NCBI GenBank assembly: GCA_964581125.1
Contig: CAZONQ010000002.1
Span: 1,147-65,146 of the forward strand
Source of the DNA: an uncultured Ornithinimicrobium sp.
Lineage (GTDB): Bacteria > Actinomycetota > Actinomycetes > Actinomycetales > Dermatophilaceae
Reading direction: 5' to 3'
Length of the DNA: 64,000 nucleotides
Both the position numbers and the translations under genes were made by a program. How positions within the stretch are numbered: position 1 is the stretch's first letter; each line of letters starts with the position of its first letter. The notes beneath the pieces are model-generated. The model saw nothing but the letters and a program-made list of their open reading frames with translations. It was not told where the DNA came from and made no database searches. Shown here piece by piece: positions 1 to 64,000 of the stretch.

Positions 1-601
1 CAACCCCACCGGTGCCGTCGTCCCGCTGCGCGACCTCGCCGTGCTCGCCGGCGAGCTGGCCGAGCAGGCGGTCGTCGTCGTGGACGAGGCCTACGGCGAG
101 TTCGCCGGGCAGCGCTCGGCGGTCACCCTGCTCGACGACCACCCCAACCTCGTCGTGCTCCGGACCCTGTCCAAGGCGCACGGCCTGGCCGGCGCACGCG
201 TGGGGGCGGGTCTGGCCCACCCCGACCTCGTGCAGGTGCTCCGGCGCGTCCAGGCGCCCTACCCCGTCCCGGTCCCGGTCGCGCGACTGGCGCTCGCCGC
301 TCTCACGCCGGAGTCGCTGGCCGACACCCGGCGGCGCGTCATGGAGACCCTGCGGCTGCGCGACGCGCTCGGCCGCCGGCTCCGGGCCCTCGACGGCGTC
401 CGCGCCGTCTACGCGAGCGAGGCCAACTTCCTGCTGGTGCGGTGCGACGACCCGGACGCGCTGCTCCATACCCTCGCCTCGTCCGGGATCGTGGTGCGCG
501 ACCTGCGCCACCTGCCCGGCCTGGACGACGCCCTCCGCATCTCCGTCGGCTCCGCCGAGGAGATGTCCGCCCTCGAGACCGCCCTGGGAGAGACCGCATG
601 A
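1..601 (+). CDS. hisC: Histidinol-phosphate aminotransferase (5' truncated by window)
   Basis: Frame open from base 2 (NPTG...); motifs VVVDEAYGEF and LRTLSKAHGLAGARVG (PLP lysine); stop overlaps hisB start (ATGA). Confidence 0.96.
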   Translation, partial: NPTGAVVPLRDLAVLAGELAEQAVVVVDEAYGEFAGQRSAVTLLDDHPNLVVLRTLSKAHGLAGARVGAGLAHPDLVQVLRRVQAPYPVPVPVARLALAALTPESLADTRRRVMETLRLRDALGRRLRALDGVRAVYASEANFLLVRCDDPDALLHTLASSGIVVRDLRHLPGLDDALRISVGSAEEMSALETALGETA

Positions 602-1698
602 CCGCCCGCCCCATCTGCTTCGTCGACCGCGACGGGACGATCGTCCACGAGCCGGAGGACCACCAGGTCGACCGCCTGGACAAGGTCGCCTTCGTCGACG
701 GGGTCGTCCCGGCGCTGCTGCGGATCCAGGACGCCGGCTTCGACCTGGTCATGGTCACCAACCAGGACGGGCTGGGCACCGACTCCTTCCCGCAGGAGGA
801 CTTCGACGCCGCGCACGGTCTGATCATGCAGGTGCTCACCAGCCAGGGCGTGCGCTTCCGGGAGGTCGTCGTCGACCCGCACCACGCCGGCCCCGACGCC
901 CCCTGGACGCGCAAGCCCGGGATCGGGCGGGTCGTGCACCTGCTCAAGGACAGGGGCGTGGACTGGGAGCGCTCGTTCATGGTCGGCGACCGGCCCTCCG
1001 ACAAGGAGTTCGGCGACAACCTCGGCATCCGCACCTTCCTGCTGCCTGCCCGCGACGAGCTGGCCGGCGACCGGCCGACGACGACCTGGCCGCAGATCGC
1101 GCACGAGGTGGTGGTCCGCCCGCGCACCGCGCACGTGGAGCGGAACACCTCCGAGACCCGCATCACCGTCGACGTCGACCTCGACGGGACGCCCGGCGGT
1201 GACGCCCGGACCGGCGTCGGCTTCTTCGACCACATGCTCGACCAGCTCGCCAAGCACGGAGGCTTCTCCCTCGCCGTGCGCTGCGACGGCGACCTGCACA
1301 TCGACGAGCACCACACCGTCGAGGACGTCGCGCTCGCCGTCGGCGAGGCGGTCCGCGTGGCGCTCGGCGACAAGCGCGGGATCGGCCGCTACGGCTTCAC
1401 CGCGCCGATGGACGAGGCGCGGGCCACGGCGGCGGTCGACCTGTCGGGACGCCCCTACTTCCGCTACGAGGGCACCTTCGACCGGCCCAACGTCGGCGAG
1501 TTCCCCACCGAGATGGTCGAGCACTTCTGGCGCTCCTTCGCCGACGCGCTGCGGTGCACCCTGCACCTGTCGGTCACCGGCGACAACACCCACCACCAGA
1601 TCGAGGTGGGCTTCAAGGCGGTGGCCCGCGCCCTGCGGCAGGCCCTGGCCCGCCAGGGCGACGCCACCGAGCTGCCCTCGACCAAGGGGGTGCTGTGA
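598..1698 (+). CDS. hisB: Bifunctional histidinol-phosphatase / imidazoleglycerol-phosphate dehydratase (HisNB fusion)
   Basis: N-terminal HAD domain (FVDRDGT, VTNQDGLG, RKPG, MVGDR) fused to IGPD (FFDHMLDQL, DEHHTVED, NTHHQIE, PSTKGVL). Confidence 0.97.
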   Translation: MTARPICFVDRDGTIVHEPEDHQVDRLDKVAFVDGVVPALLRIQDAGFDLVMVTNQDGLGTDSFPQEDFDAAHGLIMQVLTSQGVRFREVVVDPHHAGPDAPWTRKPGIGRVVHLLKDRGVDWERSFMVGDRPSDKEFGDNLGIRTFLLPARDELAGDRPTTTWPQIAHEVVVRPRTAHVERNTSETRITVDVDLDGTPGGDARTGVGFFDHMLDQLAKHGGFSLAVRCDGDLHIDEHHTVEDVALAVGEAVRVALGDKRGIGRYGFTAPMDEARATAAVDLSGRPYFRYEGTFDRPNVGEFPTEMVEHFWRSFADALRCTLHLSVTGDNTHHQIEVGFKAVARALRQALARQGDATELPSTKGVL

Positions 1699-2309
1699 CG
1701 CGAGCGCCGCGCGTGGCCGTCGTCGACTCCGGCGGAGCCAACATCGGCTCGGTGACCTACGCCCTCGAGCGGCTGGGCGCCGCCCCGCGGCTCACCGCGG
1801 ACCGGGGAGACGTCCTCGCCGCCGACCGGGTGGTCCTGCCCGGCGTCGGTGCCGCCGCGGCCGGCATGCGGCGCCTGCGGGACAACGGCCTCGACGACGT
1901 GCTGCGCGAGGTCGAGGCCCCGCTGCTCGGTGTGTGCCTGGGGATGCAGCTGCTCCTCGAGCGCTCCGAGGAGGACGGGGGCGTGCCGTGCCTGGGCCTC
2001 GTCCCGGGCGAGGTGCGCGCCCTGCCACCGGCCCCGGGCGTCCGGGTGCCGCACATGGGGTGGAACACCCTCGACGACCTGGCCGACGACCCGCTCCTGG
2101 CCGGCGTCGGGCCGGGGGAGCGAGCCTACTTCGTCCACTCCTTCGCCGCCCCGACCGGGCCGTGCACGCTCGCCTCGACGACGCACGGGACCACCTTCAG
2201 CGCGGTCGTGCGCTCCGGGCTGCGCTGGGGCGCGCAGTTCCACCCGGAGCGTTCGGCAGACGTGGGGGCCCGGCTCCTGAGAAACTTCATGGACGAGGTC
2301 GACCGATGA
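1695..2309 (+). CDS. hisH: Imidazole glycerol phosphate synthase, glutaminase subunit
   Basis: LPGVGA, GVCLGMQLL, PHMGWN, YFVHSF, QFHPERS; GTGA overlap with hisB. Confidence 0.97.
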   Translation: MTRAPRVAVVDSGGANIGSVTYALERLGAAPRLTADRGDVLAADRVVLPGVGAAAAGMRRLRDNGLDDVLREVEAPLLGVCLGMQLLLERSEEDGGVPCLGLVPGEVRALPPAPGVRVPHMGWNTLDDLADDPLLAGVGPGERAYFVHSFAAPTGPCTLASTTHGTTFSAVVRSGLRWGAQFHPERSADVGARLLRNFMDEVDR

Positions 2310-3106
2310 CGCCCGACCTCCAGACCGAACACGGAAGTGATCTACGCGTGAACAGCCCAGACCCCTTCACCGTCTACCCGGCGATCGACGTGCGCGGGGG
2401 TGCCGTCGTCCGGCTCCTGCGCGGCGACTACGACCAGGAGACCCGCTACGAGGGCGACCCGGTCACGGTCGCCGAGGGCTACGCCCGCGCCGGGGCGCGC
2501 TGGCTCCACCTCGTCGACCTCGACGCCGCCCGCGAGGGCCGCTACACCCTCGACGAGACCCTCGAGGCGATCGTCGAGCGCACCGGCCTCATGGTGCAGA
2601 CCGGCGGCGGCGTGCGCAGCGCCGACGACGTCGAGCGGGTGCTCGACGCCGGCGCCTCCCGCGTCGTCGTCGGGTCGCTGGCGGTGCGCGAGCCGGACAC
2701 CGTCGTCGGGTGGCTCGACCGCTTCGGCCCCGAGCGGATCACCGTCGCGCTCGACACGCTCATCGGCGCCGATGGCACCTGGCAGCTGGCGGTCGACGGG
2801 TGGACAGGCATGGACGGCGAGGGCGACCTCGTCAGCTGCCTGCACCGCTACCACGGCTCCGGCCTGCGCCACGTCCTCACCACCGACATCGGGCGCGACG
2901 GGACGCTCGGCGGGCCCAACTTCCACCTCTACACGATGCTCACCCGCTCCACGCCCGACCTGCAGCTGCAGGCCTCCGGCGGCGCCCGCAACGTCGACGA
3001 CGTCCGCGCCGCGCGCCGGACCGGCTGCGCCGGGATCATCCTGGGCAAGGCCCTCCTCGAGGGCCGCCTGTCGCTGTCCGACGCCGTCGCCGAGGAGGGG
3101 CTGTGA
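2306..3106 (+). CDS. hisA: ProFAR isomerase
   Basis: [41 protein letters not shown]; an alternative GTG start at 2348 is possible. Confidence 0.95.
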
Positions 3107-3894
3107 CGCTGGCCCGCCGCATCATCCCCTGCCTCGACGTCCGTGACGGGCGCGTGGTCAAGGGCACCCGCTTCCGCGACCACCGCGACATGGGCGGCAT
3201 CGTCGAGCTGGCCACGCGCTACGCCGCCGAGGGTGCCGACGAGCTGGTCTTCTACGACATCACCGCCAGCCCCCAGGGTCGCGCGGTCGACGTGGACTGG
3301 GTCCGGCAGGTCGCACGGGTCATCGACGTCCCGTTCTGCGTCGCGGGCGGCATCCGGTCGGTGGAGTCCGCCCGCGCCGTCCTGCACGCGGGGGCCGACA
3401 AGGTCTCGGTCAACACGCCCGCGACGCAGCGCCCGCAGCTGGTGACCGAGCTCGCCGACGCCTTCGGCACCCAGTGCGTGGTCGTCGGGGTGGACTCGCT
3501 GCGCGACGACGACGGGCAGTGGCGCGTCCGCCAGCTCACCGGCGACCCCGACGCCACCCGCGCCCTGGCCGTCCGCACGCTCGACTGGGTCCAGGAGGTG
3601 GTCCGGCTGGGCGCCGGGGAGGTGGTCCTCAACTGCATGGGCTCCGACGGCGTCCGCGAGGGTTATGACGTGGAGCAGCTGCGCGCCGTCCGCGCCGTCT
3701 GCGCCGTGCCGCTCGTGGCGAGCGGGGGAGCGGGGGCGCCGGAGCACTTCGTCGACGTCTTCCGCGAGGCGGACGTCGACGGGGCCCTCGCGGCGAGCGT
3801 CTTCCACTCCGGGCAGGTCGCGGTCCCCGCTCTGAAGCGGGAGCTGGCGGCCGCCGGCGTCGTGGTGCGCGAGGTGCCGGGGGCGGTCGCGTGA
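3103..3894 (+). CDS. hisF: Imidazole glycerol phosphate synthase, cyclase subunit
   Basis: [46 protein letters not shown]. Confidence 0.97.
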
Positions 3895-4514
3895 CCGCGC
3901 TGCGCCCCGAGGGCCTGGCGGTCGCCGACGTCGACTTCGCCAAGGCGGGCGGGCTCGTGCCGGGCGTGGTCCAGCACGCCCGCACCGGCCAGGTGCTCAT
4001 GGTCGGCTTCCTCGACGAGGGCGCGCTGCGGCAGACCCTCGAGACCGGCCTGGCCACGTTCTTCTCCCGCCGCCGGGGCGAGCGGTGGACCAAGGGGGAG
4101 ACCAGCGGCAACACCCTTGCCGTGGAGGCGGTCGAGGTGGACTGCGACCGCGACACCCTCCTGCTGCACTGCATACCCGCCGGTCCCACCTGCCACACCG
4201 GCGACCAGACGTGCTTCGGGGCGGAGGCGCTGCCCGGGTCCTTCGTGCACGAGCTGGACGCGGTCGTCGAGGCGCGGCGGACCGGGATGCCCGAGGGTTC
4301 CTACACCACGTCCCTGTTCCGGTCCGGCGTGCGCAGGGTCGCCCAGAAGGTGGGCGAGGAGGGTGTGGAGACCGCGCTCGCGGCGGTCGCCCAGGAGGAC
4401 GAGGACCTGCTGGGGGAGTCCGCCGACCTGATCTACCACCTCCTCGTGCTGCTCCGCTCGCGCGGGCTCGGCCTGGCCGACGTGGAGCGCGTGCTGCGGG
4501 CGCGGCACGGCTGA
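3891..4514 (+). CDS. hisIE: Bifunctional phosphoribosyl-AMP cyclohydrolase / phosphoribosyl-ATP pyrophosphatase
   Basis: [21 protein letters not shown] (HisI) followed by [23 protein letters not shown] (HisE). Confidence 0.97.
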
Positions 4515-4772
4515 CTTTTCGCGAACGGGAGAGTCGATAGACAACCTTTGACACCTCCGTCGGGGGCATATGGTCTTTCGTAGCGGAGCGTCAGAGAAGT
4601 CGCTCCTCGACTCAGGGAGAGATCATGAAGCGGCTCACCACGTCCTTGCCTCGATCTTTCACCGAGCCTCTGGGGGGCGGTGGTGACGGTGTCGCGGTGA
4701 CCGTCGGGGGCTGATTCTGGCATCGGGGTACGACAAGGTGCCGGAGGTCGCTCCGGGGGCGTCGGGTTCCAC

Positions 4773-5561
4773 GTGCCGAGGGTGGTGCTGGCTGGTCGGG
4801 ACAAGGACGTGATGGTCAGGGTGGTGCGAGGGCGGCCAGGGCGGTCCAGGTCGCTCACCCTGTCGGGCACCTGCGCTGACCTGGACGCGATCGGACTGCC
4901 GTGCCGTTCGGGGGAGGTCGAGGTCGGCGAGCTGCCCACCCATCTGGGCGCGCTGGTCACCTACAACGCACCGGTGCAGGCGGTGGACGTCGAAGTCGTG
5001 GACGAGGTGGTGCTGTCGCCGGACCATCCTGCATGGCTGGTCGACGAAGGCGGGGAACCCCTGGACAGGCCAGGGCTCAGCCGGGCCCTGGCTGCCAGGT
5101 TCGGACCCGCGGTGGAGCTCGAGAAGGCAGGTGAGTCCTGGATCGTGGGCGCCCGTAGAGATGCCGACGTCAGCCGGTGGGTGCCGCTCTTCGCCGGGCT
5201 CGGGCTGCTGGCGTCCTTCGTGGCGCTCGGGATCGACCTGCGTGCCCTGGCGGGGGAGCAGTCCCGGCGACCCGGCCTCCTCACCGCCCTGGTCGGCAGG
5301 GAGTCGAGCCTGTGGCGGATGGCCGCCGTCGTGGCGTACCTGCCCATCCTGCTCATCGGCAGCCTCACGTTCGTCGTCCACTGGATCGTCTCGGCACCCA
5401 ACGTGTCCGTCCTGCCGCCGGCACCCACGCCGGCCGAGGTCCTGCTGCCCCTCGTCGCCGGTGCCTTCCTGCTGGGGGCGACGTTCAGCTGCTGGCTGGT
5501 CGGACGCAGCTCGGTCGCGGTTGCCCGCACGTGGGTGGCCCGCGACGAGGCCACCGACTGA
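4773..5561 (+). CDS. Hypothetical membrane protein, possibly the C-terminal remnant of a permease
   Basis: 262-aa ORF with three hydrophobic segments in the C-terminal half; start uncertain; upstream sequence is lower in GC than its neighbours. Confidence 0.5.
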   Translation: MPRVVLAGRDKDVMVRVVRGRPGRSRSLTLSGTCADLDAIGLPCRSGEVEVGELPTHLGALVTYNAPVQAVDVEVVDEVVLSPDHPAWLVDEGGEPLDRPGLSRALAARFGPAVELEKAGESWIVGARRDADVSRWVPLFAGLGLLASFVALGIDLRALAGEQSRRPGLLTALVGRESSLWRMAAVVAYLPILLIGSLTFVVHWIVSAPNVSVLPPAPTPAEVLLPLVAGAFLLGATFSCWLVGRSSVAVARTWVARDEATD

Positions 5562-5592
5562 ACCGGGGGCGGCCACGTCGGCGGCCGACCGC

Positions 5593-6234
5593 TCAACCGG
5601 ACGAGCCGCCACCTGGTCCGGCTGCCGGCTCCGTGCGCGAGCCGAGCCCGACCTCGGCGAGCTCGAGGTCGGCGAGGGCGCGCAGGCTCGCCGGGTCGCC
5701 CGAGCGGAACGCGCCCACCGGGTCGGCGAAGAGCCCCTGCAGCCGGCGCGGGTGCTGACGCACCAGCGCCCGGAGGGCCAGGAGCTCGACCGACTCTGGG
5801 TCGGAGACCTCGCGGCCGAGGGCCGCCGCGCGGCGGACCCACGCGATGCGGACCAGCCCCCAGGCCAGCAGGACGAGCAGGACCGGCGTGCCGGCGGAGA
5901 GCAGCGAGACCACCCAGGCGACCGTGCGGACCGACGACTCGAGCCGGTCGCCGGCGGACGCCAGGTCGGTGCCGACCCCGGCGACGCCCTCGAAGGGCCC
6001 GTCCAGCTCGTCACCCACGATCGGCACCTTGACCGCGGCGGCCGCGGCGTCCGTCATCCGGTCGTGCAGCGTGCCCCCGGCCCTGCGCAGCGGGTCGGCG
6101 GGAGCAGCCAGGGTCATGACGAGCCCGAAGACCCAACGCCCGACGAGGACCCAGAGGACGACCCAGGCGAGCACGAGGAGGTCGGCGAGGACCTGTCGCG
6201 CGCGGCGGGCGGGGTGCGTGGCGTAGAGGCGCAT
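5593..6234 (-). CDS. Conserved actinobacterial membrane protein
   Basis: MRLYA...[13 protein letters not shown]-terminus, two hydrophobic segments, typical codon usage. Confidence 0.8.
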
Positions 6235-6304
6235 GGGTGCAGTCTCGCCGACCCGGCCCGCGAGCCGTCGCCCCGGCGCGGCGAGCCCTGGGATGATCGG
6301 GGGC

Positions 6305-7279
6305 GTGAGCGACGACCGAGCCCCGCGCGCCCCGCGCAGCGCCCTGCGCCGCTCCCGCGACGGCTGGCTCGACCACCTGCGGGTCGAGCGCGGCCGCTCC
6401 GAGCACACGCTGCGCGCCTACCGCCGGGACACCGACCGCTACCTGCGCTACCTCGAGGGCCGCGGCGTGCGGGCCCCCGAGGACGTCCGCGAGCGCCACG
6501 TCACCGACTTCCTCGCGCACCTGCGAGCCGGCGACGAGGAGCACCGGCCCCTGGCCGCGACGTCGGCGGCCCGCGCGGTCGTGGCGGTCCGGGGCCTGCA
6601 CCGCTTCCTCGCGGTCGAGGGCGAGGTCAGCGACGACCCGGCCCAGGAGGTCCAGCCGCCGACACCTCCACGGCGACTGCCGAAGGCGCTCCCGGTCGAC
6701 CAGGTCGAGCGGCTGCTGCAGGCCGCCTCGCTCGGGGACACCCCCGCCGCGCTGCGCGACCGGGCGCTGCTCGAGGTGCTCTACGGCTGCGGCGCCCGCG
6801 TCTCCGAGGCGGTCGCGCTCGACCTCGACGACCTCGAGCTCGGCCGCGCCGACGACGGCGGCGGGGGAGTGGTGCGCCTCTTCGGCAAGGGCCGCAAGGA
6901 GCGGATCGTCCCGATGGGCCGCTACGCCCGCGACGCGCTGGACGCGTGGATCGTCCGGGGCCGGCCCGGGATGGCCGCCGCAGGACGCGGCACGCCCGCG
7001 GTCTTCGTCAACGCCCGCGGGGGGCGGCTGTCCCGCCAGTCCGCGTGGAGCGCGATCAAGAGCGCGGCGGAGCGGGCCGCACTCCAGGGCGACGTCTCAC
7101 CCCATACCCTCCGGCACTCCTTCGCGACCCACCTGCTGGACGGCGGCGCGGACGTGCGCGTCGTCCAGGAGCTCCTCGGCCACGCGTCGGTGACGACCAC
7201 GCAGATCTACACGCACGTGTCCACCCAGCACCTGCGCGAGGTCTACGCCCAGGCCCACCCCCGGGCCCGCGCCCGGTGA
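6305..7279 (+). CDS. xerD: Site-specific tyrosine recombinase XerD
   Basis: [66 protein letters not shown]; usual position upstream of parA-scpAB. Confidence 0.95.
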
Positions 7280-7299
7280 CGCCCGGGCATCATGAGGGC

Positions 7300-8349
7300 A
7301 TGAGCGAGGACGCCACGGAGCACATGCCGGACCTGTTCGCCACCGAGCAGGTCGTCACCTGCCGGGACGAGAGGGTGGGCCTGCGGGCCGTGATCGCGAT
7401 CGACGACACCACCCTGGGACCGGGCTTCGGCGGGGTGCGCTGGCGCCCCTACCCCTCCCAGGCGGCCGCCGTCGCCGAGGCGCAGCGCCTGGCGCAGGCG
7501 ATGACGCTCAAGCACGCCCTGGCCGAGCTGCCCTACGGCGGCGCCAAGTCGGTCATCCTCGCCGACGGGCCGCTGCCCGCCGAGGGCACGCCCGAGCGGG
7601 TCGCCCTCATGCGGCGCTACGGCGAGTTCGTCGCGCGCACCGCCGGCAGCTACGTCCCCGGTGTCGACATGGGCACCACCCTCGGTGACATGCAGTCGGT
7701 CCGCGACGTCGGCGCCAAGGCCTACTGCGCCGACGTCGACCCCGGCCCCTACACCGCGACCGGCGTCTACGCCGCGATGCGGGCGGGCGTGCGCCACGCG
7801 CTCGGGTCCGGGATGAGCGGCGTGCGGGTCCTCGTCCAGGGTGCCGGGCACGTGGGCGCCAACGTCGCGAGGTATGCCGCACGCGACGGTGCCGAGGTCG
7901 TCGTCGCCGACGTGGACGGCGGGCGGGCGCGCTCGGTCGCCGAGGAGGTCGGCGGCACCGTGGGCGACCCGCTCACCGCCGCGACCGACGAGTGCGACGT
8001 CTTCGCGCCGTGCGCGGTCGCGCGCGTGATCACCGCCGACAATGCCGGGGCCGTCCGGGCCCGGGTCGTGGCGGGGGCCGCCAACGACACGCTCGACACA
8101 CCCGAGGTGGCCGACCTCCTGCGCGGCCGGGGCATCACCTACGTCCCCGACTTCATCGCCAACGCCGGGGGCGTGCTCCAGGTGCACGGCGGCGAGGTCG
8201 GCTGGTCGGACGAGGAGCTGGCCGCCCAGCTCGAGCGGATCGGCGACCGCGTCACGGAGGTGCTCCAGGAGGCCGACGAGCAGGACGTCAGCTCGGTCGC
8301 GGCCGCCCTCGCCCGCGCCGCCCGCCGTCTGGAAGGAGCCCGCGCATGA
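7300..8349 (+). CDS. Glu/Leu/Phe/Val dehydrogenase family protein
   Basis: AVIAIDDTTLGPGFGGVR, AMTLK, GGAKSVI, VQGAGHVG, VAGAAN, YVPDFIANAGGV. Confidence 0.92.
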   Translation: MSEDATEHMPDLFATEQVVTCRDERVGLRAVIAIDDTTLGPGFGGVRWRPYPSQAAAVAEAQRLAQAMTLKHALAELPYGGAKSVILADGPLPAEGTPERVALMRRYGEFVARTAGSYVPGVDMGTTLGDMQSVRDVGAKAYCADVDPGPYTATGVYAAMRAGVRHALGSGMSGVRVLVQGAGHVGANVARYAARDGAEVVVADVDGGRARSVAEEVGGTVGDPLTAATDECDVFAPCAVARVITADNAGAVRARVVAGAANDTLDTPEVADLLRGRGITYVPDFIANAGGVLQVHGGEVGWSDEELAAQLERIGDRVTEVLQEADEQDVSSVAAALARAARRLEGARA

Positions 8350-8702
8350 GCGACCTGCTCGCCCGCACCCGGCACTACTACGAGCGCGTCGACGCCGGCG
8401 ACGTCCGGGGTGTCCTGGACTGGTTCGCCGACGACGCCGTCTACCACCGCCCGGGATACGCCCCGATGCGCGGCCGGGCGGCGCTGGAGGAGTTCTACGG
8501 CGGCGAGCGGGTCATCGAGTCCGGGTCCCACACCCTCGACGACGTCCTCGTCGACGGGGACCGGGTCGCGGTGCGCGGCCGCTTCGAGGGCACCCTCAAG
8601 GACGGCTCCAGGGTCACGGTCGGCTTCGCCGACTTCATCACCTACGACGCGGACGGCCGGGCCGCGGAGCGGCGCAGCTTCTTCGAGGTCGCGTCCGTCT
8701 GA
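8346..8702 (+). CDS. NTF2/SnoaL-like family protein
   Basis: 118 aa; YYERVDAGD..FADDAVY, GDRVAVRG, FADF pattern; ATGA overlap with the dehydrogenase. Confidence 0.88.
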   Translation: MSDLLARTRHYYERVDAGDVRGVLDWFADDAVYHRPGYAPMRGRAALEEFYGGERVIESGSHTLDDVLVDGDRVAVRGRFEGTLKDGSRVTVGFADFITYDADGRAAERRSFFEVASV

Positions 8703-8710
8703 GGGGTCCC

Positions 8711-8731
8711 ACCTCGACCTCAGGTCGAGGT
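8711..8731. repeat. Perfect palindrome ACCTCGACCT-C-AGGTCGAGGT upstream of parA
   Basis: 10-bp arms with a 1-nt centre. Confidence 0.7.
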
Positions 8732-8823
8732 TGACGGGGTGGGTGCAGGACCGCCCGACCCGTTAGTGTCTCCCCATGATCGGCGGGAGGCCGACCACCA
8801 CGCGAGCGAGGTTGGAGAACTAC

Positions 8824-9726
8824 GTGAACCGCGAGGCACACGCGACCTACGACCGCCTGCCCGGCACCGAGGACACGGGCGTGGGCCAGGAGGGGCCCAC
8901 CGGGCGACCCATGCCGGACTTCCCGGTGCCCGCGCCGCTGGCCGGCCACGGCCCGGCGCGCATCATCGCGATGTGCAACCAGAAGGGCGGCGTCGGCAAG
9001 ACCACGTCGACGATCAACCTCGGCGCGGCCCTGGCGGAGTACGGCCGCAAGGTGCTCATGGTCGACTTCGACCCGCAGGGCGCGCTCTCGGTCGGGCTGG
9101 GGGTGCGCACGCACGAGCTGGACGTCACCGTCTACAACCTGCTCGTCGAGCGCGGCCACGACGTCCGCGACGTCATCCAGCCCAGCCGGGTCCCGGGCGT
9201 GGACATCCTGCCCGCCAACATCGACCTGTCCGCCGCCGAGGTGCAGCTGGTCGGCGAGGTCGCCCGCGAGCAGATCCTCTCCCGCGTGCTGCGCCCCGTC
9301 CTCGACGACTACGACGTGGTCCTCATCGACTGCCAGCCCTCGCTCGGCCTGCTCACCGTCAACGCGCTCACCGCGGCGCACGGCGTCGTCATCCCGCTGG
9401 AGACCGAGTTCTTCGCGATGCGCGGCGTGGCGCTGCTCATCGAGACGATCGAGAAGATCACCGACCGGCTCAACCCCCGCCTCCAGATCGACGGCATCCT
9501 CGCCACCATGTACGACGGCCGCACGCTGCACTCCCGCGAGGTCGTGCGCAGCGTCGTCGACCACTTCCAGGACCAGGTCTTCCACACGGTCATCAGCCGC
9601 ACGGTGAAGTTCCCGGACGCCACCCTGGCGGCCGAGCCGATCACCTCCTACGCCAGCACCCACGCCGGCGCCGAGGCCTACCGCCAGCTGGCGCGCGAGC
9701 TCATCGCGCGGGGCGGCGCGCCCTGA
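8824..9726 (+). CDS. ParA/Soj family ATPase
   Basis: NQKGGVGKTT, VDFDPQG, LIDCQPSLGLLT; GGAGAA RBS before GTG 8824 (ATG 8776 is an alternative). Confidence 0.95.
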   Translation: MNREAHATYDRLPGTEDTGVGQEGPTGRPMPDFPVPAPLAGHGPARIIAMCNQKGGVGKTTSTINLGAALAEYGRKVLMVDFDPQGALSVGLGVRTHELDVTVYNLLVERGHDVRDVIQPSRVPGVDILPANIDLSAAEVQLVGEVAREQILSRVLRPVLDDYDVVLIDCQPSLGLLTVNALTAAHGVVIPLETEFFAMRGVALLIETIEKITDRLNPRLQIDGILATMYDGRTLHSREVVRSVVDHFQDQVFHTVISRTVKFPDATLAAEPITSYASTHAGAEAYRQLARELIARGGAP

Positions 9727-9728
9727 CC

Positions 9729-10670
9729 GTGGCCACCGCACCGCCCGGGGAGGCCCCGGCGGCGACGGCCGGCGCGGTGACCGACGGCACGGCACCAGCG
9801 GACACGACCACGCCGGGCGGCGTCCTCACCCGCACCCACGCCGGCTTCGAGGTGCACCTCGACGTCTTCTCCGGTCCCTTCGAGCTGCTCCTCGGCCTCA
9901 TCGCCAAGCACCGCCTCGACGTCACCGAGATCGCCCTGGCCCGGGTCACCGACGAGTTCGTCGCCTACCTCCGCGCCGCCCAGGAGTCCGAGGCTGAGTG
10001 GGACCTGTCGCAGGCCAGCGAGTTCGTCCTCATCGCCGCCACGCTGCTCGACCTCAAGGCCGCCCGGCTCCTGCCGAGCGCCCGCGAGGACGACGAGGAG
10101 GACCTCGCCCTCATCGAGGCGCGCGACCTGCTCTTCGCCCGGCTCCTGCAGTACCGCGCCTTCAAGCAGGTCGCCGACGAGCTGCGCCTGCGGATGGAGG
10201 GGGCGGGGCGCATCTTCGCCCGCGACGTCGGGGTGGAGGAGCGCTTCGCCTCCCTCCTGCCCGAGGTCGTGCTCGGCGTCACGCCCGAGCAGCTGGCGAT
10301 GATCGCCGGCCGCGCGATGATCCCCAAGCCGCCGCCGACCGTCGGCGTCTCCCACCTGCACGCTCCGCAGGTCTCGGTGCGCGAGCAGGCCGCGCTCGTC
10401 GTGGCACGGCTCCGCGAGCACGGGACGGCGACCTTCCGCGACCTCGTCGCCGACGCCGACAGCACCCTGGTCATCGTCGCCCGCTTCCTCGCGCTGCTCG
10501 AGCTCTTCCGCGACACCGTCGTGGTCCTGGACCAGCAGGAGGCGCTGGGGGAGCTCACCGTGCGGTGGACCGGGCCGGACACCGGCCGGGTCGACGTGGG
10601 CCACGAGTTCGACGAGGACGGGGACGTGCACGACATACCCGACACGACGCAGGAGGCGACCGATGGCTGA
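9729..10670 (+). CDS. scpA: Segregation and condensation protein A
   Basis: FEVHLDVFSGPFELLLGLI, SEFVLIAATLLDLKAARLLP, VARFLALLELF. Confidence 0.95.
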   Translation: MATAPPGEAPAATAGAVTDGTAPADTTTPGGVLTRTHAGFEVHLDVFSGPFELLLGLIAKHRLDVTEIALARVTDEFVAYLRAAQESEAEWDLSQASEFVLIAATLLDLKAARLLPSAREDDEEDLALIEARDLLFARLLQYRAFKQVADELRLRMEGAGRIFARDVGVEERFASLLPEVVLGVTPEQLAMIAGRAMIPKPPPTVGVSHLHAPQVSVREQAALVVARLREHGTATFRDLVADADSTLVIVARFLALLELFRDTVVVLDQQEALGELTVRWTGPDTGRVDVGHEFDEDGDVHDIPDTTQEATDG

Positions 10671-11343
10671 CCAGCCGCCCGAGGAGACGGCGCCCGCCGG
10701 GACCACGCCCCACGGGGACGCGCCCGAGGAGGTCGCACCCGACGAGGTCGCGCCCGAGGAGCATCAGGTCGCCTTCGACATCAACGACTTCCCCGGCGGG
10801 GCGCGGTCGGCGGTCGAGGCCGTCCTCATGGTGGTCGACGAGCCGGTCACCGAGGAGGAGCTGGCGACCGCCCTCGAGCTGCCCCTCGAGGACGTCGGCC
10901 GGGTGCTCGACGAGCTGGCGCAGGACTACGCCGAGACCGAGCGGGGGTTCATGCTCCGCCGGCTGGGCGGCGGGTGGCGGGTCTACACGCGGCCGGAGTA
11001 CGCCCCCGTGGTCGAGAAGTTCCTCCTCGGCGGGCGTCAGGCGCGGCTCACCCAGGCGGCCCTGGAGACCCTCGCGGTCATCGCCTACCGGCAGCCGATC
11101 AGCCGCGCACGCATCGGCGCGATCCGCGGCGTCAACGTCGACGGTGTCGTGCGCACCCTGCTCGCCCGCGGCATGGTGACCGAGGTGGGCCAGGACCCGA
11201 CCGCCGGCGCGGTGCTCTACGGCACGACCGACCTCTTCCTCCAGCGTCTCGGGCTGGACTCTCTCGACGACCTGCCGGCACTGGCTCCCTACCTGCCCTC
11301 GGCCGAGGTGCTGGAGGAGCTCGCCGCGGAAGGACTGGCATGA
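10663..11343 (+). CDS. scpB: Segregation and condensation protein B
   Basis: RLTQAALETLAVIAYRQPISR, IRGVNVD, YGTTDLFL, LPALAP. Confidence 0.96.
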   Translation: MADQPPEETAPAGTTPHGDAPEEVAPDEVAPEEHQVAFDINDFPGGARSAVEAVLMVVDEPVTEEELATALELPLEDVGRVLDELAQDYAETERGFMLRRLGGGWRVYTRPEYAPVVEKFLLGGRQARLTQAALETLAVIAYRQPISRARIGAIRGVNVDGVVRTLLARGMVTEVGQDPTAGAVLYGTTDLFLQRLGLDSLDDLPALAPYLPSAEVLEELAAEGLA

Positions 11344-12269
11344 ACGACAGGAAGCGCGACCCCCGCGGCGGAGCCGGCCGCGGTGGCAAGGGCGGCGGCC
11401 AGGGCGGACCCCGGGCCGGCAGGGGCGGCGGACCCCGTCGCCGCCAGCAGGACGGCGGGACGGCCGGACCGCGCAGGGCGGGCCGGGGCGGTCCGCCGCG
11501 CCGGCGGCGCCCGACGCCCACCGCCCCGGTGGACGTCCACGACCCGGAGGGCGTGCGGCTGCAGAAGCTGCTCGCCGGTGCCGGGTTCGGCAGCCGGCGC
11601 GCCTGCGAGAAGCTCATCGAGCAGGGACGCGTCGAGGTCGACGGCACCGTCGTCACCGAGATGGGCGTCCGGGTCGACCCGGCCCGTCAGGTCGTGCGCG
11701 TCGACGGCGACCGGGTGGTCGTCGACACCGACAAGGTCTACCTCGCCTTCAACAAGCCGGCCGGCGTGGTGTCGACGATGCAGGACGACGAGGGGCGGCC
11801 CTCGCTGGCCGACTACGTCGGGCACCTCTCCCAGCGGCTCTTCCACGTCGGGCGGCTCGACTTCGACACCGAGGGCCTGCTGCTGCTGACCAACGACGGC
11901 GAGCTGGCCCACCGGCTGCAGCACCCGGCCTACGGCGTGCCCAAGACCTACGTCGCGCAGGTGCACGGCGTCGTCGCCAGGGACGTGGGCCGTCGGCTCC
12001 GGGAGGGCGTCCAGCTGGAGGACGGCGTGGCGCGGGCCGACTCCTTCCGCCTCGTCGACTCGTTGCCCGGGCACTCGATCGTCGAGGTGGTCCTGCACGA
12101 GGGCCGCAAGCACATCGTGCGCCGGATGCTCGACGAGGTCGGCTACCCCGTGGAGATGCTGGCCCGCACCCAGGTCGGGCCCGTGCACCTCGGCGAGCTG
12201 CGCCCGGGCCGCTACCGGGCCCTCTCGGCCGAGGAGGTGGCCCAGCTCTACCGCGCCGCCGGGCTGTGA
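11340..12269 (+). CDS. rluB: rRNA pseudouridine synthase (RluB/RsuA family)
   Basis: S4 domain RLQKLLA..SRRACE; HVGRLDFDTEGLLLLTNDG; HEGRKHIVRRM. Confidence 0.92.
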   Translation: MNDRKRDPRGGAGRGGKGGGQGGPRAGRGGGPRRRQQDGGTAGPRRAGRGGPPRRRRPTPTAPVDVHDPEGVRLQKLLAGAGFGSRRACEKLIEQGRVEVDGTVVTEMGVRVDPARQVVRVDGDRVVVDTDKVYLAFNKPAGVVSTMQDDEGRPSLADYVGHLSQRLFHVGRLDFDTEGLLLLTNDGELAHRLQHPAYGVPKTYVAQVHGVVARDVGRRLREGVQLEDGVARADSFRLVDSLPGHSIVEVVLHEGRKHIVRRMLDEVGYPVEMLARTQVGPVHLGELRPGRYRALSAEEVAQLYRAAGL

Positions 12270-12309
12270 CCGGTGCGGGACGCCGTCGGCCAGCCGTTAG
12301 GCTGGACGG

Positions 12310-13041
12310 GTGCCTGACACCCCCATCACGATCGCGATCGACGGACCCAGCGGCTCGGGCAAGTCGTCGGTGTCCCGGGCCGTGGCGCGCGAGCTCGGCC
12401 TGGCCTACCTCGACACCGGGGCGATGTACCGTGCGCTCACCTGGTGGTGCCTCGAGCAGGGCCTCGACCTGACCGACCAGGCCGCCGTGGCGACCGCCGC
12501 CCGCGACCTGGACCTCACCATGTCCACCGACCCCGACGCGCCCGGCGTGTCGGTCGCCGGCACCGACGTCACCTCCGCGATCCGGGAGACGCGGATCTCC
12601 AGCCAGGTCTCGGCGGTGGCGACCAACCTCGACGTGCGCGCCGAGCTGCGCCGCCGGCAGCGCGACACCGTGGGGCTGCTGCGCACCACGCACGGGGGAG
12701 CGGTCGTGGAGGGCCGCGACATCACGACCGTCGTGGCCCCCGACGCCGAGCACCGCGTCCTGCTGACCGCCTCCGAGGAGGCACGGCTGGCGCGCCGCAG
12801 CACCGAGCTGCACGGCAGCAGCGGCGAGGAGGCGCTGGCCGCGACCCGCGACCAGGTCCTGCGCCGCGACCGGGACGACGCGACCGTCAGCGCCTTCTTC
12901 GCCCCCGCCGACGGCGTCGTCGGGATCGACACCTCGCACCTGACCTTCGACCAGTCGGTCCGGGCCGTCCTCGACCTCGTCCGGGACGGTGCCGCCGGCG
13001 CCGCACCACCGTCCGCCCCCGACCTCCAGGAGCACCGATGA
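12310..13041 (+). CDS. cmk: Cytidylate kinase
   Basis: [28 protein letters not shown]; TAGGCT -10 box just upstream (probably leaderless). Confidence 0.96.
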
Positions 13042-13907
13042 GCCTGCCCACCGACCCCGCCGACAAGCTCGCCGCCTACGCGCACCCCGAGCGCCTCGTG
13101 ACCACGGCGTGGCTGGCCGAGCACCTCGGGCAGGAGGGGCTGGTCGTGCTCGAGTCCGACGAGGACGTGCTGCTCTACGACACCGGGCACGTCCCCGGCG
13201 CGCTCAAGCTGGACTGGCACACCGACCTCAACGACCCGCTGACGCGCGACTACGTCGACGGCGAGCGCTTCGCCCAGGTCATGGGGGAGCGCGGCGTCAC
13301 CCGCGACACCACGGTCGTCCTCTACGGCGACAAGTCCAACTGGTGGGCCGCCTACGCGCTGTGGGTCATGACCCTCTTCGGCCACGAGGACGTCCGGCTG
13401 CTGGACGGCGGCCGCGCCGCCTGGGTCGCCGAGGGCCGGGAGATGACGACCGACGTGCCCGAGGTGACGCCCACGTCATACCCGGTGGTGGACCGCGACG
13501 ACGCCACGGCACGCGCCTTCAAGGCCGACGTGCTCGAGCACCTTGGCCGCCCGATGGTCGACGTGCGCAGCCCGGGGGAGTACTCCGGCTCGCTGCTCCA
13601 CATGCCCGACTACCCCCAGGAGGGTGCGATGCGCGGCGGGCACATCCCCGGCGCGCTGTCGGTGCCGTGGGCCCGGGCTGCCAACGACGACGGCACCTTC
13701 AAGAGCCGCGAGGAGCTGGAGGCCATCTACCAGGAGGAGCAGGGGCTGTCGCCGACGGACGACGTCGTGGCCTACTGCCGGATCGGTGAGCGCTCCAGCC
13801 ACACCTGGTTCGTGCTGACGCACCTGCTCGGGTTCGACCGGGTGCGCAACTACGACGGCAGCTGGACCGAGTGGGGCAACTCCGTCGGCGTGCCGGTGGA
13901 GCGCTGA
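13038..13907 (+). CDS. sseA: Thiosulfate/mercaptopyruvate sulfurtransferase (tandem rhodanese)
   Basis: [40 protein letters not shown]. Confidence 0.93.
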
Positions 13908-14389
13908 TGGCAGCCGTCGACGACCGGCAGTCCGACCTTCCGGAGGCGATGGCGGCCCTGGTCGAGGACTTCCACGCCGTGGGCGAGCAGGACCGGCTGC
14001 AGCTGCTCCTGGAGCTGAGCGACGAGCTGCCCGGCCCGCCCGAGCGCTACGCGGGCCGCGTCGACCAGATGGAGCGGGTCGACGAGTGCCAGTCGCCGCT
14101 CTTCCTCGCCGTCGAGGTCGCCGACGACGCCGCACGGACGGTGCACCTGTTCTTCGACGCGCCCCCGGAGGCCCCCACGACACGGGGTTTCGCCGGGATC
14201 CTGCACGAGAGCCTCGACGGACTGCCCGCCGAGGACGTGCTCGCGGTCCCGGACGACGCGCCCTTCCGGTTCGGCCTGTCCGACGCCGTCTCCCCGCTGC
14301 GGATGCGGGGCATGGTCGGCATGCTCAGCCGGATCAAGCGTCAGGTACGGCTGCGCCAGCAGGCCGCGGACGTGGCGGCGGGCACGTGA
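13907..14389 (+). CDS. sufE: SufE family sulfur-acceptor protein
   Basis: [30 protein letters not shown]. Confidence 0.92.
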
Positions 14390-15930
14390 GCGGGCCGACC
14401 GGGCAGCACGGGCCGGCCGACGACGTCGAGGTCGAGTGGACCGGCGGCATCGACCCCGACGGGTCCGAGGGTGCGCCCGTGGACGACGCCGAGGACGCGC
14501 AGCTCGAGCGGGCGCTGCGTGCCGGTCTGGACCAGTTCGAGCTGTCCGAGGAGGACCTCGCGCTGGTCGAGACCGGCGAGCTCCCGGCCGGGGCGGAGGA
14601 CGAGGCCGAGCACCGGCCCGTCGTCGCCGTGGTCGGACGCCCCAACGTGGGCAAGTCCAGCCTCGTCAACCGCATCCTCGGGCGCCGCGAGGCCGTGGTG
14701 CAGGACGTGCCCGGCGTCACCCGTGACCGCGTCGCCTACGACGCAGAGTGGTCCGGCCGCCGGTTCACCGTCGTCGACACCGGGGGCTGGGAGGTGGACG
14801 CGACCGGCATCCACCTGCGGGTGGCCGAGCAGGCCGAGGTGGCCGTCGAGCTCGCGGACGCGGTCCTCTTCGTGGTGGACGCGGTGGTCGGCGCCACCGA
14901 CACCGACGAACAGGTCGTGCGGCTGCTGCGCCGCTCGGGCAAGCCGGTGATCCTCGTCGCCAACAAGGTCGACGACCAGCGCATGGAGGCCGACGCCGCC
15001 ATGCTGTGGTCGCTCGGCCTCGGCCAGCCCTGGCCGGTCTCCGCGCTCCACGGCCGGGGCGCGGGCGACGTCCTCGACGCGCTGCTCGACGTGCTGCCCG
15101 ACCGGACCTCCGTGCCCGGCGCCTACCCGCGCGGCGGGCCGCGCCGCGTGGCCCTGCTGGGCCGGCCCAACGTCGGCAAGTCCTCGCTGCTCAACCGGCT
15201 CGCGGGAGAGGAGCGCGTCGTCGTCGACGACGTCGCCGGCACGACGCGGGACCCGGTCGACGAGCTGGTCGAGCTCGGCGGCAAGGTATGGCGCTTCGTC
15301 GACACCGCGGGCATCCGCCGCCGGGTGCACCAGACCCGGGGCGCCGACTTCTACGCCTCGCTGCGCACCCAGACGGCGCTCGAGAAGGCGGAGGTGGCGA
15401 TCGTGCTCATCGACGTCTCCGACACGCTCAGCGAGCAGGACGTCCGGGTCGTGCAGCAGGCCGTCGACTCCGGTCGCGCGCTCGTCCTCGCCTTCAACAA
15501 GTGGGACACCCTCGACGAGGAGCGCCAGTACTACCTCGAGCGCGAGATCGAGCGCGACCTCGGCCAGGTCAGCTGGGCCCCCCGGGTCAACATCTCCGCG
15601 GCCACCGGCCGCCACGTGGCCAAGCTGGTCCCCGCCCTGGAGACCTCGCTGGCGTCGTGGGACCGACGCGTGCCGACCTCCCGGCTCAACGCCTTCCTCG
15701 GCGAGGTGGCCGCGGCGCACCCGCACCCGGTGCGCGGGGGCAAGCAGCCGCGGATCCTCTTCGCCACCCAGGCGGACACCCGGCCGCCGAAGTTCGTGGT
15801 CTTCGCCTCCGGCTTCATCGAGGCCGGCTACCGGCGCTTCCTCGAGCGACGGCTGCGCGAGGAGTTCGGCTTCGAGGGCTCCCCGGTCGAGATCTCGGTG
15901 CGCGTGCGGGAGAAGCGCTCCCGGCGCTGA
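14386..15930 (+). CDS. der: Ribosome biogenesis GTPase Der
   Basis: Two G domains ([10 protein letters not shown] twice, DTGG/DTAG, NKVD/NKWD) and a KH-like C-terminus. Confidence 0.97.
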
Positions 15931-15961
15931 GGAGACCGCCCCGGACCACCCTCCGCCACCC

Positions 15962-16023
15962 GTGCACGAGAAGATGACGTGTGCAGGGGACATATCCCCT
16001 GCACACGTCACCTTCGGGTGCAC
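15962..16023. repeat. Long imperfect inverted repeat (REP/MITE-like)
   Basis: 29-bp arms GTGCACGAGAAGATGACGTGTGCAGGGGA / TCCCCTGCACACGTCACCTTCGGGTGCAC, 3 mismatches, 4-nt loop. Confidence 0.85.
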
Positions 16024-16108
16024 AGGTCGGGCCCCGGCGACAGGGTCACGGACGGATTCGGTCCAGCCCCTGTCCATGGGTTATCGTGTTCCTCGCCCTC
16101 ACGGGCCT

Positions 16109-16182
<74 letters not shown>

Positions 16183-16195
16183 CCGAGAATGCGGC

Positions 16196-16226
16196 AGAGC
16201 CCGTCCCGCCCACCGGGACGGGCTCT
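16196..16226. terminator. Hairpin terminator between tRNA-Pro and the convergent VOC gene
   Basis: 13-bp stem AGAGCCCGTCCCG / CGGGACGGGCTCT. Confidence 0.75.
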
Positions 16227-16241
16227 CTCGCGTGCGGCACG

Positions 16242-16724
16242 TCATACCCCGTCCGCGGCCGCCTCGATCTCGGCGATGTCGATCTTGGACTGCCGCAGCA
16301 TCGCCTCGGTGGCGCGGGCCGCGCGGGCCCGGTCGGGGTCGTTGGTGAGCTCGTCCAGCCGGGCCGGGTAGACCTGCCAGGACAGGCCGAACCGGTCCTT
16401 GAGCCAGCCGCACGGGCCGGGCTCGCCACCGTCCGCCAGCAGGGCGTCCCAGAGGCGGTCGGTCTCGGCCTGGTCCTCGGTGCGGAGCACCACCGAGACC
16501 GCCTCGGTGAAGGTGAACTCCGGGCCGCCGTTGAGCGCCGTGAACGGGTGCCCGTCCAGCTCGAACTCGACCGTCATCGTCGACCCGACGGGCTTCTCCG
16601 AGGGGGTGGGGACGGGATACTGCGTGACCGCGAGGATGCGCGAGCGCGGCACCACCGAGGTGTAGAAGCGCGCAGCCTCCTCCGCCTGGTCGTCGAACCA
16701 GAGGCAGGTGCCCAGGGTGGCCAT
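16242..16724 (-). CDS. VOC/PhnB-like (3-demethylubiquinone-9 methyltransferase-like) protein
   Basis: CLWFDDQAEEAARFY, ALNGGP.F.F.EAVS, CGWLKDRFGLSWQV. Confidence 0.93.
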   Translation of the reverse strand: MATLGTCLWFDDQAEEAARFYTSVVPRSRILAVTQYPVPTPSEKPVGSTMTVEFELDGHPFTALNGGPEFTFTEAVSVVLRTEDQAETDRLWDALLADGGEPGPCGWLKDRFGLSWQVYPARLDELTNDPDRARAARATEAMLRQSKIDIAEIEAAADGV

Positions 16725-16825
16725 GATTGCGTCCTTCCGTCGGGCCCGCGGGCGCGGGCCGGTACGAGGACAGACCATCCGAGGACGGCGGGTTCATCGG
16801 TGTGCCGACCTCTACACTGGCGGGT

Positions 16826-17467
16826 ATGTCGACGGGTACGGGGGATGCGCCTCGGACCAGCCGGGACCGCACCGCCCGGCCGGTCAGCCACCGCCTGCTC
16901 ACGGTGCCCAACGTGCTCAGCGTGGTGCGGCTCCTCGGGCTTCCGGTCTACCTGTGGCTGCTCGTCGAGGGTCGGGTCCTGTGGGCGGCGGCCCTCCTCG
17001 TGCTCTCCGGCGTCACCGACTGGCTCGACGGCACGATCGCGCGCCGCTTCGGCCAGGTGAGCCGGCTCGGGCAGCTGCTCGACCCGATCGCCGACCGTCT
17101 CTACATCGCGACGACCCTGCTCAGCCTCGCGTGGTACGACGTCGTCCCCTGGTGGCTCGTCGTGGTCCTCGTCGCCCGCGACGCCTTCATCCTGTCCATG
17201 GCGCCCCTCGTGCGGCACCACCGGCTGCCGATCCCGCCGGTCCACTTCGTGGGCAAGGCCGCGACCTTCAACCTGCTCGCCGCCTTCCCCGTGCTCCTCC
17301 TCGGGCACGTCGACGGCTGGTGGCGCACCGCGGCGCAGGCCACCGGCTGGTCGCTGGTGTGGTGGGGCACCGTCCTCTACTGGGTCACCGGGCTCGTCTA
17401 CGCCTGGCAGGTGCGGGCCATGGTCCGTCAGCGCCGCGAGCTCGTGGGCCGGGGGCCGGGGGTATGA
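16826..17467 (+). CDS. CDP-alcohol phosphatidyltransferase (PgsA2/cardiolipin synthase-like)
   Basis: TVPNVLS..R, TDWLDG.IARR.GQ.S.LG.LLDPIAD. Confidence 0.93.
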   Translation: MSTGTGDAPRTSRDRTARPVSHRLLTVPNVLSVVRLLGLPVYLWLLVEGRVLWAAALLVLSGVTDWLDGTIARRFGQVSRLGQLLDPIADRLYIATTLLSLAWYDVVPWWLVVVLVARDAFILSMAPLVRHHRLPIPPVHFVGKAATFNLLAAFPVLLLGHVDGWWRTAAQATGWSLVWWGTVLYWVTGLVYAWQVRAMVRQRRELVGRGPGV

Positions 17468-18354
17468 GGTTCCCCCGCCTCGGCTCCGCCCAGCGCGACC
17501 CCGACCCCGCGGCGTCGATGGCGCTGCTGGGCGAGGTCCTCGACCCGCCGATCGGGCCCGGCTACCACTCCGCGGCGCAGGCGCGCGTCGAGGCCGGCCT
17601 GCCCGCGTCCTCGGGCTACCGCACCTGGCTGCTGTTCGTCACCTCGCTCGCCCTCGGGGCCCTCGTCACGGTCGCCGCCGTGACCCTGCGGACGCCCGAC
17701 CCGGCGGCCGCCGAGACCCGCCGGCAGCTCATCACCCGGATCGAGGCGGCCCAGGACGCCGGGGACGAGGCGGGCGAGCGCGTCGACCAGCTGCGCGGCG
17801 AGATCCTTGCGATCGAGCAGCAGAGCGCCCGGGAGGCCGAGGGGCCCGAGGCCGGGCGCGCCATCGCGACGGCGGGCCTCGCCGCGGGGGCCCAGGCCGT
17901 GACGGGGCCGGGTGTCGTGCTCACCCTGCAGGACGCGGAGGCGGCGGGGGAGGGGGGCGGTGCGCCCGGGCTGGACACGCCGGCCGAGCGGGTCAACGCC
18001 CGCGACCTGCAGCTGGTGGTCAACGGGCTGTGGAGCGCCGGCGCCGAGGCGGTGTCGGTCAACGGTCACCGGCTGACGAGCATGTCCGCGATACGCTTCG
18101 CGGGCGAGGCGATCATCGTGGACTTCCGCAGCCTGGCACCTCCCTACGAGGTGCGGGCGATCGGCGATCCCGAGCGCCTCGCCGCCGAGACGTCCTCGGG
18201 CGTCACCGGTGCCTACCTCGCCGAGCTGCGCAACCAGCTCGGGATCGGCTCGCAGGTGACCGTGGCCCAGGACGTGACGATCCCGGCGGCCGAGCGGCTG
18301 ACGACGCGCTACGGTCATGTGCCGGACGAGAGCACGGAGGACGACGCACGATGA
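17464..18354 (+). CDS. DUF881 domain protein
   Basis: VTGPGVVLTL, DLQLVVNGLWSAGAEAVSVNGHRL. Confidence 0.9.
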   Translation: MRFPRLGSAQRDPDPAASMALLGEVLDPPIGPGYHSAAQARVEAGLPASSGYRTWLLFVTSLALGALVTVAAVTLRTPDPAAAETRRQLITRIEAAQDAGDEAGERVDQLRGEILAIEQQSAREAEGPEAGRAIATAGLAAGAQAVTGPGVVLTLQDAEAAGEGGGAPGLDTPAERVNARDLQLVVNGLWSAGAEAVSVNGHRLTSMSAIRFAGEAIIVDFRSLAPPYEVRAIGDPERLAAETSSGVTGAYLAELRNQLGIGSQVTVAQDVTIPAAERLTTRYGHVPDESTEDDAR

Positions 18355-18683
18355 TCCCGGTCCTGGGCCTGGTCCTGGGCGTGGCGCTCGGGCTCCTGGT
18401 CAGCCCCGAGGTGCCGCTGTGGCTGCAGCCCTACCTGCCGATCGCCGTCATCGCGGCCCTCGACGCCGTCTTCGGCGCGACGCGGGCGGCGCTGGAGGGC
18501 ATCTTCAACGACCGGGTGTTCGTCATCTCCTTCCTCTCCAACGTCGTCGTCGCCGGGCTCATCGTCTTCCTGGGCAACCAGCTCGGCGTCGGCGCGCAGC
18601 TGTCGACCGGCGTGGTCGTCGTGCTCGGGCTGCGCATCTTCTCCAACGTCGCCGCGATCCGGCGCCACCTGCTGGGGGCCTGA
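18351..18683 (+). CDS. Small basic protein (DUF1290/Sbp)
   Basis: PYLPIAVIAALDAVFG, FVISFLSN, GLRIFSN.AAIRR. Confidence 0.92.
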   Translation: MIPVLGLVLGVALGLLVSPEVPLWLQPYLPIAVIAALDAVFGATRAALEGIFNDRVFVISFLSNVVVAGLIVFLGNQLGVGAQLSTGVVVVLGLRIFSNVAAIRRHLLGA

Positions 18684-19486
18684 TGGCCGGACCGACGAGG
18701 AGGACGTGGCGCCCGTCGTGGCGCGGCGGACGTCCCACCGGCCCGCAGCCGACCCCCGAGCAGGCGCGCCGGCGGCTCCGTGCCGTCGTCGGCCGGCTCC
18801 GCCCGGCCCGGGGACAGCTCATCGCCGCCGGCCTGCTGGCGCTGCTCGGGGTCGCCCTCGTGGCCCAGGTCCGCAGCGCCGACGACGCCGGGCTGGGGCA
18901 GCTGCGCCAGTCCGAGCTCGTGGCGCTGCTCGACGACGCGTCCGAGCGGGTCGACGCGCTGCAGGACGAGGTCCGCCAGCTCGAGGACGACAAGGAGCGC
19001 CTGCAGGGCATCGAGGGCGACGAGGCCGCGGCGCGGGCGGCCCAGGACCGGCTCGACTCCTACGCCATCCTGGCGGGCACCGTGCCGGTCGAGGGGCCGG
19101 GCATCGAGGTCTACGTCAACGACCCGGAGGGCGAGGTGACCCAGACGATGCTGCTCGACGCCATCCAGGAGCTGCGCGACGCCGGCGCGGAGGCCATCCA
19201 GATCGGGTCCCACCGGGTGGTCGCCTCCAGCTACGTCGGCGTCGACGCCGAGGGCGGGGTCACCCTCGACGGGAGCACGCTCGTGCCGCCCTACCGGATC
19301 AGCGCGATCGGCGGCGCCCACACGCTCGCGGGGGCGATGGCCATCCCCGGAGGGTTCTCCGACAGCGTGCGCGGCGTGGGCGGGACCGTCCAGGTGGTGG
19401 AGTCGGAGTCGCTGGTCATCGACGCGTTGCACGAGGAGTCGGAGCCTCGTTACGCTCAGCCCGTCCCCTCCGCCCCCGAGCCCTGA
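18683..19486 (+). CDS. DUF881 domain protein
   Basis: LAGTVPVEGPGI, LDAIQELRDAGAEAIQI, RVVASS. Confidence 0.9.
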   Translation: MAGPTRRTWRPSWRGGRPTGPQPTPEQARRRLRAVVGRLRPARGQLIAAGLLALLGVALVAQVRSADDAGLGQLRQSELVALLDDASERVDALQDEVRQLEDDKERLQGIEGDEAAARAAQDRLDSYAILAGTVPVEGPGIEVYVNDPEGEVTQTMLLDAIQELRDAGAEAIQIGSHRVVASSYVGVDAEGGVTLDGSTLVPPYRISAIGGAHTLAGAMAIPGGFSDSVRGVGGTVQVVESESLVIDALHEESEPRYAQPVPSAPEP

Positions 19487-19573
19487 GGCGACGACTAAGG
19501 TAGCCGTACCCGACCATGGCCGGTCGCCCCGCGGGGGCGCCGCCCGTTCCTTTCCAAGGAGAGCAGGAGAGCG

Positions 19574-19963
19574 ATGAGCAGCCTCGAGTACCCGGACGAC
19601 CTGCGCTACACCTCCGACCACGAGTGGGTCCGCGACCAGGGCGACGGCGTGGTGCGCGTGGGGATCACGGCCTACGCCCAGGACGCGCTGGGCGACGTCG
19701 TCTACGTGTCCCTGCCGGGCGTGGGTGACACCGTCAGCCCCGGCGACGCCGTCGGCGAGGTGGAGTCGACCAAGTCGGTCAGCGACATCTACGCCCCGGT
19801 CGCCGGCGAGATCACCGCCGTCAACGAGAGCCTCGACGCCACGCCGGAGCTGCTCAACACCGACAGCTACGGCGAGGGCTGGATGTACGAGGTACGCGTC
19901 GAGGACCCCTCCGTCCTCGACGGCCTCCTCGACGCGAGCGGCTACCAGGCCCAGCTCGACTGA
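19574..19963 (+). CDS. gcvH: Glycine cleavage system H protein
   Basis: YTSDHEWV, GITAYAQDALGD, EVESTKSVSD (lipoyl Lys), YGEGW. Confidence 0.97.
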   Translation: MSSLEYPDDLRYTSDHEWVRDQGDGVVRVGITAYAQDALGDVVYVSLPGVGDTVSPGDAVGEVESTKSVSDIYAPVAGEITAVNESLDATPELLNTDSYGEGWMYEVRVEDPSVLDGLLDASGYQAQLD

Positions 19964-20100
19964 GCACCGGGGGTCGACGCACCGCAGCAGCGGGGACGTC
20001 GGCACCCTCCACTACAGTGGGGGACCGGAGGTCGCAGCCGCGGCCCCCGGTCCCTTCCGTCCACCGGACACCAAGGATTCACCCGAGGAAGGTCACCCAC

Positions 20101-20556
20101 GTGAGCGACCGCGACCGCGAGCACCACGAGTTCGGCACCGATCCGACCACGGCGAGGATCCCGCACGGCGCGGACGTGCCGCCGGCGGAGTACACCTTCG
20201 ACGACGAGGTGCCGCGCCTGTCGCCGGAGGACCAGCGCACCGTCGACGCGCTGCGTCCCGGCACGGCGCTGCTCATCGTGCTCCGGGGCCCCAACACCGG
20301 GGCGCGCTTCCTCCTCGACGCCGACGAGGTCACGTCCGGGCGGCACCCCAGCAGCGACATCTTCCTCGACGACGTGACGGTCTCGCGCCGGCACGCGGTG
20401 TTCGCCCGGCAGGACGACGGCTACGTCGTGCGCGACGTCGGCTCGCTCAACGGCACCTACGTCAACCGGCAGCGGATCGACGAGGCGCTCCTGCACCCCC
20501 GTGACGAGGTGCAGATCGGCAAGTTCCGGCTCGTCTACTACCTCGGCCGCTCGTGA
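20101..20556 (+). CDS. garA: FHA domain protein (GarA/OdhI-like)
   Basis: GPNTGARFLL, GRHPSSDIFLDDVTVSRRHA, DVGSLNGTYVN. Confidence 0.9.
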   Translation: MSDRDREHHEFGTDPTTARIPHGADVPPAEYTFDDEVPRLSPEDQRTVDALRPGTALLIVLRGPNTGARFLLDADEVTSGRHPSSDIFLDDVTVSRRHAVFARQDDGYVVRDVGSLNGTYVNRQRIDEALLHPRDEVQIGKFRLVYYLGRS

Positions 20557-21317
20557 CGTCGGCCGCGCGCGCCGAGGCGGGGGGCGTCGAGGGCATCTCG
20601 ATCGGTGCCGTGCTGCGTCAGCTCCAGCCCGACTTCCCCGACCTGACGATCTCCAAGATCCGCTACCTGGAGACCGAGGGCCTCATCTCCCCGGAGCGCC
20701 GGTCCTCCGGCTACCGGCACTTCGCCGACTCCGACGTCGCGCGGCTGCGCTTCGTCCTGACCGCGCAGCGCGACCGGTTCTGGCCGCTCAAGGTCATCAA
20801 GGAGGCCCTCGACCGGCTCGACCGCGGGCTCGACGTCCCGGGGCTGACCACCACCGGGCCGGAGGTGCCCTCGGCGGAGGACACCACCGCCGAGGCGGCG
20901 GGCGCCGTCGTCACCGACCTCAGCGCCGCCGCCCTGCGCCGGCGCCGCGCGATCCGGCTGACCCCGGCCGAGCTGCGCGAGCGCACGGGCCTGGACCGCG
21001 CCGGCTACGCCCAGCTCAAGGCCTTCGGTCTGCTGCGCACCGACGCCTCCGGCCGGCACCACGCCGACGACCTCGACGTCGCCACCGCCGCGGCCGCCCT
21101 GGCCCGGCACGGGCTCGAGGCACGGCACCTGCGGTCGTTCCGGATCGGGGCCGACCGCGAGCTGGGCCTCGCCCAGCAGATCCTCGAGCCGATGCGGCGG
21201 CGCCGGGCCCGCGGAGGCTCCGGGCCGGAGCCCGACGACGTCGAGGCCGAGCTGCTCTCGACGATGCTCGCCCTGCACGTCGCCCTCGTCCGCTCCGGCC
21301 TGTCCCGCGGTCACTAG
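20553..21317 (+). CDS. MerR family regulator (FtsR/Rv1828-like)
   Basis: SIGAVL..L..DFPDLTISKIRYLE.EGL, GLEARHLRSF. Confidence 0.9.
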   Translation: MTSAARAEAGGVEGISIGAVLRQLQPDFPDLTISKIRYLETEGLISPERRSSGYRHFADSDVARLRFVLTAQRDRFWPLKVIKEALDRLDRGLDVPGLTTTGPEVPSAEDTTAEAAGAVVTDLSAAALRRRRAIRLTPAELRERTGLDRAGYAQLKAFGLLRTDASGRHHADDLDVATAAAALARHGLEARHLRSFRIGADRELGLAQQILEPMRRRRARGGSGPEPDDVEAELLSTMLALHVALVRSGLSRGH

Positions 21318-21359
21318 CCCGACCGGGCGGCGGGCGCCGCGGCGGGGTACCGTTGAGGG

Positions 21360-21857
21360 GTGCGAGAGCTCGACGTCCTGGGCGTCCGGGTCGAGATGCC
21401 CACCAACAACCCGATCGTGCTCCTCCGGGAGCGCGAGGGCCAGCGCTACGTGCCCATCTGGATCGGCGCGCCGGAGGCGACGGCCATCGCCTACGCCCAG
21501 CAGGGGGTGGAGCCCCCGCGGCCCCTCACGCACGACCTCATGGTCACCCTCATCCGCGAGCTCGGCCACCGCCTCACCGCCGTGCACATCACCGAGCTGC
21601 GCGAGCGCACCTTCATCGCCGAGCTGCACCTCGACGGGGGCACCGTCGTCTCCGCACGCCCCAGCGACGCCATCGCCCTCGCGCTGCGGGCCGCCACCCC
21701 CATCTTCGCCACCGAGGAGCTGCTCGACGAGGTCGGGATCACGATGGCCGTCGAGGAGGAGGACGAGGTGGAGCGCTTCCGGGAGTTCCTCGACACCGTC
21801 TCCGCCGAGGACTTCGAGGGCCCCGGCGACCAGCCCGGCCCGGGACCGGAGGGCTGA
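21360..21857 (+). CDS. Bifunctional nuclease family protein (DUF151)
   Basis: PIVLLRE, PIWIG.PEA.AIA, RPLTHDL, SARPSDAIALA. Confidence 0.93.
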   Translation: MRELDVLGVRVEMPTNNPIVLLREREGQRYVPIWIGAPEATAIAYAQQGVEPPRPLTHDLMVTLIRELGHRLTAVHITELRERTFIAELHLDGGTVVSARPSDAIALALRAATPIFATEELLDEVGITMAVEEEDEVERFREFLDTVSAEDFEGPGDQPGPGPEG

Positions 21858-21894
21858 GGCGTGCCGCGCGGCAGGCCCACCGGCGCGTCGGTCG

Positions 21895-21923
21895 TTGACC
21901 CCGCGGCACGCGCGGCATACCGT
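21895..21923 (+). promoter_or_regulatory. Sigma-A type promoter TTGACC-N17-TACCGT
   Basis: Near-consensus hexamers with a 17-bp spacer upstream of the MerR gene. Confidence 0.7.
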
Positions 21924-21979
21924 CAGGACGTGCACACGATGCACACGAGTCACAGACGTCACACCCGTGAGGAGGACCG

Positions 21980-22570
21980 GTGAGCGCAGGCGCCGACGCA
22001 CCCGGCACGCAGGCAGGTCCCGAGCGGGAGGCACGCCCCGCCCAGGGGGTCCTCTTCACCCAGGACACCCCGGCCATGGACGAGACCATCGGCTACCGCG
22101 GCCCGACCGCGTGCGGCGCGGCCGGCGTCACCTACCGCCAGCTCGACTACTGGGCGCGCACCGGGCTGCTCGAGCCGTCGGTGCGCAACCCGAGCGGGTC
22201 CGGCACCCAGCGGCTCTACTCCTTCCGGGACATCCTGGTCCTGAAGATCATCAAGCGGCTGCTCGACACCGGCGTCTCCCTGCAGCAGATCCGCGTCGCG
22301 GTCACCGCGCTGCGCGAGCGCGGGGTGCAGGACCTGGCCAACATCACCCTCATGAGCGACGGCGCGAGCGTCTACGAGTGCACCAGCGACGACGAGGTCA
22401 TCGACCTGGTGCGCGGCGGCCAGGGCGTCTTCGGGATCGCCGTGGGCAGCGTCTGGCGCGAGGTCGAGGGCCAGCTCGCCGAGCTGCCCAGCGAGCGGGC
22501 CGGCGAGACCGTCCCGGACCACCCCGGCGACGAGCTCTCGGCCCGGCGTCGCGCCCGCCGCTCCTCCTGA
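21980..22570 (+). CDS. MerR family regulator (Rv1830-like)
   Basis: GYRGPTAC..AGVTYRQLDYWARTGL, GSGTQRLYSFRD, GQGVFGIA. Confidence 0.93.
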   Translation: MSAGADAPGTQAGPEREARPAQGVLFTQDTPAMDETIGYRGPTACGAAGVTYRQLDYWARTGLLEPSVRNPSGSGTQRLYSFRDILVLKIIKRLLDTGVSLQQIRVAVTALRERGVQDLANITLMSDGASVYECTSDDEVIDLVRGGQGVFGIAVGSVWREVEGQLAELPSERAGETVPDHPGDELSARRRARRSS

Positions 22571-22634
22571 GGCGACCCACCCGCGGGGCGGGTGCGGCAC
22601 CCCATACCTGATAGATTGAGGGGTGCCGACGAGG

Positions 22635-22764
22635 CCGTGTGGGAGAGACCTCACCGGTCCTGGTGAGGCGCCGAAGGGGCAAACTCCCCGACAAGCTCTC
22701 AGGCGCCAGGGACCACGCGGATCAGGCAACTCTGGAACGGCACCGTCGACGGCGCCCGGCAGAG
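22635..22764 (+). ncRNA. Glycine riboswitch (single aptamer followed by a truncated 'ghost' aptamer)
   Basis: GGAGAGA...CGCCGAAGGGGCAA...CTCTCAGG with P1 CCGTGTGG/CCACGCGG, then CTCTGGA...CAGAG; directly upstream of gcvP; TAGATT -10 at 22612. Confidence 0.9.
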
Positions 22765-22801
22765 GGGGAGGGCCCGACGCCCCCGTCCCCGAGGAGCCGC
22801 A

Positions 22802-25744
<2,943 letters not shown>

Positions 25745-25755
25745 CCCGCGCGGCG

Positions 25756-25794
25756 GGGTCGCGCACCGGGCAGGACCCCGCCGGTGCGCGACCC
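25756..25794 (+). terminator. Hairpin after gcvP
   Basis: Perfect 14-bp stem GGGTCGCGCACCGG / CCGGTGCGCGACCC. Confidence 0.65.
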
Positions 25795-25830
25795 TCGCCA
25801 CGGACGGCCCGGGTGTGTTTGGATCACCTC

Positions 25831-27354
25831 ATGGGCCAAGAGGTCAGCCACAAGGATTTCACCCGGGAGCACCGGCTCGCGTTCCGCCAGAAGGTGCTCC
25901 AGGACCTCGACGTGTTCGAGCGGATGCTGGAGGGCAGCCGGTTCGACTTCACGCGCCCGCAGATGGGCCTGGAGATCGAGCTCAACCTCGTGGACCTGCA
26001 GACCCACGGCCCGGCGATGGTCAACAGCGAGGTGCTCGCCGAGATCGGGGAGGACGACTTCCAGACCGAGGTCGGCCGCTACAACATCGAGATGAACGTC
26101 CCGCCCCGGCCGATGGCCGGCGACCAGGCCGTGCGCCTGGAGCGGTGGCTGTCCTCGTCCATGCGGCGTGCCGGGGACGCCGCCCGGGCGCACGGCGCGC
26201 GCGTGGCCGCGGTCGGCATCATGCCGACCCTCCCGGCCGAGCTCTTCGACGGGCCGTGGCTGTCGGAGGGCGTCCGCTACCAGGCGCTCGAGGACGCACT
26301 GCTGCGGGAGCGCGGCGAGGGCTTCGAGCTGGACATCGAGGGCCCGACGGGGGAGCGGGTCAGCAGCTACCACGACGGCATCGGGCCGCTGTCGGGGTGC
26401 ACCTCCGTGCAGCTGCACCAGCAGGTGACGCCCCAGGACTTCCCGGTCTACTGGAACGCCGCCAGCATCATCTCCAGCCTGCAGGTCGCCATGGGCGCGA
26501 ACTCCCCCTACCTCTTCGGCCGACGGCTGTGGGCCGAGACCAGGATCCCGCTGTTCACGCAGATGGTGGACACCCGGTCGGTGGAGCTGAAGTACCAGGG
26601 CGTGCGCCCGCGCGCCTACTTCGGCAAGGCCTGGATCACCTCGATCTTCGACCTGTTCGAGGAGAACGTCCGGTCCTTCCCGGCCCTGCTGCCGGAGGTG
26701 TCCGAGGAGGACGCCGGGGCGATGCTCGACTCGGGGACCGTCCCGCAGCTGTCCGACCTCAAGCTGCACAACGGCACCGTGTGGCGGTGGAACCGGCCGA
26801 TCTACGACACCAGCCAGGGCGTGCCCCACCTGCGCGTGGAGAACCGCGTCCTGCCGGCCGGGCCGAGCGTCGTCGACATGGTGGCCAACGCGTGCTTCTA
26901 CTACGGCCTGCTCGAGGCGGCCACCTCCAGCGGCCGCCCGATCTGGACGAAGATGTCCTTCGCCACCGCGGAGGAGAACTTCGACGACGCCGCCCGCCAC
27001 GGCATCTCGAGCGTGCACACCTGGCCCGGTCTGGGGCGGATCCCGGTCGTCGACCTCGTCGCCGACCACCTGCTCGACGTCGCCGACGACGGCCTCGCCG
27101 CGCTCGGGCTGCGCCGGGAGGTCCGCAGCCACTTCCTCTCGGTCATCGAGGGGCGGTGCCGCACGCGCACCAACGGCGCGAGCTGGCAGGTGGCGACCAC
27201 GGAGGCGTTCGAGGCGGCCGGCTACGACCGGGACGAGGCGCTGCGGCAGATGTTCCGCGCCTACCTCGACCACAGCGAGGACAACCTGCCGGTGCACACC
27301 TGGGAGGTGCCCACCGTCGCGCCCGCGAAGGACCGCGACGAGGACGTCGCCTGA
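25831..27354 (+). CDS. Glutamate--cysteine ligase family 2 (GCS2) protein
   Basis: GLEIELNLVD, FQTEVG, CTSVQLH, ANSPYLFG, HNGTVWRWNRP, HLRVENRVLPAGP. Confidence 0.9.
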   Translation: MGQEVSHKDFTREHRLAFRQKVLQDLDVFERMLEGSRFDFTRPQMGLEIELNLVDLQTHGPAMVNSEVLAEIGEDDFQTEVGRYNIEMNVPPRPMAGDQAVRLERWLSSSMRRAGDAARAHGARVAAVGIMPTLPAELFDGPWLSEGVRYQALEDALLRERGEGFELDIEGPTGERVSSYHDGIGPLSGCTSVQLHQQVTPQDFPVYWNAASIISSLQVAMGANSPYLFGRRLWAETRIPLFTQMVDTRSVELKYQGVRPRAYFGKAWITSIFDLFEENVRSFPALLPEVSEEDAGAMLDSGTVPQLSDLKLHNGTVWRWNRPIYDTSQGVPHLRVENRVLPAGPSVVDMVANACFYYGLLEAATSSGRPIWTKMSFATAEENFDDAARHGISSVHTWPGLGRIPVVDLVADHLLDVADDGLAALGLRREVRSHFLSVIEGRCRTRTNGASWQVATTEAFEAAGYDRDEALRQMFRAYLDHSEDNLPVHTWEVPTVAPAKDRDEDVA

Positions 27355-27364
27355 CCTCTCCTCA

Positions 27365-27578
27365 CGACCCGGCGCGCGTCCTGCACGCCCGTGCCGTCCC
27401 CGTGCCCGTGCAGAGCGTGCGCCCGGTCGCAAGGGGGGGTGTGCCCGTGCAGAGCGTGCGCCCGGTCGGGGGAGTGCCCGTGCAGAGCGTGCGCCCGGTC
27501 GCAGGGGGGCGTGCCCGTGCAGAGCGTGCGCCCGGTCGGGGGAGTGCCCGTGCAGAGCGTGCGCCCGGTCGTGGGGGG
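27365..27578. repeat. Five identical 28-bp direct repeats with G-run linkers, preceded by one degenerate inverted copy
   Basis: GTGCCCGTGCAGAGCGTGCGCCCGGTCG at 27402, 27441, 27474, 27511 and 27544; linkers CAAGGGGGGGT, GGGGA, CAGGGGGGC, GGGGA; inverted copy CGACCCGGCGCGCGTCCTGCACG at 27365. Confidence 0.95.
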
Positions 27579-28223
27579 TCAGCGGGTCCGGTTCCAGGCC
27601 TCGACGACCGGGTCCTCGTGGTGGTGCCCGAGGACGCCGACCGAGCCCACGGCGAAGGTGAGGTGCTGGCCGAAGCGCGGGGCCTGGCGCAGGTAGACGG
27701 CCGCCAGGATGCGCAGCGCGTGGCCGTGGCCCACCAGGCACACGTTGCCCTCGAAGAGGAGCGGCCAGATCCGCTGCAGCACCCGGCTGCCCCGGGCCGC
27801 GACCTCCTCGACGGTCTCCCCGGGCGTCTCACCCGGGACCACACCGTGCTCGAAGACCGTCCAGTGGTAGCCGAGCTCCCGGCGGACGTCGGCCGTGGAC
27901 CGGCCCTCGTAGCCGCCGTAGTCCCACTCGACCAGGTCCGGGTCCAGCACGTCGACCTGCAGACCGGCCAGCTCGGCGGTGCGGCGGGCCCGCTCCAGGG
28001 GCGAGGAGCGCACGTGGACGAACTGCATGCCGTCCAGCGCCCGGACGATGTCGCCGGCGGCCTCCTCGCCCTCGGGCAGCAGCGGCAGGTCGGTGAGACC
28101 GGTGTGCTGCCCGGAGCGCGACCACTCGGTCTCGCCGTGGCGGACGAGGACGAGGCGGCCCTCGGGGATGGCGGGTCCCGCCATCGGGCGCTGCTCGGAC
28201 GTGGCGTCGGGGCTGTCGGTCAT
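27579..28223 (-). CDS. Histidine phosphatase family protein
   Basis: LVRHGETEWS, SSPLERARRTA, EWDYGGYEG, VGHGH. Confidence 0.93.
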   Translation of the reverse strand: MTDSPDATSEQRPMAGPAIPEGRLVLVRHGETEWSRSGQHTGLTDLPLLPEGEEAAGDIVRALDGMQFVHVRSSPLERARRTAELAGLQVDVLDPDLVEWDYGGYEGRSTADVRRELGYHWTVFEHGVVPGETPGETVEEVAARGSRVLQRIWPLLFEGNVCLVGHGHALRILAAVYLRQAPRFGQHLTFAVGSVGVLGHHHEDPVVEAWNRTR

Positions 28224-28241
28224 GACTGGCACACTACGGGC

Positions 28242-28667
28242 ATGGCTGAGGACGCGACCAGATCAGTGACCGTCGACCGGGCCGGGCCGGCCCGCTTCGT
28301 GGCCACCAACCCCCGCGGCGGCACGATCTCCTTCGGGTCCGGCGGCGACTCCTCCGACTTCACGCCGGTCGAGCTGCTGCTGGCCGGCGTCGCCGGCTGC
28401 TCCGGCATCGACGTGGACCTGCTGACCTCGCGCCTGGCCGAGCCCGAGAGCTTCACGATGACCGCCAGCGCGGACAAGCTGCGCGACGAGCAGGGCAACC
28501 ACCTCGGGCCGGTGACGGTCACGGTCTCCGTCACCTTCCCCGAGGGCGAGGCCGGCGACGCTGCCCGGTCCCGGCTCCCGGACGCCGTGGCGAGGTCGCG
28601 CGACCGGCTGTGCACCGTCTCGCGCACCGTGCAGCTGCCGACCCCGGTGTCCTACGAGATCACCTGA
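28242..28667 (+). CDS. OsmC family protein
   Basis: FTPVELLLAGVAGCSGID, DRLCTVSRT. Confidence 0.9.
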   Translation: MAEDATRSVTVDRAGPARFVATNPRGGTISFGSGGDSSDFTPVELLLAGVAGCSGIDVDLLTSRLAEPESFTMTASADKLRDEQGNHLGPVTVTVSVTFPEGEAGDAARSRLPDAVARSRDRLCTVSRTVQLPTPVSYEIT

Positions 28668-28669
28668 CG

Positions 28670-29923
28670 ATGACCTCCGGCCGCCTCCGCCGGAGCCTGG
28701 GGGTCCGTGACGCGGTGACCGTCGGCCTCGGCTCGATGGTGGGTGCGGGCGTCTTCGTGGTCTGGGGCCCTGCCGCCGCCGCGGCCGGCGGGTGGGTGCT
28801 GCTCTCGCTCGTCCTCGCCGGCGCGGTCGCCACCTGCAACGCGCTGTCCTCGGCGTGGCTCGCCGCCCGGCACCCGGAGGCGGGAGGCACCTACGTCTAC
28901 GGCCGTGAGCGTCTGGGCCCGGTCTTGGGCTACCTCGCCGGGTGGTGCTTCCTCGTCGGCAAGACCGCCTCCTGCGCGGCCATGGCCATGACGGTGGGCG
29001 CCTACCTGGTGCCCGGCGCCGCCCGCGCGGCGGCCGTCGTCGCGGTGGTCCTCGTCACGGGCCTCAACCTCGCGGGCGTGCAGCGCTCGGTGTCGGCCTC
29101 CCGCGCCGTCGTCACGGTGGTCGCCTGCGCCCTCCTGGGCGTGGCCGTGGCCTCGGTCCTCCCCGGCGCCGGGGGCCCCTCCTGGCGGGCCGAGGAGGTC
29201 CTCGCCGGCCCCGTCGACCCGCTCGGCGTCGTCCGGGCCGCCGGGCTGATCTTCTTCGCCTTCGCCGGATACGCACGGATCGCGACCTTGGGGGAGGAGG
29301 TGCGCGACCCGGCGCGGACGATCCCGCGCGCCGTGGTCGCCGCCCTGATGCTCGTGCTGGGCCTCTACGCCGTTGTGGGCACCGTGGTGCTCGGCGTCCT
29401 CGGACCGCAGGCCACGGCCACCAGCACCGACCCGGTCGCCCGCGTGGCCGAGCTCGTCTGGTCCCCGGGCTGGGCGTGGGTGGTGCGGGCCGCCGCCGGG
29501 CTGGCCGCCGCCGGCGCCCTCCTCAACCTCGTGCTGGGCGTCTCCCGCACGGCGCTGGCGATGGCGCGCGACGGCCACCTGCCCGGGCGGGTCGCCGAGG
29601 TCACGGGCGACGGCGTACCGCGCACCGCCGAGCTGGCCGTCGGGGCGGTCGTGCTGGTCGTCGTCCTCGTCGCGGACCTGCGCGGGGCGATCGGGTTCTC
29701 CAGCTTCGGCGTGCTGCTCTACTACGCCGTGGCCAACGCCTCGGCGCTCACCCTGCGGGCCGAGCGGACCGCGGCCGCCGTGGTCCCGCTGGTGGGCCTC
29801 GTCGGCTGCGTGGTGCTCGCCCTGGCGCTGCCCCCGTCCTCGGTCGTCGGGGGCTCAGCCGTCGTGCTGGCCGGCCTCGCCGCCCTCGCCGTCCGGCGTG
29901 GCCACCGGCGCGCTGCCCCCTGA
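28670..29923 (+). CDS. APC family amino acid permease
   Basis: GLGSMVGAGVF, PEAGGTYVYGR, FFAFAGYARIATLGEEVRDP. Confidence 0.92.
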   Translation: MTSGRLRRSLGVRDAVTVGLGSMVGAGVFVVWGPAAAAAGGWVLLSLVLAGAVATCNALSSAWLAARHPEAGGTYVYGRERLGPVLGYLAGWCFLVGKTASCAAMAMTVGAYLVPGAARAAAVVAVVLVTGLNLAGVQRSVSASRAVVTVVACALLGVAVASVLPGAGGPSWRAEEVLAGPVDPLGVVRAAGLIFFAFAGYARIATLGEEVRDPARTIPRAVVAALMLVLGLYAVVGTVVLGVLGPQATATSTDPVARVAELVWSPGWAWVVRAAAGLAAAGALLNLVLGVSRTALAMARDGHLPGRVAEVTGDGVPRTAELAVGAVVLVVVLVADLRGAIGFSSFGVLLYYAVANASALTLRAERTAAAVVPLVGLVGCVVLALALPPSSVVGGSAVVLAGLAALAVRRGHRRAAP

Positions 29924-30538
29924 CGGACCGCCATGCTCGTCGGCGCCGAGGGGCGCCGTGTGCAGCTGACCGGCCTCCCGCAGCTGCTCCAGGACGGTGT
30001 GCGCGCCACGGACCCCGGTGAGGGCGCTCGGGTGGATCGGCTGCCCCGTCCGCAGCACCGAGATGCGTCCCCGCGGCTCCAGGATCGCCACCGCGACCTG
30101 CGAGGGGTGGCTCACGCCGGCCTGCCGCAGGGCGCTCCACAGGACCGGCATGGTGAGCCCGTAGCCCCGGACGGTGTCGGCGCGGACCTTGCCCGCGACG
30201 GCGAGGACCACGCCCCGCGCCGAGGGGGAGGCCGGTCGGTGCAGCCTGGGCAGCGGCAGCCGGCGCATCATCCGGAAGAACAGCTCGAGGGTCGCCAGCG
30301 TGCCGAGCGCGATCAGGCCCCCGGCCAGCGTCGGCATGTGGCCGATCGTCGCGCGCCCCACGATGGCGCCGAGGACCGTGGCGACGGCGAGGTCCACGCT
30401 GCGCGGGCTGGAGTAGAGCCGCTGACCCCACAGGCGCAGCAGACCGCCGAAGGCGAAGTAGAGGGTGAGCGTGCTCACCACGACGGCGACCGCGCCGCCC
30501 CGGGTGATGCCCAGGTAGTAGGAAAGGTCGAGGTCCAT
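29855..30538 (-). CDS. DUF421/YetF family membrane protein
   Basis: Three hydrophobic segments followed by LRQAGV...AILEPRGRISV. Confidence 0.8.
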   Translation of the reverse strand: MDLDLSYYLGITRGGAVAVVVSTLTLYFAFGGLLRLWGQRLYSSPRSVDLAVATVLGAIVGRATIGHMPTLAGGLIALGTLATLELFFRMMRRLPLPRLHRPASPSARGVVLAVAGKVRADTVRGYGLTMPVLWSALRQAGVSHPSQVAVAILEPRGRISVLRTGQPIHPSALTGVRGAHTVLEQLREAGQLHTAPLGADEHGGPSGGSAPVATPDGEGGEAGQHDG

Positions 30539-30632
30539 GGCGTCCCATGGTGGCACCGCGTCCGGCCCCGTCCACGGGCACCCGCCCGTGATCGGGTGGC
30601 GCCCCGCGGCCGCGGCCACGCACACTGGACCC

Positions 30633-31616
30633 ATGGCAGAGGCGACGACGCGCGCGGGGCGCGAGGAGACGGCATACCGGTGGGGTGTCCTGGGCGAGGA
30701 CGACGTGCCGGCCTGGACCGACCTGGTCAACCACCTGGCCGAGGTGGACGGGACCGACGAGTTCTACCGCGAGGAGGACCTGGCCGAGGAGCTGGGGATG
30801 TCCGGCTTCGAGCCGGCCCGGGACACGGTCGCCGTGTGGGACGGCGCGGAGATGGTCGCCTTCGCCAGCGTCGTCGTGCCGCCGACGACCGACAACGAGG
30901 GCAACGGGCGCGGCTACGTCCAGGGCGGCGTCCGGCTGGGGCACCGCGGACGGGGGCTCGGGCGCGAGGTCATGGACCGGATCGAGCCGCGGGCCGCCGA
31001 GCTCGTCGCGCAGCGCCACCCGGGGCTGCCGGCGTGGATCCGCTCCGGCGCCGGCCGGGAGGGCTCCTCCGCGGCCAGGATGCTCGCGCACCGCGGCTAC
31101 CGCGTGGTGCGCTACTACGACGAGCTCGCGCGCCCGCTCGACGGACCCGTCGACGTCCCCGCGACGGAGGGCGTGGAGCTCGTCTCGCCGGGGGACGGGC
31201 ACGAGGAGGCGACGCGCCTGGCGCACAACGACGCGTTCCGCGACCACTGGGGCTCCGGCGCCTCCGCCCCCGAGGTCTGGCACGACCGCTGGACGGGGCG
31301 GGCGGTGCGCAGGGACGTCTCGACCCTGGCGGTCGACCCCGACGGCAGGGTCCTGGCCTACGTGCTCTGCTCGGAGTGGGTGGACCGGGAGCTCTACGTC
31401 GACCTCGTCGGGACCGTGCGGGAGGGCCGTGGCCGCGGCCTGGCCAGGGCGGCCCTGCTGCGGACCATCGACCTCGCCACGCGCTCGGGAGCCTACGACG
31501 TCATCGACCTCGAGGTGGACTCGGAGAACCCCTCCGGCGCGACGCACCTCTACGAGAGCATCGGCTTCGTGCCCACCCTGCGCACCGTCGCGATGCAGCG
31601 GGACCTGACCTCCTGA
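30633..31616 (+). CDS. Tandem GNAT acetyltransferase
   Basis: Two acetyl-CoA motifs (HRGRGLG, GRGRGLA); LEVDSENPSGA..LYESIGF. Confidence 0.9.
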   Translation: MAEATTRAGREETAYRWGVLGEDDVPAWTDLVNHLAEVDGTDEFYREEDLAEELGMSGFEPARDTVAVWDGAEMVAFASVVVPPTTDNEGNGRGYVQGGVRLGHRGRGLGREVMDRIEPRAAELVAQRHPGLPAWIRSGAGREGSSAARMLAHRGYRVVRYYDELARPLDGPVDVPATEGVELVSPGDGHEEATRLAHNDAFRDHWGSGASAPEVWHDRWTGRAVRRDVSTLAVDPDGRVLAYVLCSEWVDRELYVDLVGTVREGRGRGLARAALLRTIDLATRSGAYDVIDLEVDSENPSGATHLYESIGFVPTLRTVAMQRDLTS

Positions 31617-31652
31617 ACGCGCGCCGCCCCGCCGCCCCGTAGGGTCGGCTCC

Positions 31653-32453
31653 GTGAGCACGCACGGAGACGACCTGCACAGCACGACGGTGGGCGACAGC
31701 GGACCGGTCGTCGTCTTCCTGCACGGCCTCTTCGGCCGGGGCCGCAACTTCGGCGGCACCGTGCGGGCGCTCCAGCCCCACGTGCGCGCGCTCCTCGTCG
31801 ACCTGCCCAACCACGGGGCGTCGCCGTGGACCGACGAGGTGGACTACCGGCAGATGGCCGACGCCGTCGCCGCGCACCTGCGGGCCGGGGTCGCGGCGGA
31901 CGGCCCGGTGCACGTCGTCGGCCACTCGATGGGCGGCAAGACCGCGATGACGCTCGCGCTCGCGCACCCGGGCCTCGTCGACCGGCTCGTCGTCGTCGAC
32001 GTCAGCCCGCGCGGCTCCGGCGGGACGAGCGAGTTCGAGCACCTCCTCGGGTCGCTGGCCCGCATCGACCTGGACACCGTGACGAGCCTCGGCGACGCGG
32101 ACCGCCAGCTCGCCCGGGACGTGCCGCAGGCCTCGCTGCGTGGCTTCCTCCTGCAGAACCTGCGCCGCGACGGCAGCGGCCGGCTGGCCTGGCAGGCCAA
32201 CCTCGACGTGCTGCGCCGGGACCTGCCGGTCGTCACCGGCGACCTCCCGCACGGGGGAGCGAGCTTCGACGGGCCGGTGCTGTGGGTGTCCGGCAGCGAG
32301 TCCGACTACGTCACCGAGGCCGACGAGCCGCTCATGCGCCAGCTCTTCCCCCAGACCCGCCGGATCACGATCAAGAACGCCGACCACTGGGTGCACTCGC
32401 GGCAGCCGGAGGTCTTCGCCGAGGTCCTGCGCCGGTTCCTCACCGCCCCCTGA
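31653..32453 (+). CDS. Alpha/beta hydrolase (YbfF-like esterase)
   Basis: FLHGLFG, VDLPNHG.S, GHSMGGK, ADHWVH. Confidence 0.92.
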   Translation: MSTHGDDLHSTTVGDSGPVVVFLHGLFGRGRNFGGTVRALQPHVRALLVDLPNHGASPWTDEVDYRQMADAVAAHLRAGVAADGPVHVVGHSMGGKTAMTLALAHPGLVDRLVVVDVSPRGSGGTSEFEHLLGSLARIDLDTVTSLGDADRQLARDVPQASLRGFLLQNLRRDGSGRLAWQANLDVLRRDLPVVTGDLPHGGASFDGPVLWVSGSESDYVTEADEPLMRQLFPQTRRITIKNADHWVHSRQPEVFAEVLRRFLTAP

Positions 32454-32481
32454 CCGGGCGCGTGCGTCATACAGTGGCGCC

Positions 32482-33102
32482 ATGGCCCGTTTCCTGGACA
32501 TCCACCCGCACGACCCGCAGCCGCGGCTCGTCGAGCAGGTCGCGCAGACCCTGCGCGGGGGAGGGCTGGCGGCCTTCCCGACCGACGCCTGCTACACCCT
32601 CGGGGCGCGGCTGGGCGACCCGGACGCCAAGCAGCGGATCGTCGACGCGCGCCACCTGGACGACCGGCACCACTTCACCCTGATGTGCGCCGACTTCGCC
32701 CAGCTCGGCCAGCTCGTGCACCTGGACAACCACGTCTTCCGGGCGGTGCGGGCGGCGACGCCGGGGCGCTACACCTTCATCCTGCCGGCCACCAAGGAGG
32801 TCCCGCGACGGCTGCTGCACCCGCGCAAGCGCACGGTGGGCGTGCGCATCCCGGACCACCGCATCGCGCGCGCCATCCTCGACGCCATGGGGGAGCCGCT
32901 GCTGACGAGCACGCTGCTCCTGCCGGGGCAGGAGGAGCCGCTCACCCTGGGCTGGGAGGTCAAGGAGGCGCTCGACCACGTCGTGGACGTCGTCGTCGAC
33001 GGCGACCAGACGGGCCAGGAGCCCACCACCGTCGTCGACCTGTCGGAGGGCTACGCCGAGATCCTGCGGCGGGGGTCGGGCGACCCGGCGCCGTTCGAGT
33101 GA
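32482..33102 (+). CDS. Sua5/YciO/YrdC family protein (YciO-like)
   Basis: IHPHDPQPR, FPTDACY, HHFTLMC, TPGRYTFIL, TVGVRIPD. Confidence 0.92.
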   Translation: MARFLDIHPHDPQPRLVEQVAQTLRGGGLAAFPTDACYTLGARLGDPDAKQRIVDARHLDDRHHFTLMCADFAQLGQLVHLDNHVFRAVRAATPGRYTFILPATKEVPRRLLHPRKRTVGVRIPDHRIARAILDAMGEPLLTSTLLLPGQEEPLTLGWEVKEALDHVVDVVVDGDQTGQEPTTVVDLSEGYAEILRRGSGDPAPFE

Positions 33103-33103
33103 C

Positions 33104-33430
33104 TCAGTCGACGGGCTGCCAGGTGAGGCGGCCGGCCGCCTCGCCCAGCTCGCCGGTCACCATCTCGCCGACCGCCCGCTCGATGTAGTCGCGGCGCTCC
33201 ACCGTGGGCGCGTTGGTGGTGAACTCCAGCGCCCCCTCGGCGACGCGGATGCGCACCGAGCCGCCCTCGCGGAAGGGGATGGTGTAGCCGTCCTGCTCGC
33301 GCAGCGAGCCACGGTGCAGGTTGGCCTCCTCCATGACGCGCTCGAGGACCCCCTGGGGGTCCGTGACCTCCAACGACGTGGTGCTGCGCTCCTGCGCCCC
33401 TTCGGGCGCACCGGGGAACATGTTGGCCAT
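33104..33430 (-). CDS. Hypothetical protein (possibly DUF2218-like)
   Basis: 108-aa ORF with AAGGAAG RBS; ends in LTWQ. Confidence 0.65.
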   Translation of the reverse strand: MANMFPGAPEGAQERSTTSLEVTDPQGVLERVMEEANLHRGSLREQDGYTIPFREGGSVRIRVAEGALEFTTNAPTVERRDYIERAVGEMVTGELGEAAGRLTWQPVD

Positions 33431-33514
33431 CGCGATCAACTTCCTTGTCGTGGTGGTCGGGACCGGGACCATCATGTCAGAGCACCCCGCCGCACCCGCA
33501 GGGTGCACCCGCGC

Positions 33515-34648
33515 TCAGCGGCGCTCGAGGTCGACGAGCACCTCGTGGTGGGTGGTCTGGGGGAACATGTCGAACAGCCGGGCGCGGCGCACCCGCAAGG
33601 ACGGCATCGCCGCCAGGTCGCGGGCCAGCGAGCGGGCGTCGCACGAGGAGTAGACGACGCGGCGCACGCCCGACCCCTCCAGCCAGCCGGCGAGGGGACC
33701 GACCCCGCGGCGTGGCGGGTTGACGACCACGCAGTCCGGGGCCGGCGAGTCCCTCAGGTATGACGTCGCGTCCCCGACCTCGAAGCGCACCCGGTCCTCG
33801 GTCAGGCCGAGCTCGGCGGCGCTGGCCCGGGCGCTCGCGACCGCCTCGGCGGAGGTCTCGACGCCGAGCACGGCCCGGTCGGGGGCGGCCAGGTGCAGGG
33901 CGAAGCCGCCGACGCCGCAGTAGAGGTCCCAGAGGGTCCGCGCGCGGTCGGCCGCCTCGTCGACCCAGTCCCTGGCCTGCCGGTAGAGCGCGGCCGCGAC
34001 CAGGGTGTTGGTCTGGAAGAAGCTGCCGGGCCGCAGGTGCAGGCGCACGTCGTCGACCCGCATGGGCAGGGTGCCGTCGTCGGTGAGGAGCAGCTCCTCG
34101 GGGCCCTCCAGCACGGCCTTGTGCTCGGGCTGGAGGTTGACGGAGACGACCCGGGTGCCGGGGAGCGCGTCGCGCAGCCGGGGGAGCAGCTCGCGCGCGC
34201 GGGCCAGCTGGCCGGGGGAGCGGAGCACGAAGCGGACCATGAGCTCCTCGTCGGGGGAGGAGGTGACGAGCAGGTGCTTGAGCTCGCCCTGGCGCCGGGG
34301 GACGTCGTAGGGGGTCAGTCCGGAGTCGGCCAGCAGGTCGGCCAGGACGAGGACGGCGCGGTGCAGGGCCGGCTCGTAGAGGCCGCACCCGCGCAGGTCG
34401 ACCCCGCGCCCCTCGGCGTCGAGGATGCCGACGGTCGGCGCGCCCTTGGTGCCCCCGACGACGAGCTTGGCCTTGTTGCGGAAGCCCTGCTCGGGGCCGT
34501 GGAAGGGCGGGGCCCAGGCGTCCTCCGGGACGAGGCCGGCCAGGGTGCGGCCGAGCCGGTCGCGGGCGTCGGCCAGCTGCGCCGCGTGGGAAACCCCCAT
34601 GAGGGAGCAGGAACGGCATACCCCTGCGTCGTAGTAGTCGCAGCGCAC
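33515..34648 (-). CDS. rlmC: 23S rRNA (uracil-747-C5)-methyltransferase
   Basis: N-terminal C-x7-C-x2-C Fe-S motif, FRNKAK, SFFQTN, WDLYCGVGGF, VNPPRRG, YSSC, DMFPQT.H.E. Confidence 0.88.
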   Translation of the reverse strand: MRCDYYDAGVCRSCSLMGVSHAAQLADARDRLGRTLAGLVPEDAWAPPFHGPEQGFRNKAKLVVGGTKGAPTVGILDAEGRGVDLRGCGLYEPALHRAVLVLADLLADSGLTPYDVPRRQGELKHLLVTSSPDEELMVRFVLRSPGQLARARELLPRLRDALPGTRVVSVNLQPEHKAVLEGPEELLLTDDGTLPMRVDDVRLHLRPGSFFQTNTLVAAALYRQARDWVDEAADRARTLWDLYCGVGGFALHLAAPDRAVLGVETSAEAVASARASAAELGLTEDRVRFEVGDATSYLRDSPAPDCVVVNPPRRGVGPLAGWLEGSGVRRVVYSSCDARSLARDLAAMPSLRVRRARLFDMFPQTTHHEVLVDLERR

Positions 34649-34673
34649 CCGCAGATCCTAGGCGCCCGACGGC

Positions 34674-35183
34674 TCAGGGCCGACCCGCCGTGCGCATGGA
34701 GTCCAGCGACCAGCGGCCGGCGCCGGTGAAGGCGAGGGGCAGGCTGAGGGCGACGTAGAGGAGCAGCGGCTCGCCGGTGAGCGCCCCCTCGGGGGTCAGC
34801 GGCGTGTAGCCCAGGGCGAGCGGCACGGTGAAGGCCCAGACGGTGGCCGACGTGGCCGCGAGGAGGAAGGCGGCGGGACGGGTGAACAGGCCCACCGCGA
34901 CGAGGACGGGCAGGGCGACCTGGCCGAGCATGAGCAGCCAGGCGAAGAACTCCGGGGCCTGCGCGCCGACCGGGTTGTCGGCGACGCGGTCCACGAGCGC
35001 CGGCACGTCGACCGCCTTGTGCAGGCCGTGCGCGAGGAGCGGGAGCCCGCCGAGACGGAGCAGCAGCAGGCCGAAGTCCAGTCCGCGGCTGTGCACCTCG
35101 CCGTCGGCCGGGCCCTCCCAGGCGTCGTAGACGCTGCGGTGGTAGGTCTCCTCGCCGTCGGGGACCTCGCCCTGCTGGCTCAT
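34674..35183 (-). CDS. DoxX family membrane protein
   Basis: GLLLLRL, HGLHK, GLFTRPAA, GAGRWSLD. Confidence 0.88.
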   Translation of the reverse strand: MSQQGEVPDGEETYHRSVYDAWEGPADGEVHSRGLDFGLLLLRLGGLPLLAHGLHKAVDVPALVDRVADNPVGAQAPEFFAWLLMLGQVALPVLVAVGLFTRPAAFLLAATSATVWAFTVPLALGYTPLTPEGALTGEPLLLYVALSLPLAFTGAGRWSLDSMRTAGRP

Positions 35184-35190
35184 CGCCCGG

Positions 35191-35586
35191 CTAGCGCCCC
35201 AGCGCGCCGCGCAGCAGCTCGGCGTCCTCGGCCAGCTCGGCGGGGGAGCGCTCGAGCGTCCGCGTCATGTCGAAGTCCTCCGGGCCCGAGGCCGGGAAGA
35301 CGTGCACGTGGGCGTGCGGCACCTCGAAACCCTGGATGATGACCCCGGCGCGGACGCCGTCGAAGACCTCCACCTGCGCGCGGCCGATCCGGGCCGCGAC
35401 GTCCATGAGGTGGGCGACGGTGGCTTGGTCCAGGTCGGTCCACCGGTCGATCTCGGCGCGGGGGACGACGAGGGCGTGGCCGCGGGTGAGCGGGGAGATG
35501 TCGAGGAAGGCCGCGCAGACGTCGTCGGTCCAGACGACCTCCCCGGGGATCTCGCCCTCGATGATCTTCGTGAACAGCGTCGCCAT
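35191..35586 (-). CDS. HIT family hydrolase
   Basis: TLFTKIIEGEIP, GHALVVP, VPHAHVHVFP. Confidence 0.94.
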   Translation of the reverse strand: MATLFTKIIEGEIPGEVVWTDDVCAAFLDISPLTRGHALVVPRAEIDRWTDLDQATVAHLMDVAARIGRAQVEVFDGVRAGVIIQGFEVPHAHVHVFPASGPEDFDMTRTLERSPAELAEDAELLRGALGR

Positions 35587-35653
35587 GGGGGCAGCCTACG
35601 GCAGGGCGGCCGCGGCGTAGGCTGCTCACGCAGCCGGACGAGAGGAGCGCGGG

Positions 35654-36712
35654 GTGCGCGGAGAGTACAAGGTGCGCGGGGGCAAGCTGGTCTCCGTCGA
35701 CGTCGACACGGACGGGGACGCCATCACGGGGGCCCGGGTCTTCGGCGACTTCTTCCTCGAGCCGGACGACGCCCTCGAGGACATCGGCGCGGCGCTCGTG
35801 GGCCGTCCGGTCGACAGCACCGCCGCCGACCTCGCCGCTGCGGTCACGGAGCGGCTGGAGGCACGGCCCGAGCCGGTGCGCCTCATCGGCTTCGACGCGC
35901 GCGCGGTGGCCGTGGCGGTGCGGCGCGCCCTGGGCCGGGCGACGAGCTGGGAGGAGCTGACCTTCGACGTCATCCCCCCGGTCGTGCTGCCTCCCGTGAT
36001 GCACGTGGCCCTCGACGAGGTGCTGCCCCACGAGGTCGCCTCCGGCGCGCGGCCGCCGCTGCTGCGGATCTGGGACTGGGACTCGCCCCTCGTGGTCATC
36101 GGCTCCTTCCAGTCGGTGCGCAACGAGATCGACCCTGAGGGAGCCGCCCGGCACGGCATCGGCGTGGTCCGCCGCATCACCGGCGGCGGCGCGATGTTCA
36201 TGGAGGCGGGCAACTGCATCACCTACTCCCTGGTCGTGCCCAGCTCGCTGGTGGAGGGGCTCAGCTTCGAGCAGGCCTACGCCTACCTCGACGACTGGGT
36301 GATGGGGGCGCTGGCCGAGATCGGGGTGCAGGCGCGCTACGTGCCGCTCAACGACATCGCCTCCGAGCAGGGCAAGATCGGCGGGGCGGCGCAGCGCCGG
36401 TTCGCCGACGGCGTCGTGCTGCACCACGTGACGATGGCCTACGACATCGACGCGGAGAAGATGGGGGAGGTGCTGCGGATCGGCAAGGAGAAGCTCTCCG
36501 ACAAGGGGACGCGCAGCGCGGCCAAGCGGGTGGACCCGATGCGCTCGCAGACCGGGATGAGCAGGGAGGCGATCATCGAGGCCTTCCTCGACCACTTCCG
36601 TGGCCGCTACGCCACGCAGGACTCCACCTACACCGAGGCCGAGCTCGCCGCGGCGCGCGAGCTGGTCGAGACCAAGTTCGGCACGGCGGAGTGGACCGGG
36701 CGGGTGCCCTGA
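35654..36712 (+). CDS. lplA: Lipoate-protein ligase A (accessory domain at N-terminus)
   Basis: EYKVRGGKLV/GDFF small domain first, then VVRRITGGGAMF, NDI, KIGGAAQ. Confidence 0.9.
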   Translation: MRGEYKVRGGKLVSVDVDTDGDAITGARVFGDFFLEPDDALEDIGAALVGRPVDSTAADLAAAVTERLEARPEPVRLIGFDARAVAVAVRRALGRATSWEELTFDVIPPVVLPPVMHVALDEVLPHEVASGARPPLLRIWDWDSPLVVIGSFQSVRNEIDPEGAARHGIGVVRRITGGGAMFMEAGNCITYSLVVPSSLVEGLSFEQAYAYLDDWVMGALAEIGVQARYVPLNDIASEQGKIGGAAQRRFADGVVLHHVTMAYDIDAEKMGEVLRIGKEKLSDKGTRSAAKRVDPMRSQTGMSREAIIEAFLDHFRGRYATQDSTYTEAELAAARELVETKFGTAEWTGRVP

Positions 36713-36772
36713 CACGGCCTCGACCCCGCCGGGGCCGAGGCCGGCCGGCGGAGTCGAGAGCTGGTCGCGGCC

Positions 36773-37198
36773 TCAGCCGCAGTCGACGGCCGCGGCGGCC
36801 TCGACGTAGGTGACGACCATCTGCTCGGGCAGCGTCGAGCCGGCCCCGAAGTACTCCAGGCCCTTGCCGTTGGCGCCGTTGGGGTTCGTCCGGCCCGTGC
36901 CCTTGGGGTCGCCGATCGTCATCTTGTCGAAGATCTTGATGCCGACCGGCAGGCCGGCCTCCTCGAGCGCGGCGTAGCCGGCGTCACGGGCCGCGTCGCA
37001 CTCGGTCGTGAAGCCGGCCAGCTCGGCGGCGCCGTCCTCGGCGGACGCGACGAACCAGTTGGGCGAGGACGGGCCGTTGAGGCTGTACATCGGGATGAAG
37101 CAGTGGTGCGCGAGCGCGGGGCCGGCGCCCAGCGCGACCGCGGCGACGGCTGCGGTGCCGGCGAGCCCGGCACGACGCACGAGCGTGGATCGAGACAT
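36773..37198 (-). CDS. Hypothetical secreted protein
   Basis: AGGAGG RBS; signal peptide ending GPALA, mature N-terminus HHCF; three Cys. Confidence 0.75.
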   Translation of the reverse strand: MSRSTLVRRAGLAGTAAVAAVALGAGPALAHHCFIPMYSLNGPSSPNWFVASAEDGAAELAGFTTECDAARDAGYAALEEAGLPVGIKIFDKMTIGDPKGTGRTNPNGANGKGLEYFGAGSTLPEQMVVTYVEAAAAVDCG

Positions 37199-37294
37199 GG
37201 TTTCCTCCTGCTGCGGTTGACGGTCCCGGTCGGGGCCGTCCACCACTGAACCGGCCCCGGCGCCGACCGGCATCGTCCGCACGGGTGAAGCGCG

Positions 37295-38401
37295 TCATCC
37301 TCCGGGATGTATCTGGCGGACCGTCCCGGGGCCGAGGACGGGCGAGGTGACGAAGATCTCGCCGCGGTGGGTGACCGCGACCCCGCCCGGCAGCATGAGC
37401 TCTCCGGCGCCCAGCTCGGTGCGCGTCCCGTCGGGGGCCAGCCGGACGAGCGAGCCCTCCGGGCTGCGTCCCAGCTGCAGGCCGATCCAGCCCTCCTTGG
37501 TCAGCTCCAGGACGTAGAGGGACCCGTCAGGGCCGGCCTCGAGGTCCACCACCGAGGTGAAGCCGTCGGCCACGAGGCGGCAGTCACCCTCCTGCGGCCG
37601 CTCGGGGTCGCAGACGGCGTCGACCGAGCCGGGCTCGACCCGCCAGACCTGCGAGGTCCCCGGCTCCGCGGGGAAGCCGCGCAGCTCACCGACGTACCAG
37701 GTGCCGTCGGACCCGACGGTGACGGCGGTCGGCACGGCCTCGGACAGGACCGCCGTCCCGGCGGGCGGCACGGTCAGGGGGTGGCCGAGCGGGTCCGTCA
37801 CGACGGGCGGCAGTCCGTCCGGCACCGTCACCTCGCGCGGCCTGAGGCGGGCGGCCGTGACGATCTGCCCGTCGGGGGAGACGCGGAGCAGGTCGTTGCC
37901 GGCCGCGTCCACGACCAGTGCTCCGCCGCCCGGGAGCGCGGCGACGCCGAACGGGTTCGACTCCTCGGGGGTCAGCTCGACGTTCCACGGGTCGGGGTCG
38001 AGGTGCTGGTATGCCGTGATGTCGGCCAGCGGGACGGCGCCCCGGCCCGGGTTCCACCGGTAGAGCGTGCCGGCGCCCGTCCCGGGCGGACCGCCCGCCG
38101 TGAGCAGGTAGGTCTGCCCGCGTCCGGTCATCGAGACCGCGGACGCGATGTAGGTCGCGGGCAGCTGGGCCAGCGTGGACAGCCTCCCGGCGTGGTGCCC
38201 CCGCCGCGTCAGCTCGTCGACCGAGCCGTCCGCCTGGGTGACGACCAGACGCCCTCCGGGGCCCGCTTCCAGGCCTCTCGGACCGGACAGACCGGTGACG
38301 ACCGGGCCCACCTCCCCGGCGCCGTGACCCGCAGCCGTCGTGACCAGGCCGCACAGCGCGGCCACCAGCACGGCAGCCACCTTCCTCGTGGGTGCCCGCA
38401 T
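37295..38401 (-). CDS. ScyD/ScyE family secreted beta-propeller protein
   Basis: Signal peptide; GLSGPRGL, ESNPFGV, DAAGNDLL, AVPTAV, YVGELRGFP. Confidence 0.88.
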   Translation of the reverse strand: MRAPTRKVAAVLVAALCGLVTTAAGHGAGEVGPVVTGLSGPRGLEAGPGGRLVVTQADGSVDELTRRGHHAGRLSTLAQLPATYIASAVSMTGRGQTYLLTAGGPPGTGAGTLYRWNPGRGAVPLADITAYQHLDPDPWNVELTPEESNPFGVAALPGGGALVVDAAGNDLLRVSPDGQIVTAARLRPREVTVPDGLPPVVTDPLGHPLTVPPAGTAVLSEAVPTAVTVGSDGTWYVGELRGFPAEPGTSQVWRVEPGSVDAVCDPERPQEGDCRLVADGFTSVVDLEAGPDGSLYVLELTKEGWIGLQLGRSPEGSLVRLAPDGTRTELGAGELMLPGGVAVTHRGEIFVTSPVLGPGTVRQIHPGG

Positions 38402-38749
38402 GATCGTCTCCCTGCCTCTCGTCGGTGGGCACGAGTGTTCCCGCGGGGCCTTTCAGCGGTCTGTCAGCGCACGGTCGGCCTCGGGGTACGGTGCGGGCAG
38501 GTGACAGGGCGGGAGGGGGCGGACGTCGGGGAGAGCGGCACCCGGGCGGACGGCATACCGGAGCCGATCAGGTATGACGTGCACCTGCGGGACCGTGTCG
38601 CCGGGACCGATGGCTCACACCGGCGACCCAGCGGCCTCAGCGCGAGTGCCGGAGGCCGGACGTGCCCTCGGGCGAGGAGAGCGGAGCGCCCCGCCTCGGA
38701 GGGGTGAGGCAGTCGGGGCAGCGGCCTCTCCAGGTCAGGAACCAGGACA

Positions 38750-38777
38750 AGTTGACATAATGTGACTTATCGGCGTT
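38750..38777 (-). other. dif: dif site (XerCD chromosome dimer resolution site)
   Basis: Minus strand reads AACGCCGATAA-GTCACA-TTATGTCAACT: 11-6-11 layout with the XerD arm TTATGT(C/T)AA and an actinobacterial-type XerC arm CGCCGATAA; AT-rich and intergenic; gene orientation broadly converges on this region. Confidence 0.9.
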
Positions 38778-39444
38778 ACGCCGGCACCAGCTCCAGGACG
38801 GCCCCGAGGTCCTCGACGTGCGCGTTGTGACCGAGGCCCGCGAGGGTCACCGGTGCGTCCACCAGCGCCGCCAGCTCCTCGTGGGACACCATCGTGTCGT
38901 GCTCGCCGCGCGCCAGGACCACAGGACAACCGGCGTGCGCGACGAGCTGCCGCATGTCGAACGCACCCACGTCGAACGTCCTCGGGTCCTGCGCCAGCCT
39001 CCAGCCGCCGCCCGCCAGCTGCTGGATCCCTGCCTCCACGACCGGGTCGTCGGCGGTGACGAGCCCGCCCAGTCCGGAGACCTTCAGGAAACGCTCGGTG
39101 GCTTCCTCAAGCGTCGGCACGACCTTGGGCGGCCGACGCGCCAGCCCGGCGACGCGCTCCAGCTCCTCCGCCGACCACCGGACCTTGACGCCCAGACCGA
39201 CGACGCTGCGCACGCGGGCCGGAGCCATCGCCGCCAGGACCAGCGCGACCACGCCGCCCATCGAGTGCCCGACGACGTCCACCGGGTCCTCGGGCAGCTG
39301 GTCCAGGACCGCCCGCGCGTGCCGTTCGTACGTGTAGGGCGGGTCCCAGGCTGCCGAACCGTGGCCCGGCAGGTCCGGCGCGAGCCCAGCAGCCCGCCAG
39401 ACCTCTCCCACCCCTCCCAGCCCGTGCAGGAGCAAGGTTGACAT
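38776..39444 (-). CDS. Alpha/beta fold hydrolase bracketed by dif and a dif-like site
   Basis: LLHGLGG, PDLPGHG.A, GHSMGG, GHNAHVE; AGGGAG RBS 7 nt before ATG 39444. Confidence 0.88.
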   Translation of the reverse strand: MSTLLLHGLGGVGEVWRAAGLAPDLPGHGSAAWDPPYTYERHARAVLDQLPEDPVDVVGHSMGGVVALVLAAMAPARVRSVVGLGVKVRWSAEELERVAGLARRPPKVVPTLEEATERFLKVSGLGGLVTADDPVVEAGIQQLAGGGWRLAQDPRTFDVGAFDMRQLVAHAGCPVVLARGEHDTMVSHEELAALVDAPVTLAGLGHNAHVEDLGAVLELVPA

Positions 39445-39463
39445 AACGTGACTCCCTGCTGAC
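39436..39463 (-). other. Partial dif-like site (XerD arm plus spacer, degenerate XerC arm)
   Basis: GTTGACATAA-CGTGAC-T (39437-39453) matches dif GTTGACATAA-TGTGAC-T (38751-38767) at 16/17 in direct orientation. Confidence 0.75.
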
Positions 39464-39502
39464 GTCGTCGTTCTAGCCGTGATCCTAGACAACACCGGGC
39501 GC

Positions 39503-40066
39503 TCAGCGCCTGGTCCCGTACCTCGTCAGGACCACACCGCCGGGAAACGTCCGGGTCTCCAGCAGGTCGAGCTGCACGCGGCCGTCCAGCGCCGTGAAGA
39601 ACGGCGTGCCGCCTCCCACCAGGACCGGCGCGGTCGCCAGGACGAGCTCGTCGACCAGCCCGGCGCGCATCGCCGCGCCGGCCAGCGTCGCGCCGCCGAT
39701 GTCCATGTCGCCGCCGTCCTCGGCCTTGAGCCTCCTGATCTCGGCGACGGCGTCGCCTGCCACCAGCCGGGTGTTCCAGTCGACGGTGCCGACCGTCGAG
39801 GAGAACACCACCTTGGGCATCGCCCTCCAGCGGCGGGCGTACTCCGCCTCGGCCGGGGTTACCCCGGGCTGCCGGTCGACGGTCGGCCAGTGCGAGCTCA
39901 TCGTCTCCCACAACCGTCGGCCGTAGAGCGAGAGCTCGGTCGCGGCCACCCGGTCGGACCACCACCCGAAGAGCTCGTCGCTCGGCACGCTCCAGCCCAG
40001 GTCGTCCCCCGGCGCGGCGACATAGCCGTCGAGGCTCACGTTCATGCCGTAGACCAGTCTGCGCAC
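39503..40066 (-). CDS. Dihydrofolate reductase/RibD C-terminal family protein
   Basis: MNVSLDGYV, LYGRRLWE, PKVVFS, GGATLA, GLVDE, PVLVGGG. Confidence 0.92.
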   Translation of the reverse strand: MRRLVYGMNVSLDGYVAAPGDDLGWSVPSDELFGWWSDRVAATELSLYGRRLWETMSSHWPTVDRQPGVTPAEAEYARRWRAMPKVVFSSTVGTVDWNTRLVAGDAVAEIRRLKAEDGGDMDIGGATLAGAAMRAGLVDELVLATAPVLVGGGTPFFTALDGRVQLDLLETRTFPGGVVLTRYGTRR

Positions 40067-40205
40067 GGCACCAGCCTCCTCGTGGACCCGACCCCGGTCA
40101 ACAGGACCGCCAGGCCCGGTCGTGAGGGGTCAGGCAGCTCCACCTGGCTCCCGGTCCGGCCCCGGATGATCGGGGTCACCGACCAGGCCCGGTCGTTCCC
40201 GAGCG

Positions 40206-41306
40206 TCAGGTCTGCTGCACGTCCAGTCCCAGCATCCGCGCCAGGCTGCGCAGCTCGCGCTGCACGCCCTCGCGCCGCGTGCGGCTGAACGGCTCGTCCT
40301 CGTGCACCGCGTGCACGACCAGGCGCCCGGCGCGGTGGTCGGCGGTGGCGTCCACCTTGCCCACCAGGCGGTCGCCGTCCAGCACCGGCAGCGCGAAGTA
40401 GCCCCAGCGACGCTTCGCCGCCGGCTTGTACATCTCCAGCGCGTAGTCGAACTCGAACAGCTCCACCATCCGCTTGCGGTCGAAGAGGAGCCGGTCCAGC
40501 GGCGAGACGAGGGCCACCCGCCCCCTCCACGGCAGGTCGAGGTATGAGGTGTCCACCCGCCACGTGCCCCGCACCCCCTCGACGACGGCCTCCTCCCCCG
40601 CCGCCCCGACGTCCTGGGCCTCGACGGGGCACTGCGGACCCTTGGCGCGGGCGATCCCGAGCGCCGCCAGCCGCCTGCGGTCCCGCTCCACCCTCGCCTG
40701 CGCCGCCGGCACGGCCTCCACGTCGGGATGGACCCGCTCCGCCAGGTCCCAGCAGCGCTCCCCGCCCTCGCGGCTGGCCACCGCGACGTCGCCGGCGGCC
40801 TCCATGAGGTCGAGCATGAGGACGACGTTCTTGCCCTCGTTCCACCCGCTGGAGCGCCAGGGCACCTGCGTGGTGTCCGGCAGCGCGCGGGCCGGCAGCG
40901 GACCGTCGGCCCGCAGCCGCTCCAGGATGTCCCGGCGGCAGCCCCGGTTGGCCTCGAGCCACCGCTCGTTGGCCTCGCGCCACGCCGGCGCCCCCGGCTC
41001 GGCGCCCGGCCACGCGGCCATGTCGGCGGCGTAGAGCGCCACGTCCTCGGCGGGACGCAGGAAACCGCGCACCTCGACCAGGCGTCCGTCGCCGACGAGC
41101 CGGTCCAGGTCCTGGGGGTGGTATGCCGTGCCCAGCCGGCTCCAGCACACCAGGTCGGCGTTGGTCGCCACGCGGTCGGTCAGGTCCACCTGGACGCAGC
41201 TGAGGTGGCGCAGGGTCTCGAGCAGGTCGGTCGGCCGCGGCGACGCCAGCAGCTGGGCGCGCACGGCCACCCGCCGCGCGTCGCGACGGCTGAGCTCCAG
41301 CGTCAC
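40206..41306 (-). CDS. YcaQ/AlkZ (HTH_42) DNA crosslink repair glycosylase
   Basis: VQVD (QxD) motif, WSRLG..Y, LVSPLDRL, EMYKPAAKRRWGYFALPVL.GDRLVGKVD. Confidence 0.9.
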   Translation of the reverse strand: MTLELSRRDARRVAVRAQLLASPRPTDLLETLRHLSCVQVDLTDRVATNADLVCWSRLGTAYHPQDLDRLVGDGRLVEVRGFLRPAEDVALYAADMAAWPGAEPGAPAWREANERWLEANRGCRRDILERLRADGPLPARALPDTTQVPWRSSGWNEGKNVVLMLDLMEAAGDVAVASREGGERCWDLAERVHPDVEAVPAAQARVERDRRRLAALGIARAKGPQCPVEAQDVGAAGEEAVVEGVRGTWRVDTSYLDLPWRGRVALVSPLDRLLFDRKRMVELFEFDYALEMYKPAAKRRWGYFALPVLDGDRLVGKVDATADHRAGRLVVHAVHEDEPFSRTRREGVQRELRSLARMLGLDVQQT

Positions 41307-41992
41307 GGGCCGGCCACCTGCCCACGCGCGCCGCGCAGCAGGCCGGGCCGGACGACGAGCCCGGCCCGCACCAGGCCCGCCCGGACCCGCTCGCGCAGCG
41401 CCGGCTCCGCGAGCCTGCGGTGCGTCAGCCGGTCCCCCAGGCCCGGGAGTCTCCGCGCGATCCAGGCGAGCACGGTGGCCTGGTCCCCCAGCGGCAGCGG
41501 GGTGCCCCGCTCCCCCACGACGCCGTGCACCGAGGCATACACCTGGGCACCGCGCACCACCGTCTCCTCCCCCGGGCCCACGACCGCAGCCCGGCAGGCC
41601 ATGCCCTCCGGCAGGGCGACCCGGCGGTAGTTCGGCTCCGTCGCGTCCAGGGCCGCCAGCTGCCCGGGGTCGAACCAGCCGACCGTCACGCGCTGCTCCC
41701 CCGGGCCTCGCGCCGGCGCCGCGGCGACGTAGCCCCGCGTGCTCACGTGGGCCGAGTGACCCACGGCCAGGCCGTCCACGGCGCCGACGGACACCGGCAG
41801 CCCGCGCTCCAGGGCGGGTCCGAGCTTGCGCGCGAGGACCGTCGGCGAGGCGTTGGACCCGACGGCGACGACCGGGACCCGGCGGTCCAGGTCCTCGCCG
41901 ACGTCTCCCGCCTGCAGCCCGGCCGGGGTGAGCCGGCCGCGGCGCGCCGGCAGTCCGCTCGTCCAGGGATAGGTGCTCGGGTCCAGGTGCAT
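41303..41992 (-). CDS. Hypothetical protein, gamma-glutamylcyclotransferase-like
   Basis: VVAVGSNASP, LDATEPNY; GTGA overlap with the glycosylase gene. Confidence 0.7.
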   Translation of the reverse strand: MHLDPSTYPWTSGLPARRGRLTPAGLQAGDVGEDLDRRVPVVAVGSNASPTVLARKLGPALERGLPVSVGAVDGLAVGHSAHVSTRGYVAAAPARGPGEQRVTVGWFDPGQLAALDATEPNYRRVALPEGMACRAAVVGPGEETVVRGAQVYASVHGVVGERGTPLPLGDQATVLAWIARRLPGLGDRLTHRRLAEPALRERVRAGLVRAGLVVRPGLLRGARGQVAGP

Positions 41993-42108
41993 CTCGCCTC
42001 CGCCTACCGAGTATGCCGTGTCCACACCCCCCACGTCCTGCCCGTCCCCGTCCACAGGACGGGTCCTGTCCGTGGCGCAGCGCCGCCCCGGTGCGCAGGA
42101 TGACGGTC

Positions 42109-42477
42109 ATGAACGCACGAGGGGCGCAGAGGAGCGGGCCGGTCGAGGGGCCGGTCAACGAGGTCCGGCTCGTCGGCCGGGTGAGCGGGGAGCCGACCGT
42201 CCGGCAGATGCCGAGCGGCGACGAGCTGGTGCAGTTCCGCCTGGTCGTGCCGCGTGCGCCGGGACGCGGCGGCGGCCGCGAGACCCGGACCGTGGTCGAC
42301 ACGATCGACGTCGCCTGCTGGTCGAGCCGGGTCCGGCGCACCGCGGTCCGGCTCCCGGACGGCCAGGGCGTCGAGGTGCACGGCAGCCTGCACCGGCGCT
42401 TCTTCGCCGCGGCGGGCGGGCGGGCGTCGCGCTACGAGGTGGAGGCCGGCACGCTGCGCCGGGTGGAGCTGCCGTGA
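42109..42477 (+). CDS. Single-stranded DNA-binding protein paralogue (SsbB-like)
   Basis: NEVRLVGRVS, PSGDELV.FRLVV.R, VDTIDVACW, VEV.G.L.RRF; no acidic tail. Confidence 0.85.
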   Translation: MNARGAQRSGPVEGPVNEVRLVGRVSGEPTVRQMPSGDELVQFRLVVPRAPGRGGGRETRTVVDTIDVACWSSRVRRTAVRLPDGQGVEVHGSLHRRFFAAAGGRASRYEVEAGTLRRVELP

Positions 42478-42513
42478 GCCGCCCGGACCGCGACGCGCGG
42501 GCGGCTCACCGCG

Positions 42514-43578
42514 TCACAGGACCGCGCGCACCACCGGCACCCGGCGCAGCGTCACGACCACCACCGTGGTGACGACCGCCACGACCCCGGCCCGCACCAG
42601 GAGCACGGGCCACGCGGCGACCGGTCCGCCGAGCAGACCCGTGTCGAGCCCGACGAGCAGGACCAGGTAGTGCAGCCCGAAGATCCCGAGCGTGGCGCTG
42701 CCCACGGGGCCAGCGAGCCGCATCGCCGCCGGTCCCGCGAGGGCGCCGAGCGCTCCCCCGGGCCGGACGAGGGTCTGCGCCAGGAGCAGCACGAGGACCG
42801 AGAGCAGCCCCACCGACGGGCTGTAGTAGTGGGCGCCGAGCCACTCCTCCAGCCAGGCGGGCGCCGCGGGGTTGCGCCACTGCCAGCTCAGCAGGCCGCA
42901 CAGCCCCACGACCGCGAGGACGGCCACGGGGACCCAGCGGCCGGGCAGCCGGACGCCACGGAGCGCCCGGCCCATGAGGTAGGGGCCGAGGTAGGGCAGC
43001 CACCAGGTCCAGGCGACGTGGCTGAGCCCGACCCGGCCGCCGTCCGGGCCGAGCGGCCAGGTCGACAGGACGGGCACGGCATAGGCGACGAGCGCCGCGA
43101 CCACGACCTCGCGGCGGGAGGCCCGTGCGAGCCAGGGCACGAGGACGGGTGTGAGGAGGGAGAGCCCCAGGACGATCCAGAAGAAGTAGAGGTGCGGGGC
43201 CACGTCGCCGACGAGGACCTTCACGACGGCGGACCGCGGCCCCTCCCACCAGCCGTCACGGGTCAGCGCCATGTAGAGCACGTAGACGAGGTTCCACACC
43301 ACGACCGCCGGGACCAGGCGCCACGCGCGTCTGCGCAGGTAGTGCCCGCTCCCCCGGAACCGCGACGGGTCCAGCGAGAGCGCCCCGGAGAGCATGACGA
43401 ACACCGGGACGGCCCAGACGAACGAGAGGTCCAGCACCCGTGCCACCCACCCGTCGACGGTCGTCGTCGAGCCGGGCCCGGCCGCGGTGGCGCCCACGGT
43501 GTGGATGAGGACCACGCCGAGGATCGCGACGACCCGCAGCCACGTCACCCAGGCCAGCCGGTCCGCGCGGTCGCTCAT
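42514..43578 (-). CDS. Acyltransferase family 3 membrane protein
   Basis: LRVVAILGVVLIH, WAVPVFVMLSG, HLYF, TLGIFGLH. Confidence 0.88.
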   Translation of the reverse strand: MSDRADRLAWVTWLRVVAILGVVLIHTVGATAAGPGSTTTVDGWVARVLDLSFVWAVPVFVMLSGALSLDPSRFRGSGHYLRRRAWRLVPAVVVWNLVYVLYMALTRDGWWEGPRSAVVKVLVGDVAPHLYFFWIVLGLSLLTPVLVPWLARASRREVVVAALVAYAVPVLSTWPLGPDGGRVGLSHVAWTWWLPYLGPYLMGRALRGVRLPGRWVPVAVLAVVGLCGLLSWQWRNPAAPAWLEEWLGAHYYSPSVGLLSVLVLLLAQTLVRPGGALGALAGPAAMRLAGPVGSATLGIFGLHYLVLLVGLDTGLLGGPVAAWPVLLVRAGVVAVVTTVVVVTLRRVPVVRAVL

Positions 43579-43615
43579 GGGCGCCACTGTGCCACGGGCC
43601 GCCTACGCTGGGGCC

Positions 43616-44464
43616 ATGACCACGCTGACGCCACGCACCCACGCCGCCGGCCGGTCCCGCCTGGTCGCCTACGACCACGGCGCGCAGCTGGCGACGTGGA
43701 CCGTCGACGGGATCAGCCGGGTGTGGGCCTCCGACCACGCGGTCCTCGACGGGTCGGCACCGGTCCGCGGGGGCGTCCCGGTGTGCTTCCCGTGGTTCGC
43801 CGCCGGCCTCTCCGGGGACCTGCGCCCGCCGCACGGCGTGGTGCGCACGGCCGTCTGGCGACCGGTCGCGGCCGCCGGGGCCGAGGTGTGGGCGTGGGAG
43901 ATCACCTCCGACGACGTCGAGGGCTCCCCCGGTGCCGAGCACGTCCCGGGACCCTTCCGCCTGCGCCACGCCGTCTCCCTCGACGAGGAGACCGAGGAGC
44001 TCACCGTCGCCCTGCGGGTCACCAACACCGGCGAGCGGGACTACCGCGCCGAGGTGGCGCTCCACACCTACCTCGGCGTCGAGGACGTCCGCGACGTGGC
44101 CGTCCTCGGCCTCGAGGGCGCGGACTACCTCGACAAGGTCACCGGTCGCCGCGAGGTCCAGGAGGGCGTCCTCGAGCTCGCCGGCGAGACCGACCGGGTC
44201 TACGACCGCAGCGGCCCCGTCGTCGTGGAGGACCGCGCCGCCCTGCTCCACCACGAGCTGCGGCCCTCCGGCGCCACCCAGACGGTCGTGTGGAACCCAT
44301 GGGCCGACCGGGCCGCCGCCATGGCCGACCTCGGCGACGACGAGTGGCTGCGCTTCCTCTGCGTCGAGACCGCGGCGACCGGCGACCGTGCGCTCACCGT
44401 CCCCTCCGGGGCCACCGCGACGGTCTCCTGCGCGTTGCGGCAGCACCACTCCCCCGCCTCATGA
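43616..44464 (+). CDS. D-hexose-6-phosphate mutarotase (aldose 1-epimerase family)
   Basis: VRGGVPVCFPWF, HGVVR, ALHTYL, ETDRVY, VVWNPW, FLCVE. Confidence 0.92.
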   Translation: MTTLTPRTHAAGRSRLVAYDHGAQLATWTVDGISRVWASDHAVLDGSAPVRGGVPVCFPWFAAGLSGDLRPPHGVVRTAVWRPVAAAGAEVWAWEITSDDVEGSPGAEHVPGPFRLRHAVSLDEETEELTVALRVTNTGERDYRAEVALHTYLGVEDVRDVAVLGLEGADYLDKVTGRREVQEGVLELAGETDRVYDRSGPVVVEDRAALLHHELRPSGATQTVVWNPWADRAAAMADLGDDEWLRFLCVETAATGDRALTVPSGATATVSCALRQHHSPAS

Positions 44465-44477
44465 CAGGCTTGACCCC

Positions 44478-46025
44478 GTGACAGACACCTCCTCCGACGA
44501 GAGGCAGCCCGGCGACCTCGGCCAGGACGTGCCCACCGGCGACGGCACCACCCCGACCGGCGCGGCACCCGGCGGAACCACCCCCGGCGGCACCGGTGGC
44601 ACCGGGGACGGGACCGTCGACCGCGGCGCCCTCATCCTCCAGGGCCTGCGGGGCGCGGCCTCGTGGGCGTGGCGCCTGCTGCTGGTCGCCGCGGCGATCG
44701 CGCTGTTCTTCTACATCGTCGGCAAGCTGTGGGTGGGGGTCCTCCCCCTCATCCTCGCGCTCATCGTCACCACGGTGCTGTGGCCGCCGGTCGCCTGGCT
44801 GCGTCGGCACCGCTGGCCGGCCGGCCTGGGCGCCGGCGTCGTGCTCCTCCTGGCGCTGGCCGTCTTCGTCGGCAGCCTGGCCGCGATCGCGCCCAGCGTG
44901 GTCAACCAGGGCCAGATCATCGTGCGGCAGGCCGGCCAGGGCCTGCGGATGGTGCACGAGTGGCTCTCCGGTCCCCCGCTCAACCTCGAGAACGAGCAGG
45001 TCGACGAGTACGTCGACCAGGCCACCCGCTGGCTGCAGCAGCAGGCCAGCGACATCGCCTCCGGCGTGATCAGCGGCGTGTCCACGGCGGGCGGCGTCAT
45101 CGTCACGCTGGCCATGGTGCTCGTCCTGACCTTCTTCTTCCTCAAGGACGGCGACCGCTTCCTGCCGTGGCTGCGCCGCTCCGTCGGCCCCACCGCGGGC
45201 ATGCACCTGACCGAGTCGCTCTCCCGCATGTGGGTGACCCTGGGCGGGTTCATCCGGGCCCAGGCGCTCGTCTCGCTGGTCGACGCCTTCTTCATCGGCC
45301 TGGGCCTGCTGCTGCTCGGGGTGCCGATGGCCTTCGCGCTGGCCCTCATCACGTTCTTCGCCGGCTTCATCCCGATCGTCGGCGCCGTCACCGCCGGCGC
45401 CCTCGCCGTGCTCGTGGCGCTGGTCTCCTCCGGCTTCATGACGGCCGTGTGGGTCCTCGTCATCGTGCTCGCCGTCCAGCAGCTCGAGGGCAACGTCCTC
45501 ACCCCGATCCTGCAGAGCCGCAGCATGGACCTGCACCCCGTGGTCATCCTGCTCGCGGTCGCCGCCGGCGGCACCCGCTGGGGCATCGTGGGGGCCTTCC
45601 TCGCCGTGCCCGTCACGGCCACCGCGGTGAGCCTCATGCGCTACGCCAGCGAGCAGCTCGACCTGCGCACCGGCAAGGTGCGGGCGGAGGACGTCCGCGC
45701 GCTCACCGACCATGGGCGCCAGGCCGCCCTGCTCGCCCAGGACGAGGCGCCCGTCCTCCAGATGCGCGCCCGCCGGGCCCAGGACCGGGTCGAGCACGAG
45801 CGGGGCGCCGCCCGCGCAGCCACGGCCGCCTCCGCGCAGGGCCAGACGCTCCGCGAGCGGGTGATGGGCCCGGTGGGGATGGTCCTGCAGCGCCGGCGGC
45901 AGCACGACGAGCACGACGGGCACGACGAGCACGACGACGCCGCCGCCCGGGGGCCGGCCGGGGACACGCCGGAGGCCGGGACGCGGCAGCCCGACGAGCG
46001 GGCCGGCCGCACCCCGACCTCCTGA
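44478..46025 (+). CDS. AI-2E family transporter
   Basis: AWRLL, FFFLKDG, FIPIVGA, QQLEGNVL.P, LHPVV, GAFLAVP. Confidence 0.92.
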   Translation: MTDTSSDERQPGDLGQDVPTGDGTTPTGAAPGGTTPGGTGGTGDGTVDRGALILQGLRGAASWAWRLLLVAAAIALFFYIVGKLWVGVLPLILALIVTTVLWPPVAWLRRHRWPAGLGAGVVLLLALAVFVGSLAAIAPSVVNQGQIIVRQAGQGLRMVHEWLSGPPLNLENEQVDEYVDQATRWLQQQASDIASGVISGVSTAGGVIVTLAMVLVLTFFFLKDGDRFLPWLRRSVGPTAGMHLTESLSRMWVTLGGFIRAQALVSLVDAFFIGLGLLLLGVPMAFALALITFFAGFIPIVGAVTAGALAVLVALVSSGFMTAVWVLVIVLAVQQLEGNVLTPILQSRSMDLHPVVILLAVAAGGTRWGIVGAFLAVPVTATAVSLMRYASEQLDLRTGKVRAEDVRALTDHGRQAALLAQDEAPVLQMRARRAQDRVEHERGAARAATAASAQGQTLRERVMGPVGMVLQRRRQHDEHDGHDEHDDAAARGPAGDTPEAGTRQPDERAGRTPTS

Positions 46026-46046
46026 GACGGCAGGGCCGGACGGCCC

Positions 46047-46232
46047 TCAGCGGTCGGTCGCGTCCTTCCAGGCGTCCTTGGCCTTCTCGCCGGCCTGCTT
46101 GACGTTGGCCTCGACCTGCTCGCCGACGCCCTCCGCCTCCATGCGCTCGTTGTCGGTGGCGTCGCCGAGGTGCTCCTTGACCTTGCCCTTGGCCTCCTCG
46201 GCCGCGTTCTGGATCTTGTCACCCATACCCAT
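46047..46232 (-). CDS. CsbD family stress protein
   Basis: DKIQNAAEEAKGKVKE..G.ATDNE..EAEG. Confidence 0.9.
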   Translation of the reverse strand: MGMGDKIQNAAEEAKGKVKEHLGDATDNERMEAEGVGEQVEANVKQAGEKAKDAWKDATDR

Positions 46233-46338
46233 GGGTCTCTCCTTCTCGTCGGGCGGTTGATCGGACGCCTCCCACCCTGTGCCGAGGATCGCCGTGCCGC
46301 AACCGCACGCGACGCCGCCGGTGTGCGACGCTTCGGCC

Positions 46339-47730
46339 ATGACCACGACGAACGGCGTGCTGCGGGCCGACCCCGCCCTCGAGCGCACCCGCGCCCACCA
46401 GCGCGCCTGGGGCTGGTACGACTGGGCCAACTCGGCCTACGTCACCACCACCGGCACCGTCCTCATCAGCCCCTACCTGACGTCGCTCGCCCGCGCCGAC
46501 GCGTGCCCGGACCTGACCGCCGGCGAGAGCTGCGACGCGACGCTGCACGTGCTCGGCGTCCCGGTGGCCGTCGGCTCCGTGGCCCCCTACACGATCACGG
46601 TCGCCACGATCGTCTCGGCGCTCGTGCTCCTCTTCGTCGGCGCGATCGCCGACCGCCACCCGCGCCCGACGTGGCTGCTGGGCGGGCTGGCCTGGGCCGG
46701 CGCCACCGCCGCCTCGCTCATGTTCTTCCTCCAGGGCAGCAACTGGCAGCTGGGCGTGCTCCTCGTGGTGGTCGCCAACCTCTGCCTGGGCGCCTCCACC
46801 GTCGTCTACGACGCGCTGCTCAACCGCGTCGCCCACCCCGACGACCGCGACAAGGTGTCCTCCCGGGCCTGGGCGCTGGGCTACCTCGGCGGCGGCCTGC
46901 TGCTCGCCCTCAACCTGGTCCTCCTGCAGACCTACGAGAGCCTCGGCCTGACCTACGTCATGGCGATCCGCGTCTCCCTGCTGTCCGCCGGCCTGTGGTG
47001 GGCGGTCTTCACGCTCATCCCGGTCATCGGGCTGCGCCGGATCCGCGGCACCACGGCCACCCCCGTGGAGCGCAGCGCCGGCGTCGTCGGCGGCACGCTC
47101 CGCCAGCTGCGCGACACCTTCGGCGAGCTGCGCCGCTACCCCCACACGCTCACCTTCCTGCTGGCCTACCTCTTCTTCAACGACGGCATCCAGACCGTCA
47201 TCGCCTCGGCCGCGCTCTACGGCACCGAGGCGCTGGGCTTCGACACCGCCCAGATGACGATCACGATCCTCGTGGTCCAGTTCGTCGCCTTCTTCGGCGC
47301 GCTCTTCTTCGGCTTCGTCGCCGGCCGCTTCGGTGCCAAGCGCACCGTCCTGGGCGGCATCGTCATGTGGACCCTCGTCGTCGCCTTCGCCTACACCGTC
47401 CCCCGCGGGGCGTTCACGGTGTGGCTGGTCTGCGCCGTGCTCATCGGCACGGTGATGGGCGGCACGCAGGCGCTGTCCCGCTCCCTCTACTCCCAGCTCA
47501 TCCCCCGCGGGCGCGAGTCGGAGTTCTTCAGCTTCTACCAGGCCATGGAGCGCGGCACGAGCTGGTTCGGCACCCTCGCCTTCGGCCTCACCTACCAGCT
47601 CACCGGGTCCTACCGGCCGGCGATCCTGGTGACGATCTTCTTCTTCGTCGTCGGCGGGCTGATCCTCACCCGGGTGCGCATGCGCGAGGGCATCGAGCAG
47701 GCCGGCAACGAGCAGCCGCGCGTCGTCTGA
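46339..47730 (+). CDS. MFS transporter (UMF1/ATG22-like)
   Basis: WGWYDWANSAY, VSSRAWALGYLGG, FFNDGIQTVI, QALSRSLYS.LIP. Confidence 0.92.
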   Translation: MTTTNGVLRADPALERTRAHQRAWGWYDWANSAYVTTTGTVLISPYLTSLARADACPDLTAGESCDATLHVLGVPVAVGSVAPYTITVATIVSALVLLFVGAIADRHPRPTWLLGGLAWAGATAASLMFFLQGSNWQLGVLLVVVANLCLGASTVVYDALLNRVAHPDDRDKVSSRAWALGYLGGGLLLALNLVLLQTYESLGLTYVMAIRVSLLSAGLWWAVFTLIPVIGLRRIRGTTATPVERSAGVVGGTLRQLRDTFGELRRYPHTLTFLLAYLFFNDGIQTVIASAALYGTEALGFDTAQMTITILVVQFVAFFGALFFGFVAGRFGAKRTVLGGIVMWTLVVAFAYTVPRGAFTVWLVCAVLIGTVMGGTQALSRSLYSQLIPRGRESEFFSFYQAMERGTSWFGTLAFGLTYQLTGSYRPAILVTIFFFVVGGLILTRVRMREGIEQAGNEQPRVV

Positions 47731-47750
47731 GGCAGCGCTCCCCCGGGCAG

Positions 47751-47788
47751 CGCGACGGCCCCGGACCGTGGTGTCCGGGGCCGTCGCG
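47751..47788. terminator. Bidirectional hairpin between convergent MFS and rbpA
   Basis: 16-bp perfect stem CGCGACGGCCCCGGAC / GTCCGGGGCCGTCGCG. Confidence 0.75.
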
Positions 47789-47805
47789 TGAGGTATGCGG
47801 TGCGG

Positions 47806-48165
47806 TCAGGCGGTGCGCTTGCGGCTCGACTTGGTGCCGCGCTGGGTGCGCAGCAGGTCCAGGCGCTCCTCGAGCAGCTCCTCGAGCTCGGGGATGGAGC
47901 GGCGCTCCAGCAGCATGTCCCAGTGGGTGCGCTGGGGCTTGGTCGGCTTGGTCTCCGGCTCGGGGCCGTCGACGAGCTTGGCGTCCAGACCGCAGCGGCA
48001 CTCCCACAGCGAGGGGATCTCGGCCTCGACCGAGAAGGGCAGCTCGCTGATGTGGCCGTCCGGGCAGACGTAGCGGGTGATGCGACGCTCGCTGAACGTC
48101 ACGCCCTCGTCGCTCTCGAAAGACAGCCAGCTCAGGTTCGTTCCGCGGAGGGACCTCTCAGCCAT
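47806..48165 (-). CDS. rbpA: RNA polymerase-binding protein RbpA
   Basis: MAERSLRG, YVCPDGH, WECRCG, RTHWDMLLERRSI.ELEELL.ERL. Confidence 0.96.
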   Translation of the reverse strand: MAERSLRGTNLSWLSFESDEGVTFSERRITRYVCPDGHISELPFSVEAEIPSLWECRCGLDAKLVDGPEPETKPTKPQRTHWDMLLERRSIPELEELLEERLDLLRTQRGTKSSRKRTA

Positions 48166-48211
48166 GTGCACTCCAATCGTGTCGCTGACACGGAGAATCG
48201 TTCGGTCGGTC

Positions 48212-48227
48212 TGTGATGTGACTCACG
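48212..48227. promoter_or_regulatory. CRP/GlxR-type box TGTGA-N6-TCACG in the rbpA leader
   Basis: 9/10 match to TGTGA-N6-TCACA. Confidence 0.55.
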
Positions 48228-48232
48228 GTTGC

Positions 48233-48258
48233 AACGTCCTCCGCGGCCACGGTGTTCC
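48233..48258 (-). promoter_or_regulatory. SigR/SigH/SigE-type ECF promoter GGAAC-N17-CGTT for rbpA
   Basis: Exact motif on the minus strand; rbpA is an established target of this sigma family in Streptomyces and mycobacteria. Confidence 0.8.
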
Positions 48259-48379
48259 CGAGCACGCGCGCCGAAAGAGGACCGCCGGGCGGCGGCGCGC
48301 AGCACTGGGGTATCTATCCATGGTAGCGACAACGGCCGCGCCGGGCCAGCCGAGCAGGTCAGGGCCGGGGACGGACGCC

Positions 48380-48943
48380 TCAGCGGTCGAGCGGCGGGGG
48401 CCCTGCGGGCCCCGGCCAGGTGCCCGGCGCGGGCTCCTCGGAGACGACCTCGCCCTCGATCACCTGGCCCTGGCCGGGAGCCCTGCGCGGCCGGCCCGGC
48501 ACGTCCCCCGGCACCCCGGCGACGGTCCGCAGGCGCAGCGCCTGCTGGGCCACGACGACCTGGAGCAGCCGCCGGGCCAGCGGGCGGGTGAAGGGCAGGA
48601 CGAGCACGAGGCCGAGGACGTCGCTGACGAAGCCGGGCAGGATGAGCAGGAAGGCCCCGGCGGTGACGAGGATCGCGTCGGTCGCCTCGTCGGCCGGCAT
48701 CTTCCCGGACTCGACGGCCCGCCGCAGCGCGCCGAAGGTGCGCCCGGTCTCGCGGCGGGACAGCCAGGTGCCCAGCACCGCCATGCCGAGCAGCAGCACG
48801 ACCGTCCAGCCGAGGCCGATCGACTTCCCGACCGCGACGAGGACGACGATCTCGACGAGGGGCAGCAGGATGAGCGCCGCGAGGAGCCACCGCAGCCAGC
48901 TGCGGCGGCGCGGTCGGGCGGTGGGGCCGGCGGTCATCGTCAT
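48380..48943 (-). CDS. fxsA: FxsA family membrane protein
   Basis: PLVEIVVL, GWTV, LLILPGFVSD.LG, VIEGEVV. Confidence 0.92.
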   Translation of the reverse strand: MTMTAGPTARPRRRSWLRWLLAALILLPLVEIVVLVAVGKSIGLGWTVVLLLGMAVLGTWLSRRETGRTFGALRRAVESGKMPADEATDAILVTAGAFLLILPGFVSDVLGLVLVLPFTRPLARRLLQVVVAQQALRLRTVAGVPGDVPGRPRRAPGQGQVIEGEVVSEEPAPGTWPGPAGPPPLDR

Positions 48944-48951
48944 CTCGCTCC

Positions 48952-49740
48952 TTACAGGTGGTGCCACCCGGAGGAACGCCGCAGCCGGCCCAGACGTTCC
49001 CGCAGCTGGCGCGCCCGCCGCTGCACACCCCATACCCCGACCCGCACGGCGGCCTCGCGCACGATGGCGTCGTCCATCTTGGAGGTGCCCACCTCGCGCT
49101 CCACGAAGGCGACCGGGACCTCGACGACGGTGAGCCCGCGGTCGACGGCGCGGAGCGTGAGGTCGACCTGGAAGCAGTAGCCCTGCGAGGCGACGTCGTG
49201 GGTGTCCATGGCGCGCAGCGCCGCCAGCCGGTAGACGCGGAAGCCGGCGGTCGCGTCGCGCACGTCGATGCCGAGCGCGAGCCGGGCGTAGGTGTTGGCG
49301 CCGACCGAGAGCGCCCGCCGGTGCAGCGGCCAGTTGTGGACCGAGCCGCCGGGGACCCACCGCGACCCCACGACGACGTCGGCGTCGGCCGCGGCGACGA
49401 GGAGCGAGGGCAGCTGCTCGGGCTGGTGCGAGCCGTCGGCGTCGATCTCCACCACCGCGTCGTAGCCGCGCTCGTCGGCCCACCGGAAGCCGGCGAGGTA
49501 GGCCGGGCCGAGCCCCTGCTTGCCCGGCCGGTGCAACACGTGCACCTGCGGGTCCGCCGCCGCGAGGCGGTCGGCGAGCTCGCCGGTGCCGTCGGGGCTG
49601 TTGTCGTCGAGCACGAGGACGTCCGCCTCGGGCACGGCGGCGCGGATGCGGCCGACGATCATCTCCAGGTTGCCCACCTCGTTGTAGGTGGGCACGCAGA
49701 CGCAGACGCGCTCGACCGGCGCGCGGTGGGTCGGGGTCAC
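48952..49740 (-). CDS. ppm1: Polyprenol monophosphomannose synthase
   Basis: PTYNE, DDNSPDGTG, GLGPAY, DADGSH, GSRWVPGG, GYCFQVD. Confidence 0.95.
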   Translation of the reverse strand: MTPTHRAPVERVCVCVPTYNEVGNLEMIVGRIRAAVPEADVLVLDDNSPDGTGELADRLAAADPQVHVLHRPGKQGLGPAYLAGFRWADERGYDAVVEIDADGSHQPEQLPSLLVAAADADVVVGSRWVPGGSVHNWPLHRRALSVGANTYARLALGIDVRDATAGFRVYRLAALRAMDTHDVASQGYCFQVDLTLRAVDRGLTVVEVPVAFVEREVGTSKMDDAIVREAAVRVGVWGVQRRARQLRERLGRLRRSSGWHHL

Positions 49741-51272
49741 CGGGGCAGCCTACGTCCCGTCCGGGACCCGGTCGGACGCAGCAGCCCGAGCAGCACGACG
49801 AGGGCGGCGGCCGGCACCACCCACGGCCCCGTCGTCACCGCGAGGGTCCGGGCGGTGCGCAGCGGCAGGTCGCCGACCAGGGTCGCCTCGGTGAACAGCT
49901 CGGTCCGCTCGTGCACGGCGCCGTCCGGCGTGACGAGCCCGGAGACGCCGACGTTGCTGATGTGGACGACGGAGCGGCCGTACTCGACGGCACGCACCCG
50001 TGAGGTGGCCAGGTGCTGCACGGACTGGTCGCCGTCGCCGAACCAGGCGTTGCTCGTCGGCACGACCAGCAGCTCCGCCCCGCCGACGACCACGTCGCGG
50101 ACGGCCGGGTCGACGACGACCTCGAAGCAGATCGCCAGGCCCAGGTCGACCTCACCCCCGTCGCGCAGCGGCACCGGCATGACGCCCGGCTCGTCGCCGG
50201 CGGCGAAGTCGACGATGCGGTCCACCCACGGGCTCAGGTGGCGCATGAGCGGGCGCAGCGGCATGACCTCGCCGAAGGGCGCGAGGTAGATCTTGCTGTA
50301 GGTCTCGTCCAGCCCGGTGCCGGGCAGGTAGCTGAAGACCATGTTCCAGGGCGGGCCGTCGGGGTCGCCCTGCCGCGAGGTGCCACCGAGCACCACCGGG
50401 GCGTCCACGTCGTCGACGGCCTCCATGATCCGCGCGGTCGCCGCCGCGCCCTGCCGGGGGCTGAGCGGGTCGAGGTCGGTCGCACCCTCGGGCCACAGCA
50501 CGACGTCGGGGTATGGGGTCTCCCCCGACCGCACGTCCGCCGCCAGGGCGTGGGTCCGGTCGGTGTAGCGCTGCAGCATCGTCCCCGGAGGCGCGGTGAG
50601 CGTGCGGGTGAAGCCCTCCGGGATGTCGCCCTGGACCGCGGCCACGGTGACGCTCTCCCCCGCCGTGGGCCGCGGGACCAGCAGCGGGGCCAGGACGAGG
50701 GCGAGCGCGGCGGCGACGGCGGCCAGGGCACGGCCCGGGTGCGCGCGGCGGCGCTCGAGGAGCCGCTGGGCGGCGACGGCGAGCAGGCCGCCGACGAGGG
50801 CCACGAGGAAGCCCAGGCCCGGCACGGCGACGAGGCTGACGGCCCCGAGCATCGGTGAGTCCGCCTGGCTGAAGGCGACCCGCGCCCAGGGGAAGCCGCC
50901 GAACGGGGTGACCGAGCGGGCGTACTCCATGAGCACCCAGGCGGCGGCGCCGACGACCGGGCGGACCGCACCCCCGCGCTGCAGGACGGTGAGGAGCACC
51001 CCCAGGGCGGCCGGGTAGAGGGCCGAGGCGGCGCTCATCGCCAGCCACGGCGCGGGCCCGGCGTAGGTGCTGGCCCAGGTGAACATCGGGGTGTACCACG
51101 CCAGGCCGAGGAGGAAGCCGCCCAGCGTGCCCGCCCACCAGCGCGCTCCGGCGGTGGCCAGCGCCAGCGCACCGCAGCCGACCGGGGCCAGCCACCAGAC
51201 GTCGTGGCCCGGGAACGCCAGCAGCAGCGCCGCCCCGCCGAGCAGCGCGAGGAGGAGGCGGTGGGGCAGCAC
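49737..51272 (-). CDS. lnt: Apolipoprotein N-acyltransferase
   Basis: PFGGFPW, WPE, K.YLAPFGE, AICFE, SNAWF, RAVEYGR; TAGGCT -10 box 7 nt before GTG. Confidence 0.94.
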   Translation of the reverse strand: MLPHRLLLALLGGAALLLAFPGHDVWWLAPVGCGALALATAGARWWAGTLGGFLLGLAWYTPMFTWASTYAGPAPWLAMSAASALYPAALGVLLTVLQRGGAVRPVVGAAAWVLMEYARSVTPFGGFPWARVAFSQADSPMLGAVSLVAVPGLGFLVALVGGLLAVAAQRLLERRRAHPGRALAAVAAALALVLAPLLVPRPTAGESVTVAAVQGDIPEGFTRTLTAPPGTMLQRYTDRTHALAADVRSGETPYPDVVLWPEGATDLDPLSPRQGAAATARIMEAVDDVDAPVVLGGTSRQGDPDGPPWNMVFSYLPGTGLDETYSKIYLAPFGEVMPLRPLMRHLSPWVDRIVDFAAGDEPGVMPVPLRDGGEVDLGLAICFEVVVDPAVRDVVVGGAELLVVPTSNAWFGDGDQSVQHLATSRVRAVEYGRSVVHISNVGVSGLVTPDGAVHERTELFTEATLVGDLPLRTARTLAVTTGPWVVPAAALVVLLGLLRPTGSRTGRRLPR

Positions 51273-51309
51273 GGGGGTCAGCCTACGTGGCGAGGGACCC
51301 GCCCCGGAC

Positions 51310-51433
51310 GCGGCCGGGCCCCGCCACCTTTGGGGCCGGGCCCGGGACGGCTGGCAGCCGGTCACGGTCCCGTTGTCTACTCGGTGGGCGGGGCCCTGGC
51401 TCCCCCACCACGTCGGCGACGTGCCACGGGGAC
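51310..51433 (-). ncRNA. Candidate small RNA or structured leader upstream of lnt
   Basis: Follows a near-consensus sigma-A promoter; contains GGGAC..CGGCTG/AGCCG..GTCCC and CCGGGCCC/GGGCCCGG hairpins. Confidence 0.4.
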
Positions 51434-51439
51434 GCACCG

Positions 51440-51468
51440 AAACTATGCGGCCGGCGGTCGGGTGTCAA
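51440..51468 (-). promoter_or_regulatory. Sigma-A promoter TTGACA-N17-TAGTTT
   Basis: Perfect -35, 17-bp spacer, TAnnnT -10. Confidence 0.8.
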
Positions 51469-51551
51469 CCGGCGGCTGACCTGCACGGATGTGCATCCTC
51501 GCAGGTCATCGCACCTGCGCGGGCGGGCAACCGGGCCCCGGACGGGAGCTT

Positions 51552-51583
51552 TCCCCGGCGTGTCGGGCGCGACACGCCGGGGA
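51552..51583 (-). terminator. Hairpin terminating the kdd-kamDE-kal operon
   Basis: 14-bp perfect stem TCCCCGGCGTGTCG / CGACACGCCGGGGA just after the kal stop. Confidence 0.75.
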
Positions 51584-51585
51584 GC

Positions 51586-52008
51586 TCAGGCCCCCGAGGG
51601 CGGGACGACGACCGTGCCGCGGGCGCGGGTGGCCACGACCGGCGGGTCGAGGACGTCGGCGGCCGACGCCCCGCGGGCCCCGTCGGCGGCCCCGCGCGCG
51701 GTGACCCGCACCTCGAAGTCCATCTCCCGGCTCCGCGAGCCGACCCGCACGAGGGTGGCGCTGACCTCGAGGCAGTCCCCGGCGCGGACCGGGGCGAGGA
51801 ACTGCACGTCGCTGTAGGAGGCGAAGAGGCCCTCGTCGCCGTCGGTGCGGATGCACAGCTCGGTGGCGACGTCGCCGAAGAGCGCCAGGCTGTAGGCGCC
51901 GTCGACGAGGTCGCCGGCGTAGTGCGCGTGGGAGTAGGGCACGTAGCGGGCGTGGGTCACGCCCATGCCGACGGCGGCCGGCCTGGTGGCGGGGTCGTGG
52001 GTGGTCAT
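51586..52008 (-). CDS. kal: 3-aminobutyryl-CoA ammonia-lyase (hotdog fold)
   Basis: HAHYAGDLVDGA, FGDVATELCIR.DGDEGLF..Y, FLAPV.AGD. Confidence 0.88.
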   Translation of the reverse strand: MTTHDPATRPAAVGMGVTHARYVPYSHAHYAGDLVDGAYSLALFGDVATELCIRTDGDEGLFASYSDVQFLAPVRAGDCLEVSATLVRVGSRSREMDFEVRVTARGAADGARGASAADVLDPPVVATRARGTVVVPPSGA

Positions 52009-52769
52009 GCCGGGGTCCTCTCTGCGGTCTGCTCCGTGGTAAGGGCGTGGACGAGGTAGGAGGCGACCTCGGCGGGCGTGGTGCCCTTGCCGAAGATCCG
52101 GTCGACGCCGAGCGTGCCCGCCGAGCCCTCCTCGAAGCGCGGGCCCCCGACGACCAGCAGCGGCACCTCGCCGGCCGGGTAGGCCTCGCGGAAGGCCGCC
52201 GACATCTGCGTGGTGTTGTGGATGTGCGCGTCCCGCTGGGTCACCACCTGGGAGACGAGGACGGCGTCGGCCTGCTCCTCCCGGGCGCGCTCGACCAGCT
52301 CGGGGACGAGCACCTGGGCGCCGAGGTTGACGACCTGGATCTCGGAGTAGTACTCCAGGCCCTTCTCGCCGGCGAAGCCCTTGATGTTGAGGATCGCGTC
52401 GATCCCGACGGTGTGCGCGTCGGTGCCGATGCAGGCCCCGACCACGACGAGGGGGCGGCGCAGCCGCTTCTTGATCGCGGCGTTGACGTCCTTGGGGGTC
52501 AGCAGCGGGAAGTCGCGCTCGACGACGTGCACGGCGGACAGGTCGACCAGGTGGGTGACGCTGCCGTAGACGACGAAGAAGGTGTGCGCCGGGCCGACCG
52601 CCTTGGCGTGGACGAGGAGCGCGGGCGACATCCCCATCTTGCCGGCCAGCTGCAGGGCCGCGCCCTCGGCGCGCTTGTCGTGCCGCACCGGCAGCGTGAA
52701 GGAGACCTGCACCATGCCGTCGCCGGTGGTGTCGCCGTAGGGGCGGATGACGGTGGGCTGCTCGGTCAT
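52005..52769 (-). CDS. kamE: Lysine 5,6-aminomutase beta subunit (B12-binding)
   Basis: RPYGDT..DG.VQ.SFTLP, GTDAHTVGIDAILNIKG, VSQVVTQ. Confidence 0.95.
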   Translation of the reverse strand: MTEQPTVIRPYGDTTGDGMVQVSFTLPVRHDKRAEGAALQLAGKMGMSPALLVHAKAVGPAHTFFVVYGSVTHLVDLSAVHVVERDFPLLTPKDVNAAIKKRLRRPLVVVGACIGTDAHTVGIDAILNIKGFAGEKGLEYYSEIQVVNLGAQVLVPELVERAREEQADAVLVSQVVTQRDAHIHNTTQMSAAFREAYPAGEVPLLVVGGPRFEEGSAGTLGVDRIFGKGTTPAEVASYLVHALTTEQTAERTPA

Positions 52770-54373
52770 CGGGTGCCCTCCTCGAGCAGGGTGATGGCGG
52801 GGTTGTCGTAGTCGTCGGCGCGGCGCGCCACGCCGTCCAGGCCCTTGCCCTGGTCCTTGGGGCGCTTCATCAGCCCGAAGGTGCCGTCGCCGATCGCCTC
52901 GAGCAGCGGCGCTGAGCCCTTGGGCGCTTTCTCGGCGGTGATCCGCTCCAGCAGGTCGACCGCCTCGGAGAGGACCTGCCGGGCGCGGGTCTGGATGAAG
53001 CCGTCCGGCGGCGGCCGGAAGTCCTCGGTGAGCCCGCCGGCGGCGCGCTGGACGTAGCGCACGTTCTGCAGCGCCAGGTCGCGGTCGGACAGCCACGGGG
53101 TCACCACGGCCTCGGTCATCATCCCGACGAGCAGGATGGACTGGCCGGTCATCGCGCCGGCCAGGTTGAAGAACCCGTCGAGCAGGTAGCCCATGAAGAC
53201 GTCGCCGGTCATGTGCTTGGTCGGCGGCATCCACTTCAGCGGCGCGTCCGGGAAGAGCTGGCGGGCCAGCAGCGCGTGGGCCAGCTCCATCCGGAAGGAC
53301 TCGGGGACCTCGGGGTTGATCTCGAAGGCGTGCCCCAGGCCCATGAGCTCGTCGGGCAGGCCGGCCTCGCGGGCGAAGTACTCGTTCATCAGCTGGCTGA
53401 CGGTGACGGTGTGAGCGGCCTCGACGGCGTCCGCGGTGGTGAGGTAGTTGTCCTCGCCGGTGTTGATGATGATGCCGGCCCGGGCGTGGACCTGGCGGGA
53501 GAAGCGCTGGTCGACGAAGGTGCGGACCGGGTTGATGTCGCGGAAGAGGATGCCGTACATCGAGTCGTTGAGCATCATGTCGAGCCGCTCCAGGCCCGCC
53601 AGCGCCGCGATCTCGGGCATGCACAGGCCGGAGGCGTAGTTGGTCAGGCGCACGTAGCGGCCCAGCTCCTTGCTCACCTCGTCCAGCGCCGCGCGCATGA
53701 GCCGGAAGTTCTCCTGGGTGGCGTAGGTCCCGGCGAAGCCCTCGCGGGTGGCGCCCTCGGGCACGTAGTCCAGCAGCGACTGCCCGGTCGAGCGGATGAC
53801 GGCGATGACGTCGGCCCCCGCGCGGGCGGCGGCCTGGGCCTGCGGGATGTCCTCGTAGATGTCGCCGGTGGCGACGATGAGGTAGACCCACGGGCGGTGC
53901 GGCGGGTCGCCCAGCCGGCCGACGAGCTTGTCGCGGGCGGCGCGCTGCCGGTCGATCCGCCGGATGCCCGGCCGCACGGCGGCCATCGCCGCGCGGCGAG
54001 CCCCCGTCAGCTCCCCCCTCCTCTCCGGTATGCGGAAGCTCACCGACCCGGTCGACGCCTTCTGGGCGAGGGTGAGCAGGTCGGGCGCCTCCTCGCGGCG
54101 CAGCGCGTCCCACACCGGGGTGGTGACGCCGTGCTCGATGCCGACCTGCTCGCGCACGGCGTCGACGAGGTGGTTGACCCACGGCACCCGCTCGTGGTCG
54201 GCGCCGGCCAGCCCCGCCAGGCGCAGGGTGGCGCGCTCGACCGACACGGTGGTGTGGCTGCGGGCGATGTCGACGACCGGCCTGCCCAGCCGCCGGGCCA
54301 GGGTGCGCGCCTTGCGCACGACCGAGGGGTCGAGCTCCAGCCGCGGGGGCGGGGCGACGGTGGTGGGGCTCAC
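52766..54373 (-). CDS. kamD: Lysine 5,6-aminomutase alpha subunit
   Basis: HTTVSVER, IVATGDIYED, RSTGQSLLDYVPEG, NYASGLCMPE, INTGEDNY, MPPTKHMTG. Confidence 0.96.
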   Translation of the reverse strand: MSPTTVAPPPRLELDPSVVRKARTLARRLGRPVVDIARSHTTVSVERATLRLAGLAGADHERVPWVNHLVDAVREQVGIEHGVTTPVWDALRREEAPDLLTLAQKASTGSVSFRIPERRGELTGARRAAMAAVRPGIRRIDRQRAARDKLVGRLGDPPHRPWVYLIVATGDIYEDIPQAQAAARAGADVIAVIRSTGQSLLDYVPEGATREGFAGTYATQENFRLMRAALDEVSKELGRYVRLTNYASGLCMPEIAALAGLERLDMMLNDSMYGILFRDINPVRTFVDQRFSRQVHARAGIIINTGEDNYLTTADAVEAAHTVTVSQLMNEYFAREAGLPDELMGLGHAFEINPEVPESFRMELAHALLARQLFPDAPLKWMPPTKHMTGDVFMGYLLDGFFNLAGAMTGQSILLVGMMTEAVVTPWLSDRDLALQNVRYVQRAAGGLTEDFRPPPDGFIQTRARQVLSEAVDLLERITAEKAPKGSAPLLEAIGDGTFGLMKRPKDQGKGLDGVARRADDYDNPAITLLEEGTR

Positions 54374-55945
54374 TCAGGCTCCTTCTCGCTGGTATGCGGT
54401 CACGCCGGCGACGACGGTGCGTCGCGCGACGGGCAGGGGACGGTCGGGCGCGTCGAGGACGGGCAGGCCGGTGGCCGGGTCGGTCTCGACCGGCCCGCCC
54501 GCGCCGTCGTCCCAGACGACGTAGGTGGCGGGACCGCCGACGCGCAGCCGGCCCCCGTCGAGGCCGGCCAGCTCGTAGCCGCCGCGGGTGTGGGCGGCGA
54601 AGGCCTCGGCGACCGTGAGGCGCTGCGCGGGGTTGTGGTGCCAGACGGCCGCGCGGACCGCGGCCCAGGGACCGAGCGGCGTGATCGGGCTGTCCGAGCC
54701 GAGCGCGACCCGCACGCCGGCGTCGACCATGTCGCGCAGCGGCACCGAGGCCAGGGCACGCTCCGTGCCGAGACGGGTGGCGTACATCCCGTCGGCCCCG
54801 CCCCAGAGGGCGTCGAACATCGGCTGCACGCTGGCCCAGACGCCGAGCTCGGCCATGGTCGCCAGGACGCCGGCGTCGGGCAGCTCCACGTGCTCCCAGC
54901 GGTGCCGGGCGGCCCGCAGGGCGTCCCGTCCGACGACGTCCGCGGCCGCGCGGAAGCCCGCGGCCATCGTGCGCAGCGCCGCGTCGCCGATGACGTGGCC
55001 GCCGGCCTGGACGCCCGCGCGCGTGCACGCGACGGCGTGGTCGCGGATCTCCTCGACGGTGAGGTAGGCCCAGCCGTGCTCGTCGGTGCCCTCGTAGGGG
55101 GCGGTGACGTGGGCGGTGAACGAGCCGAAGGAGCCGTCCGCGCACAGGTCGCCGGCCAGGCCGAGGACGCCGAGGTAGCCGGCCAGCTCGGCCACGGCGT
55201 CCGCGTCGTCGCCGACCTCGCCCCAGTAGGTGACGACGTCGGGGACGTCCGGCGCCTGCCCGGCCTCGAGGACCGAGCGCAGGTCGTCGTGGCTCGTCAG
55301 GTGCGGGGCGCCGGTCTCGTGCAGGAGCGTGACGCCGTGCCGGGCGGCGCTGGCCAGGGCGAGGCCGACGTGGCGCTCGCGGTCGGCGTGGGTGAGCGAG
55401 GAGGTGAACGCGTTGGTGACCGCGGCGAAGGCCTCACGGCTGGCGACGCCGGCGCCGTCCCAGCCGTCGAGGTCGGCCACCCGGGCGATCGTGGCCATCG
55501 CGGTGGACACGCAGGCCGAGTGGGCGTCGACGCGGGGCATGTAGACGACGCCGCCGTAGGAGGCGCGGTCCAGCTCGGCCGAGGTCACCGGGCGCTGCTC
55601 GGCCCAGCGGGTCTCGTCCCAGGAGTGGGCGTAGATGGGTCGGCCCCGGACCCGTCGGGCGGCCTGCTCCACGAGCTGCAGCGCCTCGGCGGCGGACGTG
55701 GTGCCGGAGAGGTCGACGCCGTCCAGGCCCTGCCCGGTCATCGTCAGGTGGACGTGCGCGTCGCAGAAGCCGGGCAGGACGAGGGCGCCGCGCAGGTCCT
55801 CGACCTCGTCGGCGTCGGGCCCGTCGCCGCCGTCGCTGTCGCCGATCCACGCGATCGTGCCGTCCGCCCGGTCGACGAGGAGGGCGCTGGCCGGCGGCCC
55901 GTCGGGGACGTGGACGGTGCCGCCGCGCAGGAGAAGGGTGCTCAC
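54374..55945 (-). CDS. Amidohydrolase family 3 (YtcJ/Rv2052c-like)
   Basis: PGFCDAHVH, RVDAHS, ADGSFGS.TA, HVIGDAA, RHRWEH, LGSDSP. Confidence 0.9.
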   Translation of the reverse strand: MSTLLLRGGTVHVPDGPPASALLVDRADGTIAWIGDSDGGDGPDADEVEDLRGALVLPGFCDAHVHLTMTGQGLDGVDLSGTTSAAEALQLVEQAARRVRGRPIYAHSWDETRWAEQRPVTSAELDRASYGGVVYMPRVDAHSACVSTAMATIARVADLDGWDGAGVASREAFAAVTNAFTSSLTHADRERHVGLALASAARHGVTLLHETGAPHLTSHDDLRSVLEAGQAPDVPDVVTYWGEVGDDADAVAELAGYLGVLGLAGDLCADGSFGSFTAHVTAPYEGTDEHGWAYLTVEEIRDHAVACTRAGVQAGGHVIGDAALRTMAAGFRAAADVVGRDALRAARHRWEHVELPDAGVLATMAELGVWASVQPMFDALWGGADGMYATRLGTERALASVPLRDMVDAGVRVALGSDSPITPLGPWAAVRAAVWHHNPAQRLTVAEAFAAHTRGGYELAGLDGGRLRVGGPATYVVWDDGAGGPVETDPATGLPVLDAPDRPLPVARRTVVAGVTAYQREGA

Positions 55946-57042
55946 GCCTGCCCAGTGTGCTCGGCCGCGAGGCGGGACTCAAAGAGGCTGCGGACGGCCG
56001 TGTCGCGGCGCAGCAGGGACAGGGCGTAGTCGGCGTGGCCGGGGGTGTAGCCGTTGCCCACCAGCATGGTGACGTCGGCCGCCAGGCCCTCGGCGCCGAG
56101 GGCGGCCGCGCTGAAGCTCGTGGCCATGGAGAAGTAGACGACGGTGCCGCCCTGGGCGGTGATCATGATCGCCGGCTGCTCCGCGCCGGCGACGTCGACG
56201 CAGACGACGGTGACGTCGACCGGGCCACCGGCCCCGCGCACCGCCTCCTCCAGCGCCAGCGGCGCGCGCGCGTCGGCGACGACCACCTCGTCGGCCAGGC
56301 CGGTGCCGCGCAGCAGCTCGGCCTCGGCCTCGACGGGGACGACCGCGACCACGCGGCCGGCGCCCGCGTCGCGGGCGGCCGCGAGCGAGAGCGAGCCGGA
56401 CTTGCCTGCTCCCCCGAGGACGGCGACCGACGGGGCGCGGCCGCCGCGGCCCTGGACCGCATACTCCTGCACGACCTTGCGCACGAGCGCGGGGGCGCCG
56501 CAGACGTCCATGACCATGAGCGAGAGCTCGGGGTCGAGGTCGTCGGGCAGGACCGCGGCGATCGAGCGGCCGAAGAGGATCGCGTGGCCCTGCGCGGGGA
56601 CCCGCTCCCCCAGGCCGTCCCAGCGCTCCAGGCCGTCGGTGACCGCCAGCGGCGTCAGCGAGAGGGAGACGAGCGTGGCGACGCGGTCGCCGACCTGCAG
56701 GCCGAGCGCGCTCCGCGGGCCGACCTCGGCCACGGTGCCGATGAGCATGCCGCCGGAGCCGGTGACCGGGTTCTGCATCTTGCCGCGCTCGGCGACGATC
56801 GCCAGGACCTCCTCACGCACGGCCGCACCGTCGACGACGCCGTCGGTCGTGTGCTTCTCGCGGAGCTGGCGGTAGGAGGCGGCGTCCAGGTTGAGGACCT
56901 CCACGTCGACCCGCACCTCGTCCGGCGCCAGCTGCGGGCTGGGGTCGAGGCGGCGGGCGGTCTGGGGCAGCGTGACGGAGGCCCCGGAGGGCTCCAGGAC
57001 GCGGTGCACCCCGAACGGCGAGGAGGCGGTCATACCTGTCAT
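55942..57042 (-). CDS. kdd: L-erythro-3,5-diaminohexanoate dehydrogenase
   Basis: G.HRVLEP, LNLDAAS, RGKMQNPVTGSGGML.G, ATLVSLSLTPL, DVCGAPA, FSMATSF..AALGAEG. Confidence 0.93.
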   Translation of the reverse strand: MTGMTASSPFGVHRVLEPSGASVTLPQTARRLDPSPQLAPDEVRVDVEVLNLDAASYRQLREKHTTDGVVDGAAVREEVLAIVAERGKMQNPVTGSGGMLIGTVAEVGPRSALGLQVGDRVATLVSLSLTPLAVTDGLERWDGLGERVPAQGHAILFGRSIAAVLPDDLDPELSLMVMDVCGAPALVRKVVQEYAVQGRGGRAPSVAVLGGAGKSGSLSLAAARDAGAGRVVAVVPVEAEAELLRGTGLADEVVVADARAPLALEEAVRGAGGPVDVTVVCVDVAGAEQPAIMITAQGGTVVYFSMATSFSAAALGAEGLAADVTMLVGNGYTPGHADYALSLLRRDTAVRSLFESRLAAEHTGQA

Positions 57043-57069
57043 CTGTCCTTTCACGACACGCTGAGACAA

Positions 57070-57109
57070 GACATCTTCCGGTGATGGGTCGCTTTGGCCG
57101 GAAGATGTC
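57070..57109. promoter_or_regulatory. Perfect inverted repeat GACATCTTCCGG-N16-CCGGAAGATGTC in the divergent kdd/kamA promoter
   Basis: 12-bp arms next to the TATCAT -10 box (57112-57117) of kamA. Confidence 0.7.
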
Positions 57110-57124
57110 CTTATCATGGCACGC

Positions 57125-58585
57125 ATGAGCGTCGAGATCGAGCAGCCCTACGTCTACCAGCACCGCGAGCTCGTCGAGCCCGACTGGACCCGCTTCCCCG
57201 GCTGGCGGGACGTGACCGCCGAGCAGTGGGAGGACGTGCAGTGGCAGCGCGTCAACTGCGTGAAGAACCTCAGACAGCTGCGCGCGCTCATGGGCGACCT
57301 GCTCACCGAGGAGTTCTACGCGGACCTGGAGAAGGACCAGCAGCTGCGCGCGACGATGTCGATGCTCGTGCCTCCGCAGATGATGAACACGATGGTCTCC
57401 GAGGTCACCTGGGCCGACGGACGGATGCCGGCGGCCGGCGAGGAGTTCACCAGGGCGTTCTACGCCGACCCGGTGCGGCGCTACATGCTCCCGGTCTTCT
57501 CCGACCGGCGCACCGACTGGGCCTCCCACCCCTACGCCACCCGTGACTCCCTCCACGAGCACGACATGTGGGTGGCCGAGGGCCTGACGCACCGCTACCC
57601 GACCAAGGTGCTGGCCGAGATGCTGCCGACCTGCCCGCAGTACTGCGGCCACTGCACCCGCATGGACCTCGTGGGCAACTCGACGCCGCAGGTCACCAAG
57701 CTCAAGCTGGCGGGCAAGCCGGTCGACCGGCACACCGCGATCCTGGACTACCTGCGCGCCAACCCCGGCGTGCGCGACGTGGTCGTCTCCGGCGGCGACG
57801 TGGCCAACATGCCGTGGAAGAACCTCGAGGCCTGGCTGGACCGGCTGCTGGAGATCGAGTCGATCCGCGACGTGCGGCTGGCGACCAAGGCGCTCATGGG
57901 GATGCCGCAGCACTGGCTGGCGCCGGACACCGTCGAGGGCGTGGCCCGGATCTCGAAGAAGGCCCGTGAGCGCGGGGTCGGCCTGGCCATCCACACCCAC
58001 GTCAACGCCGCGCAGTCGGTCACCCCGCTGGTGGCCAGGGCCTCGCGCACGATGCTCGACGCCGGCCTGCGGGACGTGCGCAACCAGGGCGTGCTGATGC
58101 GGGGCGTCAACGACACCACGAAGCAGCTGCTCGACCTGTGCTTCGCGCTCGCCGACGACGCGATGATCACGCCGTACTACTTCTACATGTGCGACATGAT
58201 CCCGTTCAGCGAGCACTGGCGGGTCTCGCTGGCGCACGCGCAGCACCTGCAGCACTCGATGCTCGGCTACCTGCCCGGCTTCTCCACCCCGCGCATCGTC
58301 TGCGACGTGCCGTTCGTCGGCAAGCGCTGGGTGCACCAGGTGGACACCTACGACACCGAGCGCGGCATCTCCTACTGGAGCAAGAACTACCGCACCTCGA
58401 TCGAGGGCGAGGACGTGGACGTGACCAGCGCCGAGTACGTCTACTACGACCCGATCGACACCCTGCCCGCCTCCGGCCAGGAGTGGTGGCGTCAGCACAC
58501 CGTGGAGACCGCCGAGGCGGACGAGGCCGCGGCGGTGGAGCAGGCGGCCGCGTCCCGCAGGGCGTCCGTCGACCAGCTGGCCTGA
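57125..58585 (+). CDS. kamA: Lysine 2,3-aminomutase (radical SAM)
   Basis: THRYPTKV, CPQYCGHCTR (CxxxCxxC), VVVSGGD, HTHVN, RNQGVLMRGVND, PYYFYMCD, VGKRW; divergent from kdd-kamDE. Confidence 0.93.
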   Translation: MSVEIEQPYVYQHRELVEPDWTRFPGWRDVTAEQWEDVQWQRVNCVKNLRQLRALMGDLLTEEFYADLEKDQQLRATMSMLVPPQMMNTMVSEVTWADGRMPAAGEEFTRAFYADPVRRYMLPVFSDRRTDWASHPYATRDSLHEHDMWVAEGLTHRYPTKVLAEMLPTCPQYCGHCTRMDLVGNSTPQVTKLKLAGKPVDRHTAILDYLRANPGVRDVVVSGGDVANMPWKNLEAWLDRLLEIESIRDVRLATKALMGMPQHWLAPDTVEGVARISKKARERGVGLAIHTHVNAAQSVTPLVARASRTMLDAGLRDVRNQGVLMRGVNDTTKQLLDLCFALADDAMITPYYFYMCDMIPFSEHWRVSLAHAQHLQHSMLGYLPGFSTPRIVCDVPFVGKRWVHQVDTYDTERGISYWSKNYRTSIEGEDVDVTSAEYVYYDPIDTLPASGQEWWRQHTVETAEADEAAAVEQAAASRRASVDQLA

Positions 58586-58660
58586 CGCCGGGGTGGGCGG
58601 GCCGCGCCGGCGAGCTCACGCCATACCCCCTGTCGCACGGGGCGTGTAGATTCACGCCCC

Positions 58661-61039
<2,379 letters not shown>

Positions 61040-61112
61040 CTGCCCGGCCGGTCACGGCGGTCACGGCGGCCGCAGCGGGCCGGGCCGGTCACGGCGCTCG
61101 CGGCTTCCGCGA

Positions 61113-61607
61113 CTACGCCCGCCGCGCGATCGGTGCGGTGCTCCCCCGCACCAAGGCCAGCAGGTCGCCCGGCGCCAGCTCGACGTCGAGGCCGCGCTTG
61201 CCGCCGCTGACGAGGATGGTCGCGTGCTCGTGCGCCGAGGCGTCGAGGACGGTCGGCAGCGCCTTCTTCTGCCCGACGGGGCTGATGCCGCCGACGACGT
61301 AGCCGGTCACGCGCTCGGCCACCGCAGGCTCGGCCATCGTCGCCTTCTTGGCGCCGAGCGCGGCGGCGACGGCCTTGAGGTCCAGGAGCGTGTCGACGGG
61401 CACGACGCCCACGCCCAGACCCTTGTCGGTGTCGACCAGAAGGGTCTTGAAGACGCGGGCGGGCTCGACGCCGAGCGCCTCGGCGGCCTCGAGCCCGAAG
61501 CTCGCGGCGGTGGGGTCGTGCGCGTAGGAGCGCACCTCATACCTGATGCCCGCGCGGTCCAGGGCCACGGTCGCGGGGGTGCCGCCGGTCGTCCTCTTCC
61601 TGGCCAC
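61113..61607 (-). CDS. ybaK: Cys-tRNA(Pro) deacylase
   Basis: TPAT, VFKTL, TGYVVGGISPVGQKK, VSGGKRGLD. Confidence 0.94.
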   Translation of the reverse strand: MARKRTTGGTPATVALDRAGIRYEVRSYAHDPTAASFGLEAAEALGVEPARVFKTLLVDTDKGLGVGVVPVDTLLDLKAVAAALGAKKATMAEPAVAERVTGYVVGGISPVGQKKALPTVLDASAHEHATILVSGGKRGLDVELAPGDLLALVRGSTAPIARRA

Positions 61608-61611
61608 GGCG

Positions 61612-62073
61612 TCAGAGCGTGTAGTCCTCGGCCGGCAGCGCGCCGAGCCGGTCCTCCCACGGCGTGGAGAGCACGATCGTGGTGACGGTCGAGCACTCCC
61701 CCTGCTGGCGGATGCGGGCGAGCAGCTCCTCGAGGTCCTGCGGCCGGCCGACGCGGATGAGGAGGATGTAGTACTCGTCCCCCGCGACCGACCAGCACGC
61801 GACGATCTCCTCGATGTCGGAGAGCCGCTCGGGGATGTCGTCGTCCGCCGACGGGTCGAACGGCGTGACCGACATGAGCGCCGTCATCGGCAGCCCGACC
61901 GCCGGGTAGTCGATGACCGCCCGGTAGCCCTTGATGATCCCCCGCTCCTCCAGCCGCTTGACCCGCTGGTGGACGGCCGAGGTGGACAGGCCCACCTGCC
62001 GCCCCAGGTCGGCGAAGGAGATGCGTCCGTCGTGCGCCAGGACCTGGACGATGTGGCGGTCGAGTGCCTCCAT
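61612..62073 (-). CDS. Lrp/AsnC family transcriptional regulator
   Basis: LDRHIV..L.HDGR.SF.DLG..VGLSTSAVHQRVKRLE, CWSVAG. Confidence 0.94.
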   Translation of the reverse strand: MEALDRHIVQVLAHDGRISFADLGRQVGLSTSAVHQRVKRLEERGIIKGYRAVIDYPAVGLPMTALMSVTPFDPSADDDIPERLSDIEEIVACWSVAGDEYYILLIRVGRPQDLEELLARIRQQGECSTVTTIVLSTPWEDRLGALPAEDYTL

Positions 62074-62188
62074 GGGGGACAGCGTAGTTCGCCCGCCTCC
62101 CGCCCTGCCGCGACCGTCCTCCGCCGACGCCACGGGCGCATGGTAGAAATAACGCATATCCGGCCGGGCACAACCTCATGGAGGACCG

Positions 62189-62467
62189 ATGGGCAGCGAG
62201 GACGACCTGCGGCAGACGCTGGCCGCGACCACGGCCGTCCTGGTCAGGACCTTGCGGGCGCTCGGCCAGCACGGTCAGCCCGAGGCGGCCAACCGGTTGG
62301 CCGCGAAGGCCTACTGGGCGCTGCGACCCACGAGTCCCGACGACGCCGAGCGGATCAACGGCGCGATGCACTACCTCGCCCGGCTGGAGGACGAGCTCGC
62401 CGACCGCGCCACGGCCTCGACCGGCCCCGAGAGCACCACCCCACCCACCCACAAGGAGGAAGCATGA
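62189..62467 (+). CDS. Hypothetical protein
   Basis: GGAGG RBS; ATGA overlap with the DUF2249 gene; helical 92-aa protein. Confidence 0.75.
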   Translation: MGSEDDLRQTLAATTAVLVRTLRALGQHGQPEAANRLAAKAYWALRPTSPDDAERINGAMHYLARLEDELADRATASTGPESTTPPTHKEEA

Positions 62468-62706
62468 CCGACGACCAGATCCTCGACGTCCGCGAGGAGA
62501 TCCCGCGCCGCCGCCACGAGCTGATCGAGCAGACCTACCACGACCTGGCGCCCGGCACCGGCTTCGTGCTCGTCAACGACCACGACCCCAAGCCGCTGCG
62601 CTACCAGTTCGAGGCGGAGTGGCCCGGCCAGTTCACGTGGGACTACCTCGAGAGCGGGCCGGAGGTCTGGCGCGTGCGGATCGGCCGTCCCCAGAAGCAG
62701 GCCTGA
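62464..62706 (+). CDS. DUF2249 domain protein
   Basis: LDVR..IP..RH..I, LVNDHDPKPLRYQF, F.WDYLESGPEVWRV.I. Confidence 0.9.
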   Translation: MTDDQILDVREEIPRRRHELIEQTYHDLAPGTGFVLVNDHDPKPLRYQFEAEWPGQFTWDYLESGPEVWRVRIGRPQKQA

Positions 62707-62720
62707 GAGCTCCCGCGCAC

Positions 62721-62796
62721 CACACCTGTGCAGGAACGGTGTGTCACACCGGTCGCTGCGGCGACGGATGTGACACACCGTCCCTGCACAAGGGTG
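62721..62796. repeat. Long imperfect inverted repeat (REP/MITE-like)
   Basis: 36-bp arms matching at 31/36 with a TGCG loop; termini CACACCTGTGCAGG / CCTGCACAAGGGTG. Confidence 0.88.
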
Positions 62797-62812
62797 AGAG
62801 GCGTCGGGGTCC

Positions 62813-63184
62813 TCAGGCGCCGACAGCGTCTCCGCGGCGCAGCGACACGGCACAGCCCACCGCGGTGAGCACCAGCCCGGGCACGAACCAGACCGGCAGC
62901 GGCGCGGGCGCCTGCCACACGGCATACCCCATCACCAGGAGCGAGACGAGACCGGCCACCCGCCACCGCCCCGAGCAGAGCGCCACCGCGAAAGCCGCGA
63001 GCACGACCACCGTCGGCAGCGCGAGCCGCAGCACTGCGCCGACGTCGATGCCAGGGTCGCGCTCGAGCGGGTTCTCCCCCACCGCGGTGGTCCACAGCGG
63101 CCCGAAGAGCAGCACGACGGCGGCCGCCAGCGTGACGAGGGCACCGACCCACGCCAGACGGTCCAGGAGCCGGTCGCGCAGCAC
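62813..63184 (-). CDS. Hypothetical membrane protein
   Basis: 123 aa with about four hydrophobic segments; divergent from the exonuclease. Confidence 0.65.
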   Translation of the reverse strand: MLRDRLLDRLAWVGALVTLAAAVVLLFGPLWTTAVGENPLERDPGIDVGAVLRLALPTVVVLAAFAVALCSGRWRVAGLVSLLVMGYAVWQAPAPLPVWFVPGLVLTAVGCAVSLRRGDAVGA

Positions 63185-63218
63185 GGCGCCACGCTAGCAG
63201 GGCCTAGTCTTGGGCCTC

Positions 63219-64000
63219 ATGAGCGAAACCGCGGACACCGGCGCCCAACGGCTCCTCCTCCTCGACAGCGCGAGCCTCTACTTCCGCGCCTTCTTCGGGG
63301 TCAAGGACCTGCGCGAGGCGCCGGACGGCACCCCGACCAACGCCGTCCGCGGCTTCCTCGACATGATCGGCACGCTCGTCACCCGCTTCTCGCCCACGCA
63401 CCTCGTCGCGTGCTGGGACAACGACTGGCGGCCCGACTTCCGCGTGCAGGCCATCCCCTCCTACAAGGCGCACCGCCTCGTGCCGGGCACGCAGGACAAG
63501 GAGGAGGCGCCGCCCGAGCTCGAGGCCCAGGTGCCGATCATCCGCCGGGCCCTCGACTCCTTCGGCATCCCGGTGCTGGGTTCGGACGGCTACGAGGCCG
63601 ACGACGTCATCGGCACGCTCACGCACCGGCACCGCGGCCGCGGACCGGTCGCGGTCGTCACCGGCGACCGCGACCTCTTCCAGCTCGTCGACGACGCCGC
63701 CGACGTCACCGTCGTCTACACCGCCCGCGCCGGGGTCCGGGACGCCGAGGTGATCCGCGAGGCCGACCTGCAGGAGCGGTATGGGGTGTCCACCGGTCCG
63801 CAGTACGCCGACATGGCGACGCTCCGGGGGGACACGAGCGACGGGCTGCCCGGCGTGAAGGGCATCGGTGACAAGACGGCGGCCCAGCTCATCACCACCT
63901 ACGGCTCGCTGGCGGGCCTGCGCGAGGCCGTCGCCTCCGGCGACCCGGCGATCAAGGGCGCCCGCCGCGCCAACCTGGAGGCGGCGGCGGCCTACCTCGA
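63219..64000 (+). CDS. 5'-3' exonuclease / flap endonuclease (3' truncated by window)
   Basis: Not in the ORF track; translates to LLLDSASLYFRAFFG, PTNAVRGFLDMI, SYKAHR, GYEADDVIGTL, VTGDRDL.QL, LRGDTSDGLPGVKGIGDKTA. Confidence 0.93.
   Translation, partial: MSETADTGAQRLLLLDSASLYFRAFFGVKDLREAPDGTPTNAVRGFLDMIGTLVTRFSPTHLVACWDNDWRPDFRVQAIPSYKAHRLVPGTQDKEEAPPELEAQVPIIRRALDSFGIPVLGSDGYEADDVIGTLTHRHRGRGPVAVVTGDRDLFQLVDDAADVTVVYTARAGVRDAEVIREADLQERYGVSTGPQYADMATLRGDTSDGLPGVKGIGDKTAAQLITTYGSLAGLREAVASGDPAIKGARRANLEAAAAYL

Follow-up and report, generated by a model that had tools for sequence, protein, structure and literature searches.

The DNA analysed here, a window of 64,000 nucleotides from an uncultured Ornithinimicrobium sp. 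(assembly G000, 74% GC, 3.25 Mb), carries at 39436-39446 an isolated copy of the XerD half of the chromosomal dif, which on balance is probably a candidate selected XerD-only docking site, resembling the XDS of Bacillus subtilis and lying within a horizontally gained gene at a dif-side hotspot of gene turnover. XerD alone would dock on this lone arm without recombination, and the docked protein would help to remove SMC, the complex that folds the chromosome, from the final stretch ahead of dif. The features concerned are the following.

38750 to 38777, minus strand: chromosomal dif (XerC arm 38777-38767, spacer 38766-38761, XerD arm 38760-38750)
38776 to 39444, minus strand: accessory alpha/beta-hydrolase gene, 222 aa, Abhydrolase_6/1, with its ATG in the lone arm and its stop overlapping dif
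39436 to 39446, minus strand: lone XerD arm, 10/11 against the dif arm, holding the hydrolase ATG and the codons M-S-T
39447 to 39452, minus strand: spacer-like hexamer, 5/6 against the dif spacer, with CG at its end and 1-nt insertions in related strains
39453 to 39463, minus strand: expected position of the XerC arm, 3/11, unrelated in G359 and substituted in strains; no XerC arm
39452 to 39457, minus strand: likely ribosome-binding site AGGGAG, 7 nt before the ATG, assigned from sequence
6362 to 7267, plus strand: host xerD gene (TIGR02225 above cut-off), 31 kb from dif and inside the window
37295 to 38401, minus strand: a further feature on the other side of dif
39503 to 40066, minus strand: RibD_C-domain gene, an accessory neighbour that is skipped in a related contig which retains the hydrolase

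The sequence at 38750-38777 is an ordinary chromosomal dif. A complete dif had been recognized here in the preliminary description, and it proves to be the sole full site of the 3.25-Mb assembly. It is taken as the chromosomal site because the same site is present in 57 of 60 genomes of the genus, lies near the middle of the record (at 0.48-0.57 of it in 11 of 14 single-contig genus genomes) and is the point at which GGGNAGGG octamers switch strand (116:42 vs 48:102) and converge. An ordinary dif with converging GGGNAGGG octamers is likewise what the accessible portions of PMC2673442 and PMC2680272 describe for Escherichia coli and its KOPS-guided FtsK, although accessory XerD arms are not part of the E. 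coli site described in those portions. The GC skew of the window gives no terminus signal. The host possesses xerD, a xerC-like gene, and smc. In a related strain (three runs), the outer base of the dif XerD arm (38750) is altered, which makes that arm equal to the second one in 11/11 positions.

The second site spans 39436-39463, 686 bp from dif and in direct orientation, as originally reported. It matches dif at 10 of 11 positions of the XerD arm, 5 of 6 of the spacer, and 3 of 11 of the XerC arm (18/28 in total). The identity of 16/17 first given for arm plus spacer holds when the compared segment is moved by one base and falls to 15/17 in strict register, and the "degenerate" XerC arm was an overstatement, since 3/11 is the level of the unrelated flanks at other lone arms (mostly 2-4/11 across 51 perfect arms of the g56 and G533 loci described below). 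What is present is the XerD half of dif only, with the XerC arm absent and not degenerate. In the place where that arm would lie stands the AGGGAG noticed earlier, at 39457-39452. Among the matches listed from related strains, 1-nt insertions behind 39451, in two contigs from a single run, and a base change at 39459 break the 11-6-11 register, and the spacer of the lone arm in G359 matches its own dif at 3 of 6 positions. The terminal CG of the spacer-like hexamer is common to all 14 genus lone arms that lie in lnt or close to dif. Within the assembly, the first 10 bases of the arm are found at two places only, dif and the second site, and 9-mers of the same composition have a mean of 0.09 copies.

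The interval between the two sites is filled by the hydrolase gene, an accessory one, carried by 4 of the 60 genomes of the genus and by none of 300 others in the order. The tight arrangement proposed at the outset is borne out in its particulars, namely that no other gene lies in the interval, that the arm supplies the start codon (M-S-T, the same in G359), that the TAA overlaps the outer two bases of the dif XerC arm, and that A/T-ending codons are in excess (GC3 0.90, a value in the bottom 3.7% of 1036 crudely called genes, with 0.98 as the genome median). Residues S61, D183, H206, and H209 are invariant, and a catalytic triad Ser61-Asp183-His206 is predicted. The gene adjoins dif on the XerC side and on the same strand in 4 of 4 genus carriers; the 5' end is visible in three of them, and the genes of G000 and G359 start in the arm while that of G325 lies beside dif without one. 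The dif-side hydrolases form one clade (100/99) with the two arm-bearing genes on both sides of its deepest split, and the arm is therefore probably as old as the arrival of the gene. TT preceding the ATG occurs at 1 of 1036 starts and TCA as second codon at 2 of 1036 (crudely called genes), and both are kept between G000 and G359 despite a protein identity of 70%.

The closest named homologues of the hydrolase are labelled Ornithinimicrobium. Homologues in Nocardioides start M-L-L-L-H or M-R-L-L, with a TGA/ATG overlap, behind a uvrA-like gene. Within 160 further homologue loci dif was found only beside a duplicate, G008, and in 0 of the 159 others, a DNA context that excludes homologues P0002-P0006, P0008, and P0010 and the separate M-S-T clade P0016, P0033, and P0075. 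M-S-T and M-S-S starts are present in other hydrolase clades (M-S-S without the TT). A metagenome scan for close homologues returned only relatives of at most 65% identity, none with dif, and the gene has no match in 72,556 plasmids, 50,697 phages, and 120 dif-bearing viral loci. Scanning 38400-40300 for sigma-70 promoters and terminators gave no match, and RNA runs contained next to nothing of this DNA. The C-terminus of homologue P0003 reads E-R-R-stop, and since this ending is readable from the dif XerC arm in another frame, it suggests that P0003 may also abut dif. A palindrome with an XerD-like arm and no XerC arm lies 5.5 kb from a Nocardioides homologue (L043, 6420-6460).

The dif side is a hotspot of gene turnover. 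Genes flanking dif on both sides differ among almost all 57 genus genomes, related contigs that skip the RibD_C and ScyE neighbours show no dif-like ends there, and an unrelated gene in G331 and G352 also has its stop codon on the outer bases of dif. The ScyD/ScyE gene (37317-38481) is cleanly absent from contigs of three studies, with 3 other bases instead. An ssb-like gene (42013-42477 of the window; L199, L200, L336, and L337) is a frequent neighbour of dif across the family, standing beside it in 18 of 61 genus loci and in other genera too. The resemblance between the right flank of dif and the hydrolase 5' end was considered as a relic of a tandem copy and rejected, with a rank of 3 among 56 flanks and 12% of random sequences scoring equally.

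Lone XerD arms recur near dif in the genus. The sequence GTTATGTCAA has 26 matches in 60 genus genomes, 13 of them within 25.5 kb of dif against 0.4 expected, a distance chosen post hoc, after the data had been seen. These 13 sites belong to 12 of 57 genus genomes, and the other 45 have zero exact lone arms within that distance. Near dif, none of 2520 9-mers of the same composition is more frequent than that of the arm, which stands first and occurs within 2.5 kb of dif in 6 of 57 genomes, the runner-up in 3. The sites fall into five independent groups (post-hoc binomial about 2e-6).

Group 1: at the hydrolase start, in G000 and G359
Group 2: in G004, at -422 from dif, with a doubtful 90-codon ORF
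Group 3: in G358, at -493 from dif, between convergent genes
Group 4: at the ATG of a lipoprotein-like gene in G339 and G340, inverted and on dif's XerD side
Group 5: inside lnt, in 7 genomes at 14-25 kb from dif, and in G339 on another contig

The leader of the lipoprotein-like gene of G339 has 18 of 18 bases in common with the hydrolase leader of G000. In lnt (L179, 14579-16129, and its orthologues), the arm lies in the R-Y-V-K codons CGT TAT GTC AAG, which are identical in 8 of 8 genomes, with four-fold sites there 0.50 identical and near-saturated. Of 18 invariant Arg columns, this one alone has an invariant CGT, and the codons used are uncommon (CGT 12% of Arg, TAT 33% of Tyr). The codons TAT GTC AA are conserved also in three small contigs not placed in the chromosome, which speaks against the docking reading, and lnt orthologues beyond that clade have no arm. 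Recombination of the lnt site with dif would remove core genes. A GGGGAGGG octamer is found about 11 bases upstream of the lnt arm. In 151 genomes searched from the family's remaining genera, the arm was met at the opening codons of an ssb-like gene (G462, G490, G412, and G458), within a continuous uvrA-like gene (G446), and at -263 from dif in G481, in each case as a direct copy on the XerC side.

Within 2.5 kb of dif there are no perfect lone XerC cores, the rate of one-mismatch cores equals background, and one-mismatch XerD arms show no excess, so that no decay series is seen. Lone arms vary as the XerD arms of true dif sites do, with the same TC/TA/AC variants. They favour CG ahead of the arm, a position at which the dif of the genus has CA, and CG spacers are present in true dif sites of other actinobacteria. 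A class-wide search gave 49 matches. Of the 30 fetched, 4 proved to be clear dif sites having a CG spacer, 2 lie near dif (G000 and G134), and the remainder have no dif within 1.5 kb. An order-wide 11-mer search was noisy in low-GC genomes, and the matches listed were read by eye.

A conserved array of such arms is found in g56, a genus of another family (f10) of the same order, which was reached via the class-wide search. All 19 fetched loci contain 1-4 perfect extra arms at 235-477 bp from dif, and all 50 arms within 1.9 kb have the direct orientation and lie on the XerC side, with 0 in the other three configurations. The arms are 33-63 bp apart, or about 100 bp between pairs, and the array is non-coding, located between a DUF4193 gene and dif in fast-diverging DNA, with the arm nearest dif usually preceded by GGGACR. 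The cluster is present in 32 of 32 genomes, comprising the 19 fetched loci and 13 others, 6 identified by a pattern including dif and 7 by coordinates only. Tight arm pairs occur in 4 of 391 order genomes, 2 of which are g56 and 2 of which have no dif within 1.5 kb. The paired arms L358 and L359 (family f8) are without dif within 1.5 kb, and the L359 pair is a 47-bp tandem duplication. In a third family, G533 has one lone arm at -418 from dif. Since the g56 arrays bound no genes, they do not represent cassette ends. As loci distinct from the one at 39436-39446, the g56 array and the lnt site demonstrate that the class exists without thereby establishing that this copy belongs to it. The fixed non-coding array of g56 is a clean deletion target for the question of SMC release and FtsK steering.

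The putative binder of the lone arm is XerD, given that the motif is its arm, that the TC/TA/AC variants of true arms are tolerated in it too, and that it is concentrated at dif. The hydrolase would have been gained horizontally and would have settled in the turnover hotspot beside dif, its start carrying the arm because M-S-T can be spelt as the arm at zero protein cost. SMC unloading may be the role of the docking site, and this takes up about half of the confidence placed in docking itself; a reservoir of XerD for dif or an FtsK buffer are the alternative roles. One orientation is common to all 10 verified independent groups, 9 of them on the XerC side as direct copies and 1 on the XerD side as an inverted copy, and FtsK heading to dif would reach every verified lone arm from the spacer side. 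In the accessible part of PMC2673442, E. coli FtsK has to come from the XerD side to activate XerD, a rule which, combined with the spacer-side approach, would keep the lone arms from recombining with dif. An unverified pair in G558, among the matches listed, would lie on the XerD side in direct orientation. Read as its reverse complement, the motif has stops in two frames, and the orientation of arms within genes is therefore partly forced by gene strand; by crude calls, gene strands are not biased that way on the XerC side (162:213) and are so biased on the XerD side (307:153).

The XDS of Karaboja et al. (2021) are reportedly XerC-independent half-sites that have the XerD arm without the XerC arm, a composition that the present site, with 3/11 in the XerC position, would share. 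In the accessible text of the papers on B. subtilis, XDS are dif-like terminus sites at which XerD unloads SMC (PMC11840125, PMC11894783, PMC10945525, PMC8242196). Here too a dif-like sequence lies in the terminus apart from dif, in a host with XerD and Smc. In contrast to XDS as that text presents them, the arms here lie 0.2-25 kb from dif in one orientation relative to it with the XerC side favoured, are tightly arrayed in one genus, and lie within codons and start sites. At the level of sequence the lone arm would work like an XDS, with XerD binding and SMC unloading predicted. The element is patchy and not universal, being found in 12 of 57 genus genomes, missing from the hydrolase of G325, and paired in 4 of 391 order genomes, and the 45 of 57 genus genomes without an exact arm are the main weakness of the docking reading.

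For the copy at 39436-39446, a fossil of gene capture is a real rival, because the arm stops exactly at the start of the conserved protein and probably dates back to the arrival of the gene, and we consider it unlikely but well worth weighing. An ancestor would have integrated a dif-bearing circle with the hydrolase, the left site would have lost its XerC arm and so locked the gene in, and the XerD arm would survive only as the spelling of a start codon. Capture would also fit the coincidence of the arm end with the start of the conserved hydrolase sequence and of the gene end with dif, and it gains from the constant side and strand of the gene in 4 of 4 genus carriers, the single dif-side clade (100/99), the 5/6 spacer, and one related contig that is homologous exactly from 38755 to 39449. 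The Nocardioides starts differ, which makes M-S-T an addition that matches the arm exactly. However, TT and TCA are unneeded for coding M-S-T and both are kept, M-S-T and M-S-S starts occur in other clades (M-S-S without TT), and the G359 spacer agrees with its own dif at only 3/6. Random erosion should equally have left lone XerC arms and part-decayed arms, for which there is no excess, and the lnt, ssb-like gene, and g56 sites are left unexplained. Docking site and capture fossil are not mutually exclusive. An active, integrase-free single-gene cassette, excisable by XerCD as a 686-bp circle and with exchangeable cargo, was the interpretation initially offered; together with another binding protein and with chance it is less likely than either a docking site or a capture fossil, and in our judgement very improbable. 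The direct repeat with a gene fitted tightly between sites, the patchy cargo with its lower GC3, the highly variable genes beside dif, and the unrelated G339 gene that starts at the same arm with 18/18 leader bases in common would all suit it. Yet the gene of G339/G340 is inverted and lies on the opposite side of dif, hence in a different slot, neighbouring genes come and go without dif-like ends, the strain insertions behind 39451 break the register, and stops on the outer bases of dif are seen in other genes as well (G331 and G352). Different genes with the same junction in the slot were predicted, and none occur among 57 dif loci, where direct arms are limited to G000/G359 (the same gene), G358, and G004 with its doubtful ORF. 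Neither a 686-bp circle nor an empty site is among the joints listed for contigs of 8 runs from 7 studies, one of them possibly the source (15 of 23 joints listed in one contig set and 2 of 2 in the other, with no excision or circle joint), contigs being a source that drops rare forms, and there is no match in the plasmid, phage, and viral collections searched. The same lone arm within the lnt, ssb-like, and uvrA-like genes and in non-coding arrays cannot be a cassette junction there.

Comparison with known mobile systems bears on the same point. According to the accessible text of PMC5357621, the divergent sites of TLC phage, the gonococcal genetic island (GGI), and EludIMEX-1 have lost the XerD arm, whereas the XerC arm and the central region are retained. 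The locus here resembles IMEX (TLC, GGI, EludIMEX-1, CTX, VGJ) as that text presents them in having accessory DNA at dif bounded by a direct dif-like copy; it differs in that its site retains the XerD arm without an XerC arm and has spacer insertions in strains, and in that the interval holds the hydrolase only, with no replication or Xer-activation genes. Neither a circle nor an empty site was seen among the joints listed, in contigs that drop rare forms. The claim of a recombining cassette end captured by XerCD is not sustained. From the geometry of the sites, the arm missing from the second site would be the one that dif integration would have taken from the chromosome. Acinetobacter pdif modules, in the accessible portion of PMC6449649, are bounded by complete 28-bp sites, inverted, and mostly on plasmids; one gene between two Xer-type sequences is the common feature, whereas the present locus has one half-site, direct and chromosomal. 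The site lacks the feature by which the sites of TLC/GGI-type elements and of pdif modules are defined, and a dif with a direct XerD arm is insufficient to call an Xer-integrated element. Another protein, either a transcription factor or a terminus-organising protein, might share the XerD-arm sequence and repress the hydrolase here, which would accord with motifs overlapping translation starts in three gene families and with CG before lone arms vs CA in the genus dif. This is also quite improbable: the tolerated variants are exactly those of true XerD arms, CG spacers exist in true dif sites of other actinobacteria, and the motif lies mid-gene and in dif-tied non-coding arrays as well. Chance resemblance of the AT-rich start of a foreign gene to the arm seems more improbable still. 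ATG TCA AC is a legal start, A/T codons are commoner in foreign genes, and most genus genomes have no such site; against this, the arm match is unique in 3.25 Mb and kept at 70% protein identity, the arm 9-mer is first of 2520 controls, and five independent events near dif have arisen in the genus (post-hoc binomial about 2e-6).

A broader extension of the docking reading, which we regard as speculative and rather doubtful, is that lone XerD arms are a polar accessory element of dif in Actinobacteria that loads XerD as a one-way gate for FtsK and SMC. Up to four arms in a row on the XerC side, even in start codons and core genes, would then form a gate that sets the side from which dimer resolution is activated, and XerD would also throttle genes whose start codon the arm covers, as with the hydrolase here. 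No report of lone XerD arms in Actinobacteria was found in the open literature, subscription papers and bioRxiv supplements being beyond that scope. SMC release and FtsK steering at the terminus of Actinobacteria are assumed from Bacillus, and the account in PMC11898615 cites Bacillus work only in its accessible part.

Complete extra dif-like sites were also encountered, with AT-rich spacers and mostly on small contigs (L204, L205, and L206, of which two are on G445:C3 and one on G445:C1). Others are L175 (G332:C40), L176 (G013:C2), and L177 and L178 (G018), and two of the extra sites are identical and lie on one 64-kb contig, separated by 45 kb. They are possibly plasmid-type dif sites or modules. 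A second full dif-like site, inverted and degenerate, lies about 2 kb from dif in L207 (G445:C1, 1557000-1573000).
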